DNA from: Eledone cirrhosa
Taxonomy: Eukaryota
Reading direction: 5' to 3'
Assembly: GCA_964016885.1 (NCBI GenBank)
Contig: OZ024742.1
Span: 344,286,001-344,350,000, forward strand
DNA: 64,000 nt
The translations under genes were made by a program, and so were the position numbers. The notes beneath the pieces were generated by a model that saw only the letters and a program-made list of their open reading frames with translations, had not been told where the DNA came from and made no database searches. Below, in pieces: positions 1 to 64,000 of the stretch (positions are counted from its first letter, which is position 1; each line of letters opens with the position of its first letter).

Positions 1-224
1 AATTTCATTGACACAAAAATATCTTTGGACCGAAATCTAAACAGTTATCTATAATATAATGAAAAAATTATATAAATTAATTATTTTCAAATAGAGCTTA
101 GCTAAATTTTCTGCTAAATCTCGTAAATATTATTTCCGTTAGAGGAAAAATTAAAATTAATATTTGTCGCTCCACCAGAAGTATGTAAACAGGTGAAAGT
201 AAACAATAAACCTGAACCCTCTCA

Positions 225-497
225 ACACACACGTATATATACAGATACACATACATAAATATACACTCGTACACATGCACATATATATACACACAAATAC
301 ATACACATACACAAACATACATATATACACACATACAAAAAAACACGCACTCACATACACACACACATATACACAAACATACATAAACACACATACACAA
401 ACATACAGAAACACATATATACACACATGACCAAACGCACACAAACACACACACACATACGCACACACACACATATATATATACATATACACATACT
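225..497. repeat. Degenerate (CA)n/(TA)n microsatellite
   Basis: Mixed CA/TA dinucleotide runs; explains ORFs 98..472 and 157..492. Confidence 0.95.
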
Positions 498-1069
498 AAA
501 CAATAGAAACTAACAATAAAAAGACACCTATGAGAACAGCAACAAAATGAAGAACAACTATGTTGTTTACATTTTTAATATAAATTTATCAAGATTGTTC
601 TGTGTTAATAATCTAATATATCAAGAGAGTACTTAACAGCTGTACATTTTATGGATAAAATAAAATTCCAAGGAAAGTCAGCCATATTGTTTCAAATATT
701 AATTTCTTATTCAGATTTTCAGTCGACTTATTTTAGGTTTTCTTGTTCTATTTCTTTTCAAATTTTCTCTTAATTGAATTAAATTTTCTGTAAATCCCTA
801 ATTAATTTCAAGTGTTAACTCATTCAGAGAGCAAAATCACTTTCCTCGGATATGCTTAAACACTCTTTTCATTAACTGTGGTTTTATAACAAGTTAGCAA
901 AAAAAAACAAAAAAAAAAACGCAGCCCTGCAGATTTGACATATCGAGTTATAGCCGGTTTTTCGGATTAAACATTTTACATTAGATTTCTAATATTAAAT
1001 ATCACCGATGTTCACATTCCGTACAACCTGAGTTCAAATCTCAGAGGTTTTGCTTTAAATACCAGTTAA

Positions 1070-1270
1070 TAGAGCGTCGGACAACATGCTCCGTGGCATT
1101 GAGTTATGTTCCTTTACGTTCTGAATTCAAATCGCGCCGTGGTTAGCTTTGACTTTCATCCTTAAGGGTCGATAAAATAAAGTATCAGTAGCATACTGGG
1201 GACGATTTAATCGCCCCCCCCCCCCAAAAAAAAAGATTGTTGGACTTGTGCCTAAATCAGAAACCAATAT
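1070..1270 (+). mobile_element. tRNA-derived SINE, family A (central domain resembles the MetaSINE domain)
   Basis: B-box-like gaattcaaatc followed by ctttcatccttaagggtcgataaaataaagtatcagt and 3' ttgtgcctaaatcagaaac; the same sequence recurs more than 10 times in the window. Confidence 0.8.
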
Positions 1271-1717
1271 TTTACATACAGCTCAAATTCTGCCACATTT
1301 CCTTTATCAACTATCGACTGAAGGTCACAACGATTTCTGAATCTTCCGACGGAATTACACTTCCAGCGATGCCGAGAACTATTGAAGCTAACAGGGAATG
1401 TCTGCTTTTTTCAGAGGAGGTGGAGGGAGGGTCATACTCTAGCACGCCACCCCCCCTCTCCGTCATGCACCCACCATATCAAACTAGATGAAGCTGTAAC
1501 AACACCAAAAATGCAGCAAATATTTTACTTCACTGCTGGTTGAGGATATTCTATAGCCCAGTTTGGTACTAATACATACAGTATGTTATCAAACATCCAA
1601 CGATTACATAAACCAGTTGTCCCTATGGAAATTCCTCGTATAATTAGAAACTGCCATCAAGTATTAAAATTCAATTAAATATTTTATTTATAAATATCTA
1701 TACACACAAGTAATATA

Positions 1718-1835
1718 TTTGTTTCTACTTTTGGCACAAGGCTAGCAATTATCCCAGTGTATTACTGGTACTTTATTTTATCGACCCCGTAAGGATGAAA
1801 GGCAATTTTGAACTCAGAATGGCAAGAGCCGTAAT
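1718..1835 (-). mobile_element. SINE family A, partial
   Basis: actggtactttattttatcgaccccgtaaggatgaaaggc is the reverse complement of the SINE core. Confidence 0.75.
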
Positions 1836-1904
1836 ATATTGGTACATAATTACATGCATACAACACAACACAATATGGCGAATAAATCTATCAAATGACT
1901 GGAA

Positions 1905-1969
1905 TTACTACTACTACTACTTCTACTAGTAGTAGTAGTAGCAGTAGTAGTAGTAGTAGTAGTAGCAAT

Positions 1970-2004
<35 letters not shown>

Positions 2005-2027
2005 TACAAGAAGAAGAAGAAGAAGAA
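1905..2027. repeat. Compound trinucleotide microsatellite (ACT/AGT/AGC/AGA)n
   Basis: Direct reading. Confidence 0.95.
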
Positions 2028-2643
2028 TTTCATTAAATAATATATATAATATACAACAATATAAAAAATATACAACAACAAGATTATTAGACAAACAATA
2101 AAAAAGCCAGTATATTCCTGTAAACGGATATGATATTAACAAGATAAGCCTATTTTGTCATGATACACAAACAGAAGAAATTAAGGATCTGTTTACTTAT
2201 AGTTGAGGTGTGTATGAGGGGCAGGGATATCCCACTATTGTCATCTCTAGTATTTCTAGATATTTGCAGGAATATATGAATATATATTTTATAAGAAATT
2301 AAATTTTAGATGATGTATATATATATACGTGTGGGGGAGGGTGCGTGGGGGGGGGGGGGGTAATCATATATATGTGTATATGTATATGCATACACGTATA
2401 CATATATACATTCACACACATACACACACTTACACACATATATATATATATATTTATATATAAATTTATGTTATATTTCCGTTATTAAGTACACAATGTA
2501 ATATATAACAAAATTAACTACTAACATGAACGCCAGTAATATTCAAATTAGAACATATATTCCAGTGATACTATTGTAGGTGTAAATGTATATTAGTTGC
2601 TTAGTTACGTATTTGCTTGTTGTTTAGATCATGTACATATCTT

Positions 2644-2670
2644 CCGATGAGAACCCCAAAAGGTTCGAAA
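2644..2670 (+). ncRNA. Truncated hammerhead-like motif (CCGATGA core)
   Basis: CCGATGA-GAACC-ccaaaa-GGTTC-GAAA; stem III and cleavage site are missing. Confidence 0.4.
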
Positions 2671-3309
2671 AACAAAGGAGAGACATACAATAGCAAATTA
2701 GTCAGGGCATGTGTGACGAAAGAGCTTTGACAATAAATAAACCACCATCCGGTTTTTAAAACAACCAACGGTAAATTTGTAATAAACATTTATTTTCAAG
2801 ATATGTTTCGATCAGTTCAGATAAAAATACAATTAAATATCAATTAACAGAAAAAAATTAACATGAAAAATAATTGCATTATCGGTGCAAACACAATGTT
2901 ATTGCATCAAATTATTTGCACAATCTCTTCAAGAACAACAAAGATTATCAAAATGTATGTGTCAATTTATATGAATAGAGATACCGGCCAGTCACCAGTA
3001 TAAACAGTAAAAACACATTTACTGAAAAGGCAAACAATTTATTCATACTGGAATAAGATATATTGAGCAAGGTATAAAATACAAAATATAAGTTTACCAA
3101 TACATAAGCAAATAGCGGTATGGATTTACTAATTTACTAATTCAGCCATTACCGAAGCAAAACATACGTCTTGAAAACGTGCACCAGATACAAACGGTGT
3201 CAGTTAGCTGTTTAAAATATTTCCTTAAGAGAATGGACTCACACAAGTATCAGTACTATAGCAGCATCCCCAGTAATATCTGTACTACATACATCAGTTG
3301 TGTGTGATG

Positions 3310-3525
3310 ACACATGGTGTAAAGAGCACAACGTTTGATCCACGATCATAAGGTCATGGGTACAATCTCTGAATCCAGGAGCACGTTTTGTTCTTGAGCA
3401 GAACGCTACATTTCATATTCCCGTTGATGATAGAATTGAATCTCCCATTATTAGAACATCCAAGAAAACTCTTGTTTCAACCTCTGAAGAGGTCAGCTAA
3501 ACCTACGTAGGTTTCAGCTGTAAAT
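3310..3525 (+). mobile_element. Degenerate tRNA/CORE-type SINE, family B
   Basis: Similar to 24998-25225 (ttcttgagcagaacgctacatttca; shared catccaaga...cagctaaacct tail). Confidence 0.55.
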
Positions 3526-3844
3526 TTCATTACATTTTTATCTCGTATGGGGCATAAGTTCCATTAAATAGCTACTTGTAAACCACCCTGCAGACCCACC
3601 CACCCAACCACCACTCGGTAGGGTGGAGTCACCCGGCTATATATAAAGAAGTATTTGACTAGTACTATGTATACAGTCAGTTTATTTGCCGAAAAGGCAA
3701 TTAAAAGGCGATTAAATTGACCCCAGTGTATTTTATTTTATCGACCCCGAAAGGCAAAGTGAAGAAGAAGAAGAAGAAGAAGAAGGGGAGGGGGAATAAG
3801 GAGGAGGGGGGAGGGTTGACAAGAAGAAGAAGAATTTCAATAAA

Positions 3845-4290
3845 TGTTTCTACTTTTGGCACAAGGCCAGCAATTACCCCAGTGTATTACTGGTACTTTA
3901 TTTTTTATCGACACCGTAAGGATGATAGGCAAAGTTAACCTCGGCTAGATTTGAATTCAGACCATAAAGGGCTGTAACTCTTTGTTGCAAAGCATGGCGT
4001 CCGACCCTCTACCGATAGTGCCAATCCATCGCCCTATAAATAATTTCAATAAATAATTGTTTCTACTTTTGGCACAAGGCCAGCAATTTTGGGGGAGGAG
4101 AAAGTCATTTAAATCGACCCGAGTGCGTGACTGGTACTTTATTTTATCGACTCCATAAGGATGAAAGCTAAAGTTAACCTCGGTGCGATTTGAAATCAGA
4201 TCATAAAGGGCCGTAACTCTATGCTGCAAAGCATCGCGCCCGATCCTCTAGCGATACTGCCAATCCACCACCCTATAAATAATTTCAATA
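3845..4290 (-). mobile_element. Two tandem SINE family A copies
   Basis: Copies at ~3845-4045 and ~4058-4290, each followed by ccctataaataatttcaata. Confidence 0.85.
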
Positions 4291-4318
4291 TATAATATAG
4301 ATAATATGTGTACAACGT

Positions 4319-4354
<36 letters not shown>

Positions 4355-4608
4355 AAATAAAAATAAAAACAAATTAAAAATTAAACAGAGAAATAATTTA
4401 AATAAAAAACGAGATAATTTCCTGTAAACGGATCTGATATTAACAAGATAAGCCTACTTTGTCATGATACACAAACAAGAAATTAAGGACCTGTTTACTT
4501 ATAGAATTGTTGAGGTGTGGGTGAGTGTTGGAGGGGGCTGATGATGCCCCACTTATAGTCGTCATGCTGAAACATTCATAAATATATATACATGTATATA
4601 TATGTATA

Positions 4609-4665
<57 letters not shown>

Positions 4666-4788
4666 TAAATCATGTCTTTAGAATCATCAGATATATTGCT
4701 CTGATTTTTTAATTTATTAATTCTTCATAGAGCTTAAAAGTGACCAGTTGCAACATGTATATATCTATAACTTTATGTATATGTTAAC

Positions 4789-4858
<70 letters not shown>

Positions 4859-4992
4859 GTGTGTGTGTGTGTGTGTGTGTGTATGTATATATATAAAACA
4901 AATAAAGTGTGGTAAGGAACCAGGTGGACCATACGCGTTCGATCTAACTGTTAAAACGGCCGGAGCTCAGACGTCGGGTTCCTGACTCTTTT

Positions 4993-5034
<42 letters not shown>

Positions 5035-5055
5035 TCTATATATATATATATATAT

Positions 5056-5121
<66 letters not shown>

Positions 5122-5124
<3 letters not shown>

Positions 5125-6070
5125 TAGTAAAAAGGAATAGAAAATGCTGACAAATTTTTCCCAGTGAAAAATACTTTAAATAGGAATAAGTATAAATTAG
5201 TAATTGGTTAGTATTCAGTTTTAGTTTTAAGTTTTTACCGGTTGCGCATTTCTAATGCTTTTCAAAAATAATTTTGAGATAGAGTGCCCGTGATGTTTGC
5301 TCTAATCTGATCAGTTTTGGAAATTCTTCCTGTTTTATGTGAAAAAAGTGGCTCCAGAGGTATTAATATTTGGTTGGTTGGTTGTTGAATGTCACGTGAA
5401 TAAGTACTATAAATTTCGCGCCAATTCGAGTTGCAAAAAATTCTTGTAGTCAAAACAATTTTGATTGGTCGGTAGCGGTCACGTGAATGTTAAAAATTGA
5501 TTTTAGCGCGAACGGTTTGGCGCCAAATCTAGGTTTGTCGAAGAGTGCCCCTTTTCGCTTGATTGAGTTGCAGTTGTTTTTCAGTGACTTCTCAACATGA
5601 CTGCAACTCAATCAAGCAAAAAAGGACACTCTTAGACAAACCTACATTTGGCGCCAAACCAGTTCGCGCTAAAATCAATTTTTAACATTCACGTGACCTC
5701 TACCGACCTAAGAATTTTTTGCAACTCGAATTGGCGCGAAATTTATAATACTTATTCACGTGACATTCAACAACCAACCAAATATTAATACCTCTGGAGC
5801 CACTTTTTTCACATAAAACAGGAAGAATTTCCAAAACTGATCAGATTAGAGCAAAAATCACGGGCACTCTATCTCAAAATTATTTTTGAAAAGCATTAGA
5901 AATGCGCAACCGGTAAAAACTTAAAACTAAAACTGAATACTAACCAATACTTATTACTAATTTATACTTATTCCTAATTAAACTATTTTTCACTGTGAAA
6001 AATTTGTCAGCATTTTCTTTTCCTTTTTACTAATATATCACAACTCGTGTGTCACACCTCTATTTTTTTT
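5122..6070. mobile_element. Fold-back element, probably a PLE pseudo-LTR remnant: ~450-bp inverted arms plus a one-sided tail
   Basis: 5122-~5575 is the reverse complement of ~5598-6035 with small indels; tail 6041-6070 lies on one side only; embedded in (TA)n; same family at 52728-54025. Confidence 0.75.
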
Positions 6071-6499
6071 AAAATATATATATATACATATATAGCTAAG
6101 ATTCTTCCATAGGCGGTATGCTGGTTGAGCGCTCTATGCTCTTACAGAGCAGAGTATGATAGAATAGAAAACGAAAAATCAGTGATGCATCGGAACTCAA
6201 TTTATTGTCTGTTACAAATGTTTCCCCGGCGGACAGCTCAAAACGCGATCATTGTGTGGATCTGTCTAATTCTGGACCCGCAGGTTCGACGAACACGCTT
6301 AATGATTTCGGAGCATATTCTCTCAGTGAGAGAATATGCTCCGAAATCATTAGACGTATCAAATATATAAGAACCGTAGAGCAATTATTTATTAAAATAA
6401 CAGATAAAAGTTTAAGCAAAGAATCGCTGCTTTCACCCTTTACGGGAACTTCTGAAACTAAAACAATCAATCTGTGAACGCATATATATATATATATCT

Positions 6500-8397
6500 C
6501 ACGGGGCGAACTCCTCGCTCTCCGCTCCCTCCGTAGCCGAGATGACATCGTCATCAAACCGGCGGACAAGGGAGGCGCCGTAGTGGTGTGGCGCGCGGAC
6601 CTCTACACGGCCGAAGCCCTCAGGCAGCTCTGTAACCCCCTCTTCTACCGCCCTCTACCCTCAGATCCCACCCCCCTCTACCAACACAAGTCTCCTCCAC
6701 CATCAAAGACCTTATCGCCTCCTCCCTCCTCCCCCCACCGCTTCCCACCTCATCGTCCGCACCCCCCGCACCCCCACCATCTACTTCCTCCCCAAACTCC
6801 ACAAACCCGACAACCCCGGCCGCCCCATCGTCTCCGCTTGCAACTGCCCCACCGAACTCATCTCCGCCTTTCTCGACTCCATCCTCGCCCCCCTTGTCAC
6901 CACCCTCCCCTCCCACATCTCCGACACCAACCACGCCCTGCGCCTTTTCGACTCCTTCACCTACCCACCCGGCCCACAGCCCTTCCTCTTCACCCTAGAC
7001 ATCAAGTCCCTCTATATCGTCATCCCCCACGCCGACGGCCTACGTGCCCTCAAACACTACCTCGACCTTCGCCCCTCCCCCATTCCCTCCACCCCCACCC
7101 TCCTTCGCCTCGGCGAGCTGGTCCTCACCCTAAATTGTTTCTCCTTCTCGGGTGAGTTTTACCAACAGGTCACGGGGGTAGCCATGGGTACAAGAATGGG
7201 CCCGAACTATGCCAACCTTTTTGTTGGCCATGTTGAGGCCCAAATCTTTGCCCAGTACACCGGCCCCACGCCCGAACTGTACGGTCGTTACATTGACGAC
7301 TGTATCGGAGCCACGACCCTCACCCGAGAACAGCTCGACTCCTTTCTCTCCTTCTTCTGCTCCTTCCACCCCTCCCTCCACTTCACCACCTCTATCTCCA
7401 CCACCCACGTCCACTTCTTAGACATCTCCGTCGCCTTCGACCCCTCCCACCACTCCCTCGTCACCTCCGCCTTCTTCAAACCCACCGACTCCCACTCTTA
7501 CCTCGACTTCACCTCTTCCCACCCCACCCACACTAAACACTCCATTCCCTACTCCCAACTTCTCAGGATCCGCCGCCTCTGTAGCCGAGATGCTGACTTC
7601 GAGTCCCAGGCCCTTTCCCTAGTCAGCCATTTCATCCGCAGAGGTTACCCCCACTCTCTCTCTCGTCCACACCGCTCTCACCCGCGCCCGTGCTGTCCCC
7701 CGCTCCACCACCCTCACCCCACGCCACCGTACACCCACCCACCGTCTCCCCTTCCCTATCACCTACCACCCCTCCACCTTACTCCTCCACCGCACCATCC
7801 GCCGCCTCTTCCGACGCCTCCAGTTCGACCCCTCCACCTCCCACATCTTCCCAATCCCACCACTCCCCTCCTTCAAACGCGCACGCAATCTCCGCACCCT
7901 CCTCGTCCACAGCTCCCTACCCCCCAACCCACGCTTTGTTCCCTCCCTCGGTTCCTTTCCCTGTTCTAGGCCCCGCTGCAACACCTGTCCCCACATCACC
8001 AACACCACCACCTTCCAGGGTCACAACGGCCACTCTCTCTCTGTCCGGCATGCCTTCCGCTGCACCTCCTCCAACCTAGTCTACGTCTCCAACCGACGTC
8101 CCGTCTGTCCGACATAAGTCGCGCTGCACAGAGTGCAGCGCGACTTATGTCGGACAGACGGGACGTCGCCTGGCGGACCGATTCACTGAGCACCTCCGGG
8201 ATATTCGTCTCGGTGGTAGTTCCCCAATCGCCCGCCACTTTGGTGGCCCTGGACATTCCGCACGCCATCTCACAGTCTGTGGCCTACTCCAATGCCACGG
8301 AACACCCGCCAATCGCCTTAGAGTCGAACAAAGAACTATCTTCATCTTACAGACCCACACTCCTCCCGGCCTGAACTCCCCACCCTTATTCCTTTAG
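6500..8397 (+). pseudogene. PLE RT/GIY-YIG ORF, disrupted
   Basis: Motifs as above are spread over several frames (ORFs 6583.. and 7184.. plus unlisted frames); an inverted duplication lies inside the endonuclease. Confidence 0.9.
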
Positions 8398-9551
8398 CCT
8401 TCGACCGCCCCCCTCCCCCCACACTTATCCCCCACTAACACCACTAACACACCCCTCCTTATCACCGCCCACCCCACAACTAACAATACTAACACCTCCA
8501 CTCCACCCTCATCTGACCACCCTTCCCCAACTAACATACTAACATCCCTTCCCTCCCCTCTTCTCCTCCTCCCCCTCCTTATCACACGCACACACCCACC
8601 GGCACATATATACACGCGCTCACACTATACACACACCCTACTACCACCACTAACCTCACCCCCACACCTCCATCCCACCACCCCGCAACTAACCTCACTA
8701 ACACCCCCTGACCCCAAGCACACGAACACACGCACCCACGTACACCACCCACCCCACACGCAACTAACATCACTAATACCCCCCAACCCCACGCACACGT
8801 ACCCACACACCCTCGTACACCACCAACTCTACACACCCTACCACCACTAACCCCCACTCACACCTGCATTCAACCCTTCCCCACCTCCCGTATACTAACA
8901 CCCCTTCATCAAAATACACACACACCAGTACACCACACTCCATAGAACTACACACACCCTTCTCTCCCCGCTCCACCCACACCCTCGCTCCACACTCACT
9001 CATCCCACTAACACCTCTACTAATACACACACACACACACCCTCCTCACTCCAACTTTCACACCTACCCATCCACGCCCCTTTACCATTCCACCGACTGC
9101 TGCTATGCCCTCTGACCACCTCCCAGCACAAACAGACACACATCACTCCCACTGCTTGACCACTTCCTGTTGCGCACGCACCCCATATCTCTCCTCTTCC
9201 GACCATCTCTTCGTGGAATAATCGTATGCTGAACTTGACCACCACATAATCCACTAAAGACCATAGGATTTTACCAACTTTTCAACCATCCTCTTACGGA
9301 ACCACCTATATAACTCACCCACACACACACCCCCAAAAAATGTTTTTTTCCACACGCCACCTACACGCACAACACGCTTAAACCCCACACACATGTGCTT
9401 TCCACCACATATTTACACCCTCAGCCTCCTGATTCCTCTCCCCCCACCCCTCTATCCACACACGCACAGACACTCCGACCTACAACCCACCCCCACACAC
9501 ACACACCTCTTCCTGAACATGCAACCCCGTTCTTCCCCCAACCCTTACTTT

Positions 9552-9582
<31 letters not shown>

Positions 9583-9888
9583 GTACACCTACTCACACAC
9601 ACCACCTTCAGCCCTCCCCGCTCGGACACCCCGTCTCCCTCTCCCCACTCCACCCGCCACCACCCCTACACACCCCACACCCTTCCACCACCTGTTTTAC
9701 CCCCCTTTTAATTTCAGTTTATTTTGATCATGCTTTTATATTTAATTTTATTTCATTCCTTGTATTTTGATCATGCTTTATTTTTATTTTTATTTTTATT
9801 TTTAATTTCATTCGCACCGTTTCCTTTCGCTATATGTCTCTCCACCACTCCCCTACACACCCTTTGAACTCTGTTCCCACACACTTCT

Positions 9889-9922
9889 CACCTGAGGAAG
9901 GGCTTATGCCCGAAACGACGTT
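9889..9922 (+). ncRNA. Minimal type I hammerhead ribozyme of the PLE pseudo-LTR
   Basis: CTGAGGA-aGGG-cttatg-CCC-GAAA-Cgac; the reverse-strand copy at ~52173-52200 reads GAAACGTC (GUC cleavage triplet). Confidence 0.7.
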
Positions 9923-10009
9923 CCCCACCACCACCCCACTCTCCAGATCGTGAAATTAATAAACATTCGTTGTACTGCCTCTCAGTTTTGTTCCTGTTCA
10001 AATTTTTCC

Positions 10010-10069
<60 letters not shown>

Positions 10070-10073
10070 CGTG

Positions 10074-10111
<38 letters not shown>

Positions 10112-10202
10112 TATATGAATCTAATAAACATTTGTCGTACTGCCTCTCTGTTCTGTCCCTGTTCAATTTTTTATTATATATATATGTATATATATATATA
10201 TA

Positions 10203-10317
<115 letters not shown>

Positions 10318-10429
10318 GTATATAGTATTAGTTATACCATTTATGGTTATGTAAATACAAAACCTTATGCAGTTAGAAGTATTTTTTATATACACACCCT
10401 AAATAGTGGTAGGCAGTAATGTATTACTA

Positions 10430-11180
10430 CCTTATTACCAGTAAGTTAAGTAGCTCAATGTAAAAACATCAGATGATTTACAGAGCAGTTATATGAAATA
10501 TAAGAATCAAAGAACTGTTCAAAACATTATTGTGCTTACAGCTGTTTCCTCCAAACCGAGGTTTGGATTCTTCGGAGCAATTTATTAATGCATGGACAGT
10601 TATATGACCTCCTTTTCAGCCAAGAGACATACCGATACATATGCAAATATTGTGGGTCAACATTCATTACAGAATTTAGAGTGGCAGTACACACTTCGAG
10701 ATTACATTCATATTAAGAGGTACAATCAAAAATCAAAAATACAGGTTAAAATACAACATGAAGATAAGCGGTTATATAGTGCAAATGTTAAATGTGTGGC
10801 AAGCATGTGCGTCTTGTTTATATAGTGTGGCAGAGGGATATGTGTGGTAGAGGCACTTAGGTAGGTAAGCAAGAGTGTTAGGTTGGTAGATCTGGTGGCA
10901 AATTCTTTATATGAATGATATAGTCTGTGTGTGGAGAAATGTTATAGGCATTAAAAATGTTTAAAGTATTGGAGATGCACAGCGAAGGGATGTCAAGTAT
11001 TTCATGTACTTCGACATTTTCAAGGTCAGGGGAGTGTATTTTTCGATTATATGCCCCTCACATAATCCACGACAATTCGATATTGAGCGTTTGACAATCC
11101 AGTTAGAGAATCGTAGTCTGATGTTTTTTAGTTCAATACAGGAGGCTGTTACGTTTCGAGAAACGACATTGAATACCACC
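10430..11180 (-). mobile_element. Degenerate PLE 3' end (endonuclease C-terminus and pseudo-LTR)
   Basis: SCIELKN..FSNWIVKRS..CRGLCEGHII resembles the C-terminus of the 12012..12896 protein; hammerhead downstream; the pseudo-LTR is similar to 29130-29640. Confidence 0.55.
10533..10579 (-). ncRNA. Type I hammerhead ribozyme, CCGAAGA core, palindromic stem III
   Basis: Minus strand: TGCT-CCGAAGA-aTCCAAAC ctcg GTTTGGAg-GAAA-CAGCTG-TA-AGCA. Confidence 0.7.
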
Positions 11181-12011
11181 CGGAAGTGTGTGTGTGGCTA
11201 AGGGGAGTTAATGCATGCGGGGAGGTAACTCCGGGGTTTCTATACCTAGCTATTAAAATGTGTCATAATATAGACCCTGATATCTATGGTGATGCGCATC
11301 CTCCAAAAAATGTTTAAAGCATAAAGTGTATTAACTATAGAGTAGTTTAATTAAGTTATGCTGAAGGTGTTCATATTATTATGGCGGATTAACCCCCATC
11401 GTAAGGTGCCACAAATGGATATTATAGATGATGAGCGAGGATTCTAAATTAATGATCTCTTTGGTTGTAGTCTACTCATAGGACCAGGCGCGGTAATTGC
11501 AGGATTGCTTCAGGACCCAATGATCTCTGGTAAGTTCTGGGTCATCGCTTGCTACATTGGATGTCGAAAGATAATCATCTCCAGGCCGGCCAGAGGTCAA
11601 TCCGCAGTCCTCACGACCCCTCTCTGACCGCCAGATCATCCATATATGTACAACCCGCACGCCAGTTGCAATGCATTCATTCTCTGCGCTCAGCATCCTG
11701 GTTCTACTGCTCAACAGCGTTACTAGATTAAATTGTTTTTCATCTGTCTAAGGAAGGTGCTTCCTCCGCACAACACTATCAAACCGATCAATTCATGCTT
11801 AAAATTACCTATAGAGCGGTGTAGTGCAGTTCAAGTGGGTGGATGTTGTCACACCTGACGTAGAGGTATAAATGGGTATTCTCCCTGCGAAGGGTTCCAG
11901 AGGGATGTCGTTGTTTGTGTTATATTAGATCAGTTAGTGTTGGGTATGTAGTATAAGGTGTGCCTCTGGTGTTTGATGGTAGATGTGCTGTTTGGTTCCA
12001 GTCCGACATTG

Positions 12012-12896
12012 CTATATATTGGGCTTAAAGTTTTGGAAGGAATGTCTGAAGCGGTGCTGGCAAGTTGCAAACACCTCAGATTTTTTGTTAAGTAGGTTCC
12101 GGTTGGAGAAGATAATATTGTGTGTCTCTAGTATACAGAGGTTACAAAATTTATTAGGTGGTTTGTACGAGGTCGCGCTGCCTATCACTTCCCATTTGAG
12201 TGTGTATGGTTTATTTTTAGTTTTTAGATAGTGTATGTAGCTAGAAAGTGAGGTGGAGTTGGCTAGGCTGTGCTTTTTGAACGAGTGGATGTGCGAATTA
12301 TATCTGATTTTGAAGCAGTTAGAAGTGGAGCCTACATAGGTTTCTGAAGAGTTGCTAGTCGTGACGGTGCATGAGTATATGATATCCTTGGTTAGGCATT
12401 TTTTATCTAAAGGGCAGGTTCTATTAGCTCTGCAGTTACAATTATCCTGTGCGTTAGTCTGCTGGTTGTAATGCAGTGCGGAAGTCCGTGTGGTAGCTAT
12501 AGGATTTTGGGCGTTCGGGTTGTCAACCCTGGTGTTATTACTTATACTAGTGTTATTTCTATTGTTACTGCCGTTGCTATGGTTGCTTGCTACAGAGGTA
12601 TTTAGAGGGTTTGCATCCTGTTGTGATTTTGTTTGTTGGAAGTAAGAATTAATTTTAATATTATTGCTGCTAGCTATGTGGTATGCTAAGTTAGGCGTCG
12701 TAGAGTATGAGATTTTAATGGTGTTTTTGTTTAAGAGGTTGTGGTACTTGTGTCCTAGAGGGAAGTTTTTATCTAGTAGTGAGAAGAAAGCCCTAGGTAT
12801 GTTGGTGGAGACATTTAGGTTGAAAGGAGGGTTGAAAAATGTATTATTTCTTCTTCTATTTTTGCTTTTAGTGTTTGGTGTGTTGCTTCTTCCCAA
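12012..12896 (-). mobile_element. PLE C-terminal ORF fragment (RT thumb/linker + GIY-YIG endonuclease), possibly Hydra-clade; 5'-truncated
   Basis: FFNPPF...KISYSTTPNL, CNCR..TCPL..KC, IIY...YVGST..FKIRYNSH, CNLCILE, LLNKKSEVFATCQH; open for 294 aa. Confidence 0.85.
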
Positions 12897-12939
12897 GGCA
12901 CCACAGTAGTTTCCATGGTAATGGTTACTTCCGGTGGCA

Positions 12940-13686
<747 letters not shown>

Positions 13687-14909
13687 AATATGAGTTGAAA
13701 AAGAAATTGTATGATAATATAATTAACACGCATCCAGATACAGGTATTAAATACACATACGAGTATGAAAGCACGCGTATACACACACATACACGACGGT
13801 CACTTATATGCGGAAGATAAAGAGGGAAGGGAGTGTAATAGTAAAAAGAAGTGTCATTCTCGATATATGTATAAAAATGAAACAATATATGAGAATGAAA
13901 AATGTTATTAAATCAAAGAGAAAGTAATCAATTAACACTAGAGAAAAGAAAACAAACATAGGTACGCACGTACACACACACACATATATATAAAAAAATA
14001 TTTATAGACACAAATACGTACAGACAAAAGCGCATGCATGCGTACATACATACACACGAGGCACGTATATATATATATCGCCACATGTATATCTAATCAC
14101 ACGTACGTACGCGACTATATATATATATACATATATACATACATACCCATACATACATATACATATACACACATATACATACACATACACATACATTCAC
14201 CCGCATACACACACACGTATAAATAAGTATGTAAAAAACCTAGATATAAAAAACACACATACACACACATATATATATGTACGCACGCACACATACGGAG
14301 GCGTTCGTATACATATACAGAACGTAGACACACATAAGCACACTCACACACATAGATACAGATTATAAGCCAGCCGTATGAATAAATGATTACAAATATA
14401 AAATCGGCTGCGAAACAGCATAATATATCTGGAGTGGAAAACGCAAGTGACAACTCATATCAGGTAGTGAAAGAAAATGGGAAAGTAAAATATGGAATGT
14501 GAAGATATTAGGTAAGTGAATCGAAAAGTAGGGGGGGGGGGTTACTGGTGGATGTGAAGTAAAAATAAAAATAAAATTAAAAATAAAGTTAAAAATGAAA
14601 GTAAATCAGAATGAGAAGTCTGTAAAGAGGATAATTTAAGGAAAGTGAAGAATAAGAGTTTATGGAGGATAAGTATCTGAAAGTGAGTTAAGTTTATATG
14701 AGCTGGAAAGCAAATGTGATTTCATATGTGGGCAACTGGTGAAAATTTCTGTTTTTGTATTTTGGCCGGTTTTTGGTGATTTAAGGTTCTGTAAAATCCA
14801 ATATTTTTCACTTATGCAGAGTGTGCATCTTCTTGTTCCAGTGAAACAAATGTAAGCTATGTGATTAAAAACTTTTTTGTATAGCAAACCATGTAAACCT
14901 TCTTTCCTG

Positions 14910-15001
<92 letters not shown>

Positions 15002-15203
15002 CGTGATATTTCGCTCCTTATAACAGTCTTTCCTCTCTCTCTGTTTGGTTGAGCACACTTCGCTTTTGGGCTGCCCTTTCTAGCAGCTTGTCCCTCAGAA
15101 GCCACTGGTTCACTGCCCTTAAACACGCTGTGACTTCTCTCTCCCACGTGTAGCTGGACGGTCGCTTTAAAAATTCTCTTAGTGTTGTCTGAAATGTATA
15201 GCC

Positions 15204-15288
15204 TAACACATGCTGATGAACCGCATTTATTTTATTTTGTCAACAACTTACTGGCGAAACAGATCACTTTGGATTTGTACGTGTGTTA
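15204..15288 (+). ncRNA. Type I hammerhead ribozyme with degenerate stem II
   Basis: TAACACATG-CTGATGA-accg...tggc-GAAA-CAGATC actttg GATTTG-TA-CGTGTGTTA; 9-bp stem I and extended stem III. Confidence 0.65.
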
Positions 15289-15534
15289 TATAGTTATAGA
15301 GGTATTTATTTACGCTTTAATTTATATTTTCAATTATCGTGTCTATACTCTGCCTTTCATAGGTTATAGATTCCAAACACTGGTAGTTTGTCCCTGTTTT
15401 ATTGATAGCGCACTGTATATCTCTCTAGTGTGTTGCCTTTTCAACATATTGTATTTTAAAGAGCTCAGGATTTCCTCTCCTTTGAGGACATTATTTACAT
15501 GGAATGACGAGAGTCTATGGCTCCGTTAATGTAT

Positions 15535-15652
<118 letters not shown>

Positions 15653-15724
15653 GTATATATATTATATATATAGAGCGGTGCCCCAGCATGGCCTCAGCCG
15701 GATGTCTGAAACAGGTAAAAGAGT

Positions 15725-15755
<31 letters not shown>

Positions 15756-15804
15756 GTAATAATAATAAATTTGAAGACTAAAATCCAAAGAGGGCTCGAT
15801 AAGG

Positions 15805-15842
<38 letters not shown>

Positions 15843-16839
15843 TATATGTATTCTTGTATTCGTTCAATGTATATACTCCCACTTAATTTAACCTTTTTCT
15901 GTAAACTACAAGAGGGACATAAAACAACTTTTGTTAATTCAAATGATTATATTGTCTTCACTTTTGTACAGATCGTTGTGAAAATTTGCAATATTAATGA
16001 AAATAATTCAATTCTTCAGGAAATAAAATAAACAGTGTTTTGTACTCGTCAATGATGCTTCCTTAATGTGGTTTCATTTGGTTGAGGATGTTCAGAGATA
16101 ATCAGAGACGAGTCACGATTGAATATACAACCAGAGCTAATTACAAAATAATTACAGTATTTGCTTAGTTAATTAGATACACATTAGATAGATGCAAGCG
16201 CTCCCCAACACTTACTCCGAAACATTGATTCTTTTCCTACTATATCAAGCGTTAACTAATATATTTATTTCATCATTGTACTATATTGTTTTCTCGCGTT
16301 GTTTTCCTTATTGACTGTTCATACATACACAATCACGGACACGCACACATACACCCGCGGCACACACATACACACACACTCACACACACACACACATACA
16401 CACACACACATATATATATATATATGCATATATATATGTATATACACACATATATGTGTGTGAGCGTGTGTATGTGTGTGTGTGTCCGTGTAAGTGTACG
16501 TGCGTGTGTGTATATGTGTGTGTCCATGTAAGGATGTGTGTGTCCATGTATGTGTGAGTGCGTGTATGTGTATGTGTAAGTGCGTGTATGTGTATGTGTG
16601 AGTGCGTGTATGTGTGTGTGAAAGACAGATAGAGGAGAATTACATTCGCGAATTAATTGAAATAAATGAATAAATGAATAAAACTAGGAACAATATATTG
16701 TTTTCTAAGCTCTTTATATATAAGACACCTATAAGAAGATGGTACGGATGAAGTGGTGCAGTCAGTGAAGTCAGCATCGCAGGTGAGATGGGAAAACTTT
16801 TTATGGTATAGTGGGATATGTGACTTACGGAACACTTAG

Positions 16840-19800
16840 CAGGGCACTAAATAGCCCTATGTACTCCCGCTATGTAGATGACATCAATATAGTAGTAACG
16901 TTTTGCAGGACACTAAATAGCCCTATGTACTCCTGCTATGTAGATGACATCAATACAGTAGTAAAGATAGTTTCAGGGCACTAAATAGCCCTATGTACCC
17001 CCGCTATGTAGATGACATCAATATAGTAGTAAAGTTAGTTTCAGGGCACTAAACAGCCCTATGTACCCCAGCTATGTAGATGACATCAATATAGTAGTAA
17101 AGTTAGTTTTAGGGCACTAAATAGCACGATGTACCCCCTGCTACGTAGATGACATAAATATAGTAGTAAAGTTAGTTTCAGGGCACTAAATAGCCTTATG
17201 TACCCCCCGCTATGTAGATGACATCAATATTTTAGTAAAGTTAGTTTCAGGGCACTTAATAGCCCTATGTTCCCTTGCTATGTAGATGACATCAATATAT
17301 TAGTAAAGTTAGTTTCAGGGCACTAAATAGCCCTATGTACCCCTTGCTATGTAGATGACATCAATATATTAGTAAAGTTAGTTTCAGGGCACTAAATAGC
17401 CCTATGTACCCCCTGCTATGTAGATGACATAAATATAGTAGTAAAGTTAGTTTCAGGGCACTAAATAGCCCTATGTACCCTCGTTAAGTAGATGACATCA
17501 ATATAGTAGTACAGTTAGTTTCAGGGCACAAAATAGTCCTATGTACCCCCGCTATGTAGATGACATCAATATATTAGTAAAGTTAGTTTCAGGGCACTAA
17601 ATAGCCCTATGTAGCCCCCCCCCCCTCCCACCCCGCTATGTAGATGACATCATTATAGTAGTAAAGTTAGTTACAGGGCACAAAATAGCCCTATGTACCC
17701 CCGCTATGTAGATGACATCTATATAGTAGTAAAGTTAGTTTCAGGCCAATAAATAACCCTATTTACCCCCGCTATGTAGATGACATCAATATAGGAGTAA
17801 AGTGAGTTTCAGGACACTAAATAGCCTTATGTACCCTCGCTATGTAAATCACATCAATATATTAGTAAAGTTAGTTTCAGGGCACTAAATAGCCCTATGT
17901 ACGCTCGCTATGTAGATGACATCTATATAGTAGTAAAGTAGGTTTCAGGGCACTAAACAGCCCTATGTATCCTCGCTATGTAGATGACATCAATATATTA
18001 GTAAAGTTAGTTTCAGGGCACTAAATAACCCTGTGTACCCCTTGCTATATAGATGACATCAATATATTAGTAAATTTAGTTTCAGGGCACTAAATAGCCC
18101 TATGTACCCCCGCTATGTAGATGACATCAATATATTAGTAAAGTTAGTTTCAGGGCACTAAATAGCCCTATGTACCCTCGCTATGTAGATTACATCAATA
18201 TATCAGTAAAGTTAGTTTCAGGGCACTAAATAGCCCTATGTACCCCCGCTATGTAGATGACATCAATATATTAGTAAAGTTAGTTTCAGGGCACTAAATA
18301 GCCCTATGTACACCCTGCTATTTAGATGACATCAATATATTAGTAAAGTTAGTTTCAGGGCACTAAATAGTCCTATGTACCCCTGCTATTTAGATGACAT
18401 CAATATATTAGTAAAGTTAGTTTTAGAGCACTAAATAGCCCTATGTACCCCCGCTATGTAGATGACATCAATATAGTAGTAAAGTTAGTTTCAGGGCACT
18501 AAATAGCCCTATGTACCCCCGCTATGTAGATGACATCAATATATTAGTAAAGTTAGTTTCAGGGCACTAAATAGCCCTATGTACCCTCGCTCTGTAGATG
18601 ACAACCATATATTTGTAAAGTTAATTTCAGGGCACTAAATAGCCCTATGTACCCTCGCTAAGTAGATGACATCAATATAGTAGTAAAGTTAGTTTCAGGG
18701 CACTAAATAGCCCTATGTACCCTTGCTATGTAGATGACGTCAATATAGTAGTACTGTTAGTTTTCAGGGCACTAAATAGCCCTATGTACTCCCGCTATAT
18801 AGATGACATCAATATAGTAGTAAATTTACTTTCATGCCACTAAATAGCCCTATGTACCCCCCACCCGCTATGTAGATGACATCAATATATTAGTAAATTA
18901 CTTTCAGGGCACTAAATAGCCCTATGTAACCTCGCTATGTATATGACATCAATATAGTAGTAAAGTTAGTTTCTGGGCACTAAATAGCCCTATGTACCCT
19001 CGTTAAGTAGATGACATCAATATATTAGTAAAGTTAGTTTCAGGGCACAAAATAGCCCTATGTATCCCCGCTATGTAGATGACATCATTATAGTAGTAAA
19101 GTTAGTTACAGGGCACAAAATAGCCCTATGTACCCCCGCTATGTAGATGACATCTATATAGTAGTAAAGTTAGTTTCAGGCCAATAAATAACCCTATTTA
19201 CCCCCGCTATCTAGATGACATCAATATAGGAGTAAAGTGAGTTTCAGGACACTAAATAGCCTTATGTACCCTCGCTATGTAAATGACATCAATATATTAG
19301 TAAAGTTAGTTTCAGGGCACTAAATAGCCCTATGTACGCTCGCTATGTAGATGACATCTATATAGTAGTAAAATAGGTTTCAGGGCACTAAACAGCCCTA
19401 TGTACCCTCGCTATGTAGATGACATCAATATATTAGTAAAGTTAGTTTCAGGGCACTAAATAGCCTTATGTACCCCCGCTATGTAGATGACATCAATATA
19501 TTAGTAAAGTTAGTTTCAGGGCACTAAATAGCCCTATGTACCCTCGCTATGTAGATTACATCAATATATCAGTAAAGTTAGTTTCAGGGCACTAAATAGC
19601 CCTATGTACCCCCGCTATGTAGATGACATCAATATAGTAGTAAAGTTAGTTTCAGAGCACTAAATAGCCCTATGTACCCCCTGCTATTTAGATGACATCA
19701 ATATATTAGTAAAGTTAGTTTCAGGGCACTAAATAGTCCTATGTACCCCTGCTATTTAGATGACATCAATATATTAGTAAAGTTAGTTTCAGGGCACAAA

Positions 19801-22756
19801 ATAGCCCTATGTATCCCCGCTATGTAGATGACATCATTATAGTAGTAAAGTTAGTTACAGGGCACAAAATAGCCCTATGTACCCCCGCTATGTAGATGAC
19901 ATCTATATAGTAGTAAAGTTAGTTTCAGGCCAATAAATAACCCTATTTACCCCCGATATGTAGATGACATCAATATAGGAGTAAAGTGAGTTTCAGGACA
20001 CTAAATAGCCTTATGTACCCTCGCTATGTAAATGACATCAATATATTAGTAAAGTTAGTTTCAGGGCACTAAATAGCCCTATGTACGCTCGCTATGTAGA
20101 TGACATCTATATAGTAGTAAAGTAGGTTTCAGGGCACTAAACAGCCCTATGTACCCTCGCTATGTAGATGACATCAATATATTAGTAAAGTTAGTTTCAG
20201 GGCACTAAATAACCCTGTGTACCCCTTGCTATATAGATGACATCAATATATTAGTAAAGTTAGTTTCAGGGCACTAAATAGCCCTATGTACCCCCGCTAT
20301 GTAGATGACATCAATATATTAGTAAAGTTAGTTTCAGGGCACTAAATAGCCCTATGTACCCTCGCTATGTAGATTACATCAATATATCAGTAAAGTTAGT
20401 TTCAGGGCACTAAATAGCCCTATGTACCCCCTGCTATTTAGATGACATCAATATATTAGTAAAGTTAGTTTCAGGGCACTAAATAGTCCTATGTACCCCT
20501 GCTATTTAGATGACATCAATATATTAGTAAAGTTAGTTTCAGGGCACTAAATAGCCCTATGTACCCCCGCTATGTAGATGACATCAATATATTAGTAAAG
20601 TTAGTTTCAGGGCACTAAATAGCCCTATGTACCCTCGCTATGTAGATGACATCAATATATTAGTAAAGTTAGTTTCAGAGCACTAAATAGCCCTATGTAC
20701 CCCCGCTATGTAGATGACATCAATATAGTAGTAAAGTTAGTTTCAGGGCACTAAATAGCCCTATGTACCCCCGCTATGTAGATGACATCAATATATTAGT
20801 AAAGTTAGTTTCAGGGCACTAAATAGCCCTATATACCCTTGCTATGTAGATGACGTCAATATAGTAGTACTGTTAGTTTTCAGGGCACTAAATAGCCCTA
20901 TGTACTCCCGCTATGTAGATGACATCAATATAGTAGTAAATTTACTTTCATGCCACTAAATAGCCCTATGTACCCCCCACCCGCTATGTAGATGACATCA
21001 ATATATTAGTAAATTAGTTTCAGGGCACTAAATGGCCCTATGTAACCTCGCTATGTATATGACATCAATATAGTAGTAATGTTAGTTTCAGGGCACTAAA
21101 TAGCCCTCTGTACCCCCCGCTATGTAGATGACATCAATATAGTAGTAAATTTAGTTTCAGGGCACTAAATAGCCCTATGTACCTCCCGCTATGTAGATGA
21201 CATCAATATAGTAGTAAAGTTAGTTTCAGGGCACTAAATAGCCCTCTGTACCCCCCGCTATGTAGATGACATCAATATAGCAGTAAATTTAGTTTCAGAG
21301 CACTAAATAGCCCTATGTACCTCCCGCTATGTAGATGACATCAATATAGTAGTAAATTAGTTTCAGGGCACTAAATAGCCCTATGTACCCCCGCTATGTA
21401 GATGACATCAATATATTAGTAAAGTTAGTTTCAGGGCACTAAATAGCCCTATGTACCCTCGCTATGTAGATTACATCAATATATCAGTAAAGTTAGTTTC
21501 AGGGCACTAAATAGCCCTATGTAACCCCTGCTATTTAGATGACATCAATATATTAGTAAAGTTAGTTTCAGGGCACTAAATAGTCCTATGTACCCCTGCT
21601 ATTTAGATGACATCAATATATTAGTAAAGTTAGTTTCAGAGCACTAAATAGCCCTATGTACCCCCGCTATGTAGATGACATCAATATATTAGTAAAGTTA
21701 GTTTCAGGACACTAAATAGCCCTATGTACCCTTGCTATGTAGATGACGTCAATATAGTAGTACTGTTACTTTTCAGGGCACTAAATAGCCCTATGTACTC
21801 CCGCTATGTAGATGACAACAATATAGTAGTAAATTTACTTTCATGCCACTAAATAGCCCTATGTACCCCCCACCCGCTATGTAGATGACATCAATATATT
21901 AGTAAATTAGTTTCAGGGCACTAAATAGCCCTATGTAACCTCGCTATGTATATGACATCAATATAGTAGTAAAGTTAGTTTCTGGGCACTAAATAGCCCT
22001 ATGTATCCCCCCTATGTAGATGACATCAATATAGTAGTAATGTTAGTTTCAGGGCACTAAATAGCCCTATGTACCCCCGCTATGTAGATGACATCAATAT
22101 AGTAGCAAATTAGTTTCAGGGCACTAAATAGCCCTATGTACCCCCGCTATGTAGATGACATCAATATAGTAGTAAAGTTAGTTTCAGGGCACTAAATAGC
22201 CCTCTGTACCCCCCGCTATGTAGATGACATCAATATAGTAGTAAATTTAGTTTCAGGGCACTAAATAGCCCTATGTACCTCCCGCTATGTATTTGACATC
22301 AATATAGTAGTAAAGTTAGTTTCAGGGCACTAAATAGCCCTCTGTACCCCCAGCTATGTAGATGACATCAATATAGTAGTAAATTTAGTTTCAGGGCACT
22401 AAATAGCCCTATGTACCTCCCGCTATATAGATGACATCAATATAGTAGTAAAGTTAGTTTCAGGGCACTAAATAGCCCTATGTACCCCCGCTATGTAGAT
22501 GACATCAATATAGTAGTAAATTTAGTTTCAGGGCACTAAATAGCCCTATGTACCCTTGCTATGTAGATGACATCAATATAGTAGTAAAGTTAGTTTTCAG
22601 GGCACTAAATAGCCCTATGTACACCCGCTATGTAGATGACATCAATATAGTAGTAAAGTTACTTTCAGGCCACTAAATAGCCCTATGTATACCCCCACCC
22701 CACCCCCGCCACCCCGCTATGTAGATTACATCAATATATTAGTAAAGTTAGTTTCA
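16840..22756. repeat. Satellite array 1: 68-bp unit, ~87 copies
   Basis: Consensus cagggcactaaatagccctatgtacccccgctatgtagatgacatcaatatattagtaaagttagttt; variable poly-C tract. Confidence 0.98.
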
Positions 22757-22818
22757 TAGTAAAATACGTAGGGATTAGTGATACACACCAAGGAGACCAC
22801 CCAGATAATATCTGATGG

Positions 22819-24636
22819 CATCTACCAGAGAATTAACATAGAATACCTAACTATAGGCCTCAACCATAGACTACATCTACCAGAGAATTAACATAGAATA
22901 CCTAACTATAGGCTTCTGCCAGAGACTACATCTACCAGAGAATTAACATAGAATACCTAACTATAGGCTTCTGCCAGAGACTACATCTACCAGAGAATTA
23001 ACATAGAATACCTAACTATATGCCTCAACCACAGACTACATCTACCAGAGAATTAACATAGAATACCTAACTATAGGCTTCTGCCAGAGACTACATCTAC
23101 CAGAGAATTAACATAGAATACCTAACTATAGGCCTCAACCACAGACTACATCTACCAGAGAATTAACATAGAATACCTAGCTATAGGCCTCAACCACAAA
23201 CTACATCTACCAGAGAATTAACATAGAATACCTAACTATAGGCTTCTGCCAGAGACTACATCTACCAGAGAATTAACATAGAATACCTAACTATAGGCTT
23301 CTGCCAGAGACTACATCTACCAGAGAATTAACATAGAATACCTAACTATAGGCTTCTGCCAGAGACTACATCTACCAGAGAATTAACATAGAATACCTAA
23401 CTATATGCCTCAACCACAGACTACATCTACCAGAGAATTAACATAGAATACCTAACTATAGGCTTCTGCCAGAGACTACATCTACCAGAGAATTAACATA
23501 GAATACCTAACTATAGGCCTCAACCACAGACTACATCTACCAGAGAATTAACATAGAATACCTAACTATAGGCTTCTGCGAGAGACTACATCTACCAGAG
23601 ACTTAACATAGAATACCTAACTATAGGCTTCTGCCAGAGACTACATCTACCAGAGAATTAACATAGAATACCTAGCTATAGGCCTCAACCACAAACTACA
23701 TCTACCAGAGAATTAACATAGAATACCTAACTATAGGCTTCTGCCAGAGACTACATCTACCAGAGAATTAACATAGAATACCTAACTATAGGCTTCTGCC
23801 AGAGACTACATCTACCAGAGAATTAACATAGAATACCTAACTATAGGCTTCTGCCAGAGACTACATCTACCAGAGAATTAACATAGAATACCTAGCTATA
23901 GGCCTCAACCACAAACTACATCTACCAGAGAATTAACATAGAATACCTAACTATAGGCTTCTGCCAGAGACTACATCTACCAGAGAATTAACATAGAATA
24001 CCTAACTATAGGCTTCTGCCAGAGACTACATCTACCAGAGAATTAACATAGAATACCTAGCTATAGGCCTCAACCACAAACTACATCTACCAGAGAATTA
24101 ACATAGAATACCTAACTATAGGCTTCTGCCAGAGACTACATCTACCAGAGAATTAACATAGAATACCTAACTATAGGCTTCTGCCAGAGACTACATCTAC
24201 CAGAGAATTAACATAGAATACCTAACTATAGGCTTCTGCCAGAGACTACATCTACCAGAGAATTAACATAGAATACCTAGCTATAGGCCTCAACCACAAA
24301 CTACATCTACCAGAGAATTAACATAGAATACCTAACTATAGGCTTCTGCCAGAGACTACATCTACCAGAGAATTAACATAGAATACCTAACTATAGGCTT
24401 CTGCCAGAGACTACATCTACCAGAGAATTAACATAGAATACCTAGCTATAGGCCTCAACCACAGACTACATCTACCAGAGAATTAACATAGAATACCTAA
24501 CTATAGGCTTCTGCCAGAGACTACATCTACCAGAGAATTAACATAGAATACCTAACTATAGGCTTCTGCCAGAGACTACATCTACCAGAGAATTAACATA
24601 GAATACCTAGCTATAGGCCTCAACCACAAACTACAT
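22819..24636. repeat. Satellite array 2: 55-bp unit, 33 copies, two main variants
   Basis: atctaccagagaattaacatagaatacctaactata followed by either ggcttctgccagagactac or ggcctcaaccaca(g/a)actac. Confidence 0.98.
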
Positions 24637-24997
24637 GTCTTACATACAGAACTATGGTAACTAAAATAAAACAGTAAGGTACAATCTATCATTTCACATT
24701 ACACTAAACCCGTGGTCTCCAAACATTTGATGCTCTGAAGCTTAGCAATTTCGAACAACCTAAAAATCAATATGTTAACAGTGGATCTAATGAGGGCAGT
24801 GAAGAACGCGCCTCGCTTATACGAATCTAAAGAACTAGAGCAACACATAAAACACTTCTATCGTTTGTGTTTCTCCGGACACAATCAAAGGGATAGGATC
24901 AGAGTATACACAGGAGCGAAGGCAAAACTGAAAAATATCATGAAAAACGATGCTCATGGAGGATGCTTCATGAATAGGAGCAAAGCATGGGTGAAGG

Positions 24998-25225
24998 CAC
25001 ATGGCTTAGTGGTTAGAGCATTGGGCTTGCAACCGAAAGGTTGTGAGTTCAATTCCCGGACGGGTGATGTGTTGTTTCCTTGAGCAAGACACTTTATTTC
25101 ACGTTGCTCTAGTGTAGAAATGAGATGATAGGACTGGGGTCCCTATCATTAAAATCATCCAAGACACCTCCAACGAGATATACCTCGGAGGAGGCCAGCT
25201 AAACCTGCATAGGTGTGAGCTGTCA
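24998..25225 (+). mobile_element. tRNA/CORE-type SINE, family B
   Basis: A-box tggcttagtggt, B-box gagttcaattcc, then ccttgagcaagacactttatttcacgttgctc. Confidence 0.8.
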
Positions 25226-25574
25226 CACACACACAAACACACATGGGACGGATTAGAAAGAATAAGGAAGAAGGTAGATAAGGTCAGCTCATTCTATGGT
25301 AAGATGATTATCGGAGTTTGATGTTCATTGATGCTACATCCTGAGATGAACTAGCTTATAGATTTAGGAATGCAACGTCATCAGTTTCAACATTCATAAC
25401 TGAAGGCTTTCAAAATGTTTATTTCAAAACATCCCGTATATCGTTAGATATACAAGATACTCATACAGCTATGTTAGAGCAAACACCTTAATAACAATAT
25501 ATATTTCAACATATGATTCCACATCAAGTACCTAGTGAAATAAATACAACCAGTAAGTACATACTACATATGTA

Positions 25575-26616
25575 TACACACCTGGTGATATTTACTCCGG
25601 TTTTATTGTTAGTTAAGTAACTAATATATTTCTCGCTTAGTTATGCTTATTTCATTGTTTTTCGTCACACATTCTGTTTAAATGATTTAAGTACAGAGAA
25701 AATAAATAAACTAATCCCGCCCACGTTTTGTGTCACTGTATATTCATTTTCTAACTGATCAACCTTAAATTTCAGGAAATTGCAAATACAACGTCTGTGA
25801 AGACATCAAGAACCAAAATGCGAGCTCCAACATCAGATTCTTTCCGTGTGAAATACTATTATAATTGTTGCTCGTACAAGCAGGTCCAGGAACAATTTCA
25901 AAATTTTTGCGGGAACGGACAAATCTCCCTCCAAGGCCCAAACTGGGTAAAGAGGTTTGAGACATATCGAACAGTGAAGAACACAAATAAAATGTCTGAG
26001 GACCGTCCCATCAGCTGTGGAGGACCTGAAAGAATACACATGAAGCTACTAACATAGTCCGAGAGTCTATTGAGCAGTGCTCAAAACAATCGCTGCACAT
26101 GAGAAGCCCATCTTTGTGTCTCTCCAGAGAAATTTGCAGAAGTGTTTTCAAAGAGGATCTTAAGAAGAACACTTATAGAATACATGCAGAAAATCGTGTG
26201 ATCAGTTTCAAAACAGATTTTGATTGGGTCACACACAGCATTGATTTAAGCTACCCACCCTTAGACTTCTTTCTTTGGGGCGATATGAAGGATAGGGTAT
26301 ATGTCAAGAAACCCAGGACCATCCCTGAACTAAAGGAAATCGCCAGGGAGGAAATCAAGTCCATCGCTAGGTCTGTTTGTAAAGACATTACACTAAACTT
26401 CACCATGGGCCTAAAAAATGTGTGGATTCAAATGGAGATCAATTTGAGCAGGTGCTGAAACTCCGGACTAAAATATCAGAAGATAGTGAATTTTATAGAT
26501 ATATTTTTTAATGGTTTGACCGACGGATATTCGGAGTGTCGTCAGTTTTTTTTTGTCAAAAGAGGAGTAATTTAGTTAAAAACAAAAGTGGGGCCAGTTT
26601 TTTAGTTCACCCTGTA
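25575..26616 (+). mobile_element. Tc1/mariner-superfamily transposon remnant, internally deleted
   Basis: KYYY..SYKQVQEQF..WVKRFET (HTH-like) and W..HSIDLS.PLDFFLWG.MKDRVY..KPRTIPELK; 3' end tcaccctgTA; 5' end approximate. Confidence 0.8.
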
Positions 26617-26679
26617 CATTTGAATTTTAAACGCCCACTCTAATATATATCTATATCAATTTGAAACTGTTCAGACCAT

Positions 26680-26860
26680 TACTAACAGGAGTACTCGATA
26701 CTTGGGGTAGCAGAGTATGGCTATATTATAAAGAGTCAGGACCCTGACGGCTGAGCTCTTGCCGTTTCAACAGCTAGCTCCAGACTCAGAAGTGGCTGTT
26801 GAAACGGAACTAGCTGTTGAAAGGGCAAGCGCTCAGCCATCGGGGCCCCGATACTTTATG
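26680..26860. mobile_element. Short fold-back element, same family as 4905-4997 and 52287-52478
   Basis: gacggctgagctcttgccgtttcaacagctag is mirrored by ctagctgttgaaagggcaagcgctcagcc. Confidence 0.65.
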
Positions 26861-26866
26861 ATATAA

Positions 26867-26969
<103 letters not shown>

Positions 26970-27474
26970 GGCATATCTGTGTGAGTTAATATGCGTACGT
27001 GTGTGTTTTAAATTTAACTCATACGAACACTACCACCACCCTCACCAACAACAACACAAACGCCGCCACCACCGCCAGCACCACCAACAACAACAGCAAC
27101 AACAACAACCTACAAAGTTATAGATCATAGAAAAGGGATATCTGAATGATTAAAGGGAAGACAATGTAACAATAATTACAGTGGTGGTGGTGGTGGTGGT
27201 GGTGATGGTAGTGGTGGTGGTGGTGGTAGTGGTGGTACAGTGGTAGTGATGGTGGTGGTGGTGGTGGGATGGTACAGTGGTGGTAGTGGTGGTGATTGAC
27301 GTCCTGGTGCATTACTAGTAGTTATGGTGGTGGGGATGACGTAAATACGATGACAGGAGATCAGAGGTATTTTAATGGGCGGAGTGAAATGTTGATGTCA
27401 GTAATCCAGCCAATAAAATCCCACATACATGAAAGTGGGTGTTGTCAAACGTGGGTTGAACGATCTGTTCCATG

Positions 27475-27655
27475 TGGATTGGCAGTATCGGTAGAGTGTC
27501 GGGCGCCATGCTTTCTAGCATAGTTACGTCCCTTTACGATCTGAGTTCAAATCCCGCCGAGGTTGACTTTGCCTTTCATCCTTACGGGGTCGATAAAATA
27601 AAGTACCAGTAATGCACTGGATAATTGCTGGCCTTGTGCCTAAAGTAGAAACAAT
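27475..27655 (+). mobile_element. SINE family A
   Basis: gagttcaaatcccgccgaggttgactttgcctttcatccttacggggtcgataaaataaagtaccagt. Confidence 0.85.
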
Positions 27656-27667
27656 TATATATATATA

Positions 27668-28600
27668 TATGAAAAAGTTTGTCCTCTTCAGTGGCCATCC
27701 AACCGTCGTAGGCATTTCGTCGCATTAAAGGCCATATACCTCAGGTTGGTGCGAGCAACGGCTAAAAAAAAAGTCGTTGGGACACGTAAATAAAGGGGAC
27801 GCTAGGGTAAACAAACAAAATGGTTTAAGCAGCAGAAAGAGAGGAAGAAGGAAACAAGTCGCAGATTTCTATGAATATAAATTCGGTGGAATCGTCAACG
27901 AGAGAATAAAGACCATCAAAGCTGGTTGAAATGAGAGCAAGGAAGGAAATTCGCACAGGTCTAACGGGAGGAAGAAGGGGTCTGGTCTGCGAATTCGGTA
28001 AACATAAGTTCTGTGATGTCGCAGACGAGAGAGAGAGAGAAAAAAAATTCATACCGGCTTGGCCAAGTGCCCGCGAGAAAAGAATTGTGGACAGGTCAAA
28101 CGGGAAGAAAGGGGAGGAGGAGTGGTAGTGACAGAGAGTGAGTGAGTGAAAGGTGAGGAAGAGGCTAACAGAGAGAGACTGCTAGAAAGGGTAAAGACAC
28201 AAAGAACGAAACAGACTGGTGGCAGCGGAGGAAAAAATATATGTGTAAATATGATAATAATGGAGCTGCGGCGCTGCAAATGGGTTACATATGAAAAAGT
28301 TTGTCCTCATCAGTGGCCATCCAACCGTCGTAGGCATTTCGTCGCATTAAAGGCCATATACCTCAGGTTGGTGCGAGCAACGGCTAAAAAAAGTTCGTTG
28401 GGACACGTAAATAAAGGGGACGCTAGGGTAAACAAACAAAATGGTTTAAGCAGCAGAAAGAGAGGAAGAAGGAAACAAGTCCCAGATTTCTATGAATATA
28501 AATTCGGTGGAATCGTGAACGAGAGAATAAAGACCATCAAACCTGGTTGAAATGTGAGCAAGGAAGGAATTTCGCACAGGTCTAACGGGAGGAAGAAGGG
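27668..28600 (-). repeat. Partial tandem duplication (~312 bp at 27668-27980 and 28289-28600), pseudo-LTR-like
   Basis: Near-identical direct repeats 621 bp apart; truncated CTGA(A/T)GAGGAC on the minus strand. Confidence 0.8.
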
Positions 28601-28822
28601 ATAATATATAAGATCAAAAGATGGTTAAAAGAGTTCCATGTATTTTATTATGCGCATTTCAAAAACAAATATCACCATGCAATAATATTTGTGTTTTCGT
28701 CAGATAAAATAGGAAGACATGATATGAAGGTTAAAATACACTTTGAATAGTGCAGTTTTAAATCAACATATTATCCGATATCTGCATTGCTTTATTGTAC
28801 TACAATAAAACTCACCTCCTAC

Positions 28823-28935
<113 letters not shown>

Positions 28936-28955
28936 TGTGTGTGTATGTGTATATA

Positions 28956-29010
<55 letters not shown>

Positions 29011-29035
29011 TTAATATAGATGAGATTCTACATGA

Positions 29036-29075
29036 CTAGAACTGTTTCATTCTTTAGAAATCATCAGGAATCCTG
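29036..29075 (-). ncRNA. Minimal hammerhead-like motif
   Basis: Minus strand: CTGATGA-tTTC taaa GAAt-GAAAC-agttcta-GTC; a short inverted copy is adjacent. Confidence 0.45.
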
Positions 29076-29087
29076 ATAATTTCTAAA

Positions 29088-29126
<39 letters not shown>

Positions 29127-29169
29127 TATAGAATTCACAAGAATCAAAGCTATGTTCAAAGCATTTATT

Positions 29170-29216
29170 CACTTACAATTGTTTCATCTAAACCTAGGCT
29201 TGGATTCTTCGGAACA
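29170..29216 (-). ncRNA. Type I hammerhead-like motif, CCGAAGA core, palindromic stem III
   Basis: Minus strand: CCGAAGA-ATCCAAGC ctag GTTTAGAT-GAAA-CAATTG-TA; homologous to 10533-10579. Confidence 0.6.
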
Positions 29217-29654
29217 TTTTTCAATGTTTGTACACATGATTGACTTCCTTTCCAACGGAAGAGACATACAGATACATATGTATATATTGATGTACAGTGG
29301 AGTGACATATATTATATTATTTCCGTATAGCAATTCAAATTCAAAGTCAAAATCAATATCAAAATTAAAACAAAATTAAAACAAAATTAAAATACATTCG
29401 GCAGTTAACATAGATAATGCAAGAGAATAGTTTGTTAGTCAGATGTAGTAGTTATTGTATACGTTAGTTACGTGTGTCTCATTTATATATGATTATTGTG
29501 TGGCAGGGTGTTACATGTAATACAAGCACTTTACGTGGTTAAGTAAGAGTATTATGGAGGTTGCAGTGGTAAGGTATTTTTTGTATATGATAAAAAAGTA
29601 TTTGTGCTGAAAAATAGAAATAGCAAGGAGAAGCAAAAGAGAGTTTTTTGCTTC

Positions 29655-30673
29655 TGGTAGTGGTGGTGGTGCTGGAGGGAGTGATGGTAGTGGTGGTGGT
29701 GGAGGGAGTGATGGTAGTGGTGGTGGTGGTGGAGGGAGTGATGGTAGTGGTGGTGGAGGGAGTGATTGTAGTGGTGGTCGTGCTGGAGGGAGTGATGGTA
29801 GTAGTGGTGGTGGTGGTGGAGGGAGTGATGGTAGTGGTGGTGGTGGAAGGAGTGGTGGTGGTGGAGGGAGTGATGGTAGTGGTGGTGGTGGTGCTGGAGG
29901 GAGTGATGGTAGTGGTGGTGGTGGAGGGAGTGATGGTAGTGGTGGTGGTGGTGGAGGGAGTGGTGGTAGTGGTGGTGTGTGGTGGAGGGAGTGATGGTAG
30001 TGGTGGTGGTGGTGGAGGGAGTGATGGTAGTGGTGGTGGTGGTGGTGGGAGTGATGGTAGTAGTGGTGGTGGTGGAGGGAGTGATGGTAGTAGCGGTGGT
30101 GGTGGAGGGAGTGATGGTAGTGGTGGTGGTGGTGATGGAGGGAGTGATGGTAGTGGTGGTGGTGGTGGAGGGAGTGATGGTAGTGGTGGTGGTGGTGGTG
30201 GGAGTGATGGTAGTAGTGGTGGTGGTGGAGGGAGTGATGGTAGTAGCGGTGGTGGTGGAGGGAGTGATGGTAGTGGTGGTGGTGGTGATGGAGGGAGTGA
30301 TGGTAGTGGTGGTGGTGGTGGAGGGAGTGATGGTAGTGGTGGTGGTGGTGGTGGGAGTGATGGTAGTAGTGGTGGTGGTGGAGGGAGTGATGGTAGTAGC
30401 GGTGGTGGTGGAGGGAGTGATGGTAGTGGTGGTGGTGGTGATGGAGGGAGTGATGGTAGTGGTGGTGGTGGTGGAGGGAGTGATGGTAGTGGTGGTGGTG
30501 GTGGAGGGAGTGATGCTAGTGGTGGTGGTGGTGCTGGAGGGAGTGATGGTAGTGGTGGTGGTGGTGGAGTGGTGGTAGTAGTAGTGATGGTGCTGGAGGG
30601 AGTGATGGTAGTGGTGGTGGTGGTGGAGGGAGTGGTGGTAGTAGTAGTGGTGGTGGTGGTGGTGTGGTGGTAG
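29655..30673. repeat. GGT-rich minisatellite, unit ggagggagtgatggtagt(ggt)n
   Basis: ~24-30-bp units with higher-order repeats. Confidence 0.95.
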
Positions 30674-30794
30674 TAACTACAGTTGAAAGACTACAATGAA
30701 ATATAACCCCCCTCACCCTCCTAGAAGACAAGACAATTCCAGCCGACCAAATCATACAATTATATATTTTATTTTTAGAATTCTTCATTTATTG

Positions 30795-31460
30795 AACGTC
30801 AGACAACATGCTTTGGCATAGAGTTACAGCCCTTTACGTTCTGAGTTCAAATCCCGCCAAGGTTAACTACGCCTTTTATCCTTACGAGGTCGATAAAATA
30901 AAGTTCCAGTAACACACTGGGGTCGCTTTAATCGACTTTACCCTCCCCAAAATTGCTGGCCTTGTGCCTCAATCAGAAACCAATACTTATATCCTGGTGT
31001 AGTGGCAGTATCGGTAGTGTCGGACACCATACTTTGTGATATAGTGTTACGACCCTTTACCCTTCCCTAAAAAAGATTGCTGGCCTTGTGCCTGAATCAG
31101 AAACTATTACTACTAATTGTTTCTCCTTTTGGCACAAGGCCACCAATTACTCAGTACATTACTGGTACTTTATTTTATCGACCCCGTAAGGATGAAAGGC
31201 AAAGTTAACCTCGTCGGTATTTGAACTCAGATCATAAAGGGCCGTAACTCTATGCAGCAAAGCATGGTGTCCGACCCTCTACCAATACTGCCAATCCACC
31301 AATAATAATTGTTTCTAGTTTTGGCACAAGGCCAACAATTACCCAGTGCATTACTGGTACTTTATTTTATCGACCCTGTAAGGATGAAAGGCAAAGTTAA
31401 CCTCGGCGGGATTGAACTCAGAATGACAAGGGCCGTAACTCTATGCGTCAAAGCATGGCT
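30795..31460. mobile_element. Cluster of four SINE family A copies (two +, two -)
   Basis: Copies at ~30795-30985(+), 31000-31105(+, deleted), 31118-31300(-) and 31310-31460(-). Confidence 0.8.
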
Positions 31461-31759
31461 AATAAATATTATTATTTTTGTTGCTTTTGTTGTTTTTTGT
31501 ATTTATTTGTTTATTTATTTTTTACATTTCCGATTTTAAATCAAATAAAGCTAAAAAGTTTGTGTAAAATGAAATGGCCTTTAAGATATTGAAATTTAAT
31601 TTCGCAATATTTTCTTTCTATTTCATTTAACTAATTGACATTCCCATTCGGAAACTCTTAAATGTTTCTAAAATCACAGAAACGAAATTAAAATTTCTGG
31701 CGAGGTGGGTAGGTTAATGGGAAGGGGGACAAACACATAATAAAAAACATTGTTAAAGA

Positions 31760-32660
<901 letters not shown>

Positions 32661-32971
32661 ACCTTAATTTGGTTGTTTTACGTAGGAACAGCTGTTGTAC
32701 ATGTTGTGTGGGTGTGGAGGGAGTATCGAACTCGATGGATCAACTGAAGTCTAATACAAGGTGCAGTCACACCCTCACCTTGTATATATACACCCGAGAG
32801 TGTGTGTTTGGGCGTATGTGTGTACGTAACATTGTGTGTATGTGTGTATTACTGTGTGTTTGTGTGTGTGTGTGTGTATGTGAGAGAGAGAGAGAGAGAG
32901 AGAGAGAAAGATATATAGAGTGAAATAAATAAAGAGAAAGATAAAGAGATAAAGAGAGAAGGTGAGAAAGA

Positions 32972-34136
32972 GTGTGTACATGTGTACATATGTGTGTACG
33001 TGTGTACGTATGTGTGTACGTGTGTACGTGTGTACGTATGTGTGTACGTGTGTACGTATGTGTGTACGTGTGTACGTATGTGTGTACGTGTGTACGTATG
33101 TATGTACGTGTGTATGTGTATACGTGTGTACGTATGTATGTACCTGTGTACGTATTATGTACGTGTGTATGTATGTATGTACGTGTGACCGTATGTATGT
33201 AGGTGTGTACGTATGTATGTACGTGTGTATGTGTGTACGTGTGTACGTATTATGTACGTGTGTATGTATGTATGTATGTACGTGTGTACGTATGTATGTA
33301 GGTGTGTACGTATGTATGTACGTGTGTATGTATGTGTGTACGTGTGAACGTATGTATGTAGGTGTGTACGTATGTATGTACGTGTGTACGTATGTATGTA
33401 GGTGTGTACTTATGTGTGTACGTGTGTATGTATGTGTGTACGTGTGTACGTATTATGTACGTGTGTACGTATGTATGTACGTGTGTACGCATGTATGTAC
33501 GTGTATATGTATGTATGTAGGTGTGTACGTATGTATGTACGTGTGTACGTATGTATGTACGTGTGTATGTATGTATGTACGTGTGTACGTATGTATGTAG
33601 GTGTGTACGTATGTGTGTACGTGTGTATGTATGTGTGTACTTGTGTACGTATGTGTGTACGTGTGTACGTATGTATGTACGTGTGTACGTATCTATGTAC
33701 GTATGTATGTATGTGTGTAGGTGTGTACGTATGTGTGCACGTGTGTACGTATGTGTGTACGTGTGTACGTATGTATGTAGGTGTGTACGCATGTGTGTAC
33801 ATGTGTACGTATGTATGTACGTGTGTACGTATGTATGTAGGCGTGTACGTATGTATGTACGTGTGTACGTATGTATGTACGTGTGTATGTATGTATGTAC
33901 GTGTGTACGTATTATGTACGTGTGTATGTATGTGTGTACGTGTGTACGTATGTGTGTACGTGTGTACGTATGTATGTATCTGTGTACGTATGTATGTATG
34001 TCTGTATGTATGTATGTAAGTGTGTAAATATGTGCGTACGTGTGTACGTATGTTTGTACGTGTGTATGTATGTATGTACGTGTGTATGTATGTGTGTATG
34101 TGTGTACGTATGTATGTACATGTGTACGTATGTACA
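32972..34136. repeat. Minisatellite of tgtacgtg/tgtacgta/tgta units
   Basis: Direct reading. Confidence 0.95.
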
Positions 34137-34139
34137 GTA

Positions 34140-35875
34140 AGCTCTCAAGGAGAGATACTCATATACCAGAATGGTTGACATTAACACAAACAATACTGGT
34201 CCCAAAGAACAAAGACACCCACTTGGCCAAAAAAAAACTACCGACCCATTGCATGCTAGAACCTGATGTATAAGATGTATACAGCCTGCCTGAACCTATC
34301 TCTCCAAGATCACTGTGAAAATAATAACATCATCACAGATGAATAAGCAGCTGGAAAGAAAGGGGTTGGGGGATGTGCTGAACAACTCCTAATTAACAAA
34401 ACTGCGATGTCGGAGGTGCGGCAACTTAGGAGGAATATGACTACAGTCTGGTGGGACTACAGGAAAGCATTTGATTCTGATCCCCACTCTTGTATGATAG
34501 AGACCCTCCGACTTGTTAATGTCCCAGATATTATTATTAGAGCCATAGAGAAGCTGTCTTCTTCTTGGGCTACTATCCTAAAGTTAAAAACAGAGGAGGG
34601 CTCTATTTTCACTGATTAAATAGAATATCACAGGGTAATATTTCTAGGAGACAGTCTCTCGGTGATATTATTCATCCTGTCATTAAACCCCTTGTGCCTT
34701 CTGCTCAAAAAATGTGAAGGATACATCATTGGCTCACAGGAGGACAGAAATACAAACCTAACCCATCTTTGAGGATGACCTGAAACTCTATGGCAAGAAA
34801 ATGGATGGGATGAAGAAAAATCTTGACCTGTTTACAACGTTCTCAAAGGATATAGGAATGGAGTTTGGCCAAGATAAATGTTCATATATGACTGTAAAGC
34901 AGAAGAAAACTACAACCCAATCTAGCAACATTTGTATCAATGGCCTAACTGTTTCACCAATATCTGACGAGGACTGCTACAGATACTTGGGGATAGATGA
35001 GAACATATCCTATAATGGTATCTGTAATAAGGAACGCGCAACCAGGGAATACTACACCCGATTAAGAAAGATCTGGTCATCGGAACTCTCTCCGCAAAAC
35101 AAAACAGTGGCTCAAAATATGTGTTTGCTGTGCCTGTCCTAACACCAACGTTTGGAATACTCAATTGGACGATAGACGAAATCCGAACAGTTGATGTTAG
35201 AACTCGAAAAATACTAAACAATACCGGAAACTTCCAGATCAACAGTGACATAGACCGACTTTACTTGAAACGTAAGCAGGAAGGCAGAGGCCTAACATCA
35301 GTCCAAACAGCATTTGAATGTCGCATCATATCCCTTCGACAATATTTACGAATCCCCAAGCGTAGGAGCCCATCTATTGAGCAAGTCTATCTGCATGAAA
35401 CAGATAAGATCATGAGAGTTGGGAAGGAACTCCTTGAAAGATATTCCCTGCTAGATAATAAAAAACTCACACCCAGGGAAGTTGTTCAGCAGTACCGCAT
35501 GACTCCATGGATGAAAAACTGTATGCTTATCAGCAAAAAAGTCATGCATGGATATGTTACTAGGAAGCTCCAGCGTGAGAGTAATATAGATAAAGAAAGT
35601 AGTCTATCTTGGACCAACAACCGCTATAGTGGCTCCCACTTTGAAGGATACGCTTTTGCAATCCAAGAACAGGAAATCAACACGAAATACCTGATTCACA
35701 AAAGAGATAGGGATTCAGGCAAAACACCTGGATGTGATAACAAGTGCAGACTGCAAAATTAACATTGAAGATGTCACCCATGTCATAAGCAGCTATCCAA
35801 AGATGTCATCGCGGTACTATCTACCTATGAGGCATGATGTAGTGACCAAAACACTGTACAATGCAATCCTACGTT
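34140..35875 (+). mobile_element. R4/Dong-like non-LTR retrotransposon fragment (RT + CCHC), pseudogenised
   Basis: IPEWLT..TILVPK, WWDYRKAFDS.PHS, IFLGDSLS..LF, EDDLKLY, FSKDIGMEFGQDKC, YRYLGI, IDRLYLKRKQEGRGL, FAIQEQEI.TK, CRL..EDVTHVISS.P..RHD; many stops and frameshifts. Confidence 0.85.
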
Positions 35876-36151
35876 ATTCTTACTTATGTTTGTCTCTCAT
35901 CTATATACCATCATCTTCAATATATCTTCCTCTCTTTATATTTCTATCTATAATAATTTCTCCTTTTCTTTTTCTTTCTCTTTTTCTTTTTCCTTTTCCT
36001 TCTTCTTCTTTCTCCTTCCTTTCCTTTCTGTCTTTACTGTATCTATCTCCCTTTCTTCCCCCTTTTCTCTCTATATCTTTATTATTAATATTATTATTGA
36101 TGATGTAATTTGAGGATGTAATTTGTAAATTTGCCGGTTACATATATATAT

Positions 36152-36255
36152 TTTCCGATGATCTAGTAGAGTTAACATCGTATATAAATAGAGTGGCACT
36201 GTTTTTAGTGTTCAGCAATTTTTAGACAACTCTATCAGTGAAACAATTGTTAGAC
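36152..36255 (+). ncRNA. Degenerate hammerhead-like motif, CCGATGA core, long stem II insert
   Basis: CCGATGA...TAGAGTT...AACTCTA...GAAA-CAATTG-TT. Confidence 0.4.
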
Positions 36256-36471
36256 TGCAAATAAATCCCTTTTTTGTACTGTTGACCATGTTATTCTCCA
36301 CTTTTTCAATTTTATTACTCCAAGATAAACTTACATAGGAATACAAGTGAAATCATAAACTCGTCATCTACGTAAACCTCTTGTTGAGTCAAGAAACGCC
36401 GTACGCTAAAACTATCCATAATAAGTATTCACAACCTCTAATTGGATTACCTATAACGATATTTTCTTATC

Positions 36472-36527
<56 letters not shown>

Positions 36528-37141
36528 TCGTGAGCCGAAATGCGAATCTCGATAATTTATGTTTGTATTTATCTCCAGACTCTAGCTATTGACCAGTTAA
36601 TTTTCTTTATTTTTTAGTTGATTCTATTGACTGATGAATAGCTTATGTTAATTTTAACCCTTCTATTGAGAACTCTATTCGATTTGTGATGTTTTTGCAT
36701 TCTTGCAAAAATATACACAACTGAATTTATTCGCCTGATATAGGGGCTGCCTCACTTGCCGATCCCCACGTGGAGTCAGCAATAGTCAGTCCTTGTATTA
36801 ACATTGAACTAAAACCTGTTGAGAAAGTGGCTTCCTTGTTCAATCATCTTACCAGAAGCCTGACATTATTTATGTAAGCGGACGGTACTTGATTTAGGAG
36901 CCGCAGAAACCCAAATACTGGATTTTACCAACCTTCCAGGGGTCCGGGTAAATTTTCAATACCCGAATTACTTGATCGTTTTTTGGGGTATGCGAATGAT
37001 TGTTTAACCATCGTCTCAGCGTGTTTGGCGTTTAACGTTTGTTATAGCTCTGGTTCATCTGAATCATTGAGCACTTACCACACATCTCGGAGGTTGTTTT
37101 TCGTTATTTCGTGGGCCGAAATGCGAATCTCGATAATTTAT

Positions 37142-37223
<82 letters not shown>

Positions 37224-37746
37224 CAGGAAAGAAGGTTGACATGGTTTGCTATACAAAAAGGGTTTTTAATCTCATAGCTGACAATTGTTTCTCTGAACTG
37301 GTAGGTCTAGAGATCGCTATTCGCTTATTTTCGCGTTACTCGATCGCCAATATAAAATTATAACCAGTCAGAGTATATGTTCCTACACGCACAAGGAACA
37401 TATATATAAACCTTGATTATATATGTTCTGGCTCGTTGATTTATTAACCTGCCATTGAACCACATTTGCATATGGTTCGACAATAGATGTGTCCCTTAGC
37501 GCCTTGTGCGTGTAGGAACATATACTATATTATTATTCTCCTCTTGGTTGAGAAAAAAATGTGGTCGTTCTGACTGCTGCTAGTTATAGCGGTAGCCGAC
37601 TGACCTCCCTGCCTCCGCCTCTATCTTTACACTCGGCCCTTGAAAAAATTGATTCCACTTCATTTTCTCTCATCTCGGGAACAATTTTGAATAGCGCCAG
37701 TTCGTAATTTGAATTCGGGAATTTTATATTCTTCGAATGAAAAGAT

Positions 37747-37828
37747 CCTTCTGACGAGAGTTTTTCTTTGCAACGGAGGCCGTATGGACTCCGTTTATTT
37801 TTGAGACTCGAAACCGATTCGGTAAAGG
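37747..37828 (+). ncRNA. Type I hammerhead ribozyme with canonical core and extended stem II
   Basis: CCTT-CTGACGA-GAGTTT..AACGGAG..CTCCGTT..AGACTC-GAAA-CCG att CGG-TA-AAGG. Confidence 0.8.
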
Positions 37829-37896
37829 TAACTATAGTAAGTAAAGTTAATTTTTTAAAATTTATTTTGAAACTTTTTCTTATTTGCTAAACCTTG

Positions 37897-37982
<86 letters not shown>

Positions 37983-38059
37983 TAGTAATTATAATAAAAT
38001 TGAAGACTAAAATCCAAAGAGGGCTCGATAAGGATAAATATATATCAAATATATAAGAA

Positions 38060-38303
38060 CCGTAGAGCAATTTGCGCGTAATTGTTTTTCACCGCTCCTA
38101 TTAATGACGTATTATTCGTTTTTTCCCGTTCTTTGCCAGCGAACGTCTCCACGAACCAAAGTATCGTCTTCCTGTCTTCCTCCGGTTGCAACGTTTTTTG
38201 AAATATCCAGTTCTGCGTTTACAGATTGACTTTGTTAGTTTCAGAAGATCCCGTTAAGGGTGAAAGCACCGATTCTTTGCTTAAACTTTAATCTGTTATT
38301 TTA

Positions 38304-38310
<7 letters not shown>
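38060..38310. repeat. Dispersed repeat, also at 6390-6480 (reverse) and 63135-63370
   Basis: Shared gtaattgtttttcaccgctcc...gaagatcccgttaagggtgaaagca...ttaatctgttatttta; adjacent to (TA)n. Confidence 0.75.
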
Positions 38311-38351
<41 letters not shown>

Positions 38352-38730
38352 TTAATACATTAACAGAGAAAGCTCTAAGCGATACTCTGACCAACTCCAT
38401 CTCACTCAACAACCAATATGATATACTTAAGTATAATCCCAATTTAGTGTTTGGGGTGCTAACTCTAGAGTATTCCGTGGATAGCTGGTTGTATTATTTT
38501 ATATGAGACATAATTAAATAAATCTCTCTTTCCTTCCATACGATCGTTTCGTTATAAGATTTCTACAATTTGGGATAAATAATGTCCAGGTTATGTAGAA
38601 ACTTGTATATAATCCATAGATATACACACAAGCGGGCCCTTATAACTCATCAGTGGATGCCCATGCAATATCGATATAAAAAACTACATCGATATTAATA
38701 ATTAGTGATGGTTTATATACTGGATATATA

Positions 38731-38847
<117 letters not shown>

Positions 38848-39229
38848 CTGAGATTTATATATCTATCCTTCAGACAAGAGTTTCTTAAACATGTAATTAT
38901 TAAAATAATCACCTTATTCTACCTCATATTACATAAATAATCGCCAGATAAGCTTGCAGGTAAATATTGTTTGTAGCAAACATTTTTTTTATATTGGTCC
39001 ATTTATTAAAATTCTCATTTTCACAGACATTCGAGCGACACTGTGTCACCAGTAAATATCCTGAAGACTATTGACTAGTAACAACGAGAGTCCATAGATA
39101 AAATAATGTTGTCTCTAGTATATAGAGTGGACGACAAACTATGTATAATTATCTCCATTAAGTTTTTGAGAGACAACTGGGGGGGGGCGGTCAGCATGGT
39201 ATTGCTTCTTTATTACTTCATGTAACGAC

Positions 39230-39239
39230 ACTACTACTA

Positions 39240-39274
<35 letters not shown>

Positions 39275-39535
39275 ACTACTACTACTACTACTGCAACTAC
39301 TACTACTACTACTACTACTAATACTACTACTAATACTACTACTACTACTTCTCCTCCTCCTTCCTCCACATCCTCATCCTTCTCCTCTTTCTTCTTTTTT
39401 CTTCTTCTTTTTCTGCTTCTTCTTCTCCTGCTCCTCCACCTTCTTCTTCTTCTTCTTCTCCTCCTCCTCTTCCTCCTCCTCCTCCTCCTTTTCTCCTCCT
39501 CTTCTTCTCCTCCTCCTGCTCCTCCACCTTCTTCT
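39230..39535. repeat. (ACT)n/(GCT)n/(CCT)n/(CTT)n microsatellite
   Basis: Direct reading. Confidence 0.95.
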
Positions 39536-40063
39536 GTGGTCAGTATGTTTAATAGTAAAGTTTTATTTCGTAGCAGATTTATGTAAATATACAGAAAAAG
39601 TAAGCAATATTAGAAAGTACTATAAATGCCATAAACGAGAGGGAAAGGAGGGGGAAAGAAAGGACTATTAGGCAAAGGAAAGAAGAAAGAAAGAAGGAAA
39701 GGGGAAAAGGAGCCAAGGCATTTTCACTGATGGTTTCTTTCTCTCGGATTCCACGTCTCCTTTTTTTGGCCCTTGGATTTCCTGTGTTTTGTTCATACCT
39801 TTACCCCACCTATCTCTCTCCCTCCCTAACTCCCGTACATACGATAGGCTTTTCATTTTTATTTTTATTTTACATGTTATATATTTTATGTATTTTTAAT
39901 GTTACCCGGGATATATTACAGCACTCTCATGCTTCGACGAGACAGATTCATTCAAGATCTCATTGTGTATATAAATCTCAGAATGTGATATGTGGCTTCG
40001 AGTCCAGTTGAAATTAGCTATGCAATTATATGGGTTGTTGTCTTCCTGTTTCTACTACAACAA

Positions 40064-40620
40064 CTACAACGGTACGCGATGGGGCCCACCCACAGCCCCG
40101 GCGGACAGAATGGAGAAGGCGTTTCCCCGGAGGACGGCGAGGGAGTCGCGCTGGAAAAGCCACTCCAACTCACGGGGCTCACACCTGCGGCTGGCCAGCT
40201 CAGCGCCTATGGTGGTGAGCAAGGAGGTATCCCTGGGGCTGAGGACACCAGAAGTCTCCACTGCCAGGGGTACGACCGCAAACCTGTCGGAGAGCGACCG
40301 GTATTTGAGGAGTTTGGCCCACTCAGCCCGACGTGCAGCAGAACCTGGGTCAGTCGCAGACTGCACCAGGTTGCGGCTGCAGAAAGTGTTGGTGCAAGTG
40401 GCATCCCAGACGAGGGGTTTGCCACCGCGGAACGGGAAGATGGCCATCCCATCTGGCCTTTTACCGTCCCCTCGATCCAGCCCCACCGGCTCGAGCTGGG
40501 AAGGGAAGCCTGCAGCGTCCAAGCCATGCTTAATGACCTCGTTGAGGGCAGCATGGCGTGGTAGGCGGCCGGCACTGTGGCGACAGGAAAGCGGGTGGAG
40601 GCTGAAAGAGTCCACGGTGG
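40064..40620 (-). mobile_element. CRE-like non-LTR retrotransposon 3' fragment (restriction-like endonuclease)
   Basis: HPLSC...RHAALN...EP.GL...DGKRPDG...VWDATC...AE..K..KY...PLAVETSG...FQR.SLAVLRGNA. Confidence 0.85.
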
Positions 40621-40629
40621 AAACGCAGC

Positions 40630-41460
40630 GACATTGTTTATGTAGGTCTGTCCATCCAGAGGTACTCTTTGTGGGATTTTCGCTATACGTTCTGGGCTCA
40701 TCTGCACCAGAATTTCGACGCTAGTCCCACTAAATATATCTCTGGAGGATTTTCCTACTGATATCAAAATGTCTTGTCAATTAGGCCATAAACTATCCTT
40801 TTTTCCCATGTATGTAGGGAAAAAGGGAAAATGGGTGGACACAATGGGCGCGTTGGAATATTTGTGCTTTTATCAGCACCGAAATGCTGCCGAAAAGTTT
40901 GGTTTTCTGAATTAATAAAATGTTATCCACGTGGTTCCTTAAAACCAGCTCAATCTCACTCTGAGATAGTTGAACTGTTTTTTATTATGCATTTGAGATT
41001 GTCCTGAAAACCACCGTGTTCAGGGCATTCTCTCTCCTTAGTTCTTGTGGTGAATTTATGCTAAATGGCCCATTGGGTCCAAAAGTCACATATTGTTTAG
41101 CTTCTTCCAACTTTTGTTTCGCGTTTGTTAAATCCAAAAGTTGAAATATTTCCGTTTTTTTTACAGTATCAGCAAAATAAATTTTGCTGTTTTTGTCTTT
41201 CTTGTTGTTATTGTCGCTGTTGTTTGTATTTTCTTTAGTGTTTGTGTTGACATTTTTTTCCTTTTGATTGGTGTTGTTGGATGTGTTTTCAATTTTTTCA
41301 TTTTCTGTATTTTTTGGTGTCTGTTGTGGGCTGTTATTTTCACTTTTTGTTGTATGAATTTCCATTTCTTTACGAAAGGAAGTATTTGCTACATATATTT
41401 CCTTCTGTGTGTGGGTACATGTGACATTTGTGACGTCAGGCGTGTTCAGTTGCTTACAAG
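40630..41460 (-). mobile_element. ORF1 fragment of the same Tx1-like LINE family as 43485-48310, diverged
   Basis: IYFADTVKKTEIF..QYVTFGPNGPFSINSPQELRRENALNTVVFRTISN and VEILVQMSPERIAKIPQRVPLDG align to ORF1 at 43504-44400. Confidence 0.85.
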
Positions 41461-41959
41461 CAGCTGAAGCTTGTTCCTCTTCTAAATGTTGAGGCGATGA
41501 TGTTGGCATTCCTTTGTCCATGTCTGCTACTACCTGCTGGTAAAGTAGGCATGGCTTTCCCTTCCCATCTTCTTGTTTGACAAAGAAGTAGGTGCTTTGC
41601 TTCAGCCATTTAAAAAAAAATGAAGTGTTTTGCAAAAATATTTTCGAAAATATGTTGGATGTTTTTGCCCTGAGGGGCACGATATTTTGTGGGACTGACC
41701 AGATCAAAATTTGACCTGTCAGTCCCTCTACAAATTGGTATAAAAATAAAAGTTCACAATGACAAATTTCTAAAGAAATTTAAACAAAACTTACCGAGCA
41801 AGTTTAACACATGTGTCCAAGTATAGTAGACGTAGTTATTTTAACTGCGCATTTTGTAAAGCTTTTTACAATTTGTTGGACATCAGGTCCGAACACAGAG
41901 GAGCCGAACTCCAACTGTCATCCCCTCCATCTCTCTCGCCCTCCACATCTCTCACTAGT

Positions 41960-42103
41960 ATGAGCAAATGGGGTCCCACGTGCTGGCTGCCCCACGACTC
42001 AGCGGACAGAATGGAGAAGGCATTTCCGCGGAGAATTGTAAGGAAGATGCGCTGGAAGAGCCATTCCATCTCTCGAGGCTCACATCTGCGGTTAGCCAAA
42101 TCA
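41960..42103 (-). mobile_element. Second short CRE-like 3' fragment
   Basis: LANRRCEPREMEWLFQRIFLTILRGNAFSILSA closely matches 40100-40200. Confidence 0.8.
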
Positions 42104-42149
42104 GGGATTACTGATAGTAACCCCCCCCCCAACACACACTATTAAGGGG

Positions 42150-42685
42150 ACCCTCAGCAATCAGTAATCTGGTATCACATGAGAGTTATAAAAAAACGAT
42201 ATACAATGAAGTAACAATATAAAATCTATATACAAATAAGGAGGGAAATGAAATAAAGTAAATTTTTAAAAGGTTAATGCCCTAAAAGGATAAAAATGAA
42301 TTTGAAAAATTTATTTGCAATATTATATTTTCTGTTTAATTTTGGTTAGAGTTCGTTTATGTTTGTCGCCTCTGTAATTTGTCTGAGCATTGCATCTTTT
42401 ATGTGTGGATATAGTTTTTATCTCTATGTTCTCTAATGTGCCCCTATGTTCTATTTTGGCATGTTGGTGGAGTACTGATGAGTTTTTCCCATCCTGGAGT
42501 TCTCGCCAGTGTTCACTTATTCTTTCTTCTATGCTACGGACTGCTTCACCTATGTATGTTGTGTTTTTATTCCTACACTGTCCCTCAGTACATCTTATGC
42601 TACATATTACGTTTCTAGTCTTCAAGTTAGTTTTCGAGCTTAACTTGCAGACTATGTATTTTCTATCAGTGCAGTGCGTTCTTTG
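42150..42685 (-). mobile_element. PLE GIY-YIG endonuclease fragment
   Basis: NVICSIRC...YIGEAVRSIEERISEH...SVLHQH...H. Confidence 0.75.
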
Positions 42686-42996
42686 AAATGGATGTGTGAC
42701 GAAAGAGCTTTGACAATATATAAACAACCATCCGGTTATCGAACCAACCAACCAACCGGAAATTTATAATAAATTGAAGTGAAAACCAACAGGCGTATAT
42801 GTTTTTATTGACAGCATGACCTTGCCAATGTATAACAATATCTGTTTCAACACCCGTTTTCAGATAAGAAATCTTGCAAAACAAATTCAAAAACGAAATA
42901 TATATATATATATGGGATAACAAGTTATCGTTTTAAGTACTCCAGTTAGAGGTTGTGAGTACTCTGTATTATGGATAGTTTTAACGTACGGCGTTT

Positions 42997-43038
<42 letters not shown>

Positions 43039-43281
43039 TAAATGGAAACTATATTTATAAAACCATAATTATTTTATTATATATATTTCAAGGGCAACCA
43101 AGGCAAATTTTGGTGCGCTTTCATCAGATAAAATACAAATTTGTTTTATAAATATTGACAGACCCGCGTAAAGACAACCTGAACGGTTGAGTTTCGCTTA
43201 CGCCACTAAACTGTTGAGTGCTTTATATCAGTTATAAAAATGTTTAAGCTTGTTGAATCCCAACAAATTAAATATAACCTC

Positions 43282-43351
<70 letters not shown>

Positions 43352-43503
43352 GAGGTTATATTTAATTTGTTATATATATGCACATATATATATATGCGCA
43401 CACATACACATATATATATTGTCATAGGATATAATGCAAAAGAAGAAAGTAGCAACATCTACTAATATCTATCTATCTATCTATCGTCAGTTTTGAAAAC
43501 ACG

Positions 43504-45294
43504 ATGTCGGACGTTGATTGTAACATCAACACTAACACAAACACCAATAACATGCAAAATATAAACAACACCAACCAGAACAACAACAAAAACAATAATG
43601 ACAACAAGAACAACAACAGCAACAATGATAACAACAACACCACCAACAACAACAACAATGATAACAACAACACCACCAACAACAACAGCAACACGAACAA
43701 CTCCACGAACAACTCCACGAACAAAGAAAAGATTTCTTTTGCTCAAACCGTCCAAAAGACGGAACTGTTCACATACCTTGACATTTCCAATGGTAGGGAA
43801 ATGTTAAGCGATGCAACACAGTACGTAACTTTTGGTGAGAGTGGTGCTTTCAGCATCACTTCTCCTCAACAGTTATGCAGGGAAACTGCTCTAAAAACAG
43901 TAATTTTTAGGACGGTCTCAAATGTGTCGAAAAAACCAGTTCAGTTATCCCAAAACGATATTGAACTGGTTCTGAAGAATTCCATGAAGGATATTGCCTT
44001 CATACAAAAAGGGAAACTTTTTGGAAGCATTTCGGTGTTGTTGAAAGACCAATTGACAGTACAAAAATATTCTGTATCGCCGATTGTGCCCCCCCCCCCT
44101 TTACACCTTTTTCCCCACATATATGGGAAAAAGAACTAAAACAAAAAAAATGTTGAACATTGCACCAAATGTAAACGTCTGGTGGATTCTAACTGGCTTC
44201 ATCGATTTCGACGAAAACACCATCATTTCGGTGGAAAGTCCTCCAGAGGCACATTCAATGGTACAAGCATGGAAGTTCTGGTCCAAATGAGGCGAGAACG
44301 GATAGCTAAAATACCTCAACGTGTGCCGCTGGATGGAATTTCACACATAAACATTTCTGTTGAGGGTAGGCGGTCTTCATGTTACCACTGTTTAAGCAGT
44401 GGTGCCCTGAAGGCTTACTGTCCTCAGTTAACTAAATAAAAAAAGAGGCACTACTGCCAGCACCCAAAATAACAACACAACCACCACCACCACCACCACC
44501 ACCACCACAACAACAACACGCAAACACAACCAAAACAAGAACAACAAACCAACCTGCAAGCACAGTCCCGCCCAACCCCACTCCACCTAAAACCACTGCA
44601 AAAACACCCACAAACACAACAGCTCCCCAAAACATACCCCTTCCAAATAACACAGAGACCACAACGGCCGAGGCCTCTCCGTTCGAAAAGAAAGAAGAAA
44701 AGACTCCACAAGAACAAAAAAACAACAAACATCACTACAAACATACAACCACCAACACAAACAACACAAACATTACAAACAAAAACCACGCGTCCCGAAA
44801 ACAAAACCACGACATCACTCCAAACACAAACACCTACAACAAAACGAAAGCTCCCACAAGAACAACAGACAAAAACCACCGCAACACAACAAGAACATTA
44901 CACATACATAAACAGTAAAAACAAAACTTTAATGGAGGTCATCTCCAACGACCCTTCGGTTTTCACCGAAGGGAAAACTTTTTCGAACTGTGTAGACAAA
45001 CCTAATTTAAAGATGATTAGGGTCCCTACGGACACCTATAAGTCTTTAAAGGAAAACTTTCCTAAGTACGTGGGTAATCCTTGTGTTATACCCATTAACC
45101 GCGTCCTTTTAAAAAGTTTCCCCACCCTCACCCCACAGACACCCACCCCAGATACCCCACCCCACCAAACATCTCCGTCCCCACCCCGCCGGAAACCACC
45201 ACCCACCCAGACAACTCCTCTAACACCCCCATGGAAATCGTGCGGCCTCATCCCCGGGAGACGAAGAGGTGAGTGTTTTCTTCTCCTCTTTTAA
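43504..45294 (+). pseudogene. Tx1-like ORF1, frameshifted
   Basis: ORF pieces 43504..44139, 44084..44290, 44182..44439 and 44932..45294 lie directly upstream of the endonuclease ORF. Confidence 0.7.
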
Positions 45295-45309
45295 CTTTTC
45301 AGAACCAAC

Positions 45310-48068
45310 ATGGCCAATATAAGAGTTGGGTGTGTGAATGTACGCGGCCTGAGGATGCCCTGGAAACAGGGCAAACTCTTAAACGACCTCAGGTCGCACA
45401 GTATGGATGTAGTAGCCATTTGCGAGTCCCGGATCCACACCGAGCGACAGCTGGCCCCCATCTTCGATGACTTTGCGATCTACGCATCTCTCTGTCAGCC
45501 GGGGGTGGGGACGGGGTTGCCGTTTTGCTGCGGAAACACCTGGGCCTCGTAACACAGACGGTACATCTGGACCCGGAGGGTCGACTGGTGGTCCTAGACG
45601 TTGACGGTAGTGAAGGTGGAGCCTTCAGGCTGGTGGGCGCATATGCCCCATCCGGGAAACCGCGGCCAGACTTCTTCAAACGTCTAGAGACTTTTCTGGG
45701 AACGTCCCGCTCCTTGCATTTAGTGGGGGACTGGAATGGAATCCTAGATGCACGTTGGGATTATGTGGGAGCATGTCCCGATAAAGGGGGTGTAACATCC
45801 TCAAACAGTTAATCGGTCGATTTGACCTGGCCGATAGATATCGACTAGATTTTCGGACTGTGCCACTTTGGACGTGGACTAATCGTAGCGGAACATCTAG
45901 ATCGTATCTAGATAAGGTTCTAGTTAGAAATAAGGATAGGGATGTTAAGCTGTCCACAAATGTTCATGGTTGCCTATTCAGATCACAAACTAGTGACCTG
46001 CATGGTCGACCTTGATAGAACCCATAGACAAGGACCCGGCTACTGGAAACTGAACTTGTCGTTACCGACATGCAAAGCCTACAGTAGACGGATTAGCACT
46101 TTAGTTAAACAGCACTTGACAGGGTCCATTGTCAACAAAAGATGGTGGTACTCTCTCAAGAGGGCAGTTAGATTAGACTCGTTAGTTTTTAGTAAAGAAT
46201 TAGCGTTAGATAGAAATAGAACCGAGAAAGAACTGGTAGATAAAGTAGAAGAGGCAATTAGAAGTGGCAACGGAGCCAGCGTTCTAGCGACGAGAACGGC
46301 CTTGGACCAGTTCTTCGAGGCAAAATATGAGGGCTGCGTTGTCAGAAACAAAATACGTGCTCAGGGAAAGGAGGGAGCCAAAGCTGTTAGCTGGGCCCGA
46401 GTGACGGAGGCTAAAAGTGGCAACAAGTCCGCGATTCGGTCTTTGAAGGACCAAAACGGATGCGTGATACGTGAGCCGAAGCAGATGTGTGCGGCCTTTA
46501 AGCGGCACTTTGCTCAGCTGTTCGGGCAGGGCGGCGCGCCGGGAGGGGCTATGGATCCATTCGACAGGGATGCCCTCTCTCCTCCCTCCTGTACGTACTG
46601 ACTCTCGAGCCACTACTGCGGAAGCTGGAGCTATTGCAGGGCATCCCTCTGGAACCGGGACTGCGGAAAGCGGCGTCGGCCTACGCCGACGACGTGACAG
46701 TAATGGTGTCGAGCGCCTCGCAAATCGAGGAAGTTGGCACCTTACTGAAGGAATACGAAAGTCTCACAGGAGCGAAGCTGAACCGGGACAAGTCCATCGG
46801 TTTGCAACTCGGATCGTGGAGAGGCAGACCGATGCCTTCCGATGGCGTCGTCGGACGCTGGACGGAAGGACCGGTAAAGGTGCTCGGGGTCTGGTTTGGT
46901 CCGGACCTCCAGGTGGAGAAGAACTGGAACGAAGTGACGGCCAAGGTGTTTGCACTCACCCAGAAGTGGGCCGAGTGCAAACTATCCTTGAAAGGTCGAG
47001 CGGAGGTGGCGAACACTTTTATAGCGTCCGCCATCTACTACCGCTTGACCGTCGTGCCTTGTCCAGCCAAAACGCTCGCCAAAATGGAGCGCGCACTCTT
47101 CCGATTCCTTTGGAAGAGGCGGGCTCCTTTGGTGAGAAGATCCATCTGCTGCCAACACCCTTCTAACGGAGGGCTGGGGGTGCCGTGATTGACGATGCGC
47201 AAACACGCGCTCAGGCTGCGGCATCTGAACGTATTCCTCACCGGACAACCGGTGTGGGCCCCGTTCGTGAGGCGAGCCTTCCCACAACTCGTCTCGCTGA
47301 CCGAGCTGCAGTCCTGGGTCAAGGAAAGACCGAGGGAGGAAAATGGGCGACTGGCACATCGAATGTGCTCAGGCGCTCACAGCCCTCTGGCAGGCGGACC
47401 CGGCGATCAGTGGAGACTCCACTTCGTCATTCTATAGAGGGTTAGTCCGCAGCAAGTGCGACGACGCGCTCTGTGAAACTCTAGGCGTAGAGGAAGATGA
47501 ACTGGCCAGTCTGTTCGGTAGGACCTTCCGCCCGGGACCGATGGACAACTTCCAAAAGTCCCTGGACTGGCAGTGCTACCGAGGAGCTCTACGAGTTCGA
47601 GACAAGCTCTACAGACATGGGCGCCCGGGCAGGGACCCTGCAAAAAAGATCTGTCCGAGGTGCGTGCGAGACGAAGAAACCGTCGCGCACGCATTCATAC
47701 ACTGCCCGGGCGTCACTGACCTGTGGGGCTATGTAGAACGACTATTGTTGCGGGTGGGACCAGTCCAGTTGACCACCGAGTCCATTGTCATGATCAAACC
47801 GCCACCCTCCTTCAAAAACGAAGGAGAGGCGGTTTTCCTTTGTGTGATAGCTATGGCGAAAGAGGTTGTATGGTGGATAAGGTTGAAAGGGCTGAGGTCA
47901 GACACCTTTCTCTCCGGCCAACAACTGATTCTTTTTTTCAAATACCACTTTGGAAGAAGAATCAGGATGGAGAGAGAGGTGCCTTACCCCAGCAAGTTTT
48001 ATGAAAGGTGGGTGAAAGTGGCGAGAATGGCCCGAGTGAATGGGCCTTCTCTCTATATCAGCCTGTAG
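45310..48068 (+). pseudogene. Tx1-like ORF2 (APE endonuclease - RT - zinc knuckle), frameshifted and deleted
   Basis: ORF pieces 45310, 45525, 45942, 46634, 47189 and 47343; jump at ~46555 from HFAQLF..AMD to SIRQGCPLS. Confidence 0.9.
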
Positions 48069-48321
48069 GTTGAGGAAAAGGAGGAGGAGAGGAAGGGAGT
48101 ACAAAGTCTTCGTACTCCTGGAGATGAGGGTTGCACATTTTTTTTTCGGGGGTATGTGTTACCCATATAAACTGTCTCCCTCTATTGGGGAAAATCGACT
48201 AACTTTTTAAATTGTATTTGTGATAACATTTTACACGTTTTTATTGTATGTAAACTTCCCCCTTTGTATTTGTCCCCTTCTTTTGTGCCCCTGTGGCTAA
48301 TAAAGAAACATATCTATCTAT

Positions 48322-48743
48322 CTCGTCTTTTCTGAGGACAGATGCCTTTCTCTCCGGACAACAATTGATTCCCTTCTTTAAGTATCACTTTAGAAGGAGA
48401 ATCAGGGTGGAGAGAGAGGCACTGCACCCCAGTAAATTTACTGAAAGGTGGGTGAAAGAAGCGAAAATGGCCCGAGTGATTGGGCCTTCTCTGTTTATAA
48501 GCCTGTAGGTTGAGGAAGAGAGCAAAAGGAAGAAACGAGCACTTGCACAACACGCTCCTCGAGTTGAGGGTTGTTCTATCGACGGGGTATTAAACAACCC
48601 ATTTGTGGCGCCTCCCCCCTATTGGGGATTTCGATTGTTGAAATTGTTTGTTTTTATATTTTTTACACGACTGTATGTAAAATCCCCGGCATGTCTTTGT
48701 ATTGTCCCCTTTCTTGTTGCGCCCTTGTGGCTAATAAAGAAAT
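48322..48743 (+). mobile_element. Tx1-like 3' fragment (copy B)
   Basis: Nearly identical to 50788-51193. Confidence 0.9.
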
Positions 48744-48753
48744 CTATCTATCT

Positions 48754-51193
48754 ATCTCGTCTTTCCTGATCAGCGTTACTACGCCCTTGCCTGCAGAACT
48801 GGGAATTCTCCCGTTCTGCTGCCAATTGCAGTAGACGGCTTCGAGGACGCCAGAGAACAAGTCCGGCATGCCTATGTAAAATTCGTAGGGTAGACCATCT
48901 AGACCGGGTGACTTGCGTTTCCTGCAGCGGCCCAGAGCGTCCCGTATCTCAGTGTCCGTGATCGGCCTTTCGCAGAACTCGGCGTCCGTGTTCGAGAGAC
49001 GCGGCAGGCCGTCGAGGTATGCCTCGTTCTGCTCACCGTCGTTCTGCTCAAACAGTCGCGCAAAGTGCCGCTGAAAGGGGGACGAAATTAATAACTTCAG
49101 GCTCATAACTCTGCTCAACACAGAGTTAAAGATTTTGGCCAAGGTGCTAGCGACGAGGTTGGCGCTTATCGCCGAGAACCTGGTAGGGAAAGCGCAAACG
49201 TGTGCAATCCCGACCAGGTCCATACAAGACAACCTCCACCTCATGCGATACATCATAGAGAGGGTGGGTAGTAAACCCGGCTTCGGTGGGGCTCTGATCA
49301 ACTTGGATCAGTCTAAGGCATTCGATAGGGTCGACCATCGATACTTGGAAGCGGTTCTCAAGGCGGCCGGTTTCGGTCCCGTGTTCAGAGGATGGATCGA
49401 GGCGATGCACACCAGCATCTGCTCGAGGGTCAAGGTGAACGGCTACCTATCGGAGCCGTTCGCAATCACGCGTTCCATTCGACAGGGATGCCCTCTCTCC
49501 TCCATTCTGTATGTATTGACTCTAGAGCCACTACTGCGGAAATTGGAGCTGTTGCAGGGCATCCCCCTAGAACCGGGACTGCGCAAAGCGGCGTCGGCTT
49601 ATGCCGACGGCGTAACGGTAATGGTGTCGAGCACCTCGGAAATCGGGGTGATCGGCAACTTACTGAAAGAATACGAAACGCTGACGGGAGCAAAACTAAA
49701 CCCAGACAAGTCTGTCGGTTTGCAACTCGATACGTGGAGAGGCAAACCGATGACATCCGACAGCGTCGTTGGACGCTGGACGGACGGACCGGTGAAATTG
49801 CTCGGGGTCTGGTTCGGTCCAGACCTCCAGGTGGAGAAAAACTGGAACGAGGTCACGGCCAAGGTGTTTGCACTCACTCAGAAGTGGGCAGAGTGCAAAC
49901 TGTCATTGAAAGGTCTAGCGGAGTTGGCGAACACTTTCATAGCGTCCGTCATCTACCACAGCTTGACTGTCGTGCCTTGTCTCCGTGAACACCTCGCCAA
50001 GATGGAATGCATGCTCTTCCAGTTTCTGTGGAAGAAGCAGGCTCCGCTGATGAGGAGATCCGTCTGCTGTCAGGGAATGCCGTGGCTGTTGATGCGCAAA
50101 CATGCGTTGAGGCTGCGGCATCTCCAGGTATTCCTCACCGACCCCCAACCGGTGTGGGCACCGTTTGTGAGACAGGCTTTCCCACAGCTCGTCTCGCTAA
50201 CGGAGCTGCAGTCCTGGGTGAAAAAAAGACCGAAAACGATGGGCGCCTGGCATATTGAATGCGCTCAGGCGCTCACAGTCCTCTGGCAAGCGGGCGCAGC
50301 AATCAGTGGAGACTCCACTTCGTCATTCTATAGAGGGATTGTACGTTACAAGGGCGACGACGTGTTCGGAGAGACTCTGGGCGTCGAAGACGATGAGCTC
50401 ACCAGTCTGTCTGGTAGGACTTTCTGCCCGGGACCTATGGACAACTTCCAGAGGTCCCTGGCCTGGCAGTGCTACCGAGGAGCTCTACCGGTTCGTGACA
50501 AGATCTACAGGCACGGACGCCCCGGCAGGGATCCTTCCAAGAGGACGTGTCCAAGATGTACGCAGGACATTGAAACAGTTCTGCACGCAATTGTACACTG
50601 CCCGGGCGTAAGCGACCTGTGGAACTATGCAGAACAACTGCTGTCGCGTATGGGAAAAATCCAGTTGACTGCCGAGTCCATAGTAAGGATCAAACCGCCA
50701 GCCTCTTTTAAAAACGAAAGAGAGGCGGTTTTCCTCTGTACGGTGGCTATGGTGAAAGAAGTTATATGGTGGACGAGGTTGAGAGGACTGAGGACAGATG
50801 CCTTTCTCTCCGGACAACAATTGATTCCCTTCTTTAAGTATCACTTTAGAAGGAGAATCAGGGTGGAAAGAGAGGCACTGCACCCCAGTAAATTTACTGA
50901 AAGGTGGGTGAATGAAGCGAAAATGGCCCGAGTGATTGGGCCTTCTCTGTTTATAAGGTTGAGGAAGAGAGCAAAAGGAAGAAAGGAGCACTTGCACAAC
51001 ACGCTCCTCGAGTTGAGGGTTGTTCTATCGACGGGGTATTAAACAACCCATTTGTGGCGCCTCCCCCCTATTGGGGATTTCGATTGTTGTAATTGTTTGT
51101 TTTTATATTTTTTACACGACTGTATGTAAAATCCCCGGCATGTCTTTGTATTGTCCCCTTTTCTTGTTGCGCCCTTGTGGCTAATAAAAAAAT
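48754..51193 (+). mobile_element. Tx1-like LINE (copy C), 5'-truncated with 5' inversion; RT catalytic motif reads YADG
   Basis: 48757-49078 inverted (KSPGLDGLPYEFY..VVTLIRKD on -); 49075-51042 forward (NFR.ITLLN, LDQSKAFDRVDH, RQGCPLS, YADG, CPRC). Confidence 0.93.
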
Positions 51194-51199
51194 CTATCT

Positions 51200-51294
<95 letters not shown>

Positions 51295-52084
51295 ATTGAT
51301 ACAGATTTACACAGGTAAGTTTAGAAATTTCGTATTTCTAAAGAAACATGATATGTTTACAGGAAACATTTAGGAAGCCGTAGCTATGCAAACACCGGGG
51401 GCTAACGCCCTCTGGTGGTGTCCAGTATATATATATATTTGTGTGTGCGTGTGTGTGTGTGTTTACTGGGATCAATATCGATATGATCGACAGAATCATG
51501 ATAGCGCCCTAGGATGGCCACAGTCTACTGACTGAAACAAGTAATAGAATAAAATATAGAATTGTAAGTTTCTCAATACACTAGGTATTTCACAGGACTA
51601 GTAAATATATGTAATTGAGATTATGTTGAATCAATAAAAATCATACACGCTTATCTCCCTTTATTTCTGGTTAAAAGGTACACTCACCGCCCGAAATAAT
51701 TTGGGGAAATTCTTTAACTTTCCATGCTTTGAATGATCCAAGGGAAGTAATTTGAAATAATAAAGAAGGAATTATGCCCCATATAAAGTAATACTTTGTA
51801 AAACACTGGAAGGCACTCACGTTGACATTGTGTATGTTTTGAGAAAAACTTGCTTTTGATGTGGGACGCAATGTTTATCCTGCGGAGGTATTAGAACTAT
51901 GGTGGAGGACGGGGAATGATATAAAGAACGTGGAAGGTGACTAGTTTCTATCGATTATGTATGTATGTAATGAGCCCGGGATAAACTTATATATATATGT
52001 GTGTGGGGGTGTGTGTGTGTAAAAGGTAAACAGAAATAACAACACAGTCGGTATATGTATGTATATTATATATATATATATATA

Positions 52085-52200
52085 GTAAAAAATTGAACCG
52101 GAACAAAACAGAGGGGCAGTACGAACAAAGGTTTATTAGTTTCACGCTCTTGAGAGTGGAGTGGTGGTGGGGAACGACGTTTCGGGTATAAGCCCTTCTT
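52085..52200 (-). mobile_element. Solo pseudo-LTR fragment of the 6498-10011 PLE family
   Basis: Reverse complement of 9897-10010. Confidence 0.8.
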
Positions 52201-52235
52201 ATATACATATATATACCGACTGTGTTGTTATTTCT

Positions 52236-52616
<381 letters not shown>

Positions 52617-52727
52617 CAGAATGGAAGCGGTAACAACCATTTAGACCATTACTCACAAGAGTACTCGATACTTGGAGTAGAAGAGTGGGTAATACATTTT
52701 CATGTTTATATATATATATATATATAT

Positions 52728-54116
<1,389 letters not shown>

Positions 54117-54270
54117 AGATATGTAAGCTATCGCTGTATTTTGACTAAAGAAATTAAAGAAATTATCTAGCCTGATAGTGGGGTTAAGAACCCTCGGAGA
54201 AAAGTCAAAATACGGCGATAGCTTACATTTCTAATAATTTCAAATCAACTCGCTGTTTCCAAAATATTCT

Positions 54271-54314
<44 letters not shown>

Positions 54315-54318
<4 letters not shown>

Positions 54319-54854
54319 GGGGGTGATTCAAAAAGTTCTTTGAAAAAGCACAGTTAGAAAAAGTGGTTTAAGTTATGATGTTTATTCTTCAACATATTCT
54401 CCATCTAGGTCAATACTCTTCTGCAAACGTTGATACCAGGCTTTAAGTCGATATGTGTAATACTGAGGGTCATGCGATTTAAACCATGTCAAAACACTCT
54501 TTTCAGGACTTCAACTGGGGATCATCTTCAACCTCATCTCTTCCACTTGTATCCACTTGTATCCATTTGCAGTTTGTTGATTTCTTTGGGGCATTGTCCC
54601 CATAAACTTGCTCCAGACCATCAATGATTTGGCTGCCTTTTCCCCCTAGCTTCACAATGAATTTCATATTTTGACGGGGGCCATGCTACTCGAGCGGGTG
54701 CTGATTTCAGACTGGCGGTGCCGAATTGCAACATTCATTTAAGGGTTCATGTTAGAACATCTTATGACATGCTAGCACGAGAACATACAAATGCATTGAG
54801 ATCACAGTCCCTGCATATGACTTTTAGCTATGCACTTTTCAAAGCTCCCTCGCA
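54315..54854 (-). mobile_element. Internally deleted mariner element
   Basis: Degenerate inverted ends (cgggggtgattcaaaaag / cttttcaaagctccctcg) in TA context; minus strand gives an N-terminal VYGDNAPK..YKWI-like segment and C-terminal WYQRLQKSIDLDGEYVEE*. Confidence 0.75.
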
Positions 54855-55222
54855 TATATATGTACAGTAAGTCTCCAAGATGCCGTTCGTTAGTTGATTT
54901 GATCATAAGTTGAAAGACACCACGACTACGTACATAGTGGCATATATATAAAGTATTTTTTCTAAAGTGACTTAATCTTCCTCTCAACATGAAATATGAA
55001 CAGACCTTTTTTAACACTTAATTTTTAATTCTTGATTTTTACATTCTAAATGTAATATTTAATATTAGATAAGATGGCTTACATCTAAACCAGTAATATG
55101 TTATATAACTCCTATACTTAAAAAAATCTTTCTCCTGTTTTCAATAATAACAGTATGCCGTATTAAAAATGAAAAATATACTTCCGTATATATGTATACA
55201 CACACACATACACACACACACT

Positions 55223-55326
<104 letters not shown>

Positions 55327-55330
55327 TATA

Positions 55331-55370
<40 letters not shown>

Positions 55371-55440
55371 TAGGTAATTCCGAAGAAAAAGCAAAGGAAA
55401 AAAGAATGGTCTATGTATAGAACAGAGCTATTTATGTTAT

Positions 55441-55508
55441 CTCTGTCTGATGAACGATCTAGACGTATGTTAATATTGTCTAGGATATTGAATCCTTTGG
55501 TAACGGAG
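55441..55508 (+). ncRNA. Type I hammerhead, probably inactivated (GAAT instead of GAAA)
   Basis: CTCTGT-CTGATGA-..CTAGAC..GTCTAG..-GAAT-CC ttt GG-TA-ACGGAG. Confidence 0.6.
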
Positions 55509-55706
55509 TAGTAATATATTGTGTTGCTCACAAAATTAATTAAATATATATATATATATATATATATGAAAAATGGCGTGCTGCGTTGTTGCAAATGGGA
55601 TACATATGAATAAAATTAGAGCAGATATGATCTTTAATGCGAAGAAATACCAACGACGGCTGGAAGATCACTGATGACGGACGCCTTATCTTCTGCTCTA
55701 ATTTTA

Positions 55707-55773
<67 letters not shown>

Positions 55774-56030
55774 TTTTAATAACTATTATACATAATCGAA
55801 AAAGTTGAGTAAATTTCTCTTTGGGACTGAAAAGGGAAGGTATTGCTGTCATAGATGTATTGTTGCGATGTGTGATGCCTGATTCTTCTTCGACCATATG
55901 ATAAATATGATATATGGCTGGAAATATGGAGACAAATGCTAGTTTCAACTGATTATAGTCGTGGTTCGTGTGACTATATACAGGGTCGTATTCACTGGTT
56001 TCGGGGTCCAATTGGATGTTACCTATATAT

Positions 56031-56221
56031 CTATTTTGGGGAAGGTGAAAGTCAATTAAATCGACCAAGTGCATTACTGGTACTTTAATTTATCGACACC
56101 GTAAGGATGAAAGGTAAAGCTAACCTCGGCAGAATTGGAATCCAGACCGTAAAGGGTCGCAACCCAATGCCATAAAGCACATTGTCTGACGCTCTACTGG
56201 TTACTGCTAATCCACCACCCT
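56031..56221 (-). mobile_element. SINE family A with 15-bp target-site duplication
   Basis: atgttacctatatat at 56016-56030 and 56222-56236. Confidence 0.88.
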
Positions 56222-56763
56222 ATGTTACCTATATATTGCTATGTGTTGTGTGTATTTGATATACATATATATATATATATAATATACCCCACACTACAAG
56301 ACAATACACTGCTTATCACTATAAATGGATATTAGTGCAATTTGTAGCCTACAACTATGAACTCAATGTACACCCATCCGATAGCTTTCGTCTGTCCCCT
56401 CTATATCTCTCCCTCTCTCTCCATTCCCCCTTCTCTCTCTCCCTCTCTCTCTCTCGCCCTCGGTCCACCTCCCTCCCTCTCCACATCTATCAACCTGCCC
56501 TCTGTGGAAATAAATAATTCCAACCTTAACTATCAACGCATCGCTTAAGGTTGTCGCTTTAAGAGTAACCAGTATAATAAAACCCCTACCACAACATTTT
56601 GATTAAGATATCTGTATTCTACAAACCACTCTCTCCCATTTCTCCAACCTCTGCATATATCTCTCTCTCTCTCTCTCCCTCTCCCCTTCTTTCTCTCTTC
56701 CTTTTCTACTCTATCTTCCCCAATAACCTCACTTAAGGGTATTTATATTTTACATTTTAACGA

Positions 56764-56885
56764 TTCTGCTCTGATGATACAGTGGTCACAGCATTTGCTA
56801 ATTGAGTTTTGCAAATAGTTATAAATTTGCACATAGCATAACTCGGCTGTATAACCAGCGTGGAAACATTTGTAAGCACACAGAA
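56764..56885 (+). ncRNA. Type I hammerhead ribozyme with canonical core and ~85-nt stem II region
   Basis: ttcTGCT-CTGATGA-TAC.GTGGT...ACCAGCGTG-GAAA-C attt G-TA-AGCA..cagaa. Confidence 0.65.
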
Positions 56886-57070
56886 TAAATTACCTTTTTA
56901 TGATGTCTACCTGTTATTATTCATTCTTTGTCTACACTCCGGAATACAGAAGGATCAGGAACTGAGTTTCTTCAACTATTCTTCCATAACTCGTTGAGTA
57001 ACCCCTCACCGTACGTCAACTCTATCCAGTGTAGTAATTAACCATTACTGCATCCAGGATAATCCTATAC

Positions 57071-57130
<60 letters not shown>

Positions 57131-57364
57131 TGTATGTATGTATGTATGTATGTATGTATGTATGTATGTATGTATGTATGTATGTATGTATGTATGTATG
57201 TATATAGTTTAGAGAGAGAGAGACGGTGTATATATAAACATCATTGATATATAAACTACTTAGAGTTGTCTCCCATGAACCATGGATTTCGTTAAGAAAT
57301 GATGTAATGAGTCTTATTTTAATATGAAAAAGTAAAATAATCAGCCGTATTATTATTACAGCTT

Positions 57365-57950
57365 TGTAGGGCGGTGGATTGGCAGTAATCAGTAGAGCGT
57401 CAGACACCCTCCTTGGCGGCATAGAGTTATGGCCCTTTACATTCTGAATTCAAATCCTGCCGTGGTTAAACTTTGCCTTTCATCCTTACGTGGTCAATAA
57501 GATAAAGTACTGGAGTCGATTTAATCGATTTTCCCCTTCCCCAGAAATTGCACGCCTTGTGCCTAAATCAAAAACCATAATTACAACGTTGTAGGGTGGC
57601 ATGATAATGGTTGGGAAGAATTACTTTGAGGGATTTGTTCCGGCTCTTTATTGATCGATGTACATATCCTTCTAAGTTTAAATTTGTCTTTCATCTTTCC
57701 GACGTTGATAAAATAGAGGACCATTCAAGTACTGGGCCTGATATAATTGACCCCAACCCTATGAAATAAACAAAGAAAAAAAGGTAAAAAAAGAAAGCAA
57801 GAAAGAATTTGCTGGTCTTTCGCCAAAATTAGAAACCGGGTTTACTCTGTGTTAGGCTGGTGGATTTAAAGAATTGGTAAAATGTTGGGAAAAAAACTGC
57901 TCTGAAGTATTTATCCCGTTCTCTCAGTCCTGAGTTCGAATCCCACCGAA
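57365..57950 (+). mobile_element. Three successive SINE family A-like copies, one well preserved and two degenerate
   Basis: gtagggcggtggattggcag...ctttgcctttcatccttacgtggtcaataa; related cores at ~57680 and ~57930. Confidence 0.7.
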
Positions 57951-57959
57951 TAACTGAAA

Positions 57960-58340
57960 GCGTAAGCTCCGGAAGTGTGTTGTGTTCAAAGTCTGGACGA
58001 AGTCGTCAGTTGTTAGACATGCATATTCTGTCATCGTGTACTCCTCTCAAAAGCTGGATATGTTAATCGCCTGAAGTCACATGAAAGGATAACCACCCAC
58101 AACACCACCAAACAAAGACCGGGTGAAACAACGTGCATGATATACACCAAAGTGTGTAGAAGTTGTTCCGGACTAAAAAGACACATGGTAGTACGTAAGA
58201 ACTGTGTCCCACTGGGTGACTCCACCAGTCCTGTGAAAAGCACAACACTCTTCTATCACCTGTGTCGTAAAGCATGCAGATCTACAGCTGGCCTACAAAG
58301 TCATCTATTAAGTCATGGACGCAGATGGGATAGTAATGAA
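57960..58340 (+). mobile_element. LINE 3' fragment (RTE-like) with degenerate C2H2 fingers
   Basis: KVCRSCSGLKRHM and LCRKACRSTAGLQSHLLSH. Confidence 0.5.
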
Positions 58341-58399
58341 GAATCAATAAAAGATGAAAATCGTCTGTGAAGATGCTGAAATCCTCATGTATGTATGTA

Positions 58400-60450
58400 C
58401 AAAGGACGGAAGAACTCATAAGAGTCAACGGCCATCCGAAAGTGTGTAAATATGTATATAGACATGCACCGCGCGGTTCAACCACTGGTTAGTGAAGGAC
58501 CCCTAGCCTTTGTCAGGGTATTCTTCTAGAAGGCAATTTATGAAACTTGGATAACTCCAACATATAACCTGAGGCTCAGTAGTTACCGAAGATGTTGACC
58601 TTTTCTTATTTTCGGGTTATAGCTTCTGTCGCTCAGAGAGTGGGATTGGCTCAGTGCACAGTCTTTCCTCACTTTAAAATATATCTTCACGCACAGGCAT
58701 TGCACGATAGAATTAATTAATAATTATTAATAATGGTATACCGTGCAATGGCCATACTCGATAACGAGGGGGCAGCCATCATGTATGTATGCATAGCTGT
58801 ACGCAGTGACGTATTGCTGGGGATGCGTGGAGTGAAGCTGCACTCCCAAAATAATTTTTGCTGGAAAATTTTGAATGTCTACACCCATATAAATTATAGA
58901 AGCAATGCGCATATGTATGTAAGATGCATGTATGGATGTATAGATGTATGGATGTATGGATGTATGGATGGATGTATAGATGTATGGATGTATGGATGTA
59001 TGGATGTATGGATGTATGGATGTATGGATGGATGGATGCACGTATGGATGTATGGATGTATGGATGTATAGATGTATGGATGTATGGATGTATGGATGTA
59101 TGGATGTATGTATGTATAGATGTATGGATGTATGGATGTATGGATGTATAGATGTATGGATGTATGGATGTATGGATGTATAGATGTATGGATGTATGGA
59201 TGTATGGATGGATGGATGTATGGATGTATGGATGTATAGATGTATGGATGTATAGATGTATGTATAGATGTATGGATGCATGGATGTATGGATGGATGGA
59301 TGCACGTATGGATGTATGGATGTATGGATGTATAGATGTATGGATGTATAGATGGATGTATAGATGTATGGATGCATGGATGTATGGATGGATGGATGCA
59401 CGTATGGATGTATGGATGTATAGATGTATGGATGTATGGATGTATGGATGTATGGATGTATAGATGTATGGATGTATGGATGTATGGATGTATAGATGTA
59501 TGGATGTATGGATGTATGGATGTATGGATGTATAGATGTATGGATGTATGGATGTATGGATGGATGTATAGATGTATGGATGCATGGATGTATGGATGGA
59601 TGGATGCACGTATGGATGTATGGATGTATGTATGGATGTATAGATGTATGGATGCATGTATGTATGTATGTATGGATGTATGGATGTATGGATGTATGTA
59701 TGTATGGATGTATGGATGTATGTATGTATGTATGGATGTATGGATGTATGTATGGATGTATGTATGTATGTATGGATGTATGTATGGATGGATGCATGTA
59801 TGTATATATATATGTCGGGTCACTCTTGAGTGCTACTGGTAACATGTAACTCAGTACAACCTGTCTCATGGTCGGGTCGTCGGCGACTAACCGGCAACCC
59901 CACCAAGTTTACTTGGTGAGGAGGGTGATTTTGGACACCCTGTAGGACAAAAAACAAAACCTGACAAAGGGCGGAAGAACTCATGATAGTCAACAGCCTA
60001 CCCAAAATATGTAAATATGTATATACATATGTATGTGTATGTATATATACATATGTATGTGTATGTATATATACATATGTATGTGTATGTATATGCGCGG
60101 GGACATAGAAATAATCAGGCTGGGTACCCGATCGCGCGGTTAAACCACTGGGAGTGAAGGACCCCTAGCCTTTGTCAGGGCATTCTTCTAGGAGAAGGCA
60201 ACTCAGGTAACTGGGATAACTCCAACATATAACCCGCGGCTCAGTAGTTACCGATGATGTTGACCTTTTCTTCTTTTCGGGTTATAGCTATTGTCGCTCA
60301 GAGAGTGAGATTGGCTCAGTGCACAGTCTTTCCTCACTTAAAAAAAAATATCTTCACGCACAGGCATTGCACGATAGAATTAATTAATAGTTATTAATCA
60401 TGGTATATCGTGAAATGGCCTTACTCGATAACGAGGGGGCAGCCATCATA
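58400..60450. repeat. Diverged direct repeat (58400-58782 and 59965-60448) flanking a minisatellite
   Basis: Shared ggaagaactcat..., gtgaaggacccctagcctttgtcaggg, gattggctcagtgcacagtctttcctcac and ctcgataacgagggggcagccatc. Confidence 0.8.
58925..59800. repeat. (TGGATGTA)n 8-bp minisatellite
   Basis: Direct reading. Confidence 0.95.
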
Positions 60451-60470
60451 TATATATCTATATATCTATC

Positions 60471-62366
60471 TGTGCTAGCGGCGGCAGGCTTCGGACCCGT
60501 TTTCAGGGGCTGGATCAATGCCATGCACAGCAGCCGCATCTGCTCTAGGGTCAAGGTGAACGGCTACCTCTCGGAGCCGTTCGAAATCGCGCGGTCCATC
60601 CGACAGGGGTGCCCTCTCTCCTCCCTTCTGTATGTAATGACTCTAGAGCCACTGCTGCGGAAGTTGGAGTTGTTGCAGGGCATCCCGTTGGAACCGGGAT
60701 TGCGGAAAGCGGTGTCAGCCTACGCCGATGACGTAACAGTAATGGTGTCGACGACCTCGGAAATCGGGGCGATCGGCACCTTACTGGAGGAGTACGAAAG
60801 GTTTACAGGGGCTAAGCTGAACCGGGACAAGTCGATCGGTCTGCAACTCGGCACGTGGAGGGGCAGATCGACGCCCTCCGATGGCGTCGTCGGGCGCTGG
60901 ACGGAGGGCCCGGTGAAGTTGCTCGGGGTCTGGTTCGGACCAGACCTCCAGGTGGAGAAGAACTGGGGTGAGGTAACGAACAGGGTGTTTGCACTGACCC
61001 AGAAGTGGGCCGAGTGCAAACTGTCCCTGAAAGGTCGGGCGGAGGTGGCGAACACTTATATAGCGTCCGTCATCTACTACCGCCTGACCGTTGTGCCTTG
61101 CCCAAGGGAAACGCTCGCCAAAATGGAGCGCGCACTCTTCCAATTCCTTTGGAAGAAGCGGGCTCCTATGGTGAGGAGATCCATCTGCTGTCAACACCCT
61201 TCGAAAGGAGGGCTGGGGATGCCGTGGCTAATGATACGTAAACACGCATTAAGGCTACGGCACCTTCAGGTATTCCTCTCCGGTCAACCGGTGTGGGCCC
61301 CGTTTGTGAGGCGAGCCTTTCCCAGACTCGTCTCACTCACCGAGCTGCAATCCTGGGTCAAGCAAAGACCGAGAAAACTGGGCGCCTGGCATACCGAGTG
61401 TGCCCAGGCGCTCACGGCTCTCTGGCAGGCGGACCCGGCTGTCAGTGGAGAATCCACCTCGTCATTCTATAGAGGGCTGGTGGTTAGCAGGTGCGACGAC
61501 GCCCTCGGAGAAGCCCTAGGCATGGAGGAAGACGAACTGGCCAACCTGTTCGGTAGGACATTCAGCCCGGGACCCATGGATAACTTCCAGAGGTCCCTGG
61601 CCTGGCAATGCTACAGAAGGGCTCTGACCGTTCGAGAAAGGCTCTACAGACACGGGCGCCGGGGTAGGGACCCATCGAAAAAGATCTGTCCCAGATGCAT
61701 GTGCGACGAGGAAACCGTTGCACACGCATTGGTACACTGCTCGGGCATTGCCGATCTGTGGGGCTATGTCGAACAACTGCTGTCAAGGGTGGGACCGATC
61801 CGGTTGACCACCGAGTCTATTGTAACGATCAAGCCGCCTCCCCTCTTCAAAAACGAAGGAGAGGCGGTGTTTCTGTGCGTAATAGCCATGGCGAAAGAGG
61901 TTGTATGGTGGACGCGTCTGAAAGGACTGAGGTCAGACACCTTTCTCTCTGGCCAACAACTAGTCCGTTTCTTCCGATATCATTTCGGAAGAAGGATGAG
62001 GATGGAGAGAGAGGTGCTGCACCCCAGCCGTTTTTATGAAAGATGGGTGAAAGTGGCGAGAATGGCCCGTGTGAATGGGCCTTCACTCTACATCAGACTA
62101 TAGGTGAGGAAGATGAAAGACCAAGGGAGCACCCCTTCTCTGTGCTCCTGAGGAGAAGGGTTGCACACTTTTTTTCGGGGGTGTGTGCGACCCCCCAAGG
62201 CGCCTCCTCTCTATTGAGGACTTTGTTATACATTTTATTTTTTGTTATATTTTATTTTATTTTTATATATTGTTATTGCCTCCTCCTTATTGAGGACGCC
62301 TTGTTTTGTAAACTCCCCCCATTGTACTTGTCCCACTTTTGTTGCCCTGGTGGCAAATAAAAGAAA
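60471..62366 (+). mobile_element. Tx1-like LINE (copy D), 5'-truncated; uninterrupted RT C-terminal half and zinc knuckle
   Basis: ORF 60400..62103 from VLAAAGFG onward: RQGCPLS, YADD, GGLGMP, CPRC..ETVAH..HC; TATC repeats at both ends. Confidence 0.93.
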
Positions 62367-62846
62367 TCTATCTATATATATGTGTGTGTTGGTGCGTGTA
62401 TATATATATATATGTATATATGTACATGTGTGTGTGTCTGTATGGTTGCGTGTATATATGTATATATATACACACACGTGTGTGTGTGTTCGAGCACGCG
62501 CCTTTGTGTGGATTTACAAAAACCGCAATGGCTGAGATGAGTCTTTATTAATTCAGTAATATATTTTTTAGTAACCTCCTCTATGGAGACAAAACATTTT
62601 CCTTTAAATATATCAACATTTATAGCAGGTTTCGATCAGTTTGATCAGTGATTAAGACGACGTAATTTAAATATAGATATACTAATATATATATCATATG
62701 TGAATATGAGGTTAATTGTCAGCAAAACTTAGAATTTTATAGAATACAAGTATGTTCCTATATTCCTAGATTCCTGTATTCCTATATTTGTTCACCTTTA
62801 GTATTATTCTATATTCATATTCATATTATTCTATATTCATACATAT

Positions 62847-63085
62847 ATGGCTTAGTGGTTATGGCTTAGTGGTTAGAGTAATATCTTCCAATCGGAAGGT
62901 TGTGAATTCGATTCTCACAACTTTGTGTCCTTGAACAAGACACTTTATTTCACGTTCCTCCAATTTACTCAGCTGTAGAAATGAGTTGTAACGTCACAGG
63001 TGTCAAGCCTTTTCCATTGGACATCGTCGGAGAGGGGAGGCTGGCATGCATGGGCGACTGCTCGTCTTCCACAAACAACCACCTA
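62847..63085 (+). mobile_element. tRNA/CORE-type SINE, family B
   Basis: tggcttagtggttagag, gaattcgattc, gtgtccttgaacaagacactttatttcacgtt. Confidence 0.8.
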
Positions 63086-63363
63086 ATAGAATATTAGTCT
63101 ACGACTTCATTTATACCGTAAACGTGGTTTTGTCTTTGCGTGTAATTGTTTTCACCGCTCCAAATTATGACGTATTATCATTGTCTTTATCCATTCTTTG
63201 CCAGGGAACGTTTCCACGAACCAAAGTATCGTCTTCCTGTCTTCCTTTGGTTGCAACGTTTTTTGAAATATTTACTTCTGGGTTCACAGATTGATTTTTT
63301 TAGTTTCAGAAGATCCCGTTAAGGGTGAAAGCAGCGATTATTTGCTTAAACTTTAATCTGTTA

Positions 63364-63425
<62 letters not shown>

Positions 63426-63435
63426 AACAGTGATC

Positions 63436-63465
63436 TGTACTGATGAAGGGTGATACCCAGAAAAA
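63436..63465 (+). ncRNA. Degenerate minimal hammerhead-like motif
   Basis: CTGATGA-aGGG tgata CCC-a-GAAA; no clear stem III. Confidence 0.35.
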
Positions 63466-63548
63466 TTCTTCCTGCTATATCAAGCGTTAACCTAATATAT
63501 CCCCTCCATATACTGTACCGATTGTGTTGTTATTTCTGTTTACCTTCT

Positions 63549-63848
<300 letters not shown>

Positions 63849-64000
63849 CTGTGTTTACAAACAAACAAACCGAGCATTATAATAAATGTTCGGTAAACCG
63901 ATACGTGCATATATATATATATGTGTGCATGTATGTATATATATATACATACTACTGTACGTCTGTATACATATATGTATGTACGTATACATACATACAT

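Follow-up and report, generated by a model that had tools for sequence, protein, structure and literature searches.

The window, a stretch of 64,000 nucleotides from Eledone cirrhosa, carries a relic of the reverse transcriptase (RT) of a Penelope-like element (PLE). The ~632 bp of unique relic sequence now span 8,243 bp (Table 1), as an earlier reading made from the sequence alone had proposed (0.6 kb inflated to 8.2 kb). Two segments, one of 68 bp (86 units) and one of 55 bp (33 units), are amplified in tandem and in place, 61 bp apart. TRF called these arrays at 16840-22689 and 22819-24636; with the YVDD word used as an anchor the 86 units end at 22756 and the 33 units lie at 22818-24632.

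Table 1. Features of the PLE relic and its arrays (positions in the window)
Feature	Position	Strand	Remarks
Left remnant of PLE RT, motif B region (G..AG..G.LFM.WWD-like)	16748..16839	+	two stop codons
Array 1, YVDD catalytic motif covered	16840..22756	+	86 units of ~68 bp (66-89)
RT spacer between arrays, 61 bp, unamplified, with stop codons	22757..22817	+	aligns collinearly to family
Array 2, IYQ..NHRL region	22818..24632	+	33 units of exactly 55 bp
Right remnant of RT, palm end and thumb (VL.TELW, SHY.KP)	24633..24990	+	three stop codons
tRNA-headed SINE-like insertion	24991..25243	+	protein alignment broken at aa 332
Last relic piece, RT C-terminal part (aa 332-373+)	25244..25386	+	tblastn and profile

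The locus was compared by tblastn with P0001, a natural ORF of the family (534 aa) from another site of the genome. P0001 aa 114-134 and 148-167 align to 16755-16817 and 16838-16897 (joint E 4e-6), aa 158-212 to 22715-22873 (E 2e-4), aa 198-332 to 24589-24990 (E 1e-32) and aa 332-373 to 25244-25368, past the end at 24990 given by the earlier reading. All pieces of the relic are in order on this ORF, which combines RT and GIY-YIG. The left remnant was also recovered at profile positions 322-356 (E 2e-4) and by blastn (66-79% to family copies), and the right remnant by the profile (E 2e-28). The test for membership of the family was collinear homology of the non-repeated parts to one family ORF, and this is what we found. 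At the DNA level, the three pieces were all found in order and on one strand in 20 of 31 family loci (picked for a match to one of them). Among 60 family copies taken in list order the left piece is matched in 60/60 and all three pieces in only two (E<=0.01), both collinear. Thus the proposal of one PLE RT relic with two in-place amplifications and its order kept holds by tblastn, DNA and profile alignments. The translations quoted in support of it are present, except that the TRF consensus has INIVVK, with ILVK as a frequent variant; the “TIDY” reading comes from out-of-frame NHRL codons, the TIDY of the family being aligned with NIEY.

PLE homology upstream of 16748 is doubtful. Downstream, the relic extends beyond the SINE-like element to about 25,390. 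This element has matches in 35 of the sampled loci and a weak tRNA match at ~25002-25059, below the gathering score; it is likely flanked by a CATGGG target-site duplication. Neither a linker nor a GIY-YIG domain was found after the last relic piece, Pfam returned nothing on a stop-free peptide of the right flank, and a motif scan of the window gave no credible host exon.

The source family has at least 1,111 genomic copies; its closest named protein is a hypothetical protein of Octopus vulgaris (67%). YxDD is present in all 45 homologues and the motif B pattern in 35 of them, which identifies the RT domain; the RVT_1 match of P0001 (E 0.002) is under the curated cut-off. The GIY-YIG match at P0001 aa 429-494 (22.7 bits for a cut-off of 22.6) identifies a C-terminal endonuclease (EN). 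RT precedes the YIG motif in the 22 homologues (of 45) with a strict-motif match, and Pfam matched GIY-YIG in only 2 of 8 longer homologues. The CX2-5CxxC linker pattern is found in 41/45 homologues and CCHH was seen by eye in P0001, which corresponds to the Neptune/Nematis type as defined in the relevant passages of PMC8557442. Like the C-terminal EN+ PLEs of this type described there (Craig et al. 2021), the source family encodes an RT and, behind it, a CX4CxxC linker and a GIY-YIG domain, whereas the copy at the locus is an internal piece of 0.8 kb that lacks linker and endonuclease and probably also a pseudo-LTR. An Rfam search retrieved no hammerhead among 127 matches (E<=0.5, 14 loci); minimal PLE hammerheads may escape it and the relic is without a 3' end. 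The matches obtained were microsatellite noise.

Array 1 contains 63 distinct sequences among 85 whole units (mean pairwise difference 7.8%) and multi-unit blocks duplicated at lags of 11-32 units: a block of 11 units returns 32 units further on, two blocks of 5 units do so after 21 and 16 units, and one repeated stretch covers 330 bp with 4 differences. Array 2 is made of 8 variants (mean pairwise difference 5.2%) with two main types; the commonest type accounts for 19 of the 33 units and a family-like type occupies the first and last units. In both arrays the edge units are no more deviant than the inner ones. The genome search for both monomers (<=1 mismatch) found them at this locus only, with 70/70 matches in array 1 and 33/33 in array 2. 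As neither monomer occurs at several loci or in long arrays elsewhere, the term “satellite” first given to the arrays has to be replaced: both are single-locus minisatellites. They agree with the definition of TE-derived minisatellites in sections of PMC3389668 (head-to-tail units of 10-100 bp, >=70% similar to or within a TE), although the filters of that survey (GC>=40%, identity>=95%) would leave out both.

All units bear lesions of the locus. Those of array 1 have a 4-bp deletion relative to the family, which causes a frameshift (family-type word in 0/86), and those of array 2 a 6-bp deletion (deletion context in 33/33). Correspondingly, FMVWWD and MYSRY lie 63 apart in 70 of 78 family matches, and 59 apart at the locus and in one other copy; the IHQ-to-NHRL distance is 48 at the main family peak and 42 at the locus. 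Of 262 codons in the relic, 9 are stops. In 2000 simulations of neutral divergence this stop count was reached in none of the runs at 4%, in 0.1% at 8% and in 4.5% at 16%. The relic is 23-32% away from the column majority of the family, its differences by codon position being 46/30/50, whereas the units are only 5-8% apart. Together, lesions that are locus-specific and shared, and a relic far more diverged than the units, indicate that amplification came after decay and that the array units yield no protein. The centring of one array on the active site, first regarded as special, loses this meaning since the frameshift affects every unit and the active-site word of the family was not found in tandem anywhere else. 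With only 66-79% similarity among the family copies compared, part of the “private” changes may stem from a lost subfamily. Homogenisation could also mask the true age of the arrays.

Within the PLE family long arrays are rare and two-copy seeds are not. No array of >=4 units lies within the coding part of the 60 family copies, while seven of them have seeds of 2-2.5 copies in or at the coding part, several 100% identical. The search for tandems of a second family word gave one two-copy duplication, in L143, where 53 bp are duplicated very near the place that corresponds to array 2; no tandem of the family active-site 15-mer was found elsewhere in the genome. A third word gave two simple-repeat matches, against 6 for the control. 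A triple pattern of a YVDD 11-mer (284 matches, 79 in the control) gave 13-, 64- and 76-bp arrays among the 100 matches listed, all unrelated; by eye their flanks are not PLE-like, and the 184 further matches come mostly, perhaps not all, from an array on C5. The edges of 30 arrays from the samples were searched by tblastn with family proteins (45) and crude ORFs (421), and no family match resulted. For other arrays, the units of 7/24 match sequence elsewhere in the 1.68 Mb sampled (one as low-complexity DNA only), a lower bound because the same test missed the 55-bp unit.

The setting of the two arrays is ordinary for this genome. Arrays of complex units cover 67,635 of 720,000 bases (9.4%) in 72 spaced 10-kb samples and 62,097 of 200,000 (31%) in 20 samples of distal C3; one of 77.6 kb lies 27 kb upstream of the locus, and neighbouring arrays with different units are also present at other sites. 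From the sampled density, finding another array no more than 150 bp away has a chance of ~0.5% under independence. Sampled clustering (3 array pairs for 0.42 expected) is weak, one pair being probably a single array and another having related units. The trend with distance to the chromosome end over C1-C4 is not significant in a rank correlation (rho -0.17, p 0.22), and a p of 0.035 depends on a 50-Mb cut picked post hoc. Literature searches on tandem repeats of octopus and other cephalopods provided no description of an array-rich distal chromosome region. The locus had been called unusual: such densities and neighbours elsewhere, and TE-derived minisatellites being an established class (those from ORFs included), weaken this claim, while the rarity of arrays of >=4 units in the family and the lack of a published case in the literature search speak for it.

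Could the telomerase-related RT of the PLE have made the repeats at insertion, by copying short stretches of its RNA template over and over? The RTs of PLEs form the sister group of telomerase RTs, and partial tandems arise from PLE insertions (according to parts of PMC8557442), some passages of Ahmed and Liang (PMC3389668) suggest that retrotransposition may help tandem repeats to start, and the two-copy seeds of the family are candidates for an RT origin. The partial tandems described in those parts of PMC8557442 repeat long 3' parts of the element, and not internal segments of 55-68 bp. Against such an origin, every unit has lesions missing from nearly all family copies, and the relic stop count needs roughly at least 12% of neutral decay, more than separates the units. 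No close relative fit to be a defective master was found (best 79%, among the family copies compared), and most sampled arrays in the genome show no link to the PLE family. We therefore consider an origin by RT re-copying very improbable.

It is equally hard to regard the arrays as an assembly artefact, or as much shorter than assembled. No single listed read-derived contig spans the locus, the three runs X1-X3 come from one sample, perhaps that used for the assembly, and the 55-bp loop, seen in the read-derived contigs of all three, has ~15x the flank depth, slightly below the 19 commonest-type and the 33 total units. But a contig joint goes back 55 bp with depths of 138 and 193, whereas the contig that links the array with its right flank has depths of 9.3 and 13, and the junction of array 2 with the right remnant is present in contigs of X1 and X2. 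Many 68-bp variants appear in read-derived contigs (summed depth up to ~620), and a collapsed or looped assembly would not give 63 different units with block duplications in order. The spacer is without cover by read-derived contigs at 22760-22813, and a further run, X4, contributed no contig to the locus; neither is probative. Retention by selection, for instance as chromatin or as a source of small RNA against the PLE family, appears just as implausible: 86 copies of the most conserved motif of the family would make a plausible antisense or piRNA template, but the units are out of frame and just 85-93% like family copies over ~45 bp, unrelated arrays of like build are dense in the region, and the monomers have not spread.

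The locus is thus best explained as a decayed fragment of a C-terminal-endonuclease PLE in which, very probably, a 68-bp and a 55-bp segment each became a minisatellite confined to one locus. The expansion likely took place long after insertion, through host slippage and unequal exchange. The element would have inserted and then decayed neutrally (stops, frameshift, SINE insertion). Each segment would have been duplicated once, probably at microhomologies of 2-4 bp (TTAG..CA in array 1 and CAT in array 2); these are shorter than in the Haber-Louis model, which has 5-10 bp (PMC6947457). Growth may have come from conversion and from unequal exchange between sisters or homologues, helped by the array-dense distal position, and shared local instability probably made the second array likelier. 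We infer the order and timing of these steps, since neither an unexpanded orthologous allele nor an outgroup was seen. The arrays are expected to have neither a product nor a selected function.

The locus is a real and well-resolved pair of TE-derived minisatellites, of a known kind. Adjacent minisatellite pairs such as MS31A/B exist in humans, and Armour et al. reportedly found, in 1989, human minisatellites adjoining other repeats, both tandem and dispersed. As in these cases, different arrays stand here side by side in or near a dispersed repeat. Human VNTRs are GC-rich, whereas the GC content of our arrays is 37-38%. A literature search for adjacent minisatellites in humans gave unrelated papers. 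In the portions of Ahmed and Liang (2012, PMC3389668) on human minisatellites, 23% are TE-derived, 5,747 of 5,932 clusters are single-locus, and known models explain 6% of the TE-derived cases. There likewise an internal TE segment was duplicated and then expanded locally; Alu-derived repeats have a mean of ~2.3-2.4 units, against 86 and 33 here, and the locus differs by its source, a PLE RT coding region, and by two arrays in one relic. Sections of PMC9659126 describe satellites whose unit also comes from a retroelement coding region: chicken HinfI (CR1 ORF2), PROsat and Pvc20 (L1 ORF2) and rye E900 (gag). These are satellite DNA families, in contrast to arrays embedded in their source copy at one locus. 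The word “Penelope” has no occurrence in PMC9659126 and PMC6947457, and a literature search for arrays within a PLE RT gene found none.

Taken alone, the pair of arrays is neat but ordinary and without likely function; the array-rich distal arm is a more interesting lead. The start of minisatellites is poorly explained, and the locus is valuable as a record of it, with an ancestral sequence known from the family. We put forward, tentatively and as a minority possibility, that giant minisatellites, each private to its locus (units of 23-77 bp, arrays up to at least 78 kb, ~1/3 of sampled distal C3), densely cover the distal arms of this genome, arising in local clusters from any resident sequence through regional cis-acting instability, the PLE relic being a rare readable case of birth. 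If so, the pre-expansion sequence, the breakpoints and the order of mutations would be readable from a thousand sister copies, and the birth of a minisatellite would become directly testable.

With P0001, a natural 534-aa ORF of the family (RT and GIY-YIG) from elsewhere in the genome, as tblastn query, residues 114-134, 148-167, 158-212, 198-332 and 332-373 are matched in this order on the + strand of 16755-25368. A family profile also puts the left flank, unit 1 and the right flank in this order, the spacer piece staying below its threshold. All three pieces are matched in order in 20/31 family loci, picked by their match to one piece; when 60 copies were taken in the order of the list, the left piece was found in 60/60 and all three pieces in two (E<=0.01), both collinear. 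The sequence-only reading, whose quoted peptides are indeed found in the window, had described one PLE RT inflated by two arrays that left its parts collinear. The tblastn order bears this out, but the reading had missed the last RT piece, beyond a SINE-like insert. In the genome-wide search that it proposed, all monomer matches (70/70 for array 1, 33/33 for array 2) fall at the locus. No endonuclease was found downstream of the relic; the remnant at 42313-42697 is a separate copy, since it is on the opposite strand and closer to the family than the relic is.

The window lies at C3:344.29-344.35 Mb (C3, 378.9 Mb; whole assembly, 3.0 Gb). Anchor splitting gives 86 units in array 1, spaced by 68 bp in 52/85 cases and 69 bp in 22/85, a few units having expanded C runs, and 33 units in array 2, each of exactly 55 bp. 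A spacer of 61 bp separates the arrays, and the 8,243-bp span holds only about 632 bp of unique RT sequence. In read-derived contigs the joint leading 55 bp back has depths of 138 and 193 vs 9.3 and 13 for the contig entering the right flank, and the array 1 unit shows many variants. These contigs, from three runs of one sample that is possibly the assembly's own source, speak against an assembly artefact; their depths do not fix the array lengths.

The right flank matches dispersed relatives at 67-75% identity, and the best database relative of the source ORF is an Octopus vulgaris hypothetical protein (67%; 105 hits), which makes an octopod host likely. One exact family 17-mer matches 1,111 times genome-wide vs 1 control match. 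YxDD is present in 45/45 family proteins and a CX2-5CxxC linker in 41/45, an architecture of the Neptune/Nematis type as defined by Craig et al. 2021 (PMC8557442).

Of 262 codons in the relic, 9 are stops. In a simulation with a simple mutation model this count was reached in 0, 0.1%, 0.85% and 4.5% of runs at neutral divergences of 4%, 8%, 12% and 16% respectively. The three pieces differ from the family column majority by 23%, 29% and 32%, the median of family members being 9-13%. The array 1 unit lacks 4 bp (inter-motif distance 59, vs 63 in 70/78 family matches; 59 also in one other family copy), and the family-type word occurs in 0/86 units; 33/33 array 2 units lack 6 bp relative to the family. 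Because all units carry these deletions and differ from one another by only 7.8% (array 1) and 5.2% (array 2) on average, both duplications appear to have followed the lesions of this copy, an element presumably dead before the arrays formed. Edge units do not deviate more than inner ones. Neither unit length keeps the reading frame, and the position of array 1 over the RT active site is most likely due to chance. At a substitution rate of 0.0036 per million years, borrowed from another octopus (PMC13282606), the age of the relic would come to tens of millions of years and that of the arrays to a several-fold lower figure, a rough estimate because arrays homogenise.

The microhomologies at the junctions are short, array 1 having TTAG..CA and array 2 CAT. 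In array 1, blocks of 11, 5 and 5 units repeat at lags of 32, 21 and 16 units, one block pair having 4 differences in 330 bp. Such recurring blocks are the usual trace of unequal exchange, by which array 1 may have grown. Array 2 has 8 variants, a derived type accounting for 21/33 units and the family-like type for the first and last. A model of slippage followed by unequal exchange is reviewed in PMC6947457.

Table. Features of the window and arrays or duplications elsewhere in the genome (L numbers, other loci or samples)
Feature	Location	Strand	Remark
Another PLE relic, distantly related, with pieces of RT and endonuclease	6764-8316	+	23% to P0001
GIY-YIG endonuclease remnant, PLE type	12063-12446	-	
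Array 1, 68-bp repeat	16840-22756		start, Tandem Repeats Finder; end, anchor splitting
Array 2, 55-bp repeat	22819-24636		Tandem Repeats Finder
SINE-like insert	24991-25243		splits off last RT piece of relic
Decayed transposase-like frame, WPPRSPDL-type motif region	25770-26470	+	directly after relic
Microsatellite-derived array, ~1 kb	29655-30656		30-bp unit
Microsatellite-derived array, ~1 kb	32972-34134		20-bp unit
GIY-YIG endonuclease remnant, PLE type	42313-42697	-	68-81% identical to source family
Microsatellite-derived array, ~1 kb	58913-59802		8-bp unit
77-bp array, ~1,020 copies, 77.6 kb	C3:344198056-344275685 (L207-L214)		ends 27 kb before array 1, 10 kb before window
13/24/78-bp abutting arrays	L067:5057-6158		just before possible splice acceptor
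64-bp array (26.7 kb), 750-bp gap, 41-bp array (>4 kb)	C5:4024194-4050866 (L063-L066)		
80/69-bp neighbouring arrays	L132		related units
76-bp array, 13.6 kb	C2:190957312-190970965 (L068-L070)		
53-bp duplication in family copy	L143:1471-1582		nearly at array 2 site
84-bp duplication, same PLE family	L153:2844-3012		two to three copies
174-bp duplication, same PLE family	L195:3249-3598		two to three copies
32-bp duplication, same PLE family	L039:1823-1907		two to three copies

The stretch that holds the PLE relic at 6764-8316 is strongly C-rich and poor in G, with a GC skew of about -0.6. The frame at 25770-26470 we take to be Tc1/mariner-like. A short coding-like stretch occurs nearly identically at 27843 and 28464 (+), ~620 bp apart, with a third copy in the right neighbour, 49 kb past the array region; it is probably a dispersed repeat.

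The rarity claimed for the two arrays was overstated. Complex arrays (units >=20 bp, at least 4 copies) occupy 67,635/720,000 bases of 72 evenly spaced 10-kb samples, being present in 21 samples and exceeding 1 kb in 10 of these. On C1-C4 their share falls from 27% at up to 50 Mb from an end to 3% further in (p 0.035, for a cut chosen afterwards; the rank correlation is not significant). On distal C3 (L226-L245, C3:330-378 Mb) they fill 62,097/200,000 bases (31%) of 20 further samples, drawn after the idea of an end bias arose; five of these samples consist of array throughout, no two sharing a unit. Units on distal C3 measure 20-51 bp and differ from array to array. The 50-bp unit of one distal C3 sample (L229) matches a dispersed repeat. 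Just after the end of the 77.6-kb array lies a likely exon reading NSAVGFSSCAARIGSALSPFTLL, similar to an SLC22-type transporter. Neighbouring arrays also exist elsewhere, the clustering test being weak.

One result weighs against calling the two arrays ordinary. Of 60 family copies on C1, which together hold 114 kb of coding-homologous DNA and are younger copies in a mostly array-poor region, 0/60 have an array of at least 4 units in the coding part, vs duplications of 2-2.5 copies in 7/60. With the duplication in L143, this indicates that duplication seeds are common in the family; large expansion seems to depend on the region.

According to PMC3389668, 23% of human minisatellites are TE-derived, mostly at single loci. 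PMC9659126 reviews satellites that arose from coding regions of L1, CR1 and gag; Penelope is absent from that review and from PMC6947457. Among the papers listed on Penelope-like elements and satellite DNA, and among those on tandem arrays in cephalopods, both with thin coverage of subscription papers, we found respectively no array inside the RT gene of a PLE and no comparable array. The locus belongs to a known kind, the TE-derived single-locus minisatellites, and the array-rich distal arm is the lead that deserves a whole-genome look.
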